Source: Minisyncoccota bacterium (lineage in GTDB: Bacteria; Patescibacteriota; Minisyncoccia; Phycocordibacterales; Phycocordibacteraceae). From it: 64,000 nt of DNA. The notes under the pieces were generated by a model. It did not search any database and was not told where the DNA came from. It saw only the letters and a program-made list of their open reading frames with translations. This document shows, in pieces, positions 1 through 64,000 of the stretch (positions within the stretch are counted from its first letter, which is position 1; each line of letters starts with the position of its first letter). The stretch is from NCBI GenBank assembly GCA_017991635.1, contig JAGOQE010000001.1, positions 65,008 to 129,007 on the forward strand, read 5' to 3'. Position numbers and translations under genes: made by a program.

Positions 1-115
1 TGTGGCAGGCACGTGCCCACGTCTTAATAACCCCAGCTTCAGCTGGTCGCTTGCCCTCAAGTTTCTTGAGAAGCTTGACGTCCACGTAGGGACCTTTCTT
101 AAGTGATCGAGACAT
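1..115 (-). CDS. rpsS: 30S ribosomal protein S19, N-terminal part (gene runs off window start)
   Basis: Reverse complement of 1-115 translates [38 protein letters not shown], the canonical S19 N-terminus; ATG (revcomp) at 113-115. Confidence 0.85.
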
Positions 116-237
116 GAGAATTAAAAGCCCGCCAGAAGCGGTTAGGTAGAATCTATAGGAAAGTAGGCTCCGTGTCAAATCTTTGAGGTCGTGGTAGGGT
201 CATTTCGGAATGAGTCATGGTCATTTGGGAGGTTCCA

Positions 238-756
238 ATGAACCAGAATGAACAAAACATCGTCCAAGCTGAGTTTTTCCTGACCAAAAGCGATGAGTTG
301 AGTGACGTAGTCAAAGAAGTCTTTGAGCGGACGATTGATGGCGTTCCGGCCATTATTGTTGTGCGTTTTAGGGATGTCAGTGGCTCCGTTACTCGATTTA
401 CGAGAAAGTTATCTCTTCTGGCTGAGGCTTCGGACGAAAATACCAAACAGTTCGCATCCTCTCGTGGAATTCTGAGGAGCTACCACTTGTGGCGTTCTCG
501 GAAAATTACTCGTGAGCACAATACTCTGGAGGAGCAGCGCGCCAAGGTGGCGCGCCAAGGTTTCATACAGGCTATTGTTGCTCGAAGCGAAATCATGATT
601 GAAACTCGCCCTGAGCGGGACTTTCGTCCCATCGCTAAGAATGAAATTCACGAGACGCTTGAGGCCCTGAACAATGCCAGACATGCGTGGATATTTGTTT
701 TTCCACCGAACAAATCTTTGGATGCTGACGGTGTGAAAGTGCGCTGGTCGGCGTGA
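238..756 (+). CDS. hypothetical protein (172 aa), opposite orientation to the ribosomal operon
   Basis: ORF 217..756; GGGAGG RBS 7 nt upstream of ATG at 238; no family recognised. Confidence 0.4.
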   Translation: MNQNEQNIVQAEFFLTKSDELSDVVKEVFERTIDGVPAIIVVRFRDVSGSVTRFTRKLSLLAEASDENTKQFASSRGILRSYHLWRSRKITREHNTLEEQRAKVARQGFIQAIVARSEIMIETRPERDFRPIAKNEIHETLEALNNARHAWIFVFPPNKSLDADGVKVRWSA

Positions 757-809
757 AGTCGGGCCCTACGGAAACGTAGGGCCCGCTGTTTTAGCGCTAT
801 ACTAGAAGC

Positions 810-1580
810 ATGAACAAAGCACCCCTCTATATTCTCGCAGTTGGCATTCTCGTCGGTGCTGTTGGCGGATTAGTGTATTGGTACAAAACAAAGGCTCCTG
901 CAGTTGAAGCTCCTGTCGACACGGTTCTGGTACCAGGCGCAAAAGATGACTCAAGGACCATTTCTGAAGCAGGTCAGTATTTTAAAATTAAAGCGAGAGT
1001 CCCTGTAGAGTCCACGCTTGCTTCTACAGCAGGCACTGAAGCCTCAAATAAGGCCGTGGCGCTTATGGAAACCTCTATTGAGGCCCAAGTAGCAGAATTC
1101 AAAAAACAGGATATTTCTTGGCTTACAGACCGTCCCGAGAGCGAAAGCTATCCCCTTGAATTTGATGCGAATTACTCAATAACGGAGAACTCTCACCTTA
1201 TCTCCTATGATTTCCAGATATACCAGTTCGCTGGTGGCGCACATGGAGGAACCGTAGCGGAGACGTACACGTTTGATAAGAAAACCGGGAAGCGTGTTCA
1301 ACTCGCCGACCTATTCGTTTCAGGAAGTCCGTATCTTGAGCGAATAAGTGCGCACGCAAAAGCGCGCTTGCTTGCAACACTTGGTGAATACAAAGATGAG
1401 AAATGGATTACGGAGGGAACCACCCCAACGGAGAAGAATTTTCAGAGCTTCCTTGTCGATGGCGACAATCTCACGATTATCTTCGGACAGTACCAGGTTG
1501 GGCCGTATGTCCTTGGCATGCCTGAGATTCAAGCACCCCTCTCTACCCTCTCCGATATACTTAAGCCTGAGTATCGCTAG
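810..1580 (+). CDS. membrane-anchored DUF3298/DUF4163-like (RsiV/PdaC-like) protein
   Basis: N-terminal TM helix (LYILAVGILVGAVGGLVYWY); C-terminal FQIYQFAGGAHGGT...LTIIFGQYQVGPYVLG resembles DUF3298. Confidence 0.5.
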   Translation: MNKAPLYILAVGILVGAVGGLVYWYKTKAPAVEAPVDTVLVPGAKDDSRTISEAGQYFKIKARVPVESTLASTAGTEASNKAVALMETSIEAQVAEFKKQDISWLTDRPESESYPLEFDANYSITENSHLISYDFQIYQFAGGAHGGTVAETYTFDKKTGKRVQLADLFVSGSPYLERISAHAKARLLATLGEYKDEKWITEGTTPTEKNFQSFLVDGDNLTIIFGQYQVGPYVLGMPEIQAPLSTLSDILKPEYR

Positions 1581-1591
1581 TTAGCGCAAAC

Positions 1592-1624
1592 GAAAAACCG
1601 CCCTTTCGGGCGGTTTTTCTTTGT
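1592..1624. terminator. bidirectional rho-independent terminator
   Basis: aaaaaccgccctttcgggcggttttt hairpin with A/T runs on both sides; sits between convergent 810..1580(+) and rplB(-). Confidence 0.7.
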
Positions 1625-1632
1625 AAAAATTC

Positions 1633-2475
1633 TTAACGCTTCTTTCCAACCTTTCGGCGAGAAACAATGAAGACGTTTGAGTACTTCTTTGGAGTACGGG
1701 TCTTCTGTCCCTTTCCAGTTGGCTTACCCCACATGCTCTTAGCACGGCGGAGACCGCGTCCCTGCTTACCTTCACCACCACCGTGTGGGTGATCAACAGG
1801 GTTCATGGCAGTACCACGAACTGTTGGGCGCTTGCCCATCCAACGTGAACGTCCTGCCTTACCAATGTTTACGAGACGGCTGTTCTCGTTTCCAACTGCA
1901 CCAATAGATGCGAAACAGAGATCAGACACCTTGCGAATTTCAGTTGAAGGAAGTTTAAGCTGAGCGTAGCCTGCGTCATGCGCTACGATTTCTGCGTAGT
2001 TACCTGCAGAACGAGCGAGACGAGCACCAGCTCCGACCTTAAGCTCAACGTTGTACACGAAGGTTCCTGAAGGAATCTTGCCGAGAGGAAGACGGTTTCC
2101 AGGCTTTACTGGAGCATTGTCTCCTACGAGGAAGGTATCTCCCACCTTCACATCCTTTGGAGCGAGCACGTATCGGCGCTCACCATCGGCATACACCACA
2201 CGAGCAATAAATCCTGTTCGGTATGGATCGTACTCAATAGTTTCAACACGTGCAGGAATGTCCTTCTTGTTGTAGGTGAAGTCAACGTTACGAAGTCGGC
2301 GCTTGTGGCCACCACCCTGGTGACGAACGGTAATGCGTCCTGCATTGTTACGTCCAGCCTGACGCTTCTTGCTCTTCAAGAGAGACTTCATTGGCTTGTC
2401 GCCAGAAAGAAGCTCCTTGTATGGAAGCGTCGTCATGTGGCGTCGGCTCTTTGTTGTTGGTTTGTAGGTCTTCAT
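1633..2475 (-). CDS. rplB: 50S ribosomal protein L2
   Basis: 280 aa; MNPVDHPHGGGEGK and RGTAMNPVDHP motifs typical of L2. Confidence 0.95.
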   Translation of the reverse strand: MKTYKPTTKSRRHMTTLPYKELLSGDKPMKSLLKSKKRQAGRNNAGRITVRHQGGGHKRRLRNVDFTYNKKDIPARVETIEYDPYRTGFIARVVYADGERRYVLAPKDVKVGDTFLVGDNAPVKPGNRLPLGKIPSGTFVYNVELKVGAGARLARSAGNYAEIVAHDAGYAQLKLPSTEIRKVSDLCFASIGAVGNENSRLVNIGKAGRSRWMGKRPTVRGTAMNPVDHPHGGGEGKQGRGLRRAKSMWGKPTGKGQKTRTPKKYSNVFIVSRRKVGKKR

Positions 2476-2486
2476 ATACGTAGGGC

Positions 2487-2831
2487 TTAGGCAAAGGCAA
2501 TGGTGTCACCCTTCTTAAGGAAAACATATGCCTTGTGTCGGCGGGCACGAGTTCCCACACCGCGACGAGTCTTAAGTGCAACCTTCTTTGCAGGAAGATT
2601 CACCACGTTTACTTTCTTAGGAGTAACTCCGTAGAAAGCCTGTACTGCGTCCTTGACCTGGAACTTAGTAACCTCTGGTGGTACAGCAAATACGTAGACA
2701 CCATTCTCAGTTCCAAGAAGTGCCTTCTCAGAGAGCCATGGGTGCTTAAGAACATGCGCAACGCTGTTCTTTTCAACGGTCTTGGTTGCGACCGTTAGCT
2801 TTGTTTTCTTGTGTTTGGTGAAGATAGCCAT
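2487..2831 (-). CDS. rplW: 50S ribosomal protein L23
   Basis: 114 aa; HVLKHPWLSEKAL...VNVVNLPAKK; position between L4 and L2. Confidence 0.85.
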   Translation of the reverse strand: MAIFTKHKKTKLTVATKTVEKNSVAHVLKHPWLSEKALLGTENGVYVFAVPPEVTKFQVKDAVQAFYGVTPKKVNVVNLPAKKVALKTRRGVGTRARRHKAYVFLKKGDTIAFA

Positions 2832-2842
2832 ATGCGTCAGGG

Positions 2843-3571
2843 TTATGCGGCTTTAGCCGGAGTAGTTACGCGGGCACTCAACACCTTAAGTGAATCGGTT
2901 GGATTCTCAATGATGAGGTACTTCTTAGCAAGCAAATCCACAGGATTGAGGTTTCGAGTCTCCTCAATCATGAGGCTTCCAATGTTACGGAGTGACTTCT
3001 CAGTGTTCATGTCCTTCTTTGAAAGAAGTACGATAGCTGCGTTCTTGCGCTTAGTTGCAAGTGTGTCATTTCCTGAACCCTTTGCGATTGCAAGAAGAAC
3101 AGTCTTTGCAAGCGCTGTCTTTGGCTCCTTAAATGATAGAGAGTCAACAAAGATGATTTCTCCGTGTGCAAACTTCTTTGAAAGTACTGATGCGAGTGCA
3201 GCAGCACGTTGCTTACGGTTGATTTTAACAGCGTATACCTTCTCGGTGCGTGGACCGTGAGTTACACCTCCACCCTTCCAAATTGGTGAGCGGTTAGAAC
3301 CGTGACGAGCGCGTCCTGTTCCCTTTTGCTTCCAAGGCTTCTTACCACCTCCAGCAACTTCGCTACGGAACTTTGTGTGTGCTGTAGAAGTGCGGGCATT
3401 TGCCTGCATACCTACAACTACCTGATGTACCAAATCTGCCTTCCAAGTAGCACCGAAGACTTCTGAAGGAAGGGCGATTGAGCCTGATTCCTTGCCATCC
3501 ATAGTGAAAACCGGTGCGGAAAGTCCGTCCTTGGTGGTCTTCTTTACTACTTTTTTAGTTGCGGTTGCCAT
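2843..3571 (-). CDS. rplD: 50S ribosomal protein L4
   Basis: 242 aa; KPWKQKGTGRARHGSNRSPIWKGGGVTHGP motif. Confidence 0.9.
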   Translation of the reverse strand: MATATKKVVKKTTKDGLSAPVFTMDGKESGSIALPSEVFGATWKADLVHQVVVGMQANARTSTAHTKFRSEVAGGGKKPWKQKGTGRARHGSNRSPIWKGGGVTHGPRTEKVYAVKINRKQRAAALASVLSKKFAHGEIIFVDSLSFKEPKTALAKTVLLAIAKGSGNDTLATKRKNAAIVLLSKKDMNTEKSLRNIGSLMIEETRNLNPVDLLAKKYLIIENPTDSLKVLSARVTTPAKAA

Positions 3572-3582
3572 ACAAAAATAAA

Positions 3583-4203
3583 TTACTTGGTGGCTACTAC
3601 TTCAATAAGTCCACCGCGTGCGCCAGGAACAGCTCCTGAAACGATGATTTCGCCGCGAGAAGCGTCCACGTGAAGCACCTTGAGACCTTTTACGGTCACG
3701 CGATCTCCACCCATACGTCCAGCCATGCGAAGACCCTTCGCAACACGGCCTCCTGCGCGGCCTCCACCACCGATAGAACCAGCCTCACGCTCAGAGTGCT
3801 TCTGACCGTGTGAACGGCGTCCTCCATGGAAACCGTGACGCTTAACCACGCCAGCAAATCCCTTACCCTTTGTGGTTCCCACAACCTCGATGTCGTCACC
3901 TACAGTGAAGGTGTCGATACCAATTTCACCTCCGAGTGCGTAGGTGCTTGAGTCATCAACACGAAATTCCTTAATTACCTTGAAGCCACGCCCCTTGGTG
4001 TGTCCAAGAACTGACTTACTAATACGAGAAGGCTTCTGCTCTTCAAATCCAACCTGCACGGCACTGTATCCGTCCTTACTCTCAGGGGTTTTTACCTGAG
4101 TAACGACAAGCGGACTGGTCTTAAGGACCGTTCCAACAGCAACAACACCGTCCTCACCCCAAATCTGGGTCATGCGGTCTTTGCGAGCAAGAATGAATTT
4201 CAT
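3583..4203 (-). CDS. rplC: 50S ribosomal protein L3
   Basis: Start trimmed to MKFILARKDRMTQIW (L3-like N-terminus); the listed ORF has a 46-aa junk extension; GKGFAGVVKRHGF motif. Confidence 0.9.
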   Translation of the reverse strand: MKFILARKDRMTQIWGEDGVVAVGTVLKTSPLVVTQVKTPESKDGYSAVQVGFEEQKPSRISKSVLGHTKGRGFKVIKEFRVDDSSTYALGGEIGIDTFTVGDDIEVVGTTKGKGFAGVVKRHGFHGGRRSHGQKHSEREAGSIGGGGRAGGRVAKGLRMAGRMGGDRVTVKGLKVLHVDASRGEIIVSGAVPGARGGLIEVVATK

Positions 4204-4345
4204 AGAAAAAGTAAAAGCGCTGATTGCAACAGCGCGAGATCCACCAAACATGGATTTCGGCCATTGGTACCTAGAACTCCAGAACATCTGGTAGGTACGT
4301 AGCGATAGGGAGACTCTACCGTATAGCCATCTAAAATGCAAGAAG

Positions 4346-4376
4346 GGCCTGGAATCGCGGTGCGATTCCAGGCCCT
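4346..4376 (-). terminator. hairpin terminator after inserted ORFs
   Basis: Perfect 14-bp stem gggcctggaatcgc-ggt-gcgattccaggccc followed on the minus strand by a T-rich tract. Confidence 0.6.
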
Positions 4377-4395
4377 TTCCCTACCGAAACAGGGA

Positions 4396-4899
4396 CTAAT
4401 CGACGAAAAGGACAAGATCTCTTGAGTCAGGCTTTTTCGAGAGTGTGACGAAGGGGTTCGGGAACCTCTGGAGAAGCTCGTACACCTCTTCACGCGAGGC
4501 GAGACCAAGAGCAACGGCAATTCTAAGGCACAGCATCTCGCAGATGTGCGCCGAAGGACCAGAGACCGCAAGCAAAAACTCACCGAGCCTGACCCCTGCC
4601 GCGAATTTGTCCGCATCTTCACCTTCCCTGGCAAGGACAAGGTCCTTGTTATAGGTAAGGCGGTAGATACGCTCCAAACCTCTTCCGTATACGGAATTGG
4701 TGTTCGTGGCCGAATCTCCAAATTCGTGAGAACGCTGCACAGCACCAAAAGAGTCCGAGACAATAACCGTGCCATAGAGCGGTTGCCCATACAGAGCACT
4801 GACCACCTTCGGATGCACTTTGAACGCCTCGACTGCCTGCAACACCACTTGCGGAAGTTTGGCATGCAATTTCGACACTTCAAGAGAACTACTGTTCAT
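4396..4899 (-). CDS. hypothetical protein (167 aa), inserted between rpsJ and rplC
   Basis: ATG within catatg at 4897-4899 with AAGGGG RBS; overlaps upstream ORF by 11 nt; weak HEFGDSATN motif only. Confidence 0.4.
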   Translation of the reverse strand: MNSSSLEVSKLHAKLPQVVLQAVEAFKVHPKVVSALYGQPLYGTVIVSDSFGAVQRSHEFGDSATNTNSVYGRGLERIYRLTYNKDLVLAREGEDADKFAAGVRLGEFLLAVSGPSAHICEMLCLRIAVALGLASREEVYELLQRFPNPFVTLSKKPDSRDLVLFVD

Positions 4900-5245
4900 A
4901 TGTTTGCCCCTTGCCTGTCTTGCCAATGTACGGCGCGAGTTCGCGCCTACGAAACCATACTGCTTCACGCTGTCTTCCAAGAATTTGAGCCCTGAAAACG
5001 CAGTACTGCGCTTTTTCAGCCTCATGCTGAATTTCAGCAATAGTCATGGACGTGTTGCCTGCCGTATACTCACCCAAAAGCTTGTCGCTTTTAATGAGGT
5101 CACGTTTGATACGCAGGATTCCCCGCCCAACGATTACCAGCTTTGCGCGAAGCGCGCGGTCTTCCTTTTGAAGCGACTCTTCACTTCGCCACGAAAGCGG
5201 AATGAAGGAGTGGAAGAACCACCGATCAAGCGAAATGACACGCAT
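4889..5245 (-). CDS. hypothetical protein (118 aa)
   Basis: GGGAGGG RBS 5 nt upstream of ATG at 5245; overlaps the downstream ORF (co-translated pair). Confidence 0.4.
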   Translation of the reverse strand: MRVISLDRWFFHSFIPLSWRSEESLQKEDRALRAKLVIVGRGILRIKRDLIKSDKLLGEYTAGNTSMTIAEIQHEAEKAQYCVFRAQILGRQREAVWFRRRELAPYIGKTGKGQTYEQ

Positions 5246-5343
5246 GGTGCCCTCCCTATTTTATTGTTCCGCTCTAGACACTACGCCTTAATCACTAAAA
5301 AGCAATGTAACCACGCACCGAAACGACGCGTGGTTACCACGAA

Positions 5344-5553
5344 CTACCCATAGGTCGGAATCTTACAAAACTGACCTGTCACTCTATTTCTCCAGTAGCC
5401 ATACCTATCGATGTGATCATTCTTTCCTTTTGTATGAAACGGACGCTTAAGACTTCTCTCATACGCTTCTTGACCACCAGTAGCCTCAACAATGAGACCC
5501 TGCACCTTACGCTTCTTCTTTATGGCGTCAGGAACGAACTTTATTTCTCTCAT
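5344..5553 (-). CDS. small protein (69 aa) with weak RelE/YoeB-like motif
   Basis: GGGAGG RBS; KRPFHTKGKNDHIDRYGYWRNRV resembles YoeB [25 protein letters not shown] but lacks the C-terminal catalytic H/Y. Confidence 0.35.
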   Translation of the reverse strand: MREIKFVPDAIKKKRKVQGLIVEATGGQEAYERSLKRPFHTKGKNDHIDRYGYWRNRVTGQFCKIPTYG

Positions 5554-5599
5554 GTGAACCTCCCAAAGAGCCGACTGTGAATCCTACACTAGGATACAC

Positions 5600-5637
5600 A
5601 AAAGCAAAACCGCCCTTGCGGGCGGTTTTGCTTTTCA
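5600..5637. terminator. rho-independent terminator after rpsJ
   Basis: aaaaccgcccttgcgggcggtttt hairpin flanked by A/T runs. Confidence 0.7.
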
Positions 5638-5649
5638 AGTTCTTGCGAA

Positions 5650-6006
5650 CTAGATCATCTTCACGTCAATCGTCACTCCAGATGGAAGTGAGAGGTTCGT
5701 AAGAGCCTCAATCACTTTCGGATTTGGAGAGAGGATATCAATCAAGCGCTTATGGATACGCATTTCGAACTGCTCACGTGCGTCCTTGTGAACGAACGTT
5801 GAGCGGTTCACGGTCCAACGCTTGATTTCAGTTGGAAGCGGAACAGGGCCTACTACTTTCGCATCGAAGCGAGCTGCAGTATCCATAATCTGCTTTACTG
5901 AGACATCAAGAATCTTGTGCTCGTAGGCGCGTACACGGATACGAAGCTTTGGCTCCGCCGCCCCGTCTGCCTGAGCTCCTTTCTTCGCTTTCGTTTGAGT
6001 TGCCAT
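5650..6006 (-). CDS. rpsJ: 30S ribosomal protein S10
   Basis: 118 aa; KLRIRVRAYEHKILD...HKDAREQFEMRIHKRLIDI matches the S10 core. Confidence 0.9.
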   Translation of the reverse strand: MATQTKAKKGAQADGAAEPKLRIRVRAYEHKILDVSVKQIMDTAARFDAKVVGPVPLPTEIKRWTVNRSTFVHKDAREQFEMRIHKRLIDILSPNPKVIEALTNLSLPSGVTIDVKMI

Positions 6007-6029
6007 ACGAGTAAGAGTTAGGAGATTGC

Positions 6030-7232
6030 TTACGCAACAATCTTAGTTACCACGCCGGCACCCACAGTCTTACCACCCTCGCGGATAGCAAAACGCATCT
6101 GGTCTTCCATAGCTACAGGAGCGGTGAGCTTTACCTTGAAGGTAACAGTATCACCTGGCATAACCATTTCCTTTCCTTCTGGAAGGGTTACTTCTCCAGT
6201 AACGTCAGTTGTACGAACGTAGAACTGAGGCTTGTAACCAGTGAAGAATGGGGTGTGACGTCCACCCTCGTCCTTAGAGAGGATGTATACCTCTGCTTCG
6301 AAGTCAGTGTGAGGCTTCACAGAACCCATCTTTGCGAGAACCTGACCACGGTGCACGTCTTCCTTCTTCGTACCACGGAGAAGAATACCTGCGTTGTCGC
6401 CAGCCTGTCCCTCTGAGAGTTGCTTGTTGAACATCTCAATACCGGTAACAGTCGTCTTTGCTGTGTCCTTGATACCGACGATTTCAACTTCGTCACCTAC
6501 CTTTAGGATACCGCGCTCAATACGACCGGTTACTACCGTACCGCGACCTTCAATTGAGAAGATGTCCTCAATAGGCATGAGGAAAGGCTTCTCAACATCA
6601 CGCTCTGGCTGTGGGAAGTATGAGTCCATCGTGTCGACGAGCTCCTTCACCTTAAGTGCCCACTGGTCATCAGCTGAAGTTGCTTCAAGCGCCTTCAAAC
6701 CTGAACCCTTGATAACTGGAGTATTTGCTCCGTCAAAGCCCTGCTTGGTGAGAAGTTCACGGATTTCCTCTTCAACGAGGTCAACCATGTCTGCATCGTC
6801 TACCATGTCTACCTTGTTTAGGAAGACGATAAGACGAGGCACACCAACCTGCTTTGCAAGAAGAATGTGCTCGCGGGTCTGAGGCATAGCGCCGTCGGTC
6901 GCGGCAACTACGAGTACGGCGCCGTCCATTTGGGCAGCTCCCGTAATCATGTTCTTAATGTAGTCGGCGTGACCTGGAGCGTCGATGTGAGCGTAGTGTC
7001 GGTTTGGACTCTCGTACTCTGAGTGGTGGAGCGCAATAGTAATACCGCGCGCCTTCTCTTCAGGAGCGTTGTCAATGTTTTCAACCTTCTCAACACGAGC
7101 CTTGTAGCCTGCGCCTGAGTTAAGGCTAAGAACGTTCAAAATAGACGCCGTGAGGGTCGTCTTGCCGTGGTCAACGTGGCCAATGGTGCCTACGTTCATG
7201 TGCGGCTTGCTGCGATCAAATGCATCTGCCAT
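6030..7232 (-). CDS. tuf: elongation factor Tu
   Basis: 400 aa; [24 protein letters not shown] motifs. Confidence 0.97.
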
Positions 7233-7442
7233 ACGTTTTTAAATTACTGGTAGTTAAGCAATAACTGTTTAATGTGCTTATTCCTGCCAGCGACTGTTTA
7301 GGAAACTGGCGACCAAGGTCTAAGCGGGTACCCGCGCAGCGCCTTCTACCAGTTCCTTATAGGGGAACAGTTAAAAAGAGCGCCGTTTCGCGTTATAGGT
7401 AAGGTACCGTCTCCTGAATCAAAGGTCAAGCGGTAGTAAGGA

Positions 7443-8045
7443 CTAAGCTCCCTGAAGAACGTACTGGCAGGTCGACGTTGCGACCTGATAGCCAACAACA
7501 TACTTCATTGAAGCGCCTTGAGCGTTCACTGGGCTCAGCACCTTGAAGCTTTCTTCCTTTTCATCGATAACAACTTCAACCTTACTTGAGCGGAACTTAG
7601 GAGTTTTCCAGAACTGATAGAAATACACCCTATTTTTGTCTGCATAGTAGGCGTATTCACCCTTTCCTCCACAGCGATCAACCACATCCTGGTCAGGATA
7701 GGTCATGAAATCAGTAATTCTGTGGAACGTCTTAGCGTTAGCGCCTGGAATAGCCAGTGTCGAGGTGCTCGTTACCGACTTAAAATAGACAGCGTCATTG
7801 TCAGTATATGAGTAGGCATCGATTTCCTGTCCAGTTTCTGGAGTTACGGCCATCTCAGGCACGGTAGGCTTTTGTGTACCTTCCGTAGTAGTCTCGCCTT
7901 CAAGAAGTGCCTCCCCTTCACTCTCAAGGTTAGAAAGAGTCTCGGAGACGTCCACACGTACAAAGAACCAATATGAGAGGAAGCCGGCAATAAGAATAAT
8001 CGCCCCAACGATTCCGCCGATAAGTGCTTTTTGCTTTGTGGTCAT
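7443..8045 (-). CDS. membrane-anchored DKNYY-repeat protein, inserted between fusA and tuf
   Basis: N-terminal TM; AYYADKNRVYFYQ resembles the DKNYY repeat family. Confidence 0.5.
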   Translation of the reverse strand: MTTKQKALIGGIVGAIILIAGFLSYWFFVRVDVSETLSNLESEGEALLEGETTTEGTQKPTVPEMAVTPETGQEIDAYSYTDNDAVYFKSVTSTSTLAIPGANAKTFHRITDFMTYPDQDVVDRCGGKGEYAYYADKNRVYFYQFWKTPKFRSSKVEVVIDEKEESFKVLSPVNAQGASMKYVVGYQVATSTCQYVLQGA

Positions 8046-8058
8046 GAAGGCTAGAATA

Positions 8059-8094
8059 CCACAAAACCCGCGTCCTAGGACGCGGGTTTTGTGG
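8059..8094 (-). terminator. 17-bp perfect hairpin downstream of fusA
   Basis: ccacaaaacccgcgtcc-ta-ggacgcgggttttgtgg between the fusA stop (8115) and the next start (8045). Confidence 0.55.
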
Positions 8095-8114
8095 TATGTG
8101 CACTCACCCCCTGT

Positions 8115-10262
8115 CTATTTGCGTGATGCAATAATGTCATTTGCTACGTTTGTAGGAACCACTTCGTAGTGGTCAAACTCCATAGTCATAGAACCGCGTC
8201 CCTCTGTCATAGAACGAAGGGTTGTGGTGTAACCAAACATTTCTGAGAGAGGCACCTTAGCGTGAATTGCCTTGTTCATTCCACGCTCTTCCATACCCTC
8301 AATAGAACCGCGCTTTCCAGCGAGAGAACCATTGATGTCTCCCATGAACTGCTCTGGAACAACGACCTCAACGCTCATGATTGGCTCAAGAATGGCTGGC
8401 TTAGCTTTCTTGGCGGCCTCAACGAATGCCATAGACGCAGCGATCTTAAAGGCGATTTCTGATGAGTCCACATCGTGGAAGGAACCATCGTAGAGATCGA
8501 TAGACACGTCCACCATTGGGAAGCCGGCCAACGTACCGCGTGCCATAGACTCGCGGAATCCCTTTTCAATAGGATTGATGTACTCACCTGGAATGGCACC
8601 TCCCTTGATGTTGTTGATGAACTCGAAGTGCGCTTCGCGGGTAACGTTCTTTGGAAGTTTTGCCTCTGGGTCAATTTCCTCAAGACGCTTCATCTTAATC
8701 TTCACGTGTCCGTACTGACCCTTACCTCCTGACTGCTTGATGTACTTACCTTCAGCGTCAGATGAGCCAAGAATGGTCTCGCGGTATGCCACCTGTGGCT
8801 TACCAACGTTTGCCGTCACGTTAAACTCGCGCTTCATACGGTCCACAAGAATCTCAAGGTGAAGTTCACCCATACCAGAGATGATAGTCTCCATGGTCTC
8901 GTCGTCCGTGGTCACACGGAAGGTTGGATCCTCATCTGAAAGTTTCTTAAGAGCGATACCCATCTTCTCCTGGTCAGCCTTAGTAGCTGGCTCAATGCGA
9001 AGCGATACCACTGGCTCAGGGAACTTAATAGACTCAAGAATAATTGGATTAGCTTCGTCACAAAGCGTGTGAGCAGTCTTGGTGTCCTTGAGTCCCACCA
9101 TCGCAGCGATTTCTCCTGTGAACACCTGCTCCACCTCTTCGCGCTTATCAGCCTGAAGACGAACGATACGTCCAACACGCTCCTTCGTGCCAGTGTTTGC
9201 GTTGTATACGTATGAACCTGCAGTTACAGAACCAGCGTATACACGGAAGAAGGTAAGCGCTCCCACGAATGGGTCGGTCTGAAGTTTGAAAGCTAGCGCA
9301 GTAAATGGCTCGCTATCAAGTCCCTGTCGAGTAACCTCTTCACCAGTCTTTGGATTGATTCCCTTCACTTCAGGAATATCGAGTGGAGATGGAAGGTAGT
9401 CCACCACAGCATCAAGTACGAGCTGAACGCCCTTGTTCTTAAGAGCTGAACCGGTGTACACAGGGAAGATTTCGTTTGCAATAACGGCCTTGCGAAGTGT
9501 TGCTTTCAGCTCTTCAAGTGAAGGCTCATTTCCTTCAAAGAAGGCAGTCATCATCGCATCATCGTGCTCCACAATACGCTCAAGAAGCTCGCCACGGTAG
9601 AGTTTTGCATCCTCGAGCATGTTTGCTGGAATGTCTCCTTCATGTACCTCGTCTCCCATCTTTCCTGAGAAGGTGTATGCCTTCATGGTGAGTAGGTCTA
9701 CAACACCCTCAAAGTCACCTTCTGCGCCAATAGGAAGTTGCATGCGAACGGCCTTCTTTGAAAGACGATCAAGAATTGACTTGTATGAGTTCTCAAATGA
9801 AGCACCTGTTCGGTCGAGCTTGTTGATGAAACATACGCGAGGTACGTTCGCCTCGTCAGCGTAGCGCCAGTTAGTCTCTGACTGAGGCTCCACACCAGCA
9901 ACACCATCAAACACCACAACAGCGCCGTCCAAGACACGCATTGAGCGCTTCACCTCGGCTGTGAAGTCAATGTGTCCTGGAGTGTCGATAACGTTGAAAC
10001 GGTACTTCTTGGAAGGATCCTTCTTGTCTGGCTCATTAGTGCGAGTCCAGAAACAGGTAATAGCCGCCGCAGTAATGGTGATACCGCGTTCGCGCTCCTG
10101 CTCCATCCAGTCAGTAGTGGTCTCACCTTCGTGAACCTCACCAATTTTGTGTTGAGAACCAGTGTAATAAAGCACGCGCTCTGAGGTCGTTGTCTTACCA
10201 GCGTCCACGTGAGCCACGATGCCGAAGTTGCGCACTTTTTCTAGGGGATAGTCGCGTTGCAT
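8115..10262 (-). CDS. fusA: elongation factor G
   Basis: 715 aa; [23 protein letters not shown] motifs. Confidence 0.97.
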
Positions 10263-10509
10263 ATATAAGGTAAATAAATAAAAAGCCGCCGAGGCGTTAT
10301 GTACAAGATACGAAATAAGGGGACAAAAAGCAAACAGGGCTTTTGTGCACCGTTTATGAAAATTGACTCATTGATTCAGCAAAGACGGCGACTAATTTGA
10401 AAATGTTAAGCGAGAGGGCAAAAACACTAATTTCAATGAGAATAAGAGCGAGACCAAACCATGTTGGAATGCGTTTCATACGGAAAATAGTAGCACGGAG
10501 AAGCAGTGA

Positions 10510-10539
10510 GGGCGCGAATCAGCTAGCTGATTCGCGCCC
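10510..10539 (-). terminator. 30-bp perfect palindrome, putative terminator of the NlpC/P60 gene
   Basis: gggcgcgaatcagct|agctgattcgcgccc located 7 nt downstream of the stop at 10546. Confidence 0.45.
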
Positions 10540-10545
10540 TCTTGC

Positions 10546-11388
10546 CTACCCCATGAGAGGCAGGCGAATGATACTAGTGATTCCGCCCTCTGCCTTTGCA
10601 AGGCGACGTTCCACCAAGTTTTCAAGCAATTCGTCACTCGCCTTCCGATGGTACTCAGACGCATGCAGAATCGTTGCCGAATCTGACATGATGCCCACGT
10701 GACCACGGAAGTTAATGATGTCTCCCCTCCTTGGTCGTTCGTCTTTCGAGACGGTGAACTCCGGAAAGGCTTGAGCAATTTGGTCACTATCGCGAGGGCA
10801 CCTGATTCCGCACACATCAAGCGCGTGCTGAACATAGGCCGAACAATCAACGCCGACCGTGGTGTCTCGACCCGCCCAATAGTAGGGCGTATCGAGGAGT
10901 GTCTCAGCGACCACAACGGGGTCATCTGCAAGCCGACTCAAACTCCACAGGCACTCTATGTGCACAAACCCAAGCAAAGGAATGCGCGCAAAGTCGCCCT
11001 GCACACCGTCAGACGACACAAGGGCATTAAAGCCAAGCTGAGTGACCATGCCCGACTTGATATCAGCGCGACGATAGACAATCGTACGCGGATTAATCAC
11101 TCGATGTGTGGGTGGGTATCCACGTGACGCAAGGGCGCGCATGTCGATATATCCCACATACCCGTCTCGCTCAGATTGAGCAAGGACCGTACCAGCCTGA
11201 ATCAGGCTTCCGAAGGTTTTGACGTTCTCTCCGTAGAGAAAGTACGTCTCGACCGGAGCGGAGCTTGCAGGGTCATGGAGAACCGGGACCGAAGCCCTGG
11301 TAATCACCTGTTCATCAAACACCTTGGGATCTGCGCCAAAGAGCGCAGGCGATAGACGCCTGTCGCGTGTTCGTTCCTTCAACATCAC
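10546..11388 (-). CDS. NlpC/P60 (C40) cell-wall peptidase with SH3b-like N-domain
   Basis: YYWAGRDTTVGVDCSAYVQHAL...RRGDIINFRGHVGIMSD matches the Cys/His catalytic core; visibly GC-rich versus flanks. Confidence 0.75.
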   Translation of the reverse strand: MMLKERTRDRRLSPALFGADPKVFDEQVITRASVPVLHDPASSAPVETYFLYGENVKTFGSLIQAGTVLAQSERDGYVGYIDMRALASRGYPPTHRVINPRTIVYRRADIKSGMVTQLGFNALVSSDGVQGDFARIPLLGFVHIECLWSLSRLADDPVVVAETLLDTPYYWAGRDTTVGVDCSAYVQHALDVCGIRCPRDSDQIAQAFPEFTVSKDERPRRGDIINFRGHVGIMSDSATILHASEYHRKASDELLENLVERRLAKAEGGITSIIRLPLMG

Positions 11389-11600
11389 TTACCTCCTTCA
11401 GGAGTTTCAAAGATTCGCTTGAGAGCAACGGCAATGACAGTAAGACCAAGCAGGGCTTCGCCGGCCGAAACAGCCACACTTCCGGGCATGGTCTTGTCGG
11501 TGACGACCGTCGAGGTAAACCTCAGATAACCGTCAAAGACGACGTAACCCCCGACCAGCATAGCGAAACCGTGGTAGAGATAGTGCGAAAGCTTTTTCAT
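11385..11600 (-). CDS. small membrane protein (71 aa), overlaps NlpC/P60 start
   Basis: Two predicted TM helices; 4-nt ATGA-type overlap with the downstream gene. Confidence 0.4.
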   Translation of the reverse strand: MKKLSHYLYHGFAMLVGGYVVFDGYLRFTSTVVTDKTMPGSVAVSAGEALLGLTVIAVALKRIFETPEGGK

Positions 11601-11661
11601 GAGACGTTCTCCGTAAACAACAGTCTAATTCGTACCTTACGCTTTTTTTATTTCACGTCAA

Positions 11662-11694
11662 AGAAAAACCGCCCAGAAGGGCGGTTTTTCTTTG
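11662..11694. terminator. rho-independent terminator after rpsG
   Basis: aagaaaaaccgcccagaagggcggtttttcttt. Confidence 0.7.
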
Positions 11695-11796
11695 ATTCAG
11701 TTGTAACGAGGACTACTACCAAGTGAGTGAGGAAAGAAGAAATTCTGATTTCTTAATTTCCGAGCGAACGCAGGGAGAAAGATTTGTAAACAAATC

Positions 11797-12261
11797 TTAC
11801 CAAGCGAAGTGAGCAAAAGCCTTGTTGCTTTCTGCCATGCGGTGCATGTCGTCCTTCTTCTTGATTGCAACTCCTTCGTTCTTCACCGCAAGGAGAATCT
11901 CAGCAGCAAGCTTGTCGGCCATAGGCTTTCCCTTACCTGAACGTGCAGCGTTGATAATCCAACGGTACGCGAGAGAAACACGGCGCTGTTGAGGAACTTC
12001 ACGAGGCACCTGGTAGTTTGCACCACCGACACGACGTGAACGAACTTCCATGAGAGGAGCAACGTTTCGAATTGCAGTATCAAAGGTCTCAAGTGGGTCC
12101 ATTCCCTCAGCCTTAATCTTCTCAAGAGCTGCGTACACTACCTTGCGAGCAGTGTCCTTCTTTCCATCCCACATAACCGTGTTGATGAATCGAGAAATAG
12201 CGTCTGAATTGTATACAGAGTCAGGACGGCGAACGGGCTTATTTTTGATTGGTCGGCGCAT
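11797..12261 (-). CDS. rpsG: 30S ribosomal protein S7
   Basis: 154 aa; typical S7 including NVAPLMEVRSRRVGGANYQVP. Confidence 0.95.
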   Translation of the reverse strand: MRRPIKNKPVRRPDSVYNSDAISRFINTVMWDGKKDTARKVVYAALEKIKAEGMDPLETFDTAIRNVAPLMEVRSRRVGGANYQVPREVPQQRRVSLAYRWIINAARSGKGKPMADKLAAEILLAVKNEGVAIKKKDDMHRMAESNKAFAHFAW

Positions 12262-12276
12262 AGTAGATTAATGAAA

Positions 12277-12687
12277 TTATGCCTTAGGCTTCTTAGCTCC
12301 GTAGCGAGAACGTCCACGACGACGCTTGTCGAGTCCTGCAGTATCGAGCTTACCGCGCACGATAGTGTACTGCACACCGATGTCCTTCACGCGACCACCG
12401 CGTAGAAGTACCACTGAGTGCTCCTGGAGGTTGTGTCCTTCACCTGGGATGTAGGCAGTAACTTCCATACCGTTAGTAAGGCGAACACGGGCAATCTTAC
12501 GGATAGCTGAGTTAGGCTTGCGGGGAGTCTTGGTAGTTACCTTTACACAAACACCGCGCTTGAATGGAGATGGGTAGAACTCGGGGCGGTTCTTAAGCGT
12601 ATTGAATCCACGAGAAAGAGCCACCACTTTTGATTTGCGGGTCTTGTTCTTTCGTGACGTCTTGGTCAATTGGCTGATTGTTGGCAT
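12277..12687 (-). CDS. rpsL: 30S ribosomal protein S12
   Basis: 136 aa; [15 protein letters not shown]...[16 protein letters not shown]; Arg at the K43-equivalent position and loss of the P91-equivalent residue. Confidence 0.95.
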
Positions 12688-12722
12688 TTGAAATGAAAAC
12701 TCCCCCGAGGGAAGCTCCGTGA

Positions 12723-12751
12723 ACTATATAGAATGTAGTCAAAAAATGCAA
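12723..12751 (-). promoter_or_regulatory. putative sigma70-type promoter of the str operon
   Basis: Minus strand TTGCAT-17 nt-TATAGT about 35 nt upstream of the rpsL ATG. Confidence 0.35.
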
Positions 12752-12767
12752 CTACCGGTGTCTCCTA

Positions 12768-15700
12768 TTAGCTCTGAACGAAGGTGTTTCGTGGGTCCAC
12801 CTTACCATTTTTGAAGCCTATCACCATTTCGAGCTTCTGATTTCTACGCTTCTTTTGAAGTGCCACAAAGGCATATTTCTGGAAATCCTTGTTTTCACAG
12901 GCTGATTTGATGGTTTGGTACGCCTCCCCAGAGACCTCTTCCTGACCTCCAGTTAGGGTAATGCCAAGCATTTGGTCAGGATTGCTCGTTAGTTCAAAAG
13001 AGAGCTCACCCGTAAATGGGCGCCCGTTTCTTCCGAAGACCTCTATTTTATTACCCACTTCATAGGCCAAAAGAGGTGAAAGAAGGCGAATTTCGTTTGT
13101 AATGTTGTTTGGAATGGCTATATTCTCAGGATTTACGGTTCTCGTAAGCCACTTTGTCTCACCCTCCTTAATACCTTCACCAAGACCAACCGTTAGTGGC
13201 ACCTCCCTTCGAGCAGTCATTTCCCCCTCTGGAAGAAGTACTTCCTTTGAGTTGAGCCAGATGTTCACCGCTGCCTGAGTGTCCGGAGCTCTAAAACCAA
13301 TAGCAACAGCGTTTTCCGCTCCGTTTCGAAGCAAGGCATCACGAGGTTCTTTAGGAAGTTGGGAGAGTTTTGCAAGCTGATCGAACTGAGGACGAGACGC
13401 CGTTCCTAGTATGAGGACATTAGGGTCAGTGGAGAGCGTATCAGCAACAGGCACAGCTTTGTTCGTTGGAAGATTGAGTGGCGTTCGTAGCGTTGGTGCA
13501 GTTTCTGCCTTCTTCATGGCATACGCATCAAGAATTGTATCGAGTTCTGAGCGGAACCCAGTCGCCGCGATAACACTGTTTGCGAGAATTGGTTTTCCTT
13601 CCCTATCCCTTATAGGTTGCCCAGCGGTATCAAGAACAACAAGCTGACGGTCCTCAGGTGCCGACTCTAACGTTGCATACCCGACATCAGCCACACGACC
13701 AGGGATTTGTTCAATCAAGTTTCCGCGACCGTTTCGTGGACGAAGGTCGTTAATTTGTGCGTAGCGAGGACGAGCAGAAAGTTCACCCTCAGCAATGACA
13801 TAGATTTTTGTAACATCACGCACGCGTGGGTTGTCTCCTTGAAACACGCTTCCAATGTATTCAATCAGAGTGTCAGCAGAGTTTCCCTTTCCGTAAATTA
13901 CGAGTGTCTCTCCAGGTGAAAGATCTTCGCCACTTCTGTTTGCGAGCGCTTCAAACGCTTCAAGCGTCTGACTAATCTTTGGAAAGCCCTCTGAATCTTT
14001 TGTGTCGCGAATAATTTGTTCTGCTTTAGAGCCTTCAAGTTTGAAACCAAAGCCTGGCTCACCAAGTCCAGTGGACGCGAAGATTGCATCAGTTTTTATT
14101 TTCAGTTGATACCCCTCTTTTCCACCCACCTGAAGTGTTACGATTTTGTCTCCTGCATCTTCTTCGTTTGGATTCGGGTCAACAGAAACAACACGCGTCT
14201 CTAGAGCCAGATTTTTTACAAGCATTGCAGTTTGTAGTGAAAGTACTGATTGCAATTCTTCATTTGTTGGATACCGCGCACTAGAAAGATCATCAGGTGT
14301 TGGCAGATAATCTACGGTCGTATTGATACTTCCCTGACGAATGTCGCCGTTATCTTTTCGCTCTCCCGGGTACCAGCGAAGCGGACTACCGTATGCACGT
14401 ACCGTTTTAATTTCATCTCCATTGGGTTGGTCGGGAAGAGTGGGTGCTCCGTTTCCGCGCTTGTTTGCACTATTCAATTCCCACGCAGCGCCTTTTGGAA
14501 TTGCGAATGGTCCACCAGGTTGTTCACCTGCGTCAACTACAAGAGCATTCTCTGCAAGCGCCGGATTATTTCGCACAAGTTCACCAAAGGCAGCGATGCC
14601 GTTTGGTCCAGTACCAATTTGAAGAAGGGGGATGTAGTCGCCGTCACGAAGATTCGCAAGGGTGTTTTCTGAAAGTGTATCAAAGTGATGACGGAGAAAT
14701 TCATTCGTTGTTCCTGGGTCAGCAGTAATTGCCGCAATAAGGTATGGATTAAAGACTGAGAGAAGTTCAACGGACTCCAAGTACGCGCGTTCGGTATCAG
14801 TGAGTGGACGCTGTTCTTCAAATGCACTCACGCGCTGTTCAAATTTTCTTCGAGGACTCACCACCTCTCCATTCATCTTTGTTGGCCTATCAAGTACAGA
14901 TGCGACATCGTCTGCAGTAGTACCATCAGCACGAAGTGATTCCACAAGCGGAAATACCGTTTCAATAAATCGCTCGCGCATATAATTAAATGCTCGTTTA
15001 TTCCTTCCTAACTCAGGACACGCGAAACGCTCTTTGAGTCCTTGAATTTCTCGCTCACGAATCTCTCCTGCAAAACGCTCATCAAATATTTCAGGACGAT
15101 TACCCGCCACATAACTTCGGTACAGAGTGAAGAGTTCTCGTCGTATCGCTTGGTCCTCTGCAGTCTCTCCTGGGAAATTATCAATCTCCGCGAGTATTGT
15201 GTCGGGTGAGCCAGTTGCGAAACTTTCTCGGAGTACAGTCGCACGTTCAATACGTCTGAAATTTTGAATGTCTTGGATATCTTGTGATACGCGCTCACGA
15301 ATTTCATTCACCGCATTCACATAATCAAACTCTCCAAACGAAGGACGAAGTGGAATAGTATCTAAATAAAGACGCAGGTCATCTTCAGTTGCGTCGAGCT
15401 TCACCAAATCTTGTGCACCCTTACTAAAGTCAGCGAGCTCGGCCTTGTATGCAGTGTTCACCAAGACAGCGCCGGCCTGTCTGTCCTTATCATCTCCCGA
15501 GCGAAGAAGCTCGCCAGCACTTGCAAGGACTGCTTCAATATTTCTGCTTTGTGGCGGGAGACTCTTTACTGCCTCTCGCACAATATTTTCACGGCGTTTT
15601 GCGCGAAGCACATCTTGAAGTTCACCAACAACTTCAAGACCTTCAAGATTTCCTTGCTCGAATGTAGCGAGAAGTGGTGCAAGCTCTTCAGGTTTTCTGC

Positions 15701-16820
15701 CTTCTGCAAGTCCTCCGTATATCTCCTTTCGCAAGTTTGCGCTTCGCTTTTCTGCATCAAGTTCTTTCAGGAGAGAGACAACTTCTGTTCGCAGTTCTTC
15801 TGAAGAAGACATCGCCATCACTGCTTCCATGCGCTCAACCATCCCCGAATTTTGGGTGAGCGCTCCCCTGATACTTGTTTTAACTTCGTCTGGAACCTTA
15901 GGATTATCCAGTATCTTTGTGATTCTTTTGATTATTGTCCCTTGCGCTGATGAGAGAGTTCCTCCTTCTGTAACTCTTTTGGTTAGTATTTCTTGTCGTA
16001 ACCCAAATTTTATAGCGTAACCATTTAATCTGTAGATACCACTGCTTTCGTCAATGGTTAAGTTCGGATTTGTGAATGCATTCACAACTCTCTCATCCAA
16101 ATCTCCAGAAAGAATGCCTTTTGTAACGAAATTAATTCCTGCAATTTGTGACTCCGCATTCGCTTTGCCACCTTCCAATAGTGCCTTGGACTTTGCAATC
16201 TCACGAAGCAGTAAAGATTGCTCCTTCGTTATGACCCCACCGCCGGTCACTCTTGTAGTTAGAACCTCCTCGCGTGGTCCATATTTGATGGCGTAGCCAT
16301 TCAACCTATAGATGCCATTATCCCCTTCTGTAGTTATGTTTGGGTTAGCAAGTGCGTTGATTACTTTTTCATCAAAATCTCCAGTAACGGCTTTATTAAA
16401 AACGCTCTGAAAGCCAACAGTTTCATTGTCTGAACTACTCTTCTTTAGATTCTCTCTTGTGGCGTCAACAGAGAGGCGGGCAAGTATCCTTGCGTTCTCT
16501 TTCGTGAGAACACCTCCGCCGGTCACTCTTGTAGTTAGAACCTCCTCGCGTGGTCCATATTTGATGGCGTAGCCATTCAACCTATAGATGCCATTGCCTT
16601 CATCTATTTTCAGATTTGGATTTGCGAGTGCATTGATTACTCGTTCTTCTAAAATACCCGTTGACGCTTTCCCAAAAACGAATTTAAACCCATTCACCTC
16701 AGCGCGGTCTTGCTCCACGCTTTTGAGCGGACTCTCCACCGCGCCTTCGGCGCGGTCATTCACTCCCTCTTTAGGCGCCTTCGGGCGAAATGCTCGCTCC
16801 ATATATATGCAGTATCGCAC
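12768..16820 (-). CDS. giant protein (1350 aa): N-terminal tandem repeats plus embedded two-dinucleotide-binding flavoprotein-like core
   Basis: Three ~92-aa repeats (GIYRLNGYAIKYGPREEVLTTRVTGGG); later LLQIGTGPNGIAAF (GxGxxG), LVIYGKGNSADTLIEY (GxGxxA), VIAATGF (ATG motif), as in N-hydroxylating monooxygenase or pyridine-nucleotide-disulfide oxidoreductase folds. Confidence 0.7.
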   Translation of the reverse strand: MRYCIYMERAFRPKAPKEGVNDRAEGAVESPLKSVEQDRAEVNGFKFVFGKASTGILEERVINALANPNLKIDEGNGIYRLNGYAIKYGPREEVLTTRVTGGGVLTKENARILARLSVDATRENLKKSSSDNETVGFQSVFNKAVTGDFDEKVINALANPNITTEGDNGIYRLNGYAIKYGPREEVLTTRVTGGGVITKEQSLLLREIAKSKALLEGGKANAESQIAGINFVTKGILSGDLDERVVNAFTNPNLTIDESSGIYRLNGYAIKFGLRQEILTKRVTEGGTLSSAQGTIIKRITKILDNPKVPDEVKTSIRGALTQNSGMVERMEAVMAMSSSEELRTEVVSLLKELDAEKRSANLRKEIYGGLAEGRKPEELAPLLATFEQGNLEGLEVVGELQDVLRAKRRENIVREAVKSLPPQSRNIEAVLASAGELLRSGDDKDRQAGAVLVNTAYKAELADFSKGAQDLVKLDATEDDLRLYLDTIPLRPSFGEFDYVNAVNEIRERVSQDIQDIQNFRRIERATVLRESFATGSPDTILAEIDNFPGETAEDQAIRRELFTLYRSYVAGNRPEIFDERFAGEIREREIQGLKERFACPELGRNKRAFNYMRERFIETVFPLVESLRADGTTADDVASVLDRPTKMNGEVVSPRRKFEQRVSAFEEQRPLTDTERAYLESVELLSVFNPYLIAAITADPGTTNEFLRHHFDTLSENTLANLRDGDYIPLLQIGTGPNGIAAFGELVRNNPALAENALVVDAGEQPGGPFAIPKGAAWELNSANKRGNGAPTLPDQPNGDEIKTVRAYGSPLRWYPGERKDNGDIRQGSINTTVDYLPTPDDLSSARYPTNEELQSVLSLQTAMLVKNLALETRVVSVDPNPNEEDAGDKIVTLQVGGKEGYQLKIKTDAIFASTGLGEPGFGFKLEGSKAEQIIRDTKDSEGFPKISQTLEAFEALANRSGEDLSPGETLVIYGKGNSADTLIEYIGSVFQGDNPRVRDVTKIYVIAEGELSARPRYAQINDLRPRNGRGNLIEQIPGRVADVGYATLESAPEDRQLVVLDTAGQPIRDREGKPILANSVIAATGFRSELDTILDAYAMKKAETAPTLRTPLNLPTNKAVPVADTLSTDPNVLILGTASRPQFDQLAKLSQLPKEPRDALLRNGAENAVAIGFRAPDTQAAVNIWLNSKEVLLPEGEMTARREVPLTVGLGEGIKEGETKWLTRTVNPENIAIPNNITNEIRLLSPLLAYEVGNKIEVFGRNGRPFTGELSFELTSNPDQMLGITLTGGQEEVSGEAYQTIKSACENKDFQKYAFVALQKKRRNQKLEMVIGFKNGKVDPRNTFVQS
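15940..16770 (-). repeat. in-frame tandem repeats (~276-bp unit, 3 copies) in the 5' part of the giant gene
   Basis: 83-bp stretches at 16240-16322 and 16516-16598 are identical, offset 276 bp; a third copy near 15960-16040 is diverged. Confidence 0.65.
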
Positions 16821-16883
16821 GCACTGTCGCTAAAACTGCACTTATTTGCGTTTTGAGTTGGGGAATTGTGCTACGATTTTTCT

Positions 16884-19800
16884 ATGTCGAGGGTGGTGTG
16901 GCAATTCTCCGCACTTCTCATCTTGCTTACTGCAGGACTTCCTTTCTTGGTGCTTGCTGATGAAGTTGCAGAGCCGTCTGAACCAGAGATCCTTCCTGTT
17001 GAAACTCCCGCCCCAGAGGAAGTGATAGTGGAGACGACACCTGAGCAGACTGAAGCCACGACAACTATTGAAACTGTTCTTATACCTGAGGAAGAGACTG
17101 GGACGAGTACTGAGGAAACCTTGTTTAAGACTGCAGACATAGAATCTACCGAAGTTTCTATGACGACGGGCGTTGAGGCGCCAGAAACAATTAATGGAGG
17201 TGAGACTGTTACATGGATCAAGGCTGGTGGACCATATCTGGTAACCAATACTTATATATATGGTGGTGGCACACTTATTATTGAGCCAGGAACGGTAGTT
17301 AAAATCAGAAAAGATGGAGATATAGGTGTTGCGGGCACGCTTCAAGTCGGTGCGAGTGGTAGCGAAGATGTAATCTTTACCTCAATTGCAGATGATTCGT
17401 ATGGCGGTGACTCTGATGGCGTTGTTGCAAATCCTGAGGATTATCGATGGATGCGTATTAATTTCAGCTGGAATGGTGGGTCCGGAACTTTTAATAATGC
17501 ACGCTTCCGACACGGCGGGAGTGAAGCGACAGTAGTCGCCTGTGCCGGAACGGTTTCGATTTCTAATACTGTGTTCGAAGCAATTTCTGGTGATCAACTG
17601 CGACTCTGCAACGGGAACGACATCACTGTTGACCATGCGGACTTTCAAGGACAACGAACCATTGCCTATTTCTCAGGTGGCTCACTCAACGTTACGAACT
17701 CGGCCTTTAGGAACGTTTCTTACACGCCATTTGAATTCTTTGGTCCTCACCCATGGACCATTTCAGCACTAAATAATTGGTGGAACGACGCAAGCGGTCC
17801 TTCATATTCCCTAAATCAAACAGGTCTGGGTCATGTAGTGCCTGACAGCGCAGATGTTGTGCCGTGGCTTACAGAGGACCCTTTCCTTACACCTCCTCCA
17901 GTAGAGACAGGTCCGTCAAACGTATTGTTCTTGCCTGGAATTAAAGGAAGCTATCTCTATAAGGAGCGTGAGGATTGTGTACTGTTTTCGCTTGAGTGCG
18001 AAGATACACTTTGGCTTCCCTCTCTCTTTGAGCAAGTGACGGAACTTTTCTTAGATAGTGACGGAAAAAGTATTAATGAAGTGTATGTAAAGAAAGGCTC
18101 TGACGGTGTATTGGAAAGTGCGTTTGGAATGAAATTCTATGCCTCGTTTGTGGAAGATATGGACGCTCTTGTTACAGATAGCACGATCAACGACTGGGAA
18201 GCAGTACCCTATGATTGGCGCCTCTCACTCCCCGACCTACTTTCTAATGGCGTTGAGGACAATGGTCGTATTTTCTACGGACAGGCCAGTTCAACACCAT
18301 ATATTGAACAGACACTCCGCGAACTAGCCCGCACGTCTAAATCAGGCAAGGTAACTATAGTTGCCCACTCAAATGGTGGACTAGTTGCAAAAGCCTTAAT
18401 GCAAAAACTCGGTGAAACTGAGACAGTCAAACTTGTTGATGATGTTATTTTCGTAGGTGTCCCGCAACTCGGAGCACCTCAAGCGCTTGGTGCGCTTTTG
18501 TACGGAGACCGCGAAGCTCTTCCGACAAAGTTTACGGGTGGACTATTAGTGGACCAGAAAAAAGCGAGGCAACTCGCTGAGAATACACCAATGGCGTATC
18601 ACCTTCTTCCCTCTCAAACCTATTTTGAAACAACACAAGACGGCGCTCATCCTGTAGGAAAGTTTGCCAATGAAGAAATGTACGCGAGTGAAATATCCGC
18701 GCATGGAAAGCTGATTGGAAACTCTGATGAGCTTTATAACTTTCTTCTCGCGAAAGATGGTGGAAGAACGAAGCCTCCGCCTGAAGAGATTGATATTGCG
18801 AATATTCTCAATTCAACGCTCATCACATACGCAAAAGACACTCATGAAACATTAGACAGCTGGGTCCCGCCTTCTGGTGTGACTCTCTACCAGTTTGCAG
18901 GCTGGGGCGCGGACACCGTCGCCGGTGTTGAATTTAATGGCTGGTGCAACCAGCTTGTTGGATGCACGCAAACATACAAACCTATTCTGGTTGAAGATGG
19001 CGACAAGGTGGTCCCTGCTCCAAGCGCTCTCCACACATCAAGTGATGAAGCTACAGTGAACAGATACTGGATTGATTTAAGCATCCTCCCCGGCCCATTT
19101 AAACCAAATCATGGAAATTTATTTGAAATTACTGAGGTAAAAAACGCACTAGTCAGCATTATAGGTGGAACCGAAATACGAACAGGTACGATATTGAACT
19201 CAACTCAGCCCGCCAGTCGCTCAGCTGAAAAGAAGTTACGTTTCTACTTGCACTCACCACTTACACTTGGAGTCTATGATGAGAACGAAAACTACACAGG
19301 GCAAAATGAAGACGGCTCTGTTTCATTTGAGGTTGATGGAGTGGATTACGGAACATTCGGTGAAACTCAGTATCTTACGGTCTCTGGTGATGAAAACTAT
19401 ACACTGGCTCTCGACGGACTTGATGACGGGACATTCACTCTCGAGATAGAGGATATCGTTGGTGAAGAAGTTACCGCATCAACGACCTTCGTGGGTATTC
19501 CAACAACTGCTGACACACAAGTCACTATGCAGATATCCAACAGAGAGTACACGGAAACGACACTGAATATTGATGAGGACGGGGACGGGACTCAAGACAC
19601 GCAGATTCCCGTAAGCGCCGGTGATGTCTACTTCTACGAAGTACCCCAAACAATTGAAAACTTTGGTGGTGGCGGACGCTCAAACAATGAAGGAACAGGC
19701 ATTGTGTTTGGGACTTCCACTGAGGCTGTTCCTGAGGCAATTATTTCACCCCCTCTAGTCACTAAAGCAACTTCGGTACTCACCGAACCGGTAACTCTCT

Positions 19801-19943
19801 ACTCAGGCACTGAAGTCACCGCACATCCTGAAGTATCCGAGCAGTCTCAACAGCTAGAGAAAGACCCTCTGTTGACTCTCATATACAATTTACTAAGTAA
19901 CTTTCTGAATTTTTTCCTAGAACTCTTTGGAATCAAAACTTAA
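16884..19943 (+). CDS. secreted protein with right-handed beta-helix domain and GxSxG lipase/alpha-beta-hydrolase domain
   Basis: Signal peptide; NGGSGTFNNARFRHGGSEATVVACAGTVSISNTVF beta-helix-like repeats; VLFLPGIKGS and TIVAHSNGGLVA (GxSxG); second Met at 16884 preferred over the ORF start at 16866. Confidence 0.6.
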   Translation: MSRVVWQFSALLILLTAGLPFLVLADEVAEPSEPEILPVETPAPEEVIVETTPEQTEATTTIETVLIPEEETGTSTEETLFKTADIESTEVSMTTGVEAPETINGGETVTWIKAGGPYLVTNTYIYGGGTLIIEPGTVVKIRKDGDIGVAGTLQVGASGSEDVIFTSIADDSYGGDSDGVVANPEDYRWMRINFSWNGGSGTFNNARFRHGGSEATVVACAGTVSISNTVFEAISGDQLRLCNGNDITVDHADFQGQRTIAYFSGGSLNVTNSAFRNVSYTPFEFFGPHPWTISALNNWWNDASGPSYSLNQTGLGHVVPDSADVVPWLTEDPFLTPPPVETGPSNVLFLPGIKGSYLYKEREDCVLFSLECEDTLWLPSLFEQVTELFLDSDGKSINEVYVKKGSDGVLESAFGMKFYASFVEDMDALVTDSTINDWEAVPYDWRLSLPDLLSNGVEDNGRIFYGQASSTPYIEQTLRELARTSKSGKVTIVAHSNGGLVAKALMQKLGETETVKLVDDVIFVGVPQLGAPQALGALLYGDREALPTKFTGGLLVDQKKARQLAENTPMAYHLLPSQTYFETTQDGAHPVGKFANEEMYASEISAHGKLIGNSDELYNFLLAKDGGRTKPPPEEIDIANILNSTLITYAKDTHETLDSWVPPSGVTLYQFAGWGADTVAGVEFNGWCNQLVGCTQTYKPILVEDGDKVVPAPSALHTSSDEATVNRYWIDLSILPGPFKPNHGNLFEITEVKNALVSIIGGTEIRTGTILNSTQPASRSAEKKLRFYLHSPLTLGVYDENENYTGQNEDGSVSFEVDGVDYGTFGETQYLTVSGDENYTLALDGLDDGTFTLEIEDIVGEEVTASTTFVGIPTTADTQVTMQISNREYTETTLNIDEDGDGTQDTQIPVSAGDVYFYEVPQTIENFGGGGRSNNEGTGIVFGTSTEAVPEAIISPPLVTKATSVLTEPVTLYSGTEVTAHPEVSEQSQQLEKDPLLTLIYNLLSNFLNFFLELFGIKT

Positions 19944-19944
19944 T

Positions 19945-20355
19945 ATGAAAAAACTCATTACACAGTCAATCCCGCTAATCATTTCATTTGCAGGTATTTT
20001 GCTTTGGTATTTTTCATTTGAATGTGTAAAGAACGCCTGCTCGCTTGGTGCACTTATGAGAAACGGAATCTACCTTGACCTTGTCAGGATTATTGGCGCC
20101 TTATGTCTTCCTCTTATTGTCTCCACAGTTTTTCTTCCAGTAGTTTCTAAGGAGGCCTTTAAGATGTGGACGAAAGCAATGCTTATATTTTTCCCGATCA
20201 TCCTCATCTTAATTGTTTTTGTCTCTGATAGTTCTATGGGAGCTTCACCACTATTTAGTTACGGAAAGTCTGAAGTCGCTCTACTGGGAGGAACATTGTT
20301 AACGCTTGTGGGGCTTGTTGTAGTCGCTAAAAAATCATTCTTCGCTAAGAAATAG
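19945..20355 (+). CDS. polytopic membrane protein
   Basis: ATG 1 nt after the upstream TAA; about 4 TM helices. Confidence 0.45.
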   Translation: MKKLITQSIPLIISFAGILLWYFSFECVKNACSLGALMRNGIYLDLVRIIGALCLPLIVSTVFLPVVSKEAFKMWTKAMLIFFPIILILIVFVSDSSMGASPLFSYGKSEVALLGGTLLTLVGLVVVAKKSFFAKK

Positions 20356-20413
20356 TTGCAAACATTCTTTCTCGTAGTAGTCTCGAGGGCAGACCAACAG
20401 AGGGAGGCTTGCA

Positions 20414-20623
20414 ATGCGCAAGTTTGCAAAATGGACTGGAGACTGGGAATACCGGAATCACACCGACCCCAGATTCAGTGGAAAGCGTGGCACACTCACC
20501 GTTAATGCGACCTCGAGCAATGACGCTGAGGATGAAATTAAGCGAGCAGTGTCTCGCGACATCATCGGCACCACGTCCTTTGTTTCGTTCGTGCACGTCA
20601 CGAACATCCGTAAAGAAGGCTAG
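20414..20623 (+). CDS. small protein (69 aa), paralog 1
   Basis: GGGAGG RBS; shares W-TG-W-xRN...T-A(T/S)S...GTT...N(I/L)R(K/E)EG pattern with the next ORF; faint resemblance to the DUF1508/YegP domain. Confidence 0.45.
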   Translation: MRKFAKWTGDWEYRNHTDPRFSGKRGTLTVNATSSNDAEDEIKRAVSRDIIGTTSFVSFVHVTNIRKEG

Positions 20624-20631
20624 GAAAAGTT

Positions 20632-20841
20632 ATGGGCACCTGGACTGGAAGCTGGACGTTCCGTAACGTCATGCACCACTTGCATAACTCGACAGGCACA
20701 AAAACAGTGACTGCTTCAAGCGAGCAGGGTGCTAAGTCCAAAATCAAGGATGAAGCATCGCGCGAACTTTTCGGCACCACCGGCATGCATACCTACATCG
20801 ATGTCTCAAACCTTCGAGAAGGTAATGGTCGCAGGTGGTGA
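20632..20841 (+). CDS. small protein (69 aa), paralog 2
   Basis: Tandem duplicate of the 20414..20623 ORF, about 30% identical. Confidence 0.45.
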   Translation: MGTWTGSWTFRNVMHHLHNSTGTKTVTASSEQGAKSKIKDEASRELFGTTGMHTYIDVSNLREGNGRRW

Positions 20842-20884
20842 AAAGCTTCCTTTGAAATAATTTGTTCGGCGCATAGCGCACGTA

Positions 20885-20926
20885 CCCACCAGCGGAAAGC
20901 CCCCGCACTGGTGGGTTTTCTGTTTT
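20885..20926 (+). terminator. rho-independent terminator
   Basis: cccaccagcgg...ccgcactggtggg followed by ttttctgtttt. Confidence 0.6.
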
Positions 20927-20959
20927 ACTACCTCCTCAGATTTCGAGTATGCTACATGC

Positions 20960-21592
20960 ATGAAGTTTGAAGAAAGAGACATCTATCTAATCGCCGGTCT
21001 ACACGGAAATGAAAGAGCTCCTGTGCGCGCACTCACGTCAGCCTCTGTTGATTTTGTTCTCGGCAACCCTGAGGCTCATTCTCAGAATCTACGCTTTACT
21101 GAGTCAGACCTTAACGCCTCATTTGGCATAGAGCATTCAACACGTGAGGGAGAGCTTGCTCGCGAGATTCTGAACAAGATACCTGTTGAGGGACTTGTTG
21201 TTGATTTTCATACCACATCTGCAAAAGGTCCCCCGTTTGTCATACTTACAGACATACGCATGCTTCCCTTTGCCGAAACTACAGGACTTAAGCACGCAGT
21301 TTTAATGAGTCACAATATAAAGGAAGGTCACGCGCTCATTAATATGAGAGACGGAATTTCTATCGAAATGTCGGGATACGATTCTGAAGAAAGTGTTCTT
21401 ACAACATTGGCAGTTCTGGAATCTGTCCGCAACGGAACGAGAAATCAGCTTGAGGTTTATGAAGTGTACGAAAAAATAACTAAGCCGGGCACATACGAAA
21501 ACTTTGCAGAACACACAGAAGGCTTCTTCCCAGTCCTTGTTGGAGAAGATGCCTATGACTTTATTGGCCTCAAGGCGAGAAGGCTGAACTAG
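20960..21592 (+). CDS. succinylglutamate desuccinylase/aspartoacylase (AstE/AspA) family zinc hydrolase, short form
   Basis: IAGLHGNERAP, ESDLNASFG and DFHTT motifs. Confidence 0.65.
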   Translation: MKFEERDIYLIAGLHGNERAPVRALTSASVDFVLGNPEAHSQNLRFTESDLNASFGIEHSTREGELAREILNKIPVEGLVVDFHTTSAKGPPFVILTDIRMLPFAETTGLKHAVLMSHNIKEGHALINMRDGISIEMSGYDSEESVLTTLAVLESVRNGTRNQLEVYEVYEKITKPGTYENFAEHTEGFFPVLVGEDAYDFIGLKARRLN

Positions 21593-21625
21593 TTCTAATA
21601 ATTAGACCGAAGCCCTCATGAGTTC

Positions 21626-22021
21626 TTGTATACTAAGGAAAGCATGCACCGAACACTCTGGCTCACAATTGCGCTTACTATCATCACAGGAATCATATTG
21701 AAAGAACTCAATATAGGTACGCCCTTTCCTGCCGAGCCGATGATTATCTATGGATTCTCTATTCTCCTTTCTGCACTTATCGCGCAGATTTCAGGTGACC
21801 ACATTATGAAAACCTGGATTCGCTTTGCGAAATGGGCAATTCCTGCAATTTTTATTTCATACCTCCTCACACCTCACTACGGACAGACCGGCGTATACCA
21901 CTTTGAGCAAGACGGCATTCTCTGGCTCACCGCCATTTCTTTTGTAGTACTTAGTCTCGGTATTGTGGAGCTTCAGCTCGTGCGTGGACGAAAGCGAAAG
22001 CTACGCAAATTCAATAAATAG
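21626..22021 (+). CDS. membrane protein, hypothetical
   Basis: Four hydrophobic segments. Confidence 0.4.
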   Translation: MYTKESMHRTLWLTIALTIITGIILKELNIGTPFPAEPMIIYGFSILLSALIAQISGDHIMKTWIRFAKWAIPAIFISYLLTPHYGQTGVYHFEQDGILWLTAISFVVLSLGIVELQLVRGRKRKLRKFNK

Positions 22022-22756
22022 TGGTGAGTGGTCTGAGACTTCGTCGTCGAGAACTTTAAACTCACTCACTTCAACACCATCACTCACGAAAGCGTAGTCG
22101 GCGAATTTCTCTGGCTTGGTGTAGTAACTCGTGCGCGTTGAGGTGATGCCACATTCCTTAATCATGTTGCGAAGGCCTGCGTCTTCAAGCTTCTGCACAC
22201 TCATCGTTGTAGGAAGTAAGTTGAAATCACCCAGGATAACTGACGGGAGTGCGTGCTGATTCACGAGTTCAATAATCTTTTCTGACTGCAAAAGTCGTTC
22301 CTCGGTATCAGTCTTCCCTCGCCCATTCCAAAGTCCGTGCAAATTAACAACGAGTTTCTTTCCACGTTCAGTTTCAACAACGACATACTGCAAATTGCGT
22401 GAGTGATTTCCCATCTCATCAGGCGAAACAAATCCTCGCTCACCATAAATAAACAACTCACCCTCTTCATGTACGGTAATTCCTTTCTTCACAAACATCG
22501 CGAGTCCATAGAAATCAAAGAAGTGCGGACGGAAGTAGGAGTCATGGTCAGGCAATGCTTCGCACAACTGCGGAAATAAATCCGTGACACGATTTTCAAG
22601 CCACGAGCCACCAGCCTTTTCAGTTTTCATATGTTCACCTCCATTCCAAATTTCCTGAAGACAAAAAATATCTACATCATCGTGTTGTCTAAAAAATGAG
22701 AGGAGTTTGGGAAGTCCTGCTTCTCCGCCCCACGTATTGAGTGAAATGACTTTCAT
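22001..22756 (-). CDS. endonuclease/exonuclease/phosphatase (EEP) family protein
   Basis: MKVISLNTWGG...LQE...GDFNLLP...SDHSPL. Confidence 0.7.
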   Translation of the reverse strand: MKVISLNTWGGEAGLPKLLSFFRQHDDVDIFCLQEIWNGGEHMKTEKAGGSWLENRVTDLFPQLCEALPDHDSYFRPHFFDFYGLAMFVKKGITVHEEGELFIYGERGFVSPDEMGNHSRNLQYVVVETERGKKLVVNLHGLWNGRGKTDTEERLLQSEKIIELVNQHALPSVILGDFNLLPTTMSVQKLEDAGLRNMIKECGITSTRTSYYTKPEKFADYAFVSDGVEVSEFKVLDDEVSDHSPLFIEFA

Positions 22757-22862
22757 ACCTTATATAGTAGCGCACCCAAGTAAAGAAAAAGGGCGCCCGC
22801 TGAAATGAATCAGGGGCGCCCAGAAGGTACTACGCGTTACTTAAAAAGCTACATGCCGAGGA

Positions 22863-24845
22863 TTACTCCCCCGACGTACGCCGGCGCGAGCGCGGAGCGT
22901 CAGCCGCGTCGTCACCACCATCATCCGTTTCCGGAGTGACGGCGGGTTCGGACGCGACCGAAGCGGGTTCCGCGGCCTTCGGGGTTTCAGGCGTGGCCGA
23001 AGCCGAAGTGCCATCACCCTGTTTGCCCTTGCGGTCGCCAGCCATCATGTTGCCGAGGAAGGCGTCGACCATGCCGCCACCGCCCGAACCGTTGCCATTT
23101 GCGGCGCCGGTGACGAGGATGTCGGGCACAATCTTGATGCCGTTCTTCGACAGGTGGTCGGCGATCGTCATCATCGCATAGCCTTCGGCGCCGACGCTTT
23201 CGACCTTCTGCTTGATGACGTTGGCTTCAGCGCCACCGACAGCGAGCGTATTGGCCGCTTGAGCTTCACCCACGGTCTTGAGGACCATGGCGTCGGCCGT
23301 AGCGTTGATTTCCTTCGACTGAGCGACACCCTTCGCGTTGGCGACGGCGGCGTTGGCCTCGAAGGTCTGGATCTCGACCTGACGTTCCGCCGCGACCACC
23401 TGGGCCTGCGTATCGGCAGTAGCCCGGGCGTTCTCCAGGTCTTTACGAGCGTCTTCTGCGCTCTTCTGAGCCCTGTACGTATCCATCATGCGCTCGGCGA
23501 GTTTCTTCTCCGAGAGCGTGGCCATCAGTTCAGGCGGAGGCACGATGTCACCGATGAGGGTGTCGACGGCTTGCACATCGTAGTTGCCCTGAAGACCTTC
23601 TTCGATGTGCGTCTTCGCGTCCTTCTGGCGTTCAGCGCGTTTCGACAGGAACTCGATGGCGTCATGCGCTTGCGCGGAGTTCCGGAAGTAGTTCCCGATG
23701 AGGGGTTCCAGAACCTGACTGACCAGATTGAGCATCGAACCGAAGCGTGCGATGACGGCCGAAGCCTTGTCGCGCGAGACGTGGATGATCTGACTCACGT
23801 CGAGGTTATAGGTGAAGCCGTCGGACGAACGGGCCGTAATGGTCGAGAGGTGCGAGTCGAGGTCGTGAGACGCCGTCTTACCATTCGCCCAGTTCAGCAC
23901 AATGTTCGTCGTCGGAACGAGCTCGACCTTCGTCGTCAACGGGTTGATGGGGTACATGCCCGGATCCAGAGGATCCTTCCACACACCCTTTTGACCACGA
24001 TCAACGAGTTTGCCGTGCTTGAACGCTTCTCCGGTGCCGGTGACATTTTCACCGACATAGGACACCACAACACCGACCGAGCCGATGGGTACGGCAGTCA
24101 TCGGCACCGATTCAACAGCGACGAAGAGCGGATTCAGGTAGTAGGTGCCGGCCAGAATGACCTCTTCCTGCTGACCTTTGAAACCGCCACCGCGCACGAA
24201 GGCGTCGCCGTCCTGGAAGGAGTTGTGACCATCGATTTTCTTGCCGGCGATCTCGCCGGCAAGAAGCGCTTGGCCTTCCTTCGTGGTAACGACGCCGACC
24301 GTGTTGTCGGGAATCGAAATGGCTTTTTCAAGCCTGACAGCAAACAACTTGGTGTTGATACGGTACACACCCGGCGGGATGATGGCGATTTGCGAACCGC
24401 GCTCACCACCGTTGGTGAGGAAGGCACGCGCATCCTGGAAGGAGTCGCAGTTAACGCTTTGCGCGAGAATACGACCAGCCGGAATGGCGTTACCGTCCTG
24501 AGCCTCGACGATGCCCACCTGCCCTTGCGGGATGGTGGTGAATTTCGTGATGGTGACCGTGTACTGCCACGGCCATTTCCAGAAATGCAGGCCGGGCGCG
24601 AGCGCGTCAGCCTGCAGACCAGCTTCGCCCTGGAGGGCGACGATACGGCCGTCGGGCAAGGTCTTGTTCTTACCGAACAGGACGAACTTCTTCTCGACGA
24701 GACCAATGGAGTCTTCGGGGATAAACCAGATGCCGAAGAGACGGAACCACCACTTGGCCGTGAAGCCGAGCACGATGAGCACAATGAGGCTCCCGAGCAC
24801 CGGCGACGCGATCAAGCCACCGAGAAATCCAAGGATTCCTTCCAT
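22863..24845 (-). CDS. flotillin-like SPFH/band-7 protein (YqiK-like)
   Basis: N-terminal TM, SPFH domain, long Ala/Glu-rich coiled coil, Gly-rich tail; start set at MEGILGFLGG (GAAAGG RBS); gene is visibly very GC-rich. Confidence 0.8.
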   Translation of the reverse strand: MEGILGFLGGLIASPVLGSLIVLIVLGFTAKWWFRLFGIWFIPEDSIGLVEKKFVLFGKNKTLPDGRIVALQGEAGLQADALAPGLHFWKWPWQYTVTITKFTTIPQGQVGIVEAQDGNAIPAGRILAQSVNCDSFQDARAFLTNGGERGSQIAIIPPGVYRINTKLFAVRLEKAISIPDNTVGVVTTKEGQALLAGEIAGKKIDGHNSFQDGDAFVRGGGFKGQQEEVILAGTYYLNPLFVAVESVPMTAVPIGSVGVVVSYVGENVTGTGEAFKHGKLVDRGQKGVWKDPLDPGMYPINPLTTKVELVPTTNIVLNWANGKTASHDLDSHLSTITARSSDGFTYNLDVSQIIHVSRDKASAVIARFGSMLNLVSQVLEPLIGNYFRNSAQAHDAIEFLSKRAERQKDAKTHIEEGLQGNYDVQAVDTLIGDIVPPPELMATLSEKKLAERMMDTYRAQKSAEDARKDLENARATADTQAQVVAAERQVEIQTFEANAAVANAKGVAQSKEINATADAMVLKTVGEAQAANTLAVGGAEANVIKQKVESVGAEGYAMMTIADHLSKNGIKIVPDILVTGAANGNGSGGGGMVDAFLGNMMAGDRKGKQGDGTSASATPETPKAAEPASVASEPAVTPETDDGGDDAADAPRSRRRTSGE

Positions 24846-24948
24846 GGGATTGTAGCCTTTCTGTAACGAGCAACGGGACGAATTCCCGTGCATCCGGAGC
24901 ATAACAACATTTTATTGTCACAAAGTCAACACTATAGTGAAACCCCGC

Positions 24949-24975
24949 TTAGACCACAGGTCTAAGCGGGGTTGT
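24949..24975. other. perfect 13-bp inverted repeat
   Basis: ccccgcttagacc-aca-ggtctaagcgggg; the ggtctaagcggg 12-mer also occurs at about 7311 (upstream of tuf). Confidence 0.4.
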
Positions 24976-25002
24976 CTCACGAATTACAATACTGGCGAGT
25001 TG

Positions 25003-25785
25003 CTACGTCGCCGAAGCTTTGTTCGCCTTGATGATTTCACCAGCACGAAGGATGGCAAGCTCGCCGAGCTCGGAATCAACGTCATATTCATCCCAAAGGG
25101 ACTGACACGACTCAACATCTTCAACAAAGGTAAGCATCCTCATGAACGCCAGAAGCTCCAGATCAGATTCACTGTCGCACTTTTCGAAGACGGCTAGAGC
25201 CTCGTCGTAATCAGTGGTAAGCGTGAGAGCGAGTTTGAGCGCGCGCTCAGTCTCGTCTTCAATGCCATCGTTCCAGCGGCGCGCGAGCTCGTCGATAATT
25301 GAGAGCGCATCATCAGTCGTGGTCGTGAGCGTAAAGATTTTCTCAATCGCTTCGTCCGCGACCTTGATACTTTCTTCAGAATCGAAGTTACGCATCACGT
25401 CAACGAGCTCCCAACACCGATCGATGTCATCAGCCGTGGTGAGCTCAGCACGCAGAAGCGTCACAGCCTTTTCATAGGCCTCGACCTCGACTGGGCTTCC
25501 AGCATCCACGGAACTGAAAACGTCGTAGCACTCCTCGGGACTTTCGGCCGACTCAAGTTCGTCGCGACGCTCCTGAAGAAGCTCGGCTTCCGTCTTTTGC
25601 GGCACGAAAACAGGTGGGGCAGTTTCAACCACCGGTGCATGCACCGGTGAGAACACTTCACCATATCCACGCGAATCCTGATACGTGTCATTCGAGCGCT
25701 TACGAAGCGAACGAAGGACAAAGAAACCGATGCCGACAAGGGCAAGCAATGAGACGAGCAGAATGTTAATCGTCTTGGCGTCCAT
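25003..25785 (-). CDS. membrane-anchored acidic helical-repeat protein, hypothetical
   Basis: N-terminal TM then Glu/Asp-rich repeats. Confidence 0.45.
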   Translation of the reverse strand: MDAKTINILLVSLLALVGIGFFVLRSLRKRSNDTYQDSRGYGEVFSPVHAPVVETAPPVFVPQKTEAELLQERRDELESAESPEECYDVFSSVDAGSPVEVEAYEKAVTLLRAELTTADDIDRCWELVDVMRNFDSEESIKVADEAIEKIFTLTTTTDDALSIIDELARRWNDGIEDETERALKLALTLTTDYDEALAVFEKCDSESDLELLAFMRMLTFVEDVESCQSLWDEYDVDSELGELAILRAGEIIKANKASAT

Positions 25786-25847
25786 ATGGACCTCCCTTTA
25801 AAAAACCTCTGTTCGGAATTTAAAACAAAAACAACCTTTTGTCAAAA

Positions 25848-26483
25848 CTACTGCCCCAACAGGAACATGAAGATGGAGATGACGAAGTTTGAGAACGGTG
25901 CGGAGAGGAACTGCGTGAAGACAAAGAGGAAGATGATAAGGAAGATGATGCTGTTTTGCTGAATCTTCTCTTCTATAGCTCGAATGGTAAGTGTGTACTT
26001 GGGAGGAATAAGCCCTCGAAGGATACCGAAACCATCGAGTGGAGGTATTGGGATGAGGTTAAACATACCCAGGAAGAGGTTGGTGAGTGAAATAGCAGCC
26101 GCAAGTTCTGCGAAATCTGGCACCGAATCAAACGTGTAACGTGCCACAAGCGCAAACACCACTGCAAGAAACAGGTTCACTAGAACGCCCGCCGAAGAGA
26201 CAATCGACTCGCCCCATCGTTGATTCTTCAGATTATAGGGATTGTAGGGCACTGGCTTTGCCCAGCCGAACATAATTCCGGCATTCGTGAGGACCAAAAT
26301 ACCTGGAATAATGACGGATCCGAACAAATCAATGTGCGGAAGTGGGTTTAGGGTGAGCCTACCAGCGTCCTTTGCTGTTCTATCGCCTAGATAAAAGGCC
26401 GCATAGCCGTGGGCGACCTCGTGAACAATAATTGAGAAGATAAGGGCGATAATCGTGAAGACTGAGAAGGGGTCTAGTTGCAT
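25848..26483 (-). CDS. site-2 protease family (M50) zinc metalloprotease
   Basis: HEVAHG HExxH motif and NLIPIPPLDG. Confidence 0.75.
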   Translation of the reverse strand: MQLDPFSVFTIIALIFSIIVHEVAHGYAAFYLGDRTAKDAGRLTLNPLPHIDLFGSVIIPGILVLTNAGIMFGWAKPVPYNPYNLKNQRWGESIVSSAGVLVNLFLAVVFALVARYTFDSVPDFAELAAAISLTNLFLGMFNLIPIPPLDGFGILRGLIPPKYTLTIRAIEEKIQQNSIIFLIIFLFVFTQFLSAPFSNFVISIFMFLLGQ

Positions 26484-26516
26484 ATATGTACCTAGCTATG
26501 CTAGCATGCTCTAACT

Positions 26517-26768
26517 ATGCCAAGAATGTGTGCAGTAACAGGAAAGACAACTCAAGTAGGCGGACGGTACTCAAACCGTACGCGTGCTACGCAATTTAAC
26601 CCAACTGGAAAGGTTCGCCGTCACGCAAACCTCCAGAAGCGTCGTATTTTCGTAGCTGAGCTTGGAAAGAGCATTCTTGTGGACATCTCCACTAAGGGAA
26701 TGCGTCACATCAAGAAGAACGGCGCGTTTGCCACCCTTACAAAGGCTGGCGTCATTAAGACCAAGTAG
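26517..26768 (+). CDS. rpmB: 50S ribosomal protein L28
   Basis: MPRMCAVTGKTTQVGGRYSN...KGMRHIKKNG. Confidence 0.85.
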   Translation: MPRMCAVTGKTTQVGGRYSNRTRATQFNPTGKVRRHANLQKRRIFVAELGKSILVDISTKGMRHIKKNGAFATLTKAGVIKTK

Positions 26769-26781
26769 TCTTACTACTAAA

Positions 26782-26809
26782 AACCCGCGAGCCTTAGGCT
26801 CGCGGGTTT
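26782..26809. terminator. rho-independent terminator
   Basis: aaacccgcgagccttaggctcgcgggttttt. Confidence 0.7.
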
Positions 26810-27664
26810 TTACTTTTCGACTACCGTCTTTCCATCACTCACTAGTGTAATCGTCCCTTCCTTTGAGGTTTCAAGCATGGTCGCGCCAGTATTCTGTATC
26901 TTCTCAACAACCTCCTTATGGGGATGTCCGTACGAGTTATCCTTTCCTGCAGAAATCACAACCATCTTTGGCTTAGCTACGGCGAGAAGTTCGTCACTTG
27001 TAGAAGTGTGCGAACCATGATGCCCCGCTTTCAAGACATCACTCTCCAACCTCTCTCCCTCAAGGTACACAACATACTTCTCGACACTTACGGGCGCGTC
27101 TCCTGAGAGGAAAAATTCTGTCTCGCCATACACTACATGAAGCACTACCGACGCATCATTAGTTTCACTATGTGTTACCTCTCTATCTGGATAGAGTACG
27201 TCCGCATATGCTCCAGCACCAAGGAGAATGCGCTGACCTCTTCGAGCGAGCGTATGCTCAACGTCCTTCTCCTTTCCCACAGCCTCAAGGAGAGCGTGAG
27301 TGACTCCCGTATCGTTTTCGACGCCAGGCTCCATGTAACGCAAAACGCGATAGCGCTTAAAGACATCAACCAAGCCTTCAATATGATCAGCGTCTGGATG
27401 TGTTGCCACCACCATATCTAGAGACCTATCAAAGAAACCCATTTCTTTAGGAAGGGTGCGCAACACAGCTCTTCCGCGTCCACCGTCTACCAACACATCT
27501 ATTCCTGTTGGACCTTCTATATAAATTGCGTCGCCCTGCCCCACATCGAGAAACGAAACCGTGAGCACGTACGGTCTCTCTTTGAATACAAAAAATAACG
27601 TAAACGCCGTGAGTGGAATTAGTAGAGCAAGCGCACCCCACAATACAGCACGGCCTTGAGACAT
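26810..27664 (-). CDS. ComEC-type metallo-beta-lactamase-fold protein (ComEC C-terminal domain as a stand-alone gene)
   Basis: N-terminal TM; FLDVGQGDAIYI...ATHPDADHIEGL...AGHHGSHTS. Confidence 0.7.
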   Translation of the reverse strand: MSQGRAVLWGALALLIPLTAFTLFFVFKERPYVLTVSFLDVGQGDAIYIEGPTGIDVLVDGGRGRAVLRTLPKEMGFFDRSLDMVVATHPDADHIEGLVDVFKRYRVLRYMEPGVENDTGVTHALLEAVGKEKDVEHTLARRGQRILLGAGAYADVLYPDREVTHSETNDASVVLHVVYGETEFFLSGDAPVSVEKYVVYLEGERLESDVLKAGHHGSHTSTSDELLAVAKPKMVVISAGKDNSYGHPHKEVVEKIQNTGATMLETSKEGTITLVSDGKTVVEK

Positions 27665-27666
27665 GG

Positions 27667-28011
27667 CTAATGTGTTGTTTCTTCCTCTCCCTTGAGCACA
27701 TCTTCAAGGAGTTTTGCGAGGAGTTCCTCATCACTTGTATCAATGATGTCTTCTCCATGAGCTCCTACATAGGCACGATAATCAGCCGAGAGAGAACGAT
27801 TGCTCATATCCCCCACCCACGCTTCCATGGCGAGATTCTTGGTCTCACGACTCACTTGCTCTGGGTGGAGGAAGTCAACGGTAAGATTGTTCTGTTTTCC
27901 ATACCACATAAGGGCCAGTATGGCCTGCACGCGCGCGTCGTCTACGGGTAATTTGAATGATTCTAAGTTTGATTTTGGAGCACCAGACTCGTGTGAAAAG
28001 GAAGCTTCCAT
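27667..28011 (-). CDS. hypothetical protein
   Basis: ORF only; start chosen at MEASFSHESG. Confidence 0.3.
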   Translation of the reverse strand: MEASFSHESGAPKSNLESFKLPVDDARVQAILALMWYGKQNNLTVDFLHPEQVSRETKNLAMEAWVGDMSNRSLSADYRAYVGAHGEDIIDTSDEELLAKLLEDVLKGEEETTH

Positions 28012-28402
28012 ATGCCACCAAGCATAGCACCCATGCGGGCACATCTTGCATTTTATGTGTATTTGTGGTATTATATATAGTACGCGCTTCGGTGCGAAAC
28101 TAGTACAAAAACAAAAGTGTGGTGGTGTTTCTCATGCACAAACGGGGACGAGCTATTCCGATTGCTCGCGCGATGCGAGCGAGAAGGGACAAGGATGAAG
28201 TCAGAAAGACGGTCGCGTGTGAAGTTGTCGAGCTTGAAAGCATCAGGCGAGATAACTTCCTCGGCGATGACGTCGAAGACCAGATCAGGAATCGTGAGCT
28301 TCCTATCGGGCGCGAGCTCGCCATGAGGAAACTCATCATCCACTTCGCGGGCCAAGGCCCGCGCACGAAAAAGGTCGCCTAAGCGCGACGAAAAGGGCGC
28401 TT

Positions 28403-28436
28403 GCGAACATCAGTTCGCAAGCGCCCTAATCCTTTT
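28403..28436. terminator. hairpin gggcgcttgcgaac...gttcgcaagcgccc
   Basis: 14-bp inverted repeat followed by taatccttttt on the plus strand. Confidence 0.4.
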
Positions 28437-28450
28437 TCTATACTTAACGA

Positions 28451-28852
28451 CTATGACTCCAGATTTCGCTGATCTTCAACAAAATGCTGAGCGTCAGCTG
28501 TACCTTCTACGCGGTGCACTACTCCCTGAGAATCAGTAACGGTTGCAGGTGCTCCCCCTTTAGCAGAGAGACGTTCAATGATGGTGGCGCCAATTTCCTC
28601 GGGAAGTCCCTCATCAAAATCAGTAAGTGACTGAATTGTGTATGGCTCGCCCGTCTTCTCCTGCATAACTGCTAGAGCGTTTACTACCATGTTTACATCC
28701 TCTTCAGTTAGGGCACTGAAAGACGGATCTTGCGCAACAACAGCGTCTACCTTCTCTCGAAGAAGCTCGAGAGCATCCTCGTCAGTCTTCCCTGGATGAG
28801 ACTTCTCATTAGAGGGTGCTGGTTTTGGGGCTCGGTTAAAGTTTCCAAACAT
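28451..28852 (-). CDS. hypothetical protein (133 aa)
   Basis: ORF; acidic, no motif recognised. Confidence 0.35.
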   Translation of the reverse strand: MFGNFNRAPKPAPSNEKSHPGKTDEDALELLREKVDAVVAQDPSFSALTEEDVNMVVNALAVMQEKTGEPYTIQSLTDFDEGLPEEIGATIIERLSAKGGAPATVTDSQGVVHRVEGTADAQHFVEDQRNLES

Positions 28853-28943
28853 AGATTGTACGTCTTAGTAATATGCAAATATTGTCTCACCAGAAGGATA
28901 ATCCGCAAGAGCGCATCAACGGCGAGTGGTATCATGCCGATAT

Positions 28944-29522
28944 ATGGAATACACCCCAAAAACGTTCGCCCTTCCGGAGCTAGAAGGATTGTCACAAGAA
29001 CAGATTGATGTGCACCTCGGCCTATACCAAGGCTACGTGAAGCACGTAAATCTTATCCGCTCGAAAATTAAGGACCTCACGGAGCGCGGAGAGGAAGCGT
29101 ATGTCATTAACGAGCTTCGTAGACGTTTTGCCTTTGAGTTTGATGGCATGCGCATGCATGAGTACTACTTTGAACAATTTGAAGGAGGAGCAACTACCTC
29201 AAGTTCTGGCACCATACTTGAAAAACTCGCTACAGAAAAGTACGGAAGTGTGGACGGACTCATCAAGCACGCAACGGAAGTTTCTGGCACACGCGGAATT
29301 GGATGGACCGTCGTCTATCTCGACCCTAAGGCAAACACCCTTCACACGACCTTCGTGATGGACCACGAACTTGGACAACTTGCTGGGCTTCCTATTATTC
29401 TTGCAATTGATTTGTGGGAGCACGCCTACATGGTTGACTATGTTCCTTCTCAAAAGAATCTCTACGTTGAGGCATTTTTCAAAAACCTCAATTGGGAAGT
29501 TGTAGAGTCTCGTCTTTCGTAA
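28944..29522 (+). CDS. Fe/Mn superoxide dismutase family protein, divergent N-terminus
   Basis: C-terminal DLWEHAYMVDY...NLNWEVV, GIGWTVVYL, MHEYYFEQF; the four metal ligands appear present but the HHxKHH region is replaced by HLGLYQGY. Confidence 0.6.
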   Translation: MEYTPKTFALPELEGLSQEQIDVHLGLYQGYVKHVNLIRSKIKDLTERGEEAYVINELRRRFAFEFDGMRMHEYYFEQFEGGATTSSSGTILEKLATEKYGSVDGLIKHATEVSGTRGIGWTVVYLDPKANTLHTTFVMDHELGQLAGLPIILAIDLWEHAYMVDYVPSQKNLYVEAFFKNLNWEVVESRLS

Positions 29523-29542
29523 TTACAAATTTCATCAAACAA

Positions 29543-31000
29543 TCACGCGCGAGTGCTCGCACTCGCGCGTGATTGTTTGTATACAAAAAGAAACAGTAGG
29601 AGGTACGCGAAGATAACCATCCAAAACGGAAACGTGCCGAGTGTCACTTGTGCAAATGGAATCATGCTTCCATACGTAGCCACACTCGTAATGTACGCAA
29701 GCACTGCGTACGCCGGAAATCCTAAAAGTGCGGCGAGTGGCGGGATGAGCATTCCAACAACTCCCGAAAAAAATGACAACATCATTGCAAGTGGTATCAC
29801 CGGAAGAACGAGCACGCTTACAGGAAGTGTGATGAGAGATAAGTTTCCTGTTTCGTACAACAGTAGTGGTAGCACAAAGAGCTGTGCGCTAAGTGTAGTG
29901 CTCAATACTTCGCGAAGAGTTTTCCATTTCACAAACAGTAACCTTTTTTCAATAAACGGAACTCCAAGTATGAGTCCGAGTGTTGCCATAACAGACAGAC
30001 CAAATCCCGGATCATGTACGAGGAGAAGTGGATTTACAAGCAACATAAGAAACACCACAACTGCAAGCGCGCGTAGTGCCCCGTATGTTTTTCCGGTGTA
30101 CCGCGCAACAAGCGCGATGAGTGCCATCAACAGTGCGCGCAGTGCTGCAGACCCTCCGCCTGCCATCACTACAAACAGGACGAGTACAACTCCTGAGATT
30201 ACAAGTGCAGTACGTTTACCAAAGCGCTTCAGTGCGCGAAGCACTGTCTCTGCAACGACCATAACGTTGTATCCAGACAGCACCACGATGTGAAGAAGAC
30301 CGACAGCGGTGAAGGCATTAAGAAGTTCACTCCCTAGTCCCTGCTTCCCACCAAGAAGCATGCCGAGCGCAAGTGACGCTTCAGGCTCGGGGACGGCAAG
30401 CGCAATTCCGTCTTCAAGCATGTTGCGAATATCCGAAAGTACTCCGCGCAGACGGTACCAACCTTCGCGTGGATGTACTTCTTCCACCGAAGCATACGAA
30501 AGCAGGCTTCCTATACCGCGTGCCCGTAGATATTCATCGTATCGAAATACTCGACCACTCTCCGTTTCAAATGCTTCAGGACGTGTTCGTGTTCCAGACA
30601 CCAGCACACGCTCACCATATGAGAGTTCTGGATATCGAGGAAGCACAGCAAGCGTTCTTTCTTCTTTACCGTCTTTCACTAACACACGCTGATGTGTTTC
30701 GCGCACATCTGGCTCGTCCACCACCACTCCTTCTATTGTTATCTCATTACCAATTTCTCTCTGACTCTCTTCAGACAGTACGTGTGGAACAACATGCACA
30801 CGCAGATACCCAAGCGAAAGGAATACGAGGGCGAAAGCAAAAAGCACATACCGGCGATCTTTAGTGAAATAAAAACTGCCCCCAAGCAAGGAGGCGAGAA
30901 ACAAACCAAAGACGACTACATACCACGAGAAACCAAACACCGAGCCCGCACCCACTCCCACCACCGCCCCACAGACGAGGATGATGAGTGCGTGCTTCAT
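29543..31000 (-). CDS. ComEC/Rec2 N-terminal competence membrane-channel domain protein
   Basis: 485 aa polytopic; DUF4131-plus-Competence-domain-like; LLHIVVLSGYNVMVV. Confidence 0.75.
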   Translation of the reverse strand: MKHALIILVCGAVVGVGAGSVFGFSWYVVVFGLFLASLLGGSFYFTKDRRYVLFAFALVFLSLGYLRVHVVPHVLSEESQREIGNEITIEGVVVDEPDVRETHQRVLVKDGKEERTLAVLPRYPELSYGERVLVSGTRTRPEAFETESGRVFRYDEYLRARGIGSLLSYASVEEVHPREGWYRLRGVLSDIRNMLEDGIALAVPEPEASLALGMLLGGKQGLGSELLNAFTAVGLLHIVVLSGYNVMVVAETVLRALKRFGKRTALVISGVVLVLFVVMAGGGSAALRALLMALIALVARYTGKTYGALRALAVVVFLMLLVNPLLLVHDPGFGLSVMATLGLILGVPFIEKRLLFVKWKTLREVLSTTLSAQLFVLPLLLYETGNLSLITLPVSVLVLPVIPLAMMLSFFSGVVGMLIPPLAALLGFPAYAVLAYITSVATYGSMIPFAQVTLGTFPFWMVIFAYLLLFLFVYKQSRASASTRA

Positions 31001-31003
31001 ACG

Positions 31004-31426
31004 CTAGCTTCCTCTGTCCATCGCTCGGTTAGCAAGGGCGTCTGCATCTTTATTCTTCTCCCGTGGAACATGTTCGAAGATAACCTTGCCATAGTGCCGA
31101 CTGATAAGGTTCACCAAGGCCAAGTAGCGTGGAACAAGGTTTGGATGACGCACCTTATACGCGCCCTTCAATTGCTCAATAACAAGCTTACTGTCCATAC
31201 GAATAGTGAGCACTGACATTTTCAGATGCTCTTCGGGAAACACTTCGGCAAGCTTTGTAAGTCCACGAATCACGGCCTCGTACTCAGCGATGTTATTTGT
31301 GGCAACACCGAGGTAATCGTCCACCTCAACAACGCGCTTTCCGAGGGCATCAAAAACGACCGCGCCCGCACCAGCAGGTCCTGGGTTTCCGCGAGCACCA
31401 CCGTCGGCATAAAGTGTATAATCCAT
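31004..31426 (-). CDS. rnhA: ribonuclease HI
   Basis: MDYTLYADGGARGNPGPAGAG...NNIAEYEA...NKDADALA; start trimmed to avoid overlap with recJ. Confidence 0.8.
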   Translation of the reverse strand: MDYTLYADGGARGNPGPAGAGAVVFDALGKRVVEVDDYLGVATNNIAEYEAVIRGLTKLAEVFPEEHLKMSVLTIRMDSKLVIEQLKGAYKVRHPNLVPRYLALVNLISRHYGKVIFEHVPREKNKDADALANRAMDRGS

Positions 31427-31451
31427 TTTTTCTAGTATACCTGAGAACAAC

Positions 31452-33224
31452 TCAAGTAATTGAGACCACCCGAAGTCGGACTTTTTGCCTTCGAGTAAAC
31501 TGATCTTTTTCAACATGAACTGCGAGTGTTGCGCGCCCCTCCTCTTTTGCTCGCGTTGCAGAATTATGAAACGTTCCCTTGGCAAAGAACGCAATCGCCT
31601 CGAGCACTGGCTCGCGTCGCTGATTACTCTCAATACTCATACGCAAGTGTTCGCCCTCTTTTCCAAACCAACTCACTTCGCGAACAACAACATCACGAAG
31701 TACAAATAGTGGCTTTGGATTTCCCATACCAAACGGAGTCATGCGCTCAAGAGAATTAAGGAGTGCGTACGAAATCTCTTCAGCTTTAATTTCTGAATCA
31801 GCAAGAACTGAAAGTGAAACCGCTTCTCGTGGAGGAAGTTTTGCGTACGCATCATTAAGGCGTTTTGGTAGATCAAAGACAGACTCACCCTTCACTGAGA
31901 AACCTCCAGACGCACGATGTCCACCAAACTCGATGAAGGTTCCCACGTCGCACAGACTCATAATCTCCACGACATCGAGTTCTTTCCTTCCAGCTCTGCA
32001 TGAGCCTTTTGCTTCGCGACTACCTTCACGTCCCCATAAATACACCGGGCGCTGATGCTCTTCCGCAATAGTGTTCGCGACGAGTCCCAAGAGTCCTGGA
32101 CGCCACTCAGGATCTCCCATGACAATCACGTTCGGAATTATTCCGTTAAATTCTTGAAGCCGCTCGCGCACGGCCTTTGTCACTGCACCACTACTGGCAC
32201 GTCTTGAGCGGTTAATTTTTTCTAATTCTTTTGCAAGCGCTTCTGCGCGCACCGGATCGTCTGTGGTGAAAAGTTCAAAAGCAATTCGAGGATCACTCAT
32301 TCGCGACGCAGCATTCACACGAGGCCCGATGGTGAAACCGACATCATCCTCGGTGATGAGTCTCTGCTCAACACGACCAACGCGACAGAGCGCTTGAAGC
32401 CCGAGCCTGCGCGACTTACGCATGACCATAAGTCCGTAACGCGCGATAACTCTGTTCTCGCCTGTTAAGGGAACCATGTCAGCAATCGTGGCGAGCCCTG
32501 CCATATCGAGAAGCCACTTCTCCCACCCAACAGGAATTTCTTCTCTTCCTTTGAAACCGTGACTCAAAAGTGCGCACACCAATTTCCACGCGAGTCCAGC
32601 TCCACAAAAATCTCGGTATGGATATGTCTCATCACTTCTCTTTGGATCAACTACCGCAACAGCTTCTGGAAGTATGTCTCCCACACTTCCATCACTTCTG
32701 ACTCCTTGTACTGGAAGGTGGTGGTCGGTAACAATTAAATCAATATCGAGTGACTTCACGTACGTGGCCATGGCCACATCTGCAATACCACAATCAACCG
32801 TGATGATGAGCGAGACATCGTCGCGCTTGAGTGCATCGATACCGCCCTCATTCATACCAAAACCTTCTTCGTGTCGGTGTGGAATGTAGTTGGTAAAGTT
32901 TGCACCAACTTTTTTAAAAAAGTCATGAAGAATAGTTCCGCCTGGAATACCATCACAGTCATAATCACTCCACACACAGATGCGCTCCTTACTCTCAATC
33001 GCTTCTACGATTCTTTCCACGGCCTTCTCCATATCAGTAATCTGGAGTGGATTGCCTAGATGGAGGTCATACGAAGGAGCTAGAAATGCCTCAGCCTCTT
33101 CCTTTGTTGAAATACCTCTTCGAATCAAGAGTGCTGAAGTAAGATCATCAAGATGTTTGAGCTCTTCGCGGTGGTCGTCTGAAATGGGTTTATGAAGAGC
33201 GGTCATGTTTGTCGATTGTAGCAA
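31452..33224 (-). CDS. recJ: single-stranded-DNA-specific exonuclease RecJ (DHH family)
   Basis: WSDYDCDGIPGGTIL, IVTDHHLP, DHH/DHHA1 architecture. Confidence 0.85.
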   Translation of the reverse strand: MLQSTNMTALHKPISDDHREELKHLDDLTSALLIRRGISTKEEAEAFLAPSYDLHLGNPLQITDMEKAVERIVEAIESKERICVWSDYDCDGIPGGTILHDFFKKVGANFTNYIPHRHEEGFGMNEGGIDALKRDDVSLIITVDCGIADVAMATYVKSLDIDLIVTDHHLPVQGVRSDGSVGDILPEAVAVVDPKRSDETYPYRDFCGAGLAWKLVCALLSHGFKGREEIPVGWEKWLLDMAGLATIADMVPLTGENRVIARYGLMVMRKSRRLGLQALCRVGRVEQRLITEDDVGFTIGPRVNAASRMSDPRIAFELFTTDDPVRAEALAKELEKINRSRRASSGAVTKAVRERLQEFNGIIPNVIVMGDPEWRPGLLGLVANTIAEEHQRPVYLWGREGSREAKGSCRAGRKELDVVEIMSLCDVGTFIEFGGHRASGGFSVKGESVFDLPKRLNDAYAKLPPREAVSLSVLADSEIKAEEISYALLNSLERMTPFGMGNPKPLFVLRDVVVREVSWFGKEGEHLRMSIESNQRREPVLEAIAFFAKGTFHNSATRAKEEGRATLAVHVEKDQFTRRQKVRLRVVSIT

Positions 33225-33245
33225 AGATACGCTACTCTAGGTCAT

Positions 33246-33659
33246 ATGACCGACACCGTATTTTCAAAGATTATTTCCAGAGAAATTCCCGCCGAGATTG
33301 TGTACGAAGACGAGAAGACTCTCGCTTTTCTCGACATAGCCCCAAACACACCTGGGCACGTGCTCGTTATTCCAAAGAAACACTTTAGAAACATCTTTGA
33401 CATTGATGACGAGACACTTGCTCACGTGATGCATACCGTACGAAAAATAGCTCCTGTGGTCCGTGACGCCGTTGGTGCTAAGGGCGTGCACATAAACTCA
33501 AACCACGAGCATGAAGGTGGCCAAGAGGTCTTTCACTTACACTTTCACATTATCCCTCGCGTGAGTCGTGAGGAATTTGAGTTTTGCTGGCCAAAGTACA
33601 CGCTCGAGGAATTCGGTGGAGCAGATATTGCGACACGGATTCGCGAAACAATTTCCTAA
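33246..33659 (+). CDS. HIT-family hydrolase
   Basis: HVLVIPKKH...HLHFHIIPR histidine triad. Confidence 0.85.
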   Translation: MTDTVFSKIISREIPAEIVYEDEKTLAFLDIAPNTPGHVLVIPKKHFRNIFDIDDETLAHVMHTVRKIAPVVRDAVGAKGVHINSNHEHEGGQEVFHLHFHIIPRVSREEFEFCWPKYTLEEFGGADIATRIRETIS

Positions 33660-33660
33660 C

Positions 33661-34818
33661 TTACCAGAGGCGACGGGCTTTCTTGTGTCCGAGCGCTTGA
33701 AGACCAGGAAGCGTTCCGTGTGCAAGGAAATCAAGCATGGCCCCTCCTCCTGTAGAAATAAAGGAAATACCCTTCTCTAGATGTAGCTCCTCAATAGCAG
33801 CAACCGTATCACCTCCGCCAACAATAGAAATTGCTTTTGACTGTGCAATTGCTTTTGCCAGTTTCTTTGTGGATTCAGTAAATCCGTTTTCGTAGTTACC
33901 AAGAGGACCGTTCCAAAGCACGGTACCCGCCTTGCCGATTGTCCGTGTTAGGAAGGTTACCGTCTTTGGTCCATCGTCTAGAATCGCTTCGTCTAGCGGA
34001 ATGTCTGAAAGTTCACGGGAAGTACCTATACCTGTCTTTGTCCCAGGAACAGCAGTAATAACATCAAGTGGTGCGGAAAGATGCTTGTTTTTGAGTAACT
34101 TCTGAATTGCTATAGGTTCTGCATGCGACACGAGTGACTTCCCCACGCCAAAACCAAGAGCTCCAATAAAATCATTGCCAAGGGCGCCGCCCACAAATAC
34201 CTTGTCATACCGCTTGAGAAGCGTCTTAACTACAGGCTCCTTAGTTGAAAACTTTGCACCACCAATAATAGCGAGCGATGGCTTCTTAGGACGAAGTGCC
34301 TTAGTAAGTGCCTTCACTTCTTCTTCCACTAAAAATCCAGCAACCGAAGGAAGAAACTTTGGAACACCCACAACTGAAGCGTGTTCGCGATGACACACAT
34401 CAAAAGAGTCCTGTACAAAATAGGTGGCAAGAGAAGCGAGTGACTTAGCAAACGAACTATCATTCTCCTTTTCTCCCTTGTGCCGACGGAGATTCTCGAG
34501 CACGAGTACTTTTCCTGGGAGCAGTTCCCCGACGGCACGGTGCACTTCAGCACCAGTTGAGACGGGGACATACTGGATATCAGGAATCCACTCTCGGAGC
34601 GCTTCCACCACAGGTAACAGTGACTCTGTTCCTGAGTCGCCCAAGTGACCAATTAAAATGACTCTTGCGTCACGCTTTTGTAAGTAGTGAATAGTAGGAA
34701 GTGCCCGACGAAGTCTAAAGGTGTTCGCAACCTTCCCACCCTCAACAGGAACATTCAGTGCTGCACGCACAAGAACAGGGACATTCTCTAAATTTCGTAA
34801 ACTACGTACTGTCTTCAT
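33661..34818 (-). CDS. pgk: phosphoglycerate kinase
   Basis: 385 aa; VLVRAALNVP, ILIGHLG, GGGAMLDFL motifs. Confidence 0.95.
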   Translation of the reverse strand: MKTVRSLRNLENVPVLVRAALNVPVEGGKVANTFRLRRALPTIHYLQKRDARVILIGHLGDSGTESLLPVVEALREWIPDIQYVPVSTGAEVHRAVGELLPGKVLVLENLRRHKGEKENDSSFAKSLASLATYFVQDSFDVCHREHASVVGVPKFLPSVAGFLVEEEVKALTKALRPKKPSLAIIGGAKFSTKEPVVKTLLKRYDKVFVGGALGNDFIGALGFGVGKSLVSHAEPIAIQKLLKNKHLSAPLDVITAVPGTKTGIGTSRELSDIPLDEAILDDGPKTVTFLTRTIGKAGTVLWNGPLGNYENGFTESTKKLAKAIAQSKAISIVGGGDTVAAIEELHLEKGISFISTGGGAMLDFLAHGTLPGLQALGHKKARRLW

Positions 34819-34820
34819 AG

Positions 34821-35564
34821 TTAGAGCAGTGCCTCAACGAGCGCCTTATATGATGCGACCTCAGCACTCGCGTGCCCAATTAGAAATCCGTCGACTCCTG
34901 TACCTCCAGCAAGACTTCGGATAATGCTGGCTTCCACTGAACCACCATACAAAACACGGGTCTTTTCAGAAGCTTTGCCTGGAAGAAATTCACTCAACAC
35001 CTTCCGTATATAGAGAACCATTTCAGTTAAATCCTCTTCCTGAATTGCATCAGCTCCGCTTTTACCAATCGCCCACACTGGCTCGTACGCAAATATAAGT
35101 TGTGTCCTCTCTTTTGGACTTAAAGGTGCAAGCACTAACTCAATCATTCTGCGAACCACACCAAGATACATACCCTGTTCGTCACGAACACTTTCTCCAA
35201 TGCACACGATAGGTGTCATACCGAGAGCAAGTACACGGCGAACTTTCTCGAGCACCACTTCATCAGTCTCGCCGAGAGCGCGACGCTCTGAGTGCCCTAC
35301 GAGCACATATGCAACACCAAGGTTATGCAATGTTCCTGCAGTTATTTCCCCTGTATGCGCGCCGGCGGTCTCCAATGAGACATCCTGTGCTCCCAAATGC
35401 ACGTCACTCTTTTTTGTGGCCGTAGAGAGAAGTCCTACATGAGGCGCGGAAGGCACAATGACTAGGTCATGTCCCTTACGTGAAAGCTTGAGCGAGAGCG
35501 CGTAAAGCTTTTTGGCTTCCTCAGGACTCTCAACGTAGGCCTTCCAATTTGAAACGATAAGCAT
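34821..35564 (-). CDS. tpiA: triosephosphate isomerase
   Basis: VSNWKAY..., VLVGHSERR, IAYEPVWAIG. Confidence 0.9.
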   Translation of the reverse strand: MLIVSNWKAYVESPEEAKKLYALSLKLSRKGHDLVIVPSAPHVGLLSTATKKSDVHLGAQDVSLETAGAHTGEITAGTLHNLGVAYVLVGHSERRALGETDEVVLEKVRRVLALGMTPIVCIGESVRDEQGMYLGVVRRMIELVLAPLSPKERTQLIFAYEPVWAIGKSGADAIQEEDLTEMVLYIRKVLSEFLPGKASEKTRVLYGGSVEASIIRSLAGGTGVDGFLIGHASAEVASYKALVEALL

Positions 35565-35662
35565 AGCTCTATCATACAAGAGATACGGACTTCGCCATCC
35601 CCTTTACTGTGTAACGAAAAGGGCGACCTCGCATGAGGCCGCCCAACACGAACGGTATTACC

Positions 35663-36040
35663 CTACTGCACCACAGGGTGCACAGGATCAAAACCAAGGA
35701 TTCTCGCCACTTCGCCATAAACGCGCGCTTTACATTCATCGTGGTTCTTCCCGCGGGGAATATCGAATGCGCGATTGGCATCGCGGTCAATAATGAGCAC
35801 ACGTTCACCAGAGAAGATTATTGACGCCATAGTTCTGACACGCTCGCGCGTATTCACGATGTCACAGCAGGCATCCGTGAGATCACTTCGAACTTCCGGA
35901 TACTGCGCGACCTGCACAGGACGAGGAGCCTTCGGCTTCAAATGACGAAATGCTCCCGCCGTATGGAATATGCGCTCGAGCCAAAGTCCGAGCTCTTCAG
36001 CTTCTAGAAAACGTGCGGTCTTCGCTAGTCCTGACAGCAT
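35663..36040 (-). CDS. hypothetical protein (faintly NUDIX-like C-terminus)
   Basis: ORF only. Confidence 0.25.
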   Translation of the reverse strand: MLSGLAKTARFLEAEELGLWLERIFHTAGAFRHLKPKAPRPVQVAQYPEVRSDLTDACCDIVNTRERVRTMASIIFSGERVLIIDRDANRAFDIPRGKNHDECKARVYGEVARILGFDPVHPVVQ

Positions 36041-36105
36041 GCCTATTACCCCTTTGTGTGCACTCTAGTGAGAAGTAGTACCGCTAAATCAGCACACGGT
36101 CAACA

Positions 36106-37530
36106 CTATTCTTCTCGCCAATCAACAAACTCGTAATCTGATGAGACCGTGGGTGTAAATGGAGGTGGGTCTGTTGCGAGTTTTCTATCAAAGGCATCCA
36201 CTCGAGTCTGGTACCCAGCATCACTCCACCCGCATCCATTAACCCACTTTGTACCTGTTCGCTTGTTGGAAACGGTAGTTCCGAGAATAGTGAGTGATGT
36301 TCTCGGTTCATACGTTCCTGGGCAGGAATACAGATTTCTTCCGAACGCTCCGCCTTGAGCAATGAAGACTCCGTTTAAAGTCATGGTTTGCGGTGAATCC
36401 GGCGTAATCAAAATATTGTTCTCCGCAATCAAGGTAAGACCGTCAGTGCCGTCGCTTGCACCATACGTAATATTATTTTTAAGGTACGCGTTTGGTGCGA
36501 CTCCTGTGGTGGTAATGTTTGCAGCAACTAAGGTCACCTTTGTGGGCACAACTCCCTCAACCCATACGTTGTCTTCAACAAATATGAGACCGCACGTCGC
36601 AGGAATTGTGTAGGTGCTGTAGTTTGTTTCGTTTTGAATAAGTGCTCTGTCAGTGTTGCCGTCACTACTATTCACAGGTGACACTGAAAGTTGAGTTGTT
36701 GAAGTTACGCGACGCACCGTGACTGTTCCGTTTGCATTGAAAATAAGGTGGTATCCCTTCCAGTACGCAGCACCATTACTATTTCCCGAACTGTAGCGTG
36801 GAAGATAGAGACCACTTGACTGAGCGACGCCCTTCAACGTTGTAAAGTCTGCCGCGATTCCAGCAAAATCAACTTGAGGTTCTGGGAAGCTCCACAAGCT
36901 TTGATTAGGACCCGCGCCGAACACTCCGTTTTTTGTACTGTTTGGTGAACACCCGAACGATGACGTACATTGCCACGACGTGAGCGAGCTCGTCACTGGT
37001 GCGTTTGCCGTACCGTCCATACGGATACCCCCATTAGAGTGATAGGGACCATTTATGATGCGATCATCTCCCGCCCATACACTGTCATTTAGAATGTATG
37101 AAAAAATTGCCACGGTTGGTTGCGCATACCTACCCACCACCGTTTTTCTTCCACCTGAACCATCATTTGGAATACCTGTGGACTCAATATCAATTGATGT
37201 CGTTTGTCCGCACGAAGTGTTTCCCGTAATTTCAAGTGACACATCACCAATTACTCCACCTTCTGGGTCCGAGTACGGAATTACGTAGGGCCCAGCAACA
37301 CCGGTACCGTGGGTGATGTTACCTGGATTGTGGGCGAGAAACCATTTGTAGTATTCAAGTCCCGCCTCAGCAAGTGCAAACGCTTTTGACTCTCCTGTGG
37401 AACGTCGCTGTAGATGGTTTTGAGACAAAATGAAACCAGCGAGCGCGGCGAGAACGGTGAAAAAGATTGCGCCGAACACAAGAGCAAGGAGCATGAGGTA
37501 GCCTCGATGAGGAAGAGAGGTGGGGCGCAT
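36106..37530 (-). CDS. PilX-like type IV pilus-associated large protein
   Basis: N-terminal hydrophobic PilX-like segment LMLLALVFGAIFFTVLAALAGFIL followed by a Ser/Thr/Gly-rich beta-rich region. Confidence 0.5.
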   Translation of the reverse strand: MRPTSLPHRGYLMLLALVFGAIFFTVLAALAGFILSQNHLQRRSTGESKAFALAEAGLEYYKWFLAHNPGNITHGTGVAGPYVIPYSDPEGGVIGDVSLEITGNTSCGQTTSIDIESTGIPNDGSGGRKTVVGRYAQPTVAIFSYILNDSVWAGDDRIINGPYHSNGGIRMDGTANAPVTSSLTSWQCTSSFGCSPNSTKNGVFGAGPNQSLWSFPEPQVDFAGIAADFTTLKGVAQSSGLYLPRYSSGNSNGAAYWKGYHLIFNANGTVTVRRVTSTTQLSVSPVNSSDGNTDRALIQNETNYSTYTIPATCGLIFVEDNVWVEGVVPTKVTLVAANITTTGVAPNAYLKNNITYGASDGTDGLTLIAENNILITPDSPQTMTLNGVFIAQGGAFGRNLYSCPGTYEPRTSLTILGTTVSNKRTGTKWVNGCGWSDAGYQTRVDAFDRKLATDPPPFTPTVSSDYEFVDWREE

Positions 37531-37539
37531 AGCTCTATC

Positions 37540-38139
37540 TTACTCTGTCTGACTGTTTCGTAGCGTTGCTGTACCGGTAAGTGTGTAGATATCGGGTGCT
37601 CTACTTGGATTCAAGTCAATCATGAGCGTCATTTGCATGGAACGAATATCTGCGACGTTTACCGTACCCGTCAGTTCAGTGCCTGCACTATTAAAGTATT
37701 TGAAGAGAGGCGTGGATGTTCCATTTCTAAGATTAATGGCAAGTGTGGTAGTTGCCTCTGACTGTCCCGTGTAGCTAGCAGGACTTCCAACAGCATTCAC
37801 GACACCACGATACAAGTTCGTGCCCACTCGATAAATCCGTACCTTCTCTACACCGCCGTCTTTGTCCACGTCTGCATAAAACGTAAGTGTTGAAGTGCCT
37901 GCCAGAGCTATAGGGTATGCGCCATCATCAGCGTAGAGCGCCTCTCGGAAGTTTGAGGAAATGTACGAAACACTACGCCGCGCCTCAGCAACAGCCTGAC
38001 TTCCTTGAAGCACGTAGGTATTTGCGCGATAGAAGTACAGAATCGTACTTGAGAGCACAACGCCAACCACACCCACAATAGAAATAACCACCAAGGTCTC
38101 TACTAAGGTAAATCCGCGTTTACTCGAAAGAGGTTGCAT
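37540..38139 (-). CDS. prepilin-type N-terminal cleavage/methylation domain protein (minor pilin/pseudopilin)
   Basis: KRGFTLVETLVVISIVG class-III signal; start set at MQPLSSKRG. Confidence 0.6.
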   Translation of the reverse strand: MQPLSSKRGFTLVETLVVISIVGVVGVVLSSTILYFYRANTYVLQGSQAVAEARRSVSYISSNFREALYADDGAYPIALAGTSTLTFYADVDKDGGVEKVRIYRVGTNLYRGVVNAVGSPASYTGQSEATTTLAINLRNGTSTPLFKYFNSAGTELTGTVNVADIRSMQMTLMIDLNPSRAPDIYTLTGTATLRNSQTE

Positions 38140-39841
38140 AAAAAGTTGTCGTTCCTGTAGTGACTGAAACACCAGTGTATACCGCTGTAGTGTAGCCTGT
38201 CTTTGAAATAGTAATGGTGTACGTTCCACTACTTAGATTTCCAAAGTGTCCTGTTCCACACGTATTGGTCGTTACAGTGCTTGAGTATCCTGACTTCGTG
38301 AGTTGTACCGTGGCACCACTCACAACGGCACCAGTCGCGTCCTTAACAGAGACCAGGACCTGCCCCACCACGCCACTTGGGACCATATATAAGGAATACG
38401 TATCCGTAATGCCCGGCGCAATAGTATATGGAGGCGGCGAGCACGAGTCAGTAACATCGTATCCGCTAATAGTTAATGTGTAGATATCCCACTCAAGAGA
38501 GAGTGCACGTACACCTGTACTGTCAGTTGTAGTTGCAATGGTGTTTTTTATGATAGGCGCACCCGCTCCAGTAGTTCCTTTAGTTTTTGCACCCGTGAGC
38601 GTGAATGGAATGTTTGGAAGTGGAGTCGGTCCTGTTTCATACGACAAACTCCAATCGAGCACTTGTGGCGTGTACATCGCGTCGACACTACCAAGATCGG
38701 CTTCAAGCATGAGCGAAGAGTACGTGGTTGTCGAAACGCCAGACAGTGAAACTGGAAACGCGGTAAATCCTGCACTGTTTCCAGAAAGCACTGCGTCTGG
38801 AAGACGTGTACCAGAACTATCAAGAACCCTTATCTTTGCAGTAGTGCTTGCTGTCGTCTGACGCGTTGCGGTCACTGATTTCCAAGAGTAAAGGTACGAA
38901 GGACTTACCACTACCTGACGCGCGCTTCCAGAACTTGGGTACGTGCCAGAAGCGCCGCTTAGAGTAAGAGCACCGCCCGTGACAGCTGATTGCGCCATGT
39001 TCGTAAGTGATGCAGATGATGCAAACGTGTCAGTAGTTGTTGCTGTCTGTATAGGACTGTACGTGCGCATGGTCACTGCGGAGAGCACGTCTATAGAAAA
39101 TGTTCCTGTCGTGGTTTGATCTTTAGCGACCGTGAGATAGCCGGGGTTTGGATTCTGGTTAGTTGCATCGCGCGTGTATGTTTGTGCACTTGAGTAGCCC
39201 GATTTACTTACATACACCTGATACTCCGATGAGGTGGCTGCTCCCGGCAAATACACAACGCCGATGTCACTTGAAAAAGTAGTTACGTCTACTGTCGGCG
39301 CAGTGCTCGCGTTAACGATACGCACACTTGCGCCTGAAACAGGAAGGCCTCCTGCGTCAATCACATTGATACGTAATGTTCCGCCTCCTGTTGTAGTCTC
39401 CAAGCCCGGCGGCACCACGTTAGTAACCAGAGACACCTCCTTATCCTTACCGCCCACACTATAGGAGACCGAAATCTTTACTCGCTTATAGTCAGTAGTG
39501 ATGCCATTACTATCAGCAAGACCCACTCCATCTTTTGCGTCATCCTCGTACTGAATGTAGGTGCGTGTAGTAAATGCAATACCATCGAGTGTACTCGTTG
39601 CTGTTTGCGCAATAGTTCCAGGAGGAATTCCGCCTAAGGTACCCACAGCATCGTAATCAAGTGAACGAATGAACTCAACCTTACTCTGCGCAAGGGACGT
39701 TGCTGCAGCTTCAGCTTTTGCGAGAGCCGATACTTGAAGCGTGACGCGAAGGACGCCGAAGAGTGCAAGAAAAATAATCAGTATGAGCGCCGTGCCCACA
39801 ATGACATCGATAAATGAAACGCCGCGTAGGGGTTTCTGCAT
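38120..39841 (-). CDS. large pilin-like protein with CarboxypepD_reg-like domains
   Basis: N-terminal GVSFIDVIVGTALILIIFLALFG; GTLRINVIDAGGLPVSGASVRIVN and VGQVLVSVKDATGAVVSGATVQLT. Confidence 0.5.
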   Translation of the reverse strand: MQKPLRGVSFIDVIVGTALILIIFLALFGVLRVTLQVSALAKAEAAATSLAQSKVEFIRSLDYDAVGTLGGIPPGTIAQTATSTLDGIAFTTRTYIQYEDDAKDGVGLADSNGITTDYKRVKISVSYSVGGKDKEVSLVTNVVPPGLETTTGGGTLRINVIDAGGLPVSGASVRIVNASTAPTVDVTTFSSDIGVVYLPGAATSSEYQVYVSKSGYSSAQTYTRDATNQNPNPGYLTVAKDQTTTGTFSIDVLSAVTMRTYSPIQTATTTDTFASSASLTNMAQSAVTGGALTLSGASGTYPSSGSARQVVVSPSYLYSWKSVTATRQTTASTTAKIRVLDSSGTRLPDAVLSGNSAGFTAFPVSLSGVSTTTYSSLMLEADLGSVDAMYTPQVLDWSLSYETGPTPLPNIPFTLTGAKTKGTTGAGAPIIKNTIATTTDSTGVRALSLEWDIYTLTISGYDVTDSCSPPPYTIAPGITDTYSLYMVPSGVVGQVLVSVKDATGAVVSGATVQLTKSGYSSTVTTNTCGTGHFGNLSSGTYTITISKTGYTTAVYTGVSVTTGTTTFYATSFE

Positions 39842-39865
39842 TCCTTATATGATAGCGTGCTTGTC

Positions 39866-41077
39866 TTAAATCTTTGAAGAGAGCGAGTAGATAGGTGCAA
39901 TCATTGCCATTGCAAAAATACCAACGAACAATCCGATAAAGAGCATGAGTACTGGCTCAATAATAGTAGAGAGGTCTTTTGTTCTGTCTTCAACATCGGT
40001 TTCGTAATACGTTGCGACTTGCCCGAGCATGTCTGAAACTTTTCCTGTCTCCTCTCCAACTGAAATCATGTCAGTTACAAAAATTGGATAGAGCTTTGGA
40101 TAATCATTAAATGCTGCTGAAAGCGCTTCACCTGCACGCACGCGCTCTTCAGCTTCTTTTAAAACGTTTGCAAACAATGGCGCGCCCACCACCTCGCGTG
40201 TAATTGAAATTGCGGTAAGCATTTCAACACCTGAAGAAAGTAGCGAGGAGAGTGAGCGACAGGCACGCGCGCTCATCGTCTCTCGTACCAGGTCCCCAAT
40301 AGCAGGAAGCATGAGTGAGGTTCTCAAAATTACTCCTGCACCAAATTTTGAGCGAATAAATACAGCGCCACTAATTACAATTACGGCAATGATAGACAGT
40401 GTTGCAATCATGTTATTCACCATAAAATCGGAGATGCCGACAATGACCTTTGTCGCCATAGGCAAATCAACACCAAGTGAGGCAAAGGTGCTTGAGAGCG
40501 TAGGCACCACAAACATCATCATCAAAATAGCAATGACCACGATAGCTCCCAAAATAATGCTTGGGTAAATCATAGCGCCCTTAACCTTCTTTTGAAGCGT
40601 GAAGGAACGGTCCATCTGATGTGCCACTGCTGCCAAGGTTTCTGAAAGCTTACCTGACTCCTCGCCCGCCTTCGTCATCGCAATAAAGAGTGTTGAAAAT
40701 ACTTGCGGGTGAGTTGCAAGCGCTTCGTGAAAAGACCCGCCTTGTTTAATACGCGTCTCGAGATCAACAACGGTCTCTTTAAGATATTTATTCTTAGTCT
40801 GACGTTCAATCACAGACAGCGCTCTCGAGAGCGTCAGACCTGCTGAAAGCATGGCAGCAAGATTCTTCGTAAAGGTGATTCTCTGTTCAATATTTATGCC
40901 ACTACCAATACGAATATTTGCCCACTTGGGCACACCGCCTCCCCCACCTTCTTCAAGGGACATGACCGTCGCACCCTCCTTTTCAACAGCGGAGTACACT
41001 GCAAAACGTGTTGGCGCGTCAATAACTCGCTTCTCTTCAGTTCCGTCTTCTTTTTTAATGACGACGCGATATTTCAT
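39866..41077 (-). CDS. pilC: type IV pilus assembly protein PilC (GspF family)
   Basis: 403 aa; two GspF repeats and three TM segments. Confidence 0.85.
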   Translation of the reverse strand: MKYRVVIKKEDGTEEKRVIDAPTRFAVYSAVEKEGATVMSLEEGGGGGVPKWANIRIGSGINIEQRITFTKNLAAMLSAGLTLSRALSVIERQTKNKYLKETVVDLETRIKQGGSFHEALATHPQVFSTLFIAMTKAGEESGKLSETLAAVAHQMDRSFTLQKKVKGAMIYPSIILGAIVVIAILMMMFVVPTLSSTFASLGVDLPMATKVIVGISDFMVNNMIATLSIIAVIVISGAVFIRSKFGAGVILRTSLMLPAIGDLVRETMSARACRSLSSLLSSGVEMLTAISITREVVGAPLFANVLKEAEERVRAGEALSAAFNDYPKLYPIFVTDMISVGEETGKVSDMLGQVATYYETDVEDRTKDLSTIIEPVLMLFIGLFVGIFAMAMIAPIYSLSSKI

Positions 41078-41102
41078 GCTGTATGTACTCTAGCACGTGT
41101 GA

Positions 41103-42854
41103 CTATTCTGAAACGGCACGCAACACCTCTTCAACTGAAGTGATTCCGCGAGAGGCTTTGTAGAGCCCATCTTCAAGCATAGTGAGCATGCCCTCTTGTC
41201 TTGCGAGCTCTTCAATCTTGTCTCCTGACGCATTATGCAAAATAAGATCGCGAAGTGTTGAGGTAAGCGTGAGCACTTCGTGAATACCAATACGACTCTT
41301 ATATCCATCTTCACACTGTGTGGATGGCTTTGGTTTATAGAACGGCAATTCATCAAGCTTGGTACCTGGCTTCACCATCTTCTCATCCGTTAGTGCCTTA
41401 AGTGCCACGTTGAAATGCTCCTCAAGAGCGACGCCTGTGCGTGCTTTTTTATCGAGTTGATACTGCTCTTTTTCATCACAGAGTCTTCGCACAAGTCGCT
41501 GACCCACAACAACACGGAGCGTTGACGCCAAAAGAAACGGTTCAACTCCCATATCAATCAAACGTGGAATAGCGCCCACGGCTGAGTTCGTGTGAATCGT
41601 TGAAAGCACAATGTGTCCCGTAAGCGCAGCATTAATCGCAAGTGATGCTGTTTCTTCATCTCGAATCTCACCGACCATGATGATGTTTGGATCCTGACGC
41701 AAGAGGGCACGGAGTCCCGCAGCAAACGTTAATCCAATACCAGGATTAACTTGCGTTTGATTCACACGCTTCATCTGGTACTCGATTGGGTCTTCAATCG
41801 TTGAAATGTTTACGTCGGGCGTATTCAACATATCGAGAATCGTGTAGAGCGTTGTCGTCTTTCCTGAACCAGTCGGACCAGAAACAAGAATGATTCCTGT
41901 CGTTTGCTTTACTGCATGATGAATGCGCTCTAAGTTCTCACCATGGAAACCAAGGACATCGAGTGTGAAGCCGTCTCCACTCTCGCGAAGAAGACGCATA
42001 ACAATTTTTTCACCGTAGTACGTTGGGAGAAGTGAGACACGGAACGACACCTTATCGCTATCAGTCTCCATCTTAAATCGTCCATCTTGCGGAAGACGCT
42101 TTTCATCAAGCTTTAGATTTGAAAGCACTTTAATACGCGCAGTGATACCTGAGCCTGCGGCCTTGGGGAGCGTCATAGCGTCATGCAAGATACCGTCGAT
42201 GCGATACCGCACCACTACCTCTGCTTCCATAGGTTCAATATGAATGTCAGAAGCGTCTTGAATGATGGCGTGACGAAGAAGCGTGTCGACGATACGCACA
42301 ATCGGCAAATCTTCTGCCATCTTTTTCAAATCTTCACCACTCGCCTCTTCCAGAAGACCATCCTTAACAAGGGTGAGCCGTCCCGCTTCCGTCGAAATCA
42401 AATCACCAAACTCTTCCTTGAGTGATTTTTGATACTGAAGTAGTACGTGGCGAATAGAATCTTCGTCAGTCAAACGCGGAAGAATTTTAAGTCCCGTCTT
42501 CTTCTTCATTGAATCAATTGCGGGAAGGTCTTCCGTATCAAGCATCGCCACTTCAAGTTCAGTGTCTCCCTTTCTAAAGGCAATGATGTTGTGTGTGCGC
42601 GCAATCGGTTCAGGAATCAGTGAGAGCACTTCAAACGGAATCTTTTTATCTTTGAGATTTACAAACGGAATACCAAGCACGTATGCCTTAATACGACGCA
42701 GTGCGTCTTCAGTCATCTGTCCTTGCGAAATGAGAATGTCACCGATAGATTGCTTTCGCTTTTTTGCTTCTATTTCAGCAAGATCAACGTCCTTGCGTGC
42801 GACAAGGCCGGAGTCAATGATGAACTCTTTAAGATCACGTTCTGTCACTTGCAT
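41103..42854 (-). CDS. pilB: type IV pilus assembly ATPase PilB (GspE family)
   Basis: VSGPTGSGKTTTLYT Walker A; start set at MQVTERDL with AAGGAAG RBS. Confidence 0.9.
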   Translation of the reverse strand: MQVTERDLKEFIIDSGLVARKDVDLAEIEAKKRKQSIGDILISQGQMTEDALRRIKAYVLGIPFVNLKDKKIPFEVLSLIPEPIARTHNIIAFRKGDTELEVAMLDTEDLPAIDSMKKKTGLKILPRLTDEDSIRHVLLQYQKSLKEEFGDLISTEAGRLTLVKDGLLEEASGEDLKKMAEDLPIVRIVDTLLRHAIIQDASDIHIEPMEAEVVVRYRIDGILHDAMTLPKAAGSGITARIKVLSNLKLDEKRLPQDGRFKMETDSDKVSFRVSLLPTYYGEKIVMRLLRESGDGFTLDVLGFHGENLERIHHAVKQTTGIILVSGPTGSGKTTTLYTILDMLNTPDVNISTIEDPIEYQMKRVNQTQVNPGIGLTFAAGLRALLRQDPNIIMVGEIRDEETASLAINAALTGHIVLSTIHTNSAVGAIPRLIDMGVEPFLLASTLRVVVGQRLVRRLCDEKEQYQLDKKARTGVALEEHFNVALKALTDEKMVKPGTKLDELPFYKPKPSTQCEDGYKSRIGIHEVLTLTSTLRDLILHNASGDKIEELARQEGMLTMLEDGLYKASRGITSVEEVLRAVSE

Positions 42855-42942
42855 GCTTCCTTTAGTATATCGTGCGTGCGTTATAAATGTACGTTCATGC
42901 ACGCACACAAACAGGGGAAAAGAATTGACGTATACTTACAAC

Positions 42943-43707
42943 ATGGACATGGAACGACTACACCGAAGACTTCGTAACGGCGCAACCGATATTCTTGATA
43001 ACGTTCCTTCAACACGTCCTCCTGCAAAGATTGAACGTGCGCGTGAATCAGCAAGTGACAATGCGCTTGCTCACAGTTTTTTCTCACCCGAACTTCAATC
43101 TGAAACACGTGCGTCAACTGAATCACTGCCAGAGGGTTATCACCTTGCGCACCTTATTGCAGGAAGCAAAAAGGAAGGAACTCTGCACGCTCACGACTAC
43201 ATCATCAAAAAAGATGAGGCGGGTGTGACGCTCTTATATGTAGATGCGGAACACACCATGGGTAAAGGTAAGCGCGAAGGGGTGCTTCCTCGCATGGGTG
43301 ATATTCGTCCTAAGATTGCAAACCTCCTTGCCCTTACCATACCGAACGAGGACGGACCTCTTGAGGCAGTATGTTTGCGCTACCGAACAGAGCGTCTTGG
43401 ACAAGACAGTGAGTTTTTCATGCCCCACCAGCAACTTGCCCTTCTTGAGGAAATGCTTAAAGAGCAGGCACTCCCAGAATCACTTCGCACCAAGGAAGAA
43501 GAGATTGTCTTTAGGGTGCAGATTGGCCCAAACACCAACCTTGTACAAAGTAGGTACACGAGCAGTAAGGACCTTGAGACATTACTTACTGGCAAAGCAA
43601 ACACTCCTTTCTTGAGAGGCAAAACACAGGCATACAGCACTATTGCGAGCAAATTCGCCAGACATATGCGTGACGGAAAGTTCAAACCCATGCGTTCGCC
43701 GGTGTAG
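42943..43707 (+). CDS. hypothetical protein (254 aa)
   Basis: 3' in-frame part of ORF 42562..43707; the 5' part is antisense to pilB and discarded. Confidence 0.4.
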   Translation: MDMERLHRRLRNGATDILDNVPSTRPPAKIERARESASDNALAHSFFSPELQSETRASTESLPEGYHLAHLIAGSKKEGTLHAHDYIIKKDEAGVTLLYVDAEHTMGKGKREGVLPRMGDIRPKIANLLALTIPNEDGPLEAVCLRYRTERLGQDSEFFMPHQQLALLEEMLKEQALPESLRTKEEEIVFRVQIGPNTNLVQSRYTSSKDLETLLTGKANTPFLRGKTQAYSTIASKFARHMRDGKFKPMRSPV

Positions 43708-43829
43708 TCCACTGTCCCCACACCATATTGACAGAACGCTCTCCCTGTCGTACCTTATATATACCTGAAATGTCCGCACCCGCGGGCCTTTCTTTTTAAA
43801 AAACGTGCGCACAACTAAATACAGAAGGT

Positions 43830-45254
43830 ATGCTGGACCTGAAAACCATCAATTCAGTTTTGGGAGAATTTGAAGACCGGGGTATTACCAAGGAGACTAT
43901 GCTCGATGCTATCGAGCAGGCCATGGCTACTGCCTACAAGAAAGAATACGGAAAGCGCGGACAGGTCGTCCGTGCGATGGTTGATATGAATTCAGGCACC
44001 GTTTCCTTCGAACAGGTAAAGACTGTCGTTGACGAGACGATGGTACGTTTTCCTACAAAAGAAGAGGAAGAGGCAGACAATGCCCTTCCTGAGCAGGCAC
44101 ATCACCACGAGCACCACGAGGAATTGCCTGAGGGCGAATTGCCTCGTTACGATGCTGAAAAGCACATGCTTTTGGAGGACGCCAAGCGCATTAAGCGTGG
44201 TGTTGAGCTTGGAGAAGAAATTATCTTCCCTCTTGAGCCACAGGACGACTTTGGTCGTATTGCAGCACAAACTGCTAAGCAGGTAGTTATCCAGAAGATT
44301 CGTGAGGCCGAAAAGCTTTCACTTCTTGCTGAATTTGACCATAAGAAGGGTGAAGTTGTTTCTGGTGTCGTACAGCGCGTTGAGCGTGGGTCTATTTTTG
44401 TTGACCTTGGACGTGCAACCGGCATCATTCCTTACGAGGAGCAGATTCCTGGTGAGCGTTACCGTATGGGAGAGCGCATTTCAGCCTACCTCTACGCTGT
44501 AGATGAAGGATTCCGTGGCGTCTACCTACGCCTTTCACGAAGCCACCCTCGCTTTGTCGTGAAACTCTTTGAAGCTGAAGTACCTGAACTTACATCAGGC
44601 GCTATCGAAATTAAAGGGATTGCTCGCGAAGCAGGTTCACGCACAAAGATTGCCATTGCTTCAACGGACCCTCATGTAGACCCAGTTGGTGCCCTTGTGG
44701 GCCAGCGCGGTGTTCGTGTATCTACCGTTATGGGTGCTCTTGGAGGTGAGCGCATCGATATTATCGAGTGGTCAGACAACCAAGAAAACTATATTAAAGA
44801 GAGCCTTTCACCAGCAACCGTGCTTGAGGTTGAGCTCAAGGAAGCAGATCACCGTGCAACCGTGACGGTGTCAGCTGACCAACAGTCACTTGCAATTGGC
44901 CGCGGCGGACAAAACGTACGCCTGGCTGCAAAACTCACCGGATGGAATATCGATATTCTTTCTGTGGGTGGCGAGAGTGTTGCTGAAGGTGAATCAAAAG
45001 AAGAGGAAGTGGCTTCAGACGAGCCAAAAGCTTCTGAAGTCCACGTAGCTGAGGCCGAGGAGGCGCTTGAAGCGGCTGAAGAGGCAGAGGAGACCAATCC
45101 AGCTCACGAGATGGGACTTGATGAAGGCGCATCTGACTCTATTGTCGTTACTGACGACGCAGAATCTGGCGCACTCTCTGTTGAAGACGAGACCACACTC
45201 ACTGATGAAGGTGTTTCAGAAGGTGAGGCAAAGGACGCTCGCGATACCGTGTAA
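43830..45254 (+). CDS. nusA: transcription termination/antitermination factor NusA with acidic C-terminal tail
   Basis: NusA N-domain; S1 domain GEVVSGVVQRVERGSIFVDLG; two KH domains. Confidence 0.9.
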   Translation: MLDLKTINSVLGEFEDRGITKETMLDAIEQAMATAYKKEYGKRGQVVRAMVDMNSGTVSFEQVKTVVDETMVRFPTKEEEEADNALPEQAHHHEHHEELPEGELPRYDAEKHMLLEDAKRIKRGVELGEEIIFPLEPQDDFGRIAAQTAKQVVIQKIREAEKLSLLAEFDHKKGEVVSGVVQRVERGSIFVDLGRATGIIPYEEQIPGERYRMGERISAYLYAVDEGFRGVYLRLSRSHPRFVVKLFEAEVPELTSGAIEIKGIAREAGSRTKIAIASTDPHVDPVGALVGQRGVRVSTVMGALGGERIDIIEWSDNQENYIKESLSPATVLEVELKEADHRATVTVSADQQSLAIGRGGQNVRLAAKLTGWNIDILSVGGESVAEGESKEEEVASDEPKASEVHVAEAEEALEAAEEAEETNPAHEMGLDEGASDSIVVTDDAESGALSVEDETTLTDEGVSEGEAKDARDTV

Positions 45255-45275
45255 CCACCGTAACTACGTACAATC

Positions 45276-45797
45276 ATGAACTTACTTCACGATATTGAAT
45301 CAGGAAGTGCGGAAAAGATGAACGTCATCATTGAGATTCCAAAAGGCTCAAAGAACAAGTACGAGATTGATAAGGAGACCGGCATCATTGCTCTAGACCG
45401 TGTACTTCACTCAGCTCAGGACTATCCGTTTGACTACGGATTTGTTCCACAGACACTTTGGGATGATGGTGACGCCCTTGATGTGGTGGTACTTACCACC
45501 TACCCGCTCATGCCAGGCATTCTCGTGCGCGTTCGTCCTGTGGCTATCTTGCCTATGGTTGATGGTGGTGAGTCTGACGCCAAGGTGCTTGCTGTTCCTA
45601 CAGATGACCCTCGTTTCGCTGACATCAAGGATCTTTCTGACGTAAACAAGCACACGCTTAAGGAAATCGCTCACTTTTTCTTGACCTACAAGCAAATTCA
45701 AAACAAAGAAGTGTCACTTGGAGAATGGGGCGGACGCGCTGATGCAGAAGCAGCATTCACTCGCTCTCGCGAACTCTACACAAACAAAGGTGCGTAA
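45276..45797 (+). CDS. ppa: inorganic pyrophosphatase
   Basis: KNKYEID...DYGFVPQTLWDDGDALDVVVL. Confidence 0.9.
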   Translation: MNLLHDIESGSAEKMNVIIEIPKGSKNKYEIDKETGIIALDRVLHSAQDYPFDYGFVPQTLWDDGDALDVVVLTTYPLMPGILVRVRPVAILPMVDGGESDAKVLAVPTDDPRFADIKDLSDVNKHTLKEIAHFFLTYKQIQNKEVSLGEWGGRADAEAAFTRSRELYTNKGA

Positions 45798-45812
45798 ACA
45801 TTTGCACATATA

Positions 45813-45843
45813 AAAAACCGGAGGCGCTGTCCTCCGGTTTTTT
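45813..45843 (+). terminator. rho-independent terminator
   Basis: aaaaccggaggcgctgtcctccggtttttt. Confidence 0.7.
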
Positions 45844-45879
45844 GTATGTACTACAGGCACTTAGGTATACTTTACCTAT

Positions 45880-46071
45880 ATGGAAGATACAAAACCTTTT
45901 AGTGGAGGCCAGCCACTTGATGCAGACGCGGCGCGAAACGCTTCTTGGGGCACCATGATTGTCATTGTTGTTATTCTCACGATGATTGTAACGGCAGCAC
46001 TCTATTCTTGGGGAAAGCGCATTGCGGAAGAGAAAGCGCTACAGGCGGAGTACGAAAGTCAGCGCTACTAG
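45880..46071 (+). CDS. small membrane protein, hypothetical
   Basis: 63 aa with one TM. Confidence 0.25.
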   Translation: MEDTKPFSGGQPLDADAARNASWGTMIVIVVILTMIVTAALYSWGKRIAEEKALQAEYESQRY

Positions 46072-46115
46072 TTCAAACTTTCGTTTGAACTAGTTTCTGA
46101 TAGGATAGCTAGACT

Positions 46116-46727
46116 ATGGAGTACAAAAAACTATCCGCGAAGTCATCGATGCTCGTCCCTATGGTGGTTGAAAAGACCCAGTTTGGAGAGCGTGCCTACG
46201 ATATTTACTCACGCCTTTTGAAGGAACGCATTGTGTTTCTTGGAGGCCCTATTGATGACGATGTTGCTAACCTCATCATCTCTCAACTTCTCTTTCTTGA
46301 GGCTGAAGACCCCAAAAAGGATATTTACCTATACGTAAACAGTCCTGGCGGACACGTTCACTCAGGACTTGCCATTGTGGACGCAATGAATCACGTGAAG
46401 CCTGACGTGGCGACCGTTGCTGTTGGTATGGCCGCATCTATGGGCTCTATCATTCTTGCCTCAGGAGCTAAAGGAAAGCGCTTTGCTCTTCCAAACGCAG
46501 ATATCATGATTCACCAGCCTCATGGTGGTGCTGAAGGACAGGCAACAGACATTGAAATCAGCGCACGTCGTATTCTCTCCCTTCGTGAGCGCTTGAATAA
46601 GATTCTCGCAAAGCAGTCAGGGCAAAAGCTTGAGAAAGTTGCCCTTGATGTTGATCGTGACTTCTATCTTTCTGCAGAAGAAGCAAAGAAGTACGGCATC
46701 ATCGACCAGGTATACAAGGTTAAATAG
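46116..46727 (+). CDS. clpP: ATP-dependent Clp protease proteolytic subunit
   Basis: [18 protein letters not shown]...[15 protein letters not shown]...MIHQP. Confidence 0.9.
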
Positions 46728-46740
46728 TGAAACCTCTCAA

Positions 46741-46775
46741 AAGCCCCGAAAGCCTACGGCTTTCGGGGCTTTTGT
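46741..46775 (+). terminator. rho-independent terminator
   Basis: 13-bp stem agccccgaaagcc-tac-ggctttcggggct followed by tttgtg. Confidence 0.75.
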
Positions 46776-46867
46776 GTACCTAACAGGCCAAATATGGTCT
46801 AATGACCCCGTTCCCTTACTTATTACCTTTGGGCGCATTTTGCGCGCTTAGGCTTTCAAAAACGTGT

Positions 46868-48397
46868 ATGTCTATAAAACTAGTGTTGGTATTACTCGCA
46901 TTTTCCGGCATGGCCGGTATTGCTCTTGGATACGTCCTTCGTCTCTTAATTGCTCTCGGTCAGCGAGGCTCTATTGAGCTTGAAGTAAAGAAACGTCTCC
47001 TTGATGCAAAAGAAAAAGCTGATCGCATCTTGGAAGAGGCGCGAGCAGAAGCTATCGAAATTCAAGACGAGAAGCTTGACCCGCTTCGCGAACGTGAAGA
47101 ACGTCTTGAAAAGATGGAGGACCGTCTCCTCAAGCGTGAAGAATTTCTTGATGACCGTGAGCGCTCACTCACCAATGAGAGTGATGAAGTTAAAAATCGT
47201 GAAAACGAAGTTGCGAACATTCGCAAAGAAGCGGAAGCGGTGCTTCGTGAACGCAGAGAAAAGCTTTCCGATATTGCGCACTTAAGTGAAGACGAGGCAC
47301 GAGGAATGCTTCTCAAGGAAATTGAGAAGGCATATGAAACGTCGTTCCTCTCTCGCATGCAAAAGCTTGAAACTCATGGAAAGAAACAACTTGAGGCTAA
47401 AGCTAAAAGTGTTTTGCTTTCGGTAATTCACCGCATGGCAGGTGCGGTAAACGCTGAAGTAATGACGCTCACCGTACAGATTCCAAGCGAAGAGATAAAA
47501 GGAAAGGTTATTGGAAAAGACGGACGAAACATTAAAGCGTTTGAACGTGCTACGGGTGTTGATGTTTTGATTGATGACATTCCTGACCGCATTACTCTTT
47601 CTTCCTTTGATCCGCTTCGTCGTCACATCGCAAAGATTGCTCTTGATAAGTTGATTGCTGACGGACGTATTCAACCTGCAAAGATTGAAGAGACCGTTGA
47701 AAAAACTAAGGAAGAAGTGCAAGCACTTATCAAACAGAAGGGCGAGGAAGCAGCGTATGAAGTTGGTATTGTGGACCTTGATCCAAAGCTGATTGCCTTA
47801 CTTGGTCGCCTGCACTTCCGCACAAGCTACGGCCAGAGCGTGCTACAACACTCAGTTGAAATGGCACACCTTGCGGGGATGCTTGCTGAAGAGCTTGGTG
47901 CAAATCCTGAAGTTGCGAAGAAGGGTGCCCTCCTTCACGACATTGGTAAGGCAGTTGACCATGAAGTGTCAGGAACTCACGTTGAGATTGGCCGTCGCAT
48001 CCTTGAAAAGTTTGGTGTTGAAACACCAGTCATTCAAGCAATGCAGTCACACCACGAAGAGTATCCGTATGAAACACCTGAATCAGTCATCGTTCAGACC
48101 GTGGACGCAATCTCTGCAGGACGACCTGGAGCACGTCGTGACACGATTGAACGTTATCTTGAGCGCTTGTCGGATTTGGAGCGCCTTGCAAGCTCATTTC
48201 CGGGCGTTGAGAAGGTATACGCCATCTCTGCAGGTCGTGAAATTCGCATCTTTGTGAATCCAGGGAAGGTAAATGATCTTGCCGTACACAAACTCGCGCG
48301 TGATATCGCCGAGCGAGTGCAGGAAGAACTTAAATATCCAGGAGAAATTAAGGTGAATGTGATTCGTGAGAATCGTGTAGTTGAGTTCGCTCGCTAA
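46868..48397 (+). CDS. rny: ribonuclease Y
   Basis: N-terminal TM, coiled coil, KH (IGKDGRNIKAFERATGVD), HD (HSVEMAHLAG...LLHDIGK); start set at MSIKLVL. Confidence 0.85.
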   Translation: MSIKLVLVLLAFSGMAGIALGYVLRLLIALGQRGSIELEVKKRLLDAKEKADRILEEARAEAIEIQDEKLDPLREREERLEKMEDRLLKREEFLDDRERSLTNESDEVKNRENEVANIRKEAEAVLRERREKLSDIAHLSEDEARGMLLKEIEKAYETSFLSRMQKLETHGKKQLEAKAKSVLLSVIHRMAGAVNAEVMTLTVQIPSEEIKGKVIGKDGRNIKAFERATGVDVLIDDIPDRITLSSFDPLRRHIAKIALDKLIADGRIQPAKIEETVEKTKEEVQALIKQKGEEAAYEVGIVDLDPKLIALLGRLHFRTSYGQSVLQHSVEMAHLAGMLAEELGANPEVAKKGALLHDIGKAVDHEVSGTHVEIGRRILEKFGVETPVIQAMQSHHEEYPYETPESVIVQTVDAISAGRPGARRDTIERYLERLSDLERLASSFPGVEKVYAISAGREIRIFVNPGKVNDLAVHKLARDIAERVQEELKYPGEIKVNVIRENRVVEFAR

Positions 48398-48415
48398 TCA
48401 AGCACCACCAGAACA

Positions 48416-48455
48416 CAAAAACCGCGCAAGGCAATAGCCTTGCGCGGTTTTTGGC
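48416..48455 (+). terminator. rho-independent terminator
   Basis: aaaaaccgcgcaaggcaatagccttgcgcggttttt. Confidence 0.7.
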
Positions 48456-48557
48456 TTATCCCCGACATATGTTAAAGGGTATTGCTAAATATGGCTCATT
48501 TTCTATACTTTCTGACGTACCCTCCTGTAGGGTGTTCATTAGCCCTAATCGTCCCCT

Positions 48558-48830
48558 ATGAATAAATCAGACATCGTTTCAAAGGTGCAGGACGTTCTCG
48601 GAAGCACAAAGGCTGACGCAGAGCGCGCCGTAGAGTGTGTAATTGATTGTGTTACTTCAGGTCTTAAGTCAGGCGATGAAGTATCAATTGCAGGACTCGG
48701 CATCTTTAGCGCAAAGGCTCGTCCTGCGCGCACCGGTCGCAACCCTCGCACCGGAGAGACCATCAAGATTGCAGCTACTCGAACTCCTAAGTTCCGCGCA
48801 GCTAAGGCCTTGAAGGACGCTGTTAAGTAG
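48558..48830 (+). CDS. hup: DNA-binding protein HU
   Basis: 90 aa; GLGIFSAKARPARTGRNPRTGETIKI. Confidence 0.85.
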   Translation: MNKSDIVSKVQDVLGSTKADAERAVECVIDCVTSGLKSGDEVSIAGLGIFSAKARPARTGRNPRTGETIKIAATRTPKFRAAKALKDAVK

Positions 48831-48846
48831 TTTTCTGTTCGTGCGC

Positions 48847-48877
48847 AAAATGCCCTGCATCTGCAGGGCATTTTGCT
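48847..48877 (+). terminator. rho-independent terminator
   Basis: aaaatgccctgcatctgcagggcatttt. Confidence 0.7.
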
Positions 48878-49026
48878 TTGTGTAGAACCAGCCAGCGGGT
48901 TGACATTTAACATAATAATGCGTATAGTCCCACTGGAACAAAAGGTCCCAATATTGCGCCTCGGTGAGGCTCCTAGTGCAAGCGTACAACCCAAAAATCC
49001 TGAACTTAGGAAGGTTACGCCTACAA

Positions 49027-49547
49027 TGGTTAGCAAGCAGAGCAAGAAAAAGAAGGTTGAAGCTCCGGCTCCCGACCGCAACCCTGAGGCCGACATCTTT
49101 GTCGTCCTCAGCTACGAGATTCTTCGTGGTGACGGCAAGGGTGGACAATATCCCTTTCTTCACGCTGTTTGGAGCGGTTTCAACACCGCTTTCAAGCGTG
49201 TCTTCGAGGGAACGAACCCTGTCGACTACATGCAGATGCTCGCCGCCGAGAAACTGATTGAGCTCCGCCCCTTCAAGGGCGGCGTCACGATCAAGCCTCT
49301 CCCGCCCATGCTGAAGAAGCTCTCGCCCGACGAGCAGGCCATCTCGGCTCGCCTTCGCGTCTATCTCAACGATTTCCACGATGAGTGGGCCGAAGAGAAG
49401 AAGCGCCGTGCTGCCGCGAAGGAAGCCGCCAAGCTGGCGCTCCCGCCCAAGCCTGAAGCTCCCAAGCCCACCGCTGCCGAAACGGCTGCTGGCAAGCTCT
49501 GGGCCAAGGGTGATACGGCGAAGGCCCTCGACAAGCTCGGCTACTAG
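49027..49547 (+). CDS. hypothetical protein on GC-rich, GC3-biased DNA
   Basis: AGGAAGG RBS; codon usage clearly different from neighbouring hup and rny. Confidence 0.4.
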
Positions 49548-49609
49548 AGCGCGATGTCGCCCGAGGAGAGTGAACTCTCTCCTCGGGCGCTCGAAATCGG
49601 GAGAACACC

Positions 49610-49765
49610 ATGAAACGAAGGGGCACCGAACTCTGTCTCGAAGCGAAACGGCTCATCGCTGAAATTCGCAAACGGACTGAAGAAGGTCTTCTCATCATCA
49701 AGGAGGCGAAAGAACACCTCAAACAACATGCGCGGCCAAGGCCAATTGCATCGAACGACCCATAG
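49610..49765 (+). CDS. small basic ORF (51 aa); its 3' end lies inside direct repeat 1
   Basis: GGGAGA RBS; MKRRGTELCLEAKRLIAEIRKRTEEGLLIIKEAKEHLKQHARPRPIASNDP; translated by hand, too short for the ORF track. Confidence 0.25.
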   Translation: MKRRGTELCLEAKRLIAEIRKRTEEGLLIIKEAKEHLKQHARPRPIASNDP

Positions 49766-49791
49766 CTCACGCGGGGTCGTTTTGCTTTATA
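49749..49791 (+). repeat. 43-bp direct repeat, copy 1
   Basis: catcgaacgacccatagctcacgcggggtcgttttgctttata; identical to 52463-52505; contains a small hairpin plus T-run. Confidence 0.8.
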
Positions 49792-49814
49792 TATGATAAA
49801 AGACGTAACTTTCG

Positions 49815-50009
49815 TTACGTCTCCCTCCTAATTGAAATCCAAATCGCGGCAGCGCCAACGAAGAGAGCGATAGTGCCCCCCTCCCACATCCCTTCAGGGT
49901 ATCTCTTCCCTGCCTCCATGAGGAAGTACGCTCGGAACATGCCGGACGCCCCCATAAAGGTCAGAAACGAGCCGAGTAGAAAGAGGCCAATCCGATTGAG
50001 TTTATCCAT
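49815..50009 (-). CDS. small membrane protein (64 aa)
   Basis: Two hydrophobic helices. Confidence 0.3.
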   Translation of the reverse strand: MDKLNRIGLFLLGSFLTFMGASGMFRAYFLMEAGKRYPEGMWEGGTIALFVGAAAIWISIRRET

Positions 50010-50030
50010 GAAAGAGCGTCCCTTGTGAGC

Positions 50031-50213
50031 TCACGACGTGATTGTCCCGAGTCTCAATAAGAGGGGTAAGTCGTGTCGTTCGTGATCGTACTTACCCTGT
50101 TTGAGTTTCGCCTTCACGCATTTGCGAGTGTGCAGTTTCTTTTTGTCTGCGACTACTCGCTGGTGAAGCGACGGCGACCGAAGCGCTTTCGCAATCGGAT
50201 TTCTATTCTTCAT
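50031..50213 (-). CDS. small basic protein with ArfA-like (alternative ribosome-rescue factor) motif
   Basis: AKALRSPSLHQRVVADKKK resembles E. coli ArfA [20 protein letters not shown]; 4-nt overlap with the upstream gene. Confidence 0.3.
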   Translation of the reverse strand: MKNRNPIAKALRSPSLHQRVVADKKKLHTRKCVKAKLKQGKYDHERHDLPLLLRLGTITS

Positions 50214-50810
50214 GACTTTTCCTTTCTTGAGGAGACGGGAATCCTGCCGGCTTTAACGTCTTCAAGGAAATCCCTAAAGGCAAGACGTGCGGTATTTACT
50301 GCAGCGCGGACACCCTTTGGAACCTTGCAGAAATACACGTACCTTGAGGAAGTGGTGTATTTCTTCAGACGCTCAGCCGACTCTCGAAGATCTGCCTCAA
50401 GCTTTTGAAGCTTGCAGGCATCCGAAATTGGTCTCGTAGAGTCTGGCGCGTAAAGCGCTGGAATCACGAGCATATTTGCTAGCTCTGCGAGTCTCTCGAG
50501 GTCTCGGAACACAGCGAAGGTTGTTTGAAACGGTGTATCTTCATACAGCATGAGTAGCTTCCCTATCAGCCCACGAACCATTTCACGGGCTGAATAGAGT
50601 GGGTAAGCTTGTGACTTACCCTCCGCACCACCGATCGAGAAACTCGTCGGCCGCCTCCGGGGAGACATTGCGCGCGAGGTAAAGCGCGTGTGCGAGAGCC
50701 TCTTTATCGGAGAGGCGTCCGGCCGGCCGGGGCGGGGTGAGGGGTTTGAAACCCTCGGTCCACGAATGGACACCTACGACTCGGCCCGTAGGATTTTTTA
50801 TAATATGCAT
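50210..50810 (-). pseudogene. frameshifted gene (about 200 aa if restored), hypothetical
   Basis: ORF 50616..50810 (protein-like) ends at GGAGGGTAA; ORF 50210..50773 continues in the +1 frame from the same region and its own N-terminus is Pro/Arg-rich junk. Confidence 0.35.
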
Positions 50811-51114
50811 GGTGTTTCTCCTGTTGCACCTTGAAATCGTTTCTTTCTTTGACCTCTGTCAGGCCACATCACAAAGACGACTCTACGCAACAGAAGAGAG
50901 TCCTGAACGTTACGTGTGGGCACTAATCCACACGTAACGTTCTTTTGCAGATTTGAGAGGTGGATCATGACTCCACATCCTACTCACTGCCTAGCACGGA
51001 TCTTGCTAGTAAGCTCTGTCAGTCCGCAAATTGCTTTCCGGACTGAATAGAGAGGAGGACATTGCCAGTGTCCTCCTTGGTGATTTCTGTTGCCAGGTTC
51101 ACCAACCCCGAATC

Positions 51115-51480
51115 CTATTCAAACGCGCCGATGAAGCCGAGATGGCGGAAGATTTGCGTCTTCCTCACACCTCCCTGCCCGTCCGGTTCCTCGACACTCA
51201 CCCGTTGGGCGAATGCGTGGTCCGGTTGGACTTCCGACCTCATGAGCACTCTCTCGAGTGGACTCATGAAGAACGGAGCTCCCCCGATCATGGCGCGAGA
51301 TGCGCCATGCCGCTTGGCGACTTCCGCAAGAGCACGAGCCCTCGCGAAAACCTCCTCACGGGTGGGCAGGGTGTCGAACGTCAGCAGGCGCTGAACGTCC
51401 GACTTGTCCGCAGGCTCAAACACGCCGGCGGCGATTTGATCGGCCGTGGCAGCATGCTGCGTCAGGTTGAGAATGTTCAT
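51115..51480 (-). CDS. hypothetical protein (121 aa), GC-rich
   Basis: ORF; the long opposite-strand ORF 51031..51519 is judged a GC artefact. Confidence 0.4.
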   Translation of the reverse strand: MNILNLTQHAATADQIAAGVFEPADKSDVQRLLTFDTLPTREEVFARARALAEVAKRHGASRAMIGGAPFFMSPLERVLMRSEVQPDHAFAQRVSVEEPDGQGGVRKTQIFRHLGFIGAFE

Positions 51481-51645
51481 GTCTTATGCCTCTTTGGCGT
51501 TGACTTCCTATGTATATAATAGCACAATTCAGGACTGTGTCAATCACTGTAATTGTAATCTGACACTGTTTGAGTTACTTTTTATGTCATGTGTGCTATA
51601 TTTTAAAAGTATTTCTGCTTGCCTCTCCATTTTGTAAACAACTTC

Positions 51646-52455
51646 ATGACACCAAATTTTGACAGCTTACACGCACACGCACTTACAGGAGCTGGCCTAA
51701 CGCAAGAACAGGCACACGTATACGAGCTTCTTTTGAAACGTGGTCCTCGCCAGGCAGGACAGCTTCCCCGTACGCTCGGACTCTCAAGACCTTATGTATA
51801 TAAATTGCTGTCTGAGCTTGAAGGATTGGGGCTTGTCACCAAGGAAGAACCTCCTGGCAAGCCGGCTCAGTTTGTTCCAGCTCACCCTTTCGCTATTCAA
51901 GAGCTTATTCGCAAGCGGCAATCTGAGCTTTCCGTCACTGACCAGACCATTAAAGCGGTAATGAGTTCTCTCATCTCTGACTACTCGACCTCCTCGCGAA
52001 CTCCCGGCGTACGCATTATTCCAGGAATTGAGGGTATACAAGAGCTCTATCAAGACATCCTCCAGGAAGGGAAACCTGTTTCTTTACTTCGCTCAGTACG
52101 AGACGACGACACACCAGAACTTCTTGAACTTGTTCTTGAACAAATAAAAAAGCAAGTCAAACGCGGCATTACAGCAAGAATTTTGAGTCCACTTCCAACT
52201 GACATATCGCTTCCTGCACTTTACGAGAGAGACAAGGAACGTTTAACTGCGCGAAAGACCATAGATAGAGAGCGTTTCACACTTCCTGCTCAAATTATTA
52301 TGTATGGTGATAAAACAGGAATTACCGCATACCAGGAAACACACATGACCACAATCATTGAGAACACTGCAATCACTGCAACGTTTCGTGCTGTTTTTGA
52401 AATACTATGGACAAGTGTTGGTGTTGATCCCTATGACACAAATACGAAAGCATGA
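51646..52455 (+). CDS. TrmB-family winged-helix transcriptional regulator
   Basis: LTQEQAHVYELLLKRGPRQAGQLPRTLGLSRPYVYKLLSELEGLGLVT. Confidence 0.55.
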   Translation: MTPNFDSLHAHALTGAGLTQEQAHVYELLLKRGPRQAGQLPRTLGLSRPYVYKLLSELEGLGLVTKEEPPGKPAQFVPAHPFAIQELIRKRQSELSVTDQTIKAVMSSLISDYSTSSRTPGVRIIPGIEGIQELYQDILQEGKPVSLLRSVRDDDTPELLELVLEQIKKQVKRGITARILSPLPTDISLPALYERDKERLTARKTIDRERFTLPAQIIMYGDKTGITAYQETHMTTIIENTAITATFRAVFEILWTSVGVDPYDTNTKA

Positions 52456-52462
52456 TTAATTA

Positions 52463-52505
52463 CATCGAACGACCCATAGCTCACGCGGGGTCGTTTTGCT
52501 TTATA
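52463..52505 (+). repeat. 43-bp direct repeat, copy 2
   Basis: Identical to 49749-49791. Confidence 0.8.
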
Positions 52506-52514
52506 CTGTCGAAG

Positions 52515-53312
52515 ATGGAAGGACTTCCCCGCAAAGAAAAAATGGTTTCAAGAAGTGAAACGTGGGTAGAACGCACTGAGAAACCTATCAGTAAAGACTT
52601 CTTTAGGTTGCAGCATGATTTTGCACTCACTCTTGCAAGCCAAGATGGCATTTCAAAAGCACGGTCGCTCAAGAGATTTGCTCCGTTTGTGTTTAAGAAC
52701 CTGTTTACACTCGACACTGATGCAGGCACATGGAAGAAGCTCCCTGGAGTCAGTCTTGATAGCGCTCTTGATACTGCGTACGAGAACTATCTGAAGAAAG
52801 TAGATACGGAGCCAGTTCCCTACAACGAAGGAACGCGTTTCGGGTGCTCAAGCTACACCTACGATGAAGACAAGAAAGCTGCATGGGTTCATTTTGTAAA
52901 TGCTGAATACGATGAAACAGGCCCTCTAGACCGTTCAAAAATTTCATTACGAAGACAGGAAGTCGCTGATGTAGTGCGTAGCTTGAAAGAACGGTACCCC
53001 GACGTGGAGACCATTAATGGAAATTCTTGGCTCTACAGCCTTGAAGCCTATAGAAGAATCTATCCTGAAGAGTACACAAGAACGCTAACGCCCGACCTGC
53101 GTAAGGTGGTGTGGCAACAAGGCACGCGTATGTGGGGACAATTTTTAACTAGTGAAGGAACGGTGAAAACGGAGCTTGCTGATGTGTTGCTCTCACGCGC
53201 AAAGACACTTCCTAAAGATGCGTTTTTGTTTAGTCTACTCACTGACCCACTCACCCCTCCTTTGAGAGTATCTGCACCAGCTGAAGTGTTTTGTAGGGAG
53301 TACGGAGTTTAG
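52515..53312 (+). CDS. hypothetical protein
   Basis: Start set at MEGLPRKEK, downstream of the repeat; the ORF track start at 52452 reads through the repeat. Confidence 0.45.
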   Translation: MEGLPRKEKMVSRSETWVERTEKPISKDFFRLQHDFALTLASQDGISKARSLKRFAPFVFKNLFTLDTDAGTWKKLPGVSLDSALDTAYENYLKKVDTEPVPYNEGTRFGCSSYTYDEDKKAAWVHFVNAEYDETGPLDRSKISLRRQEVADVVRSLKERYPDVETINGNSWLYSLEAYRRIYPEEYTRTLTPDLRKVVWQQGTRMWGQFLTSEGTVKTELADVLLSRAKTLPKDAFLFSLLTDPLTPPLRVSAPAEVFCREYGV

Positions 53313-53476
53313 TGCGGGATAGGAGAAGTTCCGCTTCTCTAACTCGTGACGACACAAGTGGAATTGGTGCCGGTTCCGGCTTTGACCAATTTCCAAGGAG
53401 TGAAACGACTATGAAAATGGAAACACCCTTGTGGTGCGATTCTCCACGGACAGTGCACAGGCACTGTCCTTATCCC
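53312..53476 (-). ncRNA. tRNA-acceptor-mimicking structured element E1 (about 165 nt)
   Basis: Minus strand begins TGCGGGATAA then 9-bp hairpin GGACAGTGC-CTGT-GCACTGTCC; ends hairpin GAGAAG-CGGAA-CTTCTC then CTATCCCGCA, matching both acceptor-stem strands of the adjacent tRNA-Gly(UCC); not foldable as a tRNA. Confidence 0.35.
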
Positions 53477-53515
53477 GCAAACAACAAAAGCCCCTTGTGG
53501 GGCCTTTGTTTCGTG

Positions 53516-53586
53516 TGCGGGATAGGAGAATCGAACTCCTGCTCACAGTTTGGAAAACTGTTGTTCTACCATTAAACTAATCCCGC
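53516..53586 (-). tRNA. tRNA-Gly (anticodon UCC)
   Basis: Revcomp GCGGGATTAGTTTAATGGTAGAACAACAGTTTTCCAAACTGTGAGCAGGAGTTCGATTCTCCTATCCCGCA; 7-bp acceptor, D-arm, anticodon loop TTTCCAA, T-loop TTCGATT; no encoded CCA. Confidence 0.8.
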
Positions 53587-53671
53587 GTGTTTCGGAGAAT
53601 ACCATACTTCACCCCATTTCGTCTAAGGGTCCTCTACTGACTTTTTCCCCACTCTCACGTACCATTCCCCT

Positions 53672-54913
53672 ATGAATGAACGATTCTCTGCCTACGCAGG
53701 TATGGGTGCTGCTCTCGTTGCAGTCGCGCTTATTGTGGTTATATTCTTTTCCCCGGCAAAGCCTGAGCCTATCGGACCTATTGAAGTTGCCACCCTGGAA
53801 ACCGTTTCAACTCCGAAGAACTTTTCTGACCAATTGGAAGGACTCATTCCTGAGTCATTCACAGCATCTTCAACATCATTTGAAGAACTGTTTGTTGAAC
53901 CTATCGTTAATCCAGGCAAAAAGCCCTCCCCAGCAAAGCCTGAGGCCAAGACAGCCCCTGAAGCGACAGCACCTGTACTTACCCCACCTACTGTCACAAC
54001 ACCGAGAGCTGAAGTCATTAAAGAAGAAGTTGTCCCAGTAGCAACACCAAAAACTCCAGAACCTGAGGAGGAAGAACCTGTTGCGGCGCTCTCAGTGCAA
54101 GACGCGAGTGTAAACATTCTCTGCTCTGCAAAGGACAAATCCCTGCCATCTGTTTCAGGAAGCGGTGTAATCATTGACTCAAGCGGTGTCATCATTACTG
54201 TTGCACACATTGCTCAGCTTTTTTTGCTTGAAGATTATCCCAAGGAAGACAATGTCACTTGCGCCATTCGCACAGGAAGTCCTGCCAAAAATGCTTATTC
54301 AGCAAAGCTCATATATATTTCTCAAAACTGGGTAAAAAATAATCCAAACACGCTCACTGTCACTAACCCTTCAGGCACCGGAGAATACGATGTTGCACTG
54401 CTTGTGATTACCGGCTCACTCACCAGCACTCCCCTGCCAAAATCCTTCCCTGCCGTACCCCTCACACACAAAGACCCGAAGAAAGAAGAGTCAGCGATTA
54501 TTGGAGCATATGGCGCGCAGACACTTTCTTCAAAAGAAGTGCGTGACTCTCTAAATGAAATTATGGTGGGAACAACCGTTAAGAAGCTCTTCACCTTTGG
54601 CGATCACACCTACGACCTCATTTCTTTTGGTGGGAACGAAGCTGCGCAGAGTGGCTCGTCTGGAGGTGGTGTCGTGAATCTCTCAGGTGAGGTTATTGCT
54701 ATCATCACCACAAGCACTATTAAAGGCGACTTTGCCACAAGAAACGTGAGCGGAATCACACCAAACTACATTAGGAGAATTTTCACTCAAGAGACCGGAA
54801 AGAATTTGGATAGCTACATCACAAGCGCATCCCCTGCATCCCTTGCGAGTGCTTTTGCTGAGGACGCTAAAGAGCTCGCTAATGTCATTATCCAGGTAAT
54901 TGAAAAAGACTAG
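53672..54913 (+). CDS. trypsin-like (S1) serine protease, membrane-anchored
   Basis: N-terminal TM; SGSGVIIDSSGVIITVAHIA (His) and GSSGGGVVNLSGEVIAIITT (Ser) motifs; Pro/Thr-rich linker. Confidence 0.7.
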   Translation: MNERFSAYAGMGAALVAVALIVVIFFSPAKPEPIGPIEVATLETVSTPKNFSDQLEGLIPESFTASSTSFEELFVEPIVNPGKKPSPAKPEAKTAPEATAPVLTPPTVTTPRAEVIKEEVVPVATPKTPEPEEEEPVAALSVQDASVNILCSAKDKSLPSVSGSGVIIDSSGVIITVAHIAQLFLLEDYPKEDNVTCAIRTGSPAKNAYSAKLIYISQNWVKNNPNTLTVTNPSGTGEYDVALLVITGSLTSTPLPKSFPAVPLTHKDPKKEESAIIGAYGAQTLSSKEVRDSLNEIMVGTTVKKLFTFGDHTYDLISFGGNEAAQSGSSGGGVVNLSGEVIAIITTSTIKGDFATRNVSGITPNYIRRIFTQETGKNLDSYITSASPASLASAFAEDAKELANVIIQVIEKD

Positions 54914-54930
54914 GTTTCCCTAGTCTTTTT
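54903..54930 (+). terminator. rho-independent terminator
   Basis: aaaaagactaggtttccctagtcttttt. Confidence 0.6.
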
Positions 54931-54951
54931 CAATCTCTCACATTTAGGTAG

Positions 54952-55022
54952 TCGGGGTGCAGAGAATTGAACTCTGTCATCATCCTCCCAAAGGATGCGT
55001 ACTACCGGTATACGACACCCCG
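54952..55022 (-). tRNA. tRNA-Pro (anticodon UGG)
   Basis: Revcomp CGGGGTGTCGTATACCGGTAGTACGCATCCTTTGGGAGGATGATGACAGAGTTCAATTCTCTGCACCCCGA; C1-G72 pair typical of tRNA-Pro; anticodon loop TTTGGGA. Confidence 0.7.
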
Positions 55023-55042
55023 GTTCAGGCATACTACCAGAT

Positions 55043-55438
55043 TTATAGAATTTGTGGGAGATGTACAACCAAGGACTCAAAATCCCGCTTTCGGAGCCAG
55101 ACCAAAACAGCATCTACCTGAATATCACCTTCAAAATCTATTGAGGCCGAATACCACTCAAGCGTCCTCCCCACCCTTCTAATCTTTGCCTCATGCAGGT
55201 TTGCTGACGGATCATACCTGTCCTTTACCTCCCCCTCTCTTGGCAGTTCGTTCACAAGGATCGTCTTTACTTCAACAGCGATAAGAACTCCCTGCTTCTT
55301 GGCCACAATATCTAGTTCACCCGTTTTTCGAGCTACGTTTCGCGCAACAATGGTGTATCCGTGCGCACGAAGCCAGTCAGAAGCAAGCGCTTCTCCCCTA
55401 TTTCCAATGTCTTTACGTGAATAATCGACAGGTTCCAC
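55043..55438 (-). CDS. YraN-family (UPF0102) endonuclease-like protein
   Basis: GEALASDWLRAHGYTIVARNVARKTGELDIVA...LIAVEVKT. Confidence 0.75.
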   Translation of the reverse strand: MEPVDYSRKDIGNRGEALASDWLRAHGYTIVARNVARKTGELDIVAKKQGVLIAVEVKTILVNELPREGEVKDRYDPSANLHEAKIRRVGRTLEWYSASIDFEGDIQVDAVLVWLRKRDFESLVVHLPQIL

Positions 55439-55596
55439 GGCTTTTACTATTGTGGCGTATTTACTAGGTATTTTACAGACAGAAGGTGTGTACTACCCAT
55501 AAAGACACGTCCTTTATCCCCACTACCCCCAGGGTTGTCCACAGTTATTCACACGTTGACCGAGAGGAGTTTTTGGGAGGATTGGCGGACAGGCAG

Positions 55597-55817
55597 GAGA
55601 GGATAGGGAGAAGTTCCCGATTTCTAACTCGCTACGCTCGTAACAAATCTAGGTCACGCATCGGTCACCCGATTTGTTCGTCGTCACTCACAAACCGCTC
55701 GACGCCGGGAAACGGTTTTGCTTGCTAGCAAAACAGCCGTTTCCCTTTCGCACCCCTCCGGGTATTCCGATGCATCATTCTCCACGGACAGTGCGCAGGC
55801 ACTGTCCTCTATCCGCA
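55597..55817 (-). ncRNA. tRNA-acceptor-mimicking structured element E2 (about 220 nt), homologous to E1
   Basis: Minus strand begins TGCGGATAGA then GGACAGTGC-CTGC-GCACTGTCC-GTGGAGAAT (as E1); ends ...GAGTTAGAAATCGGGAACTTCTCCCTATCC; termini match tRNA-Gly(GCC) acceptor strands. Confidence 0.35.
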
Positions 55818-55833
55818 CACGATTTTTAACGCA

Positions 55834-55857
55834 AAAGAGCGCTTTCGCGCTCTTTTG
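55834..55857. terminator. hairpin between tRNA-Gly(GCC) and E2
   Basis: aaaagagcgctttcgcgctctttt. Confidence 0.55.
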
Positions 55858-55867
55858 CTGAATCGTG

Positions 55868-55938
55868 TGCGGATAGGGAGAATCGAACTCCCGACTGGTC
55901 CTTGGCAAGGACCCGTTTTACCACTAAACCATATCCGC
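55868..55938 (-). tRNA. tRNA-Gly (anticodon GCC)
   Basis: Revcomp GCGGATATGGTTTAGTGGTAAAACGGGTCCTTGCCAAGGACCAGTCGGGAGTTCGATTCTCCCTATCCGCA; canonical cloverleaf. Confidence 0.8.
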
Positions 55939-55985
55939 TAACCGAGGCATCATAGCACAAACCATTATAATCTTTCCAGTGAATT

Positions 55986-56125
55986 GTGCCCCTCCCAGGA
56001 CCGCGATTACGCTTCTCGGTCATTACATGACCAGTACACCTTACGGGCAGTACTCGCTTCGCTTCATCCTGCGCTCGTAAGGTTTTCGAGTCCTGTACGC
56101 ACGCTCCCCGAGCGTGCTGAGGAGC
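55986..56125 (-). ncRNA. tRNA-acceptor-mimicking element E3 (about 140 nt)
   Basis: Minus strand begins GCTCCTCAG then hairpin CACGCTC-GGG-GAGCGTG; ends hairpin GACCG...CGGTC then CTGGGAGGGGCA; 5' GCTCCTC pairs fully (with G-U) with 3' GAGGGGC, matching the adjacent tRNA-Arg acceptor; the 3' 14 nt are identical to the tRNA-Arg 3' end. Confidence 0.3.
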
Positions 56126-56150
56126 ACATTAATGCGCTCCGCTTTTAATG

Positions 56151-56222
56151 TGCCCCTCCCAGGACTCGAACCTAGAATGACTGTTCCGAAGACAGTAGTG
56201 ATATCCATTTCACCAAAGGGGC
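56151..56222 (-). tRNA. tRNA-Arg (anticodon UCG)
   Basis: Revcomp GCCCCTTTGGTGAAATGGATATCACTACTGTCTTCGGAACAGTCATTCTAGGTTCGAGTCCTGGGAGGGGCA; anticodon loop CTTCGGA. Confidence 0.75.
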
Positions 56223-56294
56223 ATCTGCGCACCAATACATTACGAGAATACTACGTCACTAGGAGAATGACCACCCTCATACTAGTATTTCAAT

Positions 56295-57758
56295 ATGAAA
56301 TTTGAGGTGCCTATCGAAGTTAAAACAGTGTCTGAAGCACTCCGCCGTGAAGGCTTTGACGCCTATCTAGTTGGGGGCTGTGTGCGCGACCTCCTTATCG
56401 GAAGAGCTCCCAAGGATTGGGATGTGACCACAAACGCCAAGCCAGAAGATATTCAGAGAATCTTCCCTGATTCCTTCTATGAGAATGATTTTGGCACTGT
56501 AGGCGTCAAAACTGGCTCAGAAGACGCGAAACTTGCCATAGTTGAGGTAACACCCTACCGAACTGAAACTGGGTACTCAGACAAGCGCAGGCCGGATAGT
56601 GTTTCCTTTGGAGAATCCCTTGAAGAAGATCTTGCCCGAAGAGACTTCACTATTAACGCCATTGCCTACGATGAGTCTAAAGGACAATTAGTAGACCCTT
56701 ATAAAGGACAAAAGGACATTGAGCACAAAGTGTTGAGAACTGTAGGTTCCCCTACCCTACGCTTTGAGGAGGACGCGCTTCGACTCATGCGCGCAGTGCG
56801 TCTTGTTGCTGAACTTAGTTTTGCCCTTGATGCTGAGACTGCAGCGGGGATTCAAGAGAAAGCATCTAACTTGAGCCATGTTTCACGTGAAAGAGTTCGT
56901 GACGAGCTGGTGCGTATCTTGAACTCCAAGGAGCCAATGGCTTCCCTCACCCTAGCTCAGCAGTTGGGACTCTTGGTCTACATATCTCCTGAACTTCCTC
57001 GTGGTATCGGAATTGAGCAAAACCAGGCTCACAGCTTTGACGTATTTGGGCACCTCATGCGTTCTCTTCAGCACGCTGCGGATAAGGATTGGCCTTTTGA
57101 AATTCGCCTTGCCGCTCTATTTCACGACATTTCTAAGCCTGAAACACGTAGATGGGCGCCAGAGAAGAATGACTGGACATTTCATGGCCACGAAGTAGTT
57201 GGAGCTAGAGTGACCCGCAAAGCTCTAGAGGACCTTAAGTTTTCACGTGAAACTATTGAGAGAGTGAGCAAACTAGTGCGCTGGCACATGTTTTTCTCTG
57301 ATCCAGACCAAATCACCCTTTCAGCGGTGCGTAGGATGATTCAAAATGTTGGCGAGGAAAACATTTGGGACCTTCTAAACCTCCGTATTTGTGACCGAAT
57401 TGGCACAGGACGTCCAAAGGAACAGCCGTTTCGCTTTAGAAAGTACAAAGCAATGGTGGAACAAGCGCTTAGAGACCCTATTTCCGTACAAATGCTCAAT
57501 ACCGATGGCTCACGCATCATGGAGCAGTTTCATGTGAAACCAGGACCTCGATTGGGCTGGACTCTCAACGCCCTCTTGGAAGAAGTTCTAGAGGACCCCA
57601 GAAAGAACACTATTGACTGGCTGGACGAACGAACCAAGGAGCTTCTTGAACTTTCGGATGAGGAACTTAAGGAACTTGGAGATTCTGGAAGAAAAAAGAA
57701 GGAAGAGGCGGAAGAGGCGGAAATAAAGAAGATACTTAGTAAACACAACGTTGTATAA
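56295..57758 (+). CDS. cca: CCA-adding tRNA nucleotidyltransferase with HD domain
   Basis: LVGGCVRDLLIGRAPKDWDVTT...RRDFTINAIA head domain; HD motif LAALFHDISKP. Confidence 0.85.
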   Translation: MKFEVPIEVKTVSEALRREGFDAYLVGGCVRDLLIGRAPKDWDVTTNAKPEDIQRIFPDSFYENDFGTVGVKTGSEDAKLAIVEVTPYRTETGYSDKRRPDSVSFGESLEEDLARRDFTINAIAYDESKGQLVDPYKGQKDIEHKVLRTVGSPTLRFEEDALRLMRAVRLVAELSFALDAETAAGIQEKASNLSHVSRERVRDELVRILNSKEPMASLTLAQQLGLLVYISPELPRGIGIEQNQAHSFDVFGHLMRSLQHAADKDWPFEIRLAALFHDISKPETRRWAPEKNDWTFHGHEVVGARVTRKALEDLKFSRETIERVSKLVRWHMFFSDPDQITLSAVRRMIQNVGEENIWDLLNLRICDRIGTGRPKEQPFRFRKYKAMVEQALRDPISVQMLNTDGSRIMEQFHVKPGPRLGWTLNALLEEVLEDPRKNTIDWLDERTKELLELSDEELKELGDSGRKKKEEAEEAEIKKILSKHNVV

Positions 57759-57778
57759 GAAAGGCCCCAAAAGGGGCT

Positions 57779-58026
57779 TTTCACGTGAAACACGCCTAAA
57801 ATGGCTTATTTGCTTACTTATAGATGTTTCACATGAAACGATCAGGTATTTGTTGTTCCACATGAAACAATAAATACGGCCTATAATATGAGTTTCACGT
57901 GAAAAGTATTAAAAAACCGCCTAGACGGGTATTTTGGAAAGCGGAAAAGGGAGCGAGGGCAAATGTTGGTGCTTTCCAGGAGAAATTTCGTCCTGGCGGT
58001 TTTTATGTGGCGTTTCGCATGAAACT
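57779..58026. repeat. array of 5 palindromic 12-mers TTTCAC(G/A)TGAAA in a convergent intergenic region
   Basis: Copies at 57779-57791 (perfect), 57827-57840, 57856-57869, 57893-57906 (perfect), 58013-58026; two further perfect copies inside cca at 56880-56893 and 57239-57253. Confidence 0.7.
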
Positions 58027-58271
58027 ATTCCGACCCCTCGTATGTTTGTTGGGGATACGCCCCGATTTCGTAGGGCGGGATAGTAAGGAATGCTAGACGC
58101 GAATGATGTGAAAGAGCAAGAAAGAGCTTCGTTTTCGAACTCCAGTGGAGACCCTCTCCCGAGTACTTCTCCCTGGTCTCTACGTATAGTACTCCCTCTA
58201 GGACAAGCGTAAAGGACACTATGTGGATAAGTGTCCTTTACGCTTGTCCTATATATTCTAAGCCTTTTATT

Positions 58272-59036
58272 CTAAAGCGTTATGGAAATGGGGCAGTGGT
58301 CGGAGCCAAAAATGTCGCTGTGGATATCTACCTTCTTAACTTTCTTTGCAAGATCCTGAGACACAAAAACGTAGTCAATACGCCATCCCACGTTACGGTC
58401 ACGCGCCTTAGTGAACAAATCCCAGTAAGTATAGGCGTCTTTTCTTAGAGGGTAGGCGTTACGCCACGTATCCACGTAGCCTTGGGCCACCACTTCATCG
58501 AGCCAAGCACGCTCCTCAGGCAGGAATCCTGTTGTTTTCTCATTCTCTTTTGGTCGTGCCAAATCTATTTCTTCATGTGCCGTGTTTACATCACCCATGA
58601 AGATTACGGGCTTTGTTTTCCTTAGCTTTTCACAATACTCAAGAAAGGCATCATAGAAACGCATCTTGTAATCAAGCCGGTGCGGACCTTGGCCACCGTT
58701 AGGGAAGTACACGTTCAAAAGCCAAAAATCCTCATATTCTGCGCCAATTATGCGCCCTTCATCGTCAAATTCGGGTATACCAATACCGTATATAACCTTT
58801 AGCGGTTCAATCTTTGAGTAGAGAGCGACACCGCTGTATCCTTTCTTTATTTTGCAGGGATTAAAAAAGGCACTGTATCCCGGAACATTCACCACATCTT
58901 CGGGAAGCTGGTCGGGCTCTGCCTTAATTTCCTGAAGCCCAAATATGTCAGGCTTTACGCCAAGGAGAAACTCTTTCCAGTAGCCGTTCTTTGCAGTGGC
59001 GCGCAAACCATTGGTGTTCCACGACACGATTTTCAT
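58272..59036 (-). CDS. xth: exodeoxyribonuclease III
   Basis: MKIVSWNTNGLRA...QEIK...MGDVNTAHEEIDL...SDHCPI. Confidence 0.9.
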   Translation of the reverse strand: MKIVSWNTNGLRATAKNGYWKEFLLGVKPDIFGLQEIKAEPDQLPEDVVNVPGYSAFFNPCKIKKGYSGVALYSKIEPLKVIYGIGIPEFDDEGRIIGAEYEDFWLLNVYFPNGGQGPHRLDYKMRFYDAFLEYCEKLRKTKPVIFMGDVNTAHEEIDLARPKENEKTTGFLPEERAWLDEVVAQGYVDTWRNAYPLRKDAYTYWDLFTKARDRNVGWRIDYVFVSQDLAKKVKKVDIHSDIFGSDHCPISITL

Positions 59037-59092
59037 ATCTTTATTCTACGTGGAACTTTTGTTTTTTACTAAAGGAGACTACTGTATGAACA

Positions 59093-59536
59093 ATGAATGC
59101 CTCACTCAAAAAGGGAAGTGACTTCACTGGTGTTACCGTTGTGTTCATGTGTCACGACGGAGAAGGGAACTATCTGCTCGCAAAACGAGGAAATGCGTGC
59201 AGGGATGAACACGGCACATGGGACCCAGGCGGGGGAGGACTTGAATTTGGTGACACGGTAGAGGAAACGCTTCGAAAGGAAATTCGCGAAGAATACTGTA
59301 CTGACGTACGTTCGTTTGAGTTTATGGGCTTTCGTGATGTACATCGCACGCACGAAGGGAAGTCTACGCACTGGATTGCACTTGATTTCAAAGTCCTTAT
59401 TGATAGGGAACAGGTGCAAAATGGTGAACCTCACAAACTTGATGAGATTGGGTGGTTTGTACTCAGTAGTTTTCCACAACCACTTCACTCGCAGTTTCCC
59501 TACTTCCTAGAGAAATACAAAAATCATCTTATATAG
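59093..59536 (+). CDS. NUDIX hydrolase
   Basis: Nudix box GGGLEFGDTVEETLRKEIREEYC. Confidence 0.8.
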   Translation: MNASLKKGSDFTGVTVVFMCHDGEGNYLLAKRGNACRDEHGTWDPGGGGLEFGDTVEETLRKEIREEYCTDVRSFEFMGFRDVHRTHEGKSTHWIALDFKVLIDREQVQNGEPHKLDEIGWFVLSSFPQPLHSQFPYFLEKYKNHLI

Positions 59537-59555
59537 AGAGGTATACTATTTTCAT

Positions 59556-60110
59556 ATGTACCGAAGAGGCTTTACCTTGGTAGAACTTCTGATTGTAATC
59601 GCAATAATTGGCATACTCTCTTCCGTAGTGATGAGTTCGCTTAACTCTGCGCGCGCCAAAGCGCGCGACGCAAGCAGAGTTGCCTCTATTCAAGAAATGC
59701 AAAAGGCACTTGAAAACTACTACCTTGATAACGGCAGGTATCCTGGCGCAACTCTCGGAAGCTATGCAAAAACAATAGACACCCCAAACGGAGGGGAGTG
59801 TGGGTACCAGAATAACTGGTGTAACTTAGAGACAGCCCTCGCACCATACATTCGCTCCATTCCAAGAGATAACCTCGGAGGACCTGCAATGGAGGGTCGC
59901 TTTTTATACAAATCGAACAGCCCGTATTCAATGTATGCTCTTAGCGTGACTTTGGAGCAACAAAGTAATGCCAGTATTAATGACGGGGGATATTTTCCGA
60001 CTTTATACGAAGTTGGTTCACTCCCTCGATACTGCACTCAGACCTATACAGGCACAGGAGCTAACTGGAACACATGGAACGGTGCTTTGAACTGTGTCGG
60101 AGGAAACTAA
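59556..60110 (+). CDS. type IV pilin (prepilin-type N-terminal cleavage/methylation domain)
   Basis: MYRRGFTLVELLIVIAIIGILSSVV class-III signal; Cys-containing C-terminus. Confidence 0.75.
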   Translation: MYRRGFTLVELLIVIAIIGILSSVVMSSLNSARAKARDASRVASIQEMQKALENYYLDNGRYPGATLGSYAKTIDTPNGGECGYQNNWCNLETALAPYIRSIPRDNLGGPAMEGRFLYKSNSPYSMYALSVTLEQQSNASINDGGYFPTLYEVGSLPRYCTQTYTGTGANWNTWNGALNCVGGN

Positions 60111-61003
60111 GTTCGCTTTGAGTGAAATTTTTTGTGCACCTCACGTAAATGTGAGTCAGTAACATGCGTATAAATCTGAGTTGTATTAATAGAAGCGTGC
60201 CCTAAAAGAGCTTGCACAGAGCGAATATCTGCGCCATTTGAAAGTAGGTCAGTCGCAAATGAGTGCCGAAGTACGTGCGGTGTGACTTTTTTGGTTATGC
60301 CAGCTTTTGCTGAGTAGATTTTAATCATGCGCTCCACTGAGCGGGGAGTGATGCGCTCGTTCTTCTTTTTCCCTTGCGCATGATTCACGAACAGTGCCTC
60401 GTGCATATCCTTGCGCGCCTTGAGATACGCTCGCACAGCATCCTTTGCGGCGTCTGAAATAAACACCACACGTACTTTGTCACCCTTACCGCGCACAGAA
60501 AGCTCGTCTCGGGAGAGGTCTATATCACTATCAAGTCCACACAATTCTGAAACACGCAGACCTGTGGAGAATAATAATTCCAGAATGGCTCTGTCTCGCA
60601 ACGCCTTTTCGCTTGCACCATCTGCAGCCTTCATGAGCCTGTCGAGTTCTGCATCATTAATAAGATCAAGAGAGCGCTCAGGCACTTTTGCAAGTTCAAT
60701 CTTTTCAGGAGAGAGTCCCGGAATGTCGCGCTTCCTTAGGAACTTAAGAAAGGCACGCATTGCAATCAAGTAATAGTTTTGTGTGCGACGTTTGAGCGTA
60801 TCTTTTCCTGTTCCTGGCTGACGGTTAAGCCATAGACGAAATTCGCGAATTTTCTCTTCGGTAATTTGATTTGTGTCAGCTATCGCGGCCCATTGAAAAA
60901 AACGTGTGAGGTACCGGTCGTAGTTCTCAATAGTTTTAACCGCACGGCCTCGTTCAATTTCAGTATGCTCGAGAAATTGACGCTTAGCATCTTCAACCTT
61001 CAT
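60107..61003 (-). CDS. tyrosine site-specific recombinase (XerC/XerD family)
   Basis: HVLRHSFATDLLSNGADIRSVQALLGHASINTTQIYTHV; Arg-His-Arg-Tyr catalytic region; ORF start is GTG at 61030, ATG at 61003 chosen. Confidence 0.8.
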   Translation of the reverse strand: MKVEDAKRQFLEHTEIERGRAVKTIENYDRYLTRFFQWAAIADTNQITEEKIREFRLWLNRQPGTGKDTLKRRTQNYYLIAMRAFLKFLRKRDIPGLSPEKIELAKVPERSLDLINDAELDRLMKAADGASEKALRDRAILELLFSTGLRVSELCGLDSDIDLSRDELSVRGKGDKVRVVFISDAAKDAVRAYLKARKDMHEALFVNHAQGKKKNERITPRSVERMIKIYSAKAGITKKVTPHVLRHSFATDLLSNGADIRSVQALLGHASINTTQIYTHVTDSHLREVHKKFHSKRT

Positions 61004-61082
61004 ACAAATAGTGTAGCACTGGCGTCGCACAATATATGAAGACGATATTTACTTGAGTAGGGAACTGTTACAATGCGGATAT

Positions 61083-61844
61083 ATGGAAATACTTTTTGTA
61101 CTCATGCCGTTTCTTCTTCCGTTTTGCGTTGTCTTCTTGATCTCAATTATTAAACAGATTAACCAATACGAGAGGGGAGTGCGTTTCACGACGGGTCGTT
61201 TCTCAGGAATTATGGAGCCTGGATGGAGAATTATCATTCCTGTGTTCCAGTCATATCAAAAAGTTGACGTGCGTACTAAGGCCGTTGATGTGCCTGATCA
61301 AAACGCCATTACTAAAGACAATGTGCCTGTTCGCGTGAATGCTGTTATCTACTACCACGTGTCAGATGCCGAAAAAGCCATTATTGGCGTTGAAGACTTC
61401 CGCCATGCCATTTCACAATATGCACAAACCACGATGAGAAACATTGTGGGTGAGGTGACTCTCGACGAGCTCCTTTCAAGCCGAGACCGTATTGCCGACA
61501 GAATTCGTGAAATTGTTGACCAGGAGACGGACGCCTGGGGCCTAAAAGTTCAAAATGTGGAGCTTAAAGACGTGAGCTTGCCTGAAAACATGGAGCGAAC
61601 CATCGCCAAGCAGGCTGAGGCTGAGCGTGAGAAGCGTGCCGTCATCATTACCTCAGAAGGAGAGCTCGCCGCCTCACAAAACATGGCCCAGGCGGCTCAA
61701 ATGCTTGCTGCAGTGCCTGGAGCGCTCCATCTTCGCACCCTCCAAGCCATCAATGACGTGTCCTCAGACCAGTCAAATACCATTATATTTACTGTTCCGA
61801 TGGAGCTTTTGAAGGCATTTGAGGGCTTTTCTCCTAAGCCGTAG
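61083..61844 (+). CDS. SPFH/band-7 (stomatin/HflK-like) membrane protein
   Basis: N-terminal TM; SPFH core NVPVRVNAVIYYHVSDAEKAII...KVQNVELKDVSLPENMERTIAKQAEAERE. Confidence 0.75.
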   Translation: MEILFVLMPFLLPFCVVFLISIIKQINQYERGVRFTTGRFSGIMEPGWRIIIPVFQSYQKVDVRTKAVDVPDQNAITKDNVPVRVNAVIYYHVSDAEKAIIGVEDFRHAISQYAQTTMRNIVGEVTLDELLSSRDRIADRIREIVDQETDAWGLKVQNVELKDVSLPENMERTIAKQAEAEREKRAVIITSEGELAASQNMAQAAQMLAAVPGALHLRTLQAINDVSSDQSNTIIFTVPMELLKAFEGFSPKP

Positions 61845-61905
61845 GGGAGTAGAGCAGACTACACCACCCTTGCAAAAATAATCAAGGTGTGGTAGGATGC
61901 ATCTA

Positions 61906-62172
61906 ATGCTTACAAAACGAGTAAAAACGGCCGTCATCAAAGAGGTGGCCCGCCACGACACTGACACCGGTTCTGCCGATGTGCAGGTTGCGGTCCTATC
62001 CCGAAAAATTGACGAGCTTACTCGCCACCTTAAGAAGAATCCTAAGGATTTCCACTCACGACGTGGTCTCCTTCAAATGGTTGCTGACCGTCGCGCGCAC
62101 CTTCGCTACCTAGAGCGAAACGACAAGCGTCGCTACAGCGCAGTCCTCAAGAAGGTTGGACTCAAGAAGTAA
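61906..62172 (+). CDS. rpsO: 30S ribosomal protein S15
   Basis: DTGSADVQVAVLSRKIDELTRHLKKNPKDFHSRRGLLQMV; start aligned to the S15 N-terminus (alternative ATG at 61897). Confidence 0.85.
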   Translation: MLTKRVKTAVIKEVARHDTDTGSADVQVAVLSRKIDELTRHLKKNPKDFHSRRGLLQMVADRRAHLRYLERNDKRRYSAVLKKVGLKK

Positions 62173-62282
62173 GGTAAAGCAGTCACTCGACTGCTTTTTC
62201 CTTTTGGGTGCTTTCTAGGTGCTACTATTAAGCAGTTCGTCCTTGTGACGAAATTTTACATACGTTTCTAATTGAATACTTT

Positions 62283-62798
62283 ATGGCTGTGATTAAACAT
62301 CCGGCGCAACGAGTGGGAGTCTTTATAGACACACAAAACCTCTACCACAGCGCCAAACACCTTTATAAGACGCGCGTTAACTTCGCCAAGGTCCTCGAAG
62401 AGGCCGTGGGAGGACGTATCCTCGTTCGCGCTATCGCATACGTTATCTCAACCGATAGCGGAGACGAGAGCAACTTCTTTGAAGCACTTACAAAGATTGG
62501 AATTGAGACTAAGGTTAAAGGTCTCCAAATCTTCTCAGACGGTGCCAAAAAAGCTGACTGGGATGTCGGTATTGCTATTGATGCTGTGAAGCTCGCACCA
62601 AAACTTGATACCGTCATCCTCGCGACAGGGGACGGGGACTTTGTGCCACTCATTGAATACTTAGATATGAATGAGGGTTGCCAGGTGGAAGTGATTTCAT
62701 TTGGAAAATCTTCTTCACAAAAACTGAAAGAAGCTGCTCATGCCTTCACTGACATGTGTGATGATCCTAAGAAGTTTTTGATTAGCGGAAGAGGGTAG
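62283..62798 (+). CDS. NYN-domain (LabA-like) protein
   Basis: VGVFIDTQNLY...ILATGDGDFVPL. Confidence 0.7.
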   Translation: MAVIKHPAQRVGVFIDTQNLYHSAKHLYKTRVNFAKVLEEAVGGRILVRAIAYVISTDSGDESNFFEALTKIGIETKVKGLQIFSDGAKKADWDVGIAIDAVKLAPKLDTVILATGDGDFVPLIEYLDMNEGCQVEVISFGKSSSQKLKEAAHAFTDMCDDPKKFLISGRG

Positions 62799-62870
62799 TG
62801 CGTTTTACACGAAGCGCGCGCACGAAGGTGCGCGCGCTTCTTCGTATATGCGGTTATAATTATATGACCT

Positions 62871-64000
62871 ATGGCACCGCTCCCTACAGACGCAACTGAG
62901 GAACTTGCAGACTCATCACGCTACATCCGCACCTTTGCGTCTGATATGGCGAAAGTCTCAGGAAAGGCGAGTACACCAGCACCAATTCCTACACCCCCCA
63001 CACCAAAAGCGACACAACCGAAAACTGAAACAAATGACGGCGTAACCACTGCCGAAGTTGATGAGTCACTTATCACGCAAGACAGTTTTAACAAGAGCGA
63101 GCAACCACTTAATCTAGATACACCAAGTGAAGGCGATTCTGTTTCCGTATTTGAACAACAGGTTCCTGTTTCGCCACCACAACCACAACAAGTCTCTCTT
63201 GCTCCAAACCTATCAAGTGATCGGGAAGCGGTTCTTGCACGACTTAAAGCGCGTGCCAGTGGTGTGCCATCTCAACTAGTCGTAACACCTTCTCTACCAC
63301 AAGAGGTTCCACCTCCTCCTACGGAAAGTCTTATACCTACAGCGCCCGCAAACATTCCACTACCAGAACCAAGAAAAACTTTTGCTGACACATTTACAGC
63401 TCCGCGTATTAATTACCGCGAACCTCTTCCTGAAATACCCGCAACTCCTCCCACTCCTGCTCCCCAAATGGCTCCGCCAACGCTACCACAAGTCCCGGCA
63501 AATGAAGTTCCTGAGAGATTCCACAGCTACACCACTGATTTTGCAGGACAGTTTGATACCAAAAAAGCTTCCACCTTTTCAGTTCTTGCTGCAGAAGCTG
63601 ATAGCGGAAGGAAACCTGTTACGCGCATCGCATCACGCCGTAGCTCTCAGAGTCAACTTTCTGTCATTGTAGTCTCTGTCCTTCTTGTTGTTCTCGGTGC
63701 TGGAGGTGTGTTTGGTGCATGGATGTACTTCACCAACAGCACTCCTGACATTACGCCAGTGGTAAGCGTTACATCACTCATAAGCTACGACGAGAAAAAA
63801 GAACTCACTGGGCGCACTGGTCAGGAGCTCATGACTGAACTTGCTGACCTGTCTTCTGAACCTCTTGTTTCAGGAAATGTACTGGTCGCTTATATAAGTA
63901 CTGCAAGCACGACGACGAAAGGTCTGCCATTTAGCACTCCAGCACCTGGCGGAGACCTCATCAAAGCGCTACCACTACTTGCGCCTGATATTCTCATGCG
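62871..64000 (+). CDS. Pro-rich membrane-anchored protein, 5' partial (runs off window end)
   Basis: Open frame from ATG 62871 to the window end, translated by hand; TTATAAT -10-like box at 62853; Pro-rich N-region, TM (LSVIVVSVLLVVLGAGGVFGAWMYF), then extracytoplasmic region. Confidence 0.5.
   Translation, partial: MAPLPTDATEELADSSRYIRTFASDMAKVSGKASTPAPIPTPPTPKATQPKTETNDGVTTAEVDESLITQDSFNKSEQPLNLDTPSEGDSVSVFEQQVPVSPPQPQQVSLAPNLSSDREAVLARLKARASGVPSQLVVTPSLPQEVPPPPTESLIPTAPANIPLPEPRKTFADTFTAPRINYREPLPEIPATPPTPAPQMAPPTLPQVPANEVPERFHSYTTDFAGQFDTKKASTFSVLAAEADSGRKPVTRIASRRSSQSQLSVIVVSVLLVVLGAGGVFGAWMYFTNSTPDITPVVSVTSLISYDEKKELTGRTGQELMTELADLSSEPLVSGNVLVAYISTASTTTKGLPFSTPAPGGDLIKALPLLAPDILM

Follow-up and report, generated by a model that had tools for sequence, protein, structure and literature searches.

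What is a short palindrome doing in so many copies inside and just behind a tRNA nucleotidyltransferase gene? The stretch of DNA analysed here (the window, 64 kb) carries such a cluster in and downstream of cca, and a first-pass annotation had listed seven copies of the 12-bp palindrome TTTCACGTGAAA, with at most one mismatch, within 1.2 kb. The cluster itself is confirmed, and the tally becomes six such copies plus two with two mismatches. Four are perfect (at 56881, 57241, 57779 and 57893), two carry one mismatch (57528, TTTCATGTGAAA; 57827, TTTCACATGAAA), and the two with two mismatches both lie in the cca/xth spacer (57856, TTCCACATGAAA; 58013, TTTCGCATGAAA). The five copies placed in the spacer are indeed five sites, these last two being more divergent than was thought, and the spacings given for them hold at 29, 37 and 120 bp, the first being 48 rather than 47 bp. 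Two perfect copies within cca share a codon phase, as claimed (GTT TCA CGT GAA, V-S-R-E; TTT TCA CGT GAA, F-S-R-E); a third in-gene copy, at 57528 and in another phase (F-H-V-K), had been overlooked. The window as a whole holds seven TTTCACGTGAAA matches at one mismatch or fewer, six of them inside the interval 56880-58026, against 0.39 expected, and none of 100 shuffles reached seven, which upholds the view that the clustering is far beyond chance. The remaining match (TTTCACGTCAAA, one mismatch, at 11651) lies outside the array, where no copy was supposed to exist, and is consistent with chance.

When the palindromes are extended to 16 bp, their sequence is tGTTTCACGTGAAACa, that of the canonical chromosomal parS of bacteria. 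The chromosomal parS consensus is mainly TGTTNCACGTGAAACA (PMC7022226), a 16-bp palindrome to which the window sites conform. With up to three mismatches, TGTTTCACGTGAAACA has eight matches in the 64-kb window against 0.49 expected; seven fall within 1.03 kb, and the other 63 kb holds one match, at chance level. The eight sites of the array, three among the codons of cca and five between cca and xth, differ from the 16-bp consensus by one to four mismatches, several of them at three or four positions, chiefly the outer bases. The palindromes are very probably chromosomal parS sites, eight of them packed into 1.15 kb as a dense centromere array, and among the options first put forward it is the partition locus that the match to the universal parS consensus supports. 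parS is a well-known type of element, found here in a little-studied lineage, the uncultivated Parcubacteria (CPR); the palindromes themselves are textbook, and what is unusual is their setting, distal to dnaA and embedded in a gene. The features of the locus are collected in Table 1. A terminator-like hairpin of cca occupies 57764-57777, where parS-4 abuts it. Further on, a perfect TATAAT hexamer (57882-57887) lies just upstream of parS-7, bracketed by parS-6 and parS-7.

Table 1. Features of the cca/xth locus, in window coordinates.
Feature	Position	Strand	Description
Upstream composite	55508..55553	+	cGTCCTTTA fused to DnaA box TTATCCCCA, then TTGTCCACA, TTATTCACA
cca	56295..57758	+	CCA-adding tRNA nucleotidyltransferase with HD domain; Pfam PolyA_pol, PolyA_pol_RNAbd, HD
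In-gene TAAAGGACA copies	56678..56718	+	at 56678 and 56702, one-mismatch copy at 56710; S-K-G-Q / Y-K-G-Q-K-D
parS-1 (putative)	56879..56894		TGTTTCACGTGAAAGA; inside cca, codons H-V-S-R-E-R; 1 mismatch to TGTTTCACGTGAAACA
parS-2 (putative)	57239..57254		GTTTTCACGTGAAACT; inside cca, K-F-S-R-E-T; perfect 12-bp core
parS-3 (putative)	57526..57541		AGTTTCATGTGAAACC; inside cca, Q-F-H-V-K-P
parS-4 (putative)	57777..57792		CTTTTCACGTGAAACA; fused to T-tract of cca terminator hairpin
parS-5 (putative)	57825..57840		TGTTTCACATGAAACG; 2 mismatches
parS-6 (putative)	57854..57869		TGTTCCACATGAAACA; 2 mismatches to symmetric consensus, 1 to B. subtilis-type TGTTCCACGTGAAACA
parS-7 (putative)	57891..57906		AGTTTCACGTGAAAAG; perfect 12-bp core
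Element A	57916..58000		conserved hairpin; P1 CCGCC/GGCGG, P2 GGAAAGC/GCTTTCC; A-tract before, T-tract after
parS-8 (putative)	58011..58026		CGTTTCGCATGAAACT; weakest site, 4 mismatches; between spacer elements A and B
Element B	58027..58200		conserved noncoding block; covarying hairpin GGGG-ATAC-GCCCC at 58048-58060, from alignments of relatives
Element C	58201..58250		perfect hairpin/inverted repeat GGACAAGCGTAAAGGACAC-tatGTGGATAAg-TGTCCTTTACGCTTGTCC
xth	58272..59036	-	exodeoxyribonuclease III family; Pfam Exo_endo_phos; convergent with cca, bounding a 514-bp spacer

The array recurs in relatives. From 560 confirmed Cca relatives, 80 species-level genomes (Patescibacteria/Parcubacteria MAGs) were kept. 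In these 80 relatives, cca plus 500 bp held 319 sites in 157 kb against 3 in 1.19 Mb of flanks, a density about 690-fold higher, and the logo built from the 319 sites again reads tGTTTCACGTGAAACa. When sites are counted with the degenerate consensus, none of the 80 relatives lacks one and 77 have two or more, with a median of 5 and a maximum of 10. Measured from the cca stop, the in-gene sites keep fixed positions (parS-1, -876; parS-2, -516; parS-3, -229), and the parS-8 position is occupied too, usually by gcGCTTTCACGTGGAAC. The convergent cca/xth pair, proposed at the outset and supported by Pfam in the window, is kept in 75 of 81 genomes, where the spacer measures 312-988 bp. Within the DNA available, that is, the window and the relatives' flanks, parS is confined to one region and not dispersed. 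DNA uptake sequences and REP elements come in hundreds to thousands of dispersed copies, and the distribution across the window and the flanks rules out USS, REP and MITE elements, disposing of the uptake-like cluster among the earlier suggestions and of the generic USS or REP repeat named there as a refutation. Taken more broadly, a generic dispersed repeat, a footprint of CACGTG restriction-modification, chance or an assembly artefact has nothing in its favour beyond repetition itself, and it is opposed, besides the distribution, by codon positions fixed across species and by shuffles, which lead one to expect only 0.39-0.49 matches; we give it a negligible probability. Because the sites are identical in two independent assemblies (Logan SRR11088468 and GCA_020047435.1), the array is no assembly artefact, a doubt that the first-pass annotation had raised. 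The exact Cca protein was met on two short metagenome contigs only.

Within cca, the copies are held by synonymous-codon selection, that is, by selection on the DNA sequence itself. A synonymous-entropy scan of the gene, covering 386 informative codon columns, gave a median entropy ratio of 0.94; only 13 columns fell below 0.45, and five of these lie on in-gene parS sites. Among the relatives, the serines of the in-gene parS sites are encoded by TCA in 84% and 97% of sequences, the latter being Ser317 at parS-2, against a baseline of 18%, while CGT is used in 96% (baseline 24%) and GAA in 90% (baseline 46%). At parS-1, codons 197-198 are under extreme synonymous constraint, and at parS-3 every sequence (100%) encodes Val414 by GTG, the baseline being 26%. 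A natural control is provided by the distantly related lineage L120, whose Cca is 61% identical and which writes I-S-R-E-R as ATT TCG CGT GAG CGC, the palindrome being absent.

Palindromic sites that are partly intergenic could also be an operator array at which some dimeric transcription factor, not ParB, represses or activates cca, xth or the transcript(s) of the spacer. Since parS-6 and parS-7 bracket the TATAAT hexamer, their occupancy would probably affect transcription, and 4 kb upstream there is a gene for a TrmB/MarR-like HTH protein. ParB can itself repress nearby promoters, however, so that a regulatory side-effect requires no second protein. The consensus is, base for base, the universal parS, and three of the sites are buried within a gene, 230-880 bp away from any promoter region, yet are under selection at the DNA level. 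The earlier idea of sites for a dimeric HTH regulator is loosely right, because ParB is itself a dimeric HTH protein; the likeness to CRP/Rex sites does not stand. CRP/FNR/Rex-type operators consist of inverted half-sites (TGTGA/TTGTGAA) with a 4-6 bp spacer, whereas here the half-sites TTTCAC and GTGAAA abut with no spacer and in the opposite order. An operator array for another factor is, in our judgement, improbable, and parS remains the preferred reading.

The putative parS array lies between two DnaA-box clusters. The upstream composite contains three co-oriented DnaA boxes at 0/+21/+31 and is kept in the relatives as TGTCCTTTATCCCCA-N12-TTGTCCACA-g-TTATnCACA. In element C, two inverted TAAAGGACA copies flank TTATCCACA (58222-58230, minus orientation), the sole perfect DnaA box of the 64-kb window, and GTAAAGGACA was found in 67 of 75 spacers of the relatives, across which the two clusters are oppositely oriented. 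Compared with the relatives' far flanks, TTATCCACA at one mismatch or fewer is 14.5-fold denser in the spacer and 6.4-fold denser upstream, while 25 permuted 9-mers, used as a control, gave a mean of 1.2-fold and a maximum of 3.1; perfect boxes number 27 in the spacer (47 kb), 7 upstream and 3 in the far flanks (943 kb). Four-fold sites show an orientation-corrected GC skew of -0.056 to the left and +0.091 to the right, the right exceeding the left in 29 of 29 relatives, an outcome that conserved synteny could bias, and the AT skew flips in 24 of 29. The window's own skew rises from -0.23 to -0.03, its right arm being too short for a positive value. GC skew had been proposed as a means of excluding an origin, and it points to one instead.

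Because the array sits between opposed DnaA boxes and the skew flips with the polarity of an origin, the locus suggests a probable bipartite oriC whose spacer consists of tRNA genes and cca, and composition and motifs indicate that the array is probably origin-proximal. AT-rich DNA occurs beside the upstream cluster in the relatives and around parS-4 to parS-7 in the window; no DnaA-trio pattern was recognised in the AT-rich DNA beside the box cluster, and no DUE was identified there. Adjacency to dnaA/dnaN, which is usual and not obligatory for oriC, was found neither in the window nor within 10 kb in the relatives, and an oriC without an adjacent dnaA is atypical (PMC4285127). Two other interpretations of these flanks were rejected. 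A dif/Xer site at element C was discarded, since the element does not resemble dif and the polarity of the skew is that of an origin, not of a terminus; an inverted duplication of the noncoding regions flanking the tRNA/cca block gave alignment scores within the shuffle range, these regions sharing short motifs only.

Given DnaA boxes and a switch in skew at a locus that is probably an origin, the palindromes might be iterons bound by a Rep-like or DnaA-like initiator instead of a partition protein. A replication locus built of iterons had indeed been among the first proposals; the locus is probably related to replication, by its flanking canonical DnaA boxes and not by the palindromes serving as iterons. 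Separate canonical DnaA boxes of different sequence are present, the repeats are inverted, not direct, and irregularly spaced (48, 29, 37, 120 and 251-360 bp), and the replicon is a chromosome with ribosomal and translation genes, not a plasmid. In the L120 lineage, two perfect 12-bp cores adjoin the upstream DnaA-box cluster instead of lying in cca; since this lineage keeps the DnaA-box frame with its palindromes elsewhere, the two modules are separable. Iterons seem to us more improbable still than an operator array, and we continue with parS.

A conserved 9-mer, TAAAGGACA, also recurs at the locus. It overlaps or abuts DnaA boxes on both sides, in fixed orientation, and cca hosts two to three copies of it besides the three parS sites, with codons 128-130, 139 and 141 of these copies among the 13 most synonymously constrained of the 386 columns. 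Literature searches for it returned only noise.

The capacity of palindromes to fold, the site adjoining the cca terminator and the genuinely structured elements of the spacer would all fit a constraint at the RNA level, with the palindromes serving as hairpins or terminators in mRNA or sRNA. A loopless 16-bp palindrome, however, yields only a weak A/U-rich stem of 5 bp, and the same bases recur in 80 species with no covariation, the opposite of elements A and B; such a constraint on the palindromes is extremely improbable, and parS sites in DNA remain our reading. In element A, pair counts for P1 and alignment-free helix tests, both with shuffles, showed P1 to be 94.3% paired, with compensatory change in four of seven pairs and none of 500 shuffles reaching the observed score, while P2 occurs as 57 distinct helix sequences among 75 genomes. 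The loop is conserved (GGGAGCGAGGGC...TGG). As to strand, G·U pairs favoured plus, and a symmetric test and z-scores lean to minus. RNAalifold run on raw MAFFT alignments returned no structure for this element, because of register shifts in the alignments. Element A is a candidate small RNA or bidirectional terminator, so that the small RNA once suspected in the spacer gains support from an approximately 85-nt hairpin with compensatory changes, although one with no Rfam match. At one pair in the hairpin of element B, 28 sequences have G-C and 22 have A-U; the block also contains linear motifs (GAAAGAGC...GAAAGAGC) and, ahead of element C, a TAnnnT hexamer (TATAGT). Rfam gave nothing at gathering thresholds for elements A-C in a scan of the window, noise only at E<=10 over 57600-58400, and tRNAs only at E<=0.01 in the loci of 8 relatives. 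RNase P, SRP, 6S and tmRNA were considered for the spacer and were unsupported by Rfam or ARAGORN.

We also searched for the proteins that such a locus would serve. Pfam found no gene for ParB, ParA, SMC or DnaA among about 59 ORFs from the 64-kb window, of which nine unassigned ones and a UPF0102 ORF were also rescanned at permissive settings, and a PDB sequence search revealed no ParB in the two ParB-sized ORFs of the window. Searches by tblastn against 82 and then 120 loci (the 80 relatives, within 10 kb of cca, and metagenome loci) returned none of them either. The searchable literature contains nothing on ParB/parS, chromosome segregation or oriC in CPR/Patescibacteria, and ParB and DnaA go unmentioned in Nelson & Stegen 2015.

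By analogy with established ParABS systems, ParB dimers, acting as CTP-dependent clamps, would use their HTH domains to recognise each 16-bp site, close round the DNA and slide onto neighbouring DNA, generating one large partition complex. Through this complex, the region near the origin would be marked out for ParA-driven segregation and/or SMC loading. Three sites would be written into the cca frame by synonymous codons at conserved peptide motifs, and the remaining five would fill the long cca-xth spacer. The array would lie inside what is most likely a bipartite origin, with three phased DnaA boxes upstream of the tRNA/cca block and an opposed DnaA box at the far end of the spacer, so that centromere and origin would be physically merged, if this reading is right. 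We infer that ParB would bind here, that this genome would carry parB, for a protein with an HTH and a CTP-binding GERRxR domain, and that the origin would fire. A larger proposal is that an origin, a centromere and a housekeeping gene are fused in a module of about 3 kb unlinked to dnaA or parAB: a bipartite oriC with tRNA genes and cca as its spacer, ParB sites and TAAAGGACA (as a second kind of origin-associated site, the target of another protein) kept in cca through synonymous codons, and a new structured RNA or hairpin between parS sites. We advance this only tentatively, as somewhat less probable than an even chance.

If true, the fused module would be the first origin/centromere architecture to be described from a CPR bacterium; it would also show clearly how protein and cis-element codes can overlap and be kept up in many species. 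As CPR organisms are uncultivated, cis-elements readable from the sequence are among the few handles on them. The putative parS sites and DnaA boxes at cca offer a precise and conserved landmark for orienting and checking MAG assemblies; the locus can anchor coverage-based (peak-to-trough) growth-rate estimates, and it represents defined DNA on which the ParB and DnaA of these lineages could be tested as recombinant proteins. In addition, it cleanly exemplifies predicted protein-binding DNA sites maintained in coding sequence via synonymous-codon selection.

How does this arrangement compare with known systems? The sites share the 16-bp palindrome of other chromosomal parS (the B. subtilis Spo0J sites, TGTTCCACGTGAAACA, and the Caulobacter, Streptomyces and Myxococcus clusters), and, like those of ParABS systems, they are multi-copy, probably origin-proximal and in part located within genes. 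The array is much denser, with eight sites in 1.15 kb, whereas known parS clusters spread over roughly 5-200 kb. Unlike them, it is not beside parAB or dnaA (in the window and within 10 kb in the relatives), and three of its sites are kept in cca by synonymous-codon selection across a family-level clade. Between species, the parS copy number ranges from 2 to 22 (PMC7022226). The bipartite oriC of B. subtilis, Mollicutes and H. pylori likewise has two DnaA-box clusters around a spacer gene, with boxes defined as lying within 2 mismatches of TTATCCACA (PMC4285127), and clusters of such boxes are present at our locus. Here, however, the spacer consists of tRNA genes and cca, not dnaA, the spacer gene and adjoining DNA carry the putative centromere, and the whole spans about 2.7 kb in the window, with variation among the relatives. 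The sites of the origin regulators Spo0A (0A-boxes), CtrA, MtrA, HP1021 and AdpA overlap DnaA boxes (reviewed in PMC4285127), as TAAAGGACA does, but TAAAGGACA matches none of them and has copies in cca under synonymous constraint. Finally, plasmid centromeres (F sopC, R1 parC, P1 parS) and the Noc sites NBS (ATTTCCCGGGAAAT) likewise consist of short sites, densely arrayed, on which a ParB-family or partition complex nucleates; their sequences differ from those described here, whereas the window sites match chromosomal parS and the replicon that carries them is a chromosome.

The 12-mer TTTCACGTGAAA, allowing for one mismatch, is present seven times in the window (0.39 matches expected; no shuffle reached seven), and six of these matches lie between 56881 and 57904. 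In its context the full repeat unit is longer, spanning 16 bp, and the 16-mer TGTTTCACGTGAAACA has eight matches in the window at up to three mismatches (0.49 expected), seven of them within 56879-57906; the eighth site of the interval, CGTTTCGCATGAAACT at 58011, carries four mismatches. Three sites are located in cca, the gene for the CCA-adding tRNA nucleotidyltransferase, and five in the 514-bp spacer that separates it from xth, a gene of the exodeoxyribonuclease III family. The first-pass annotation had described seven copies with at most one mismatch in this interval and none elsewhere in the 64 kb. The clustering holds, but two of the spacer copies have two mismatches, and a stray single-mismatch copy was found at 11651. 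The five sites that it had placed between convergent cca and xth are borne out by the Pfam gene assignments; its two in-gene copies are real, but a third was not listed as such. Since two independent public assemblies have identical sites, the array is not an assembly artefact, a possibility that had also been raised.

Coordinates of the features of the cca locus (window positions unless stated otherwise)
Feature	Position	Strand	Basis or remark
cca	56295-57758	+	Pfam; convergent with xth
xth	58272-59036	-	Pfam; convergent with cca
Sites within cca	56879, 57239, 57526		
DnaA-box triplet	55514-55553		TTATCCACA-like 9-mers
Only perfect DnaA box of the window	58222		TTATCCACA-like 9-mer scan
TAAAGGACA copies	55508-55553; 56678-56718; 58210-58240		motif scan
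Element A	57916-58000		
Element B	58027-58200		
50-bp hairpin	58201-58250		
Perfect TTTCACGTGAAA cores of locus L120 (reverse-complemented)	4317-4332, 4584-4599		L120 positions; 160-430 bp from the upstream DnaA-box cluster; also in L200

Judged by its sequence, the 16-mer is a canonical chromosomal parS; a partition locus, one of the options offered at first, had thus been correctly glimpsed. We gathered 80 species-level relatives via the Cca protein (71-81% identity), all of them Patescibacteria/Parcubacteria (Paceibacterota) MAGs. Their parS-like 16-mers, whose logo is tGTTTCACGTGAAACa, share the cca codon positions -876, -555, -516 and -229 from the stop, plus the spacer. The other ~20 kb of a locus has hardly any: 319 sites were counted in the 157 kb at cca and 3 in the 1.19 Mb elsewhere, a ~690-fold difference in density. 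With the degenerate consensus, at least one site was found in 80/80 relatives and at least two in 77/80 (median 5, maximum 10).

The in-gene copies could have been a mere by-product of the protein sequence. To address this possibility, 81 cca genes were aligned by codon and all 386 informative columns scanned for lost synonymous variation. The synonymous entropy ratio had a median of 0.94 and fell below 0.45 in only 13 columns, five of which are on in-gene parS sites (codons 197-198, 304, 317 and 414) and five on copies of the 9-mer TAAAGGACA; codon 485 adjoins the stop codon, where the relatives have a parS site, and codons 281 and 334 have no assigned motif. Synonymous choice at the parS codons is almost fixed: TCA is used at Ser197 and Ser317 in 84% and 97% of cases, respectively (18% cca baseline), CGT at Arg198 in 96% (24%), GAA at Glu199 and Glu319 in 90% (46%), and GTG at Val414 in 100% (26%). 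This constraint rules out the by-product explanation. A natural control is provided by L120 and L200, two metagenome loci from a lineage further removed (61% Cca identity), in which I-S-R-E-R is kept as ATT TCG CGT GAG CGC and the palindrome is absent; therefore, the constraint acts on DNA. A cause at the RNA level is unlikely: what is conserved is the base sequence of the palindrome, which shows no covariation, and an A/U-rich palindrome that lacks a loop makes a poor fold. In sequence and distribution, as in position and selection, the palindromes belong to the parS family.

Neither the 64-kb window nor the 10 kb on either side of cca in the relatives contains parA, parB, dnaA, dnaN or smc. 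Eight of the 12 TTATCCACA-like 9-mers (DnaA boxes) in the window fall at 55.5-60.6 kb. In the relatives, the density of boxes with up to one mismatch exceeds that of the far flanks 14.5-fold in the spacer and 6.4-fold in the 2.5 kb upstream of cca, compared with a mean of 1.2-fold and a maximum of 3.1 for 25 permuted 9-mers of the same composition; perfect boxes number 27 in the spacer, 7 upstream and 3 far away. The two clusters are oppositely oriented, and the upstream one is a conserved composite, TGTCCTTTATCCCCA-N12-TTGTCCACA-g-TTATnCACA, whose three boxes, at 0, +21 and +31 bp, share one orientation; AT-rich DNA lies alongside.

GC skew had been proposed as a way to exclude an origin or a terminus; terminus polarity was not found, but origin polarity was. 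At four-fold degenerate sites, the skew (mean of both gene orientations) changes from -0.056 left of the locus to +0.091 right of it, and the right-hand value is the higher one in 29/29 usable relatives; AT skew flips in 24/29. The polarity is that of an origin, not a terminus. In the window by itself the skew rises from -0.23 to -0.03, the right arm being too short for a clear switch. A metagenome scan with the 15-mer TGTCCTTTATCCCCA returned mostly chance matches, and eleven loci that have a cca homolog, the full composite or both. In ten of these cca adjoins the match (the eleventh is too short to tell) and in none does dnaA or parB, as would be expected of one locus, not of a DnaA regulon. 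Taken together, motifs and composition make it fairly likely that this locus is a replication origin. A XerC/D-type tyrosine recombinase is encoded at 60107-61030, 2 kb from the putative origin; a dif-like site was not recognised.

The 9-mer TAAAGGACA has five perfect copies in the window (0.52 expected), all at 55.2-58.3 kb. It is always beside DnaA boxes, in a fixed orientation on either side of cca and mirrored about it: upstream it overlaps box 1 of the composite, and within the 50-bp hairpin an inverted pair brackets the window's perfect DnaA box. Two to three synonymously constrained copies lie inside cca. It differs from TTATCCACA at 4/9 positions and has no match, and no known binding protein, in the searchable literature; the nearest analogy for this unexplained motif would be the site of an origin-binding regulator.

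The L120 lineage keeps the frame of DnaA boxes and 9-mers, with two perfect TTTCACGTGAAA cores by the upstream box cluster and none in cca. The two modules, centromere and origin, are thus linked but separable, as well as mobile in evolution; in its course the palindromes have changed place inside the origin region. Two other metagenome loci, L130 and L191, have ~2.8-4 kb of extra DNA between cca and xth, with more DnaA-box-like 9-mers, which may be a spacer insertion. Under the established ParABS mechanism (PMC7022226), ParB dimers would recognise each parS, form closed CTP-bound clamps and slide out along the flanking DNA. From loading sites so close together, one dense partition complex should arise over the origin region, for ParA and/or SMC to act on next. 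Placed in peptide motifs that do not vary, in a gene that is essential, such sites would be hard to lose.

The spacer also contains conserved structured DNA. Element A is a hairpin preceded by an A-tract and followed by a T-tract. Its P1 stem pairs at 94%, and 4/7 pairs show compensatory changes in ~75 genomes; the observed score is reached by 0/500 shuffles, and slid controls collapse. Around a conserved loop (AAAwGGAGCnGGGGC...GAUGG), the P2 helix occurs in 57 sequence versions among 75 genomes, and reaches at least 7 bp in 71% of genomes versus 22% with shuffled flanks. The loop is purine-rich, reading on the minus strand as pyrimidine-rich with an anti-SD-like CUCC. An initial assignment to the plus strand was withdrawn: the balance of wobble pairs and the z-scores (-2.05 for plus, -3.55 for minus) lean towards minus. 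Element A has no Rfam match; it could act as a small RNA, as an element of a 3' UTR or as an elaborate terminator for both directions. Element B, conserved and noncoding, combines a small covarying hairpin (GGGG-AUAC-GCCCC) with conserved linear blocks, a TAnnnT hexamer and AAAGA(G/A)C repeats that do not vary; it could be origin DNA, or belong with element A to one longer RNA. From the DnaA-box triplet to tRNA-Gly (55560-55866), GC-rich noncoding DNA has several strong hairpins, such as gggaaacggttttgcttgctagcaaaacagccgtttccc and aaaagagcgctttcgcgctctttt, and may be another small RNA or terminator set.

Elsewhere in the window, 49100-51600 is richer in G+C (0.53-0.54) and has overlapping ORFs only, none with a Pfam match; it also has no Rfam match and no conservation in the relatives, and is probably a strain-variable island. 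The G+C peak (0.586 versus ~0.48) is at 22863-24902, which encodes a 679-aa SPFH/Band-7 protein with a long antisense ORF; this composition suggests foreign origin or an unusual low-complexity region. At 12768-16820, a 1350-aa ORF without Pfam domain adjoins a 1025-aa beta-helix/lipase-like protein, both probably large surface proteins typical of CPR.

The kind of element, parS, is already known; it is the setting that is of interest. To judge from the searchable literature, the novelties are the CPR lineage, the density of the array and its embedding in cca, as well as the dnaA-distal, apparently bipartite origin, the 9-mer and the spacer hairpin. In a bipartite oriC, two DnaA-box clusters surround a spacer gene, usually dnaA (PMC4285127), whereas at the present locus that place would be taken by tRNA genes and cca.
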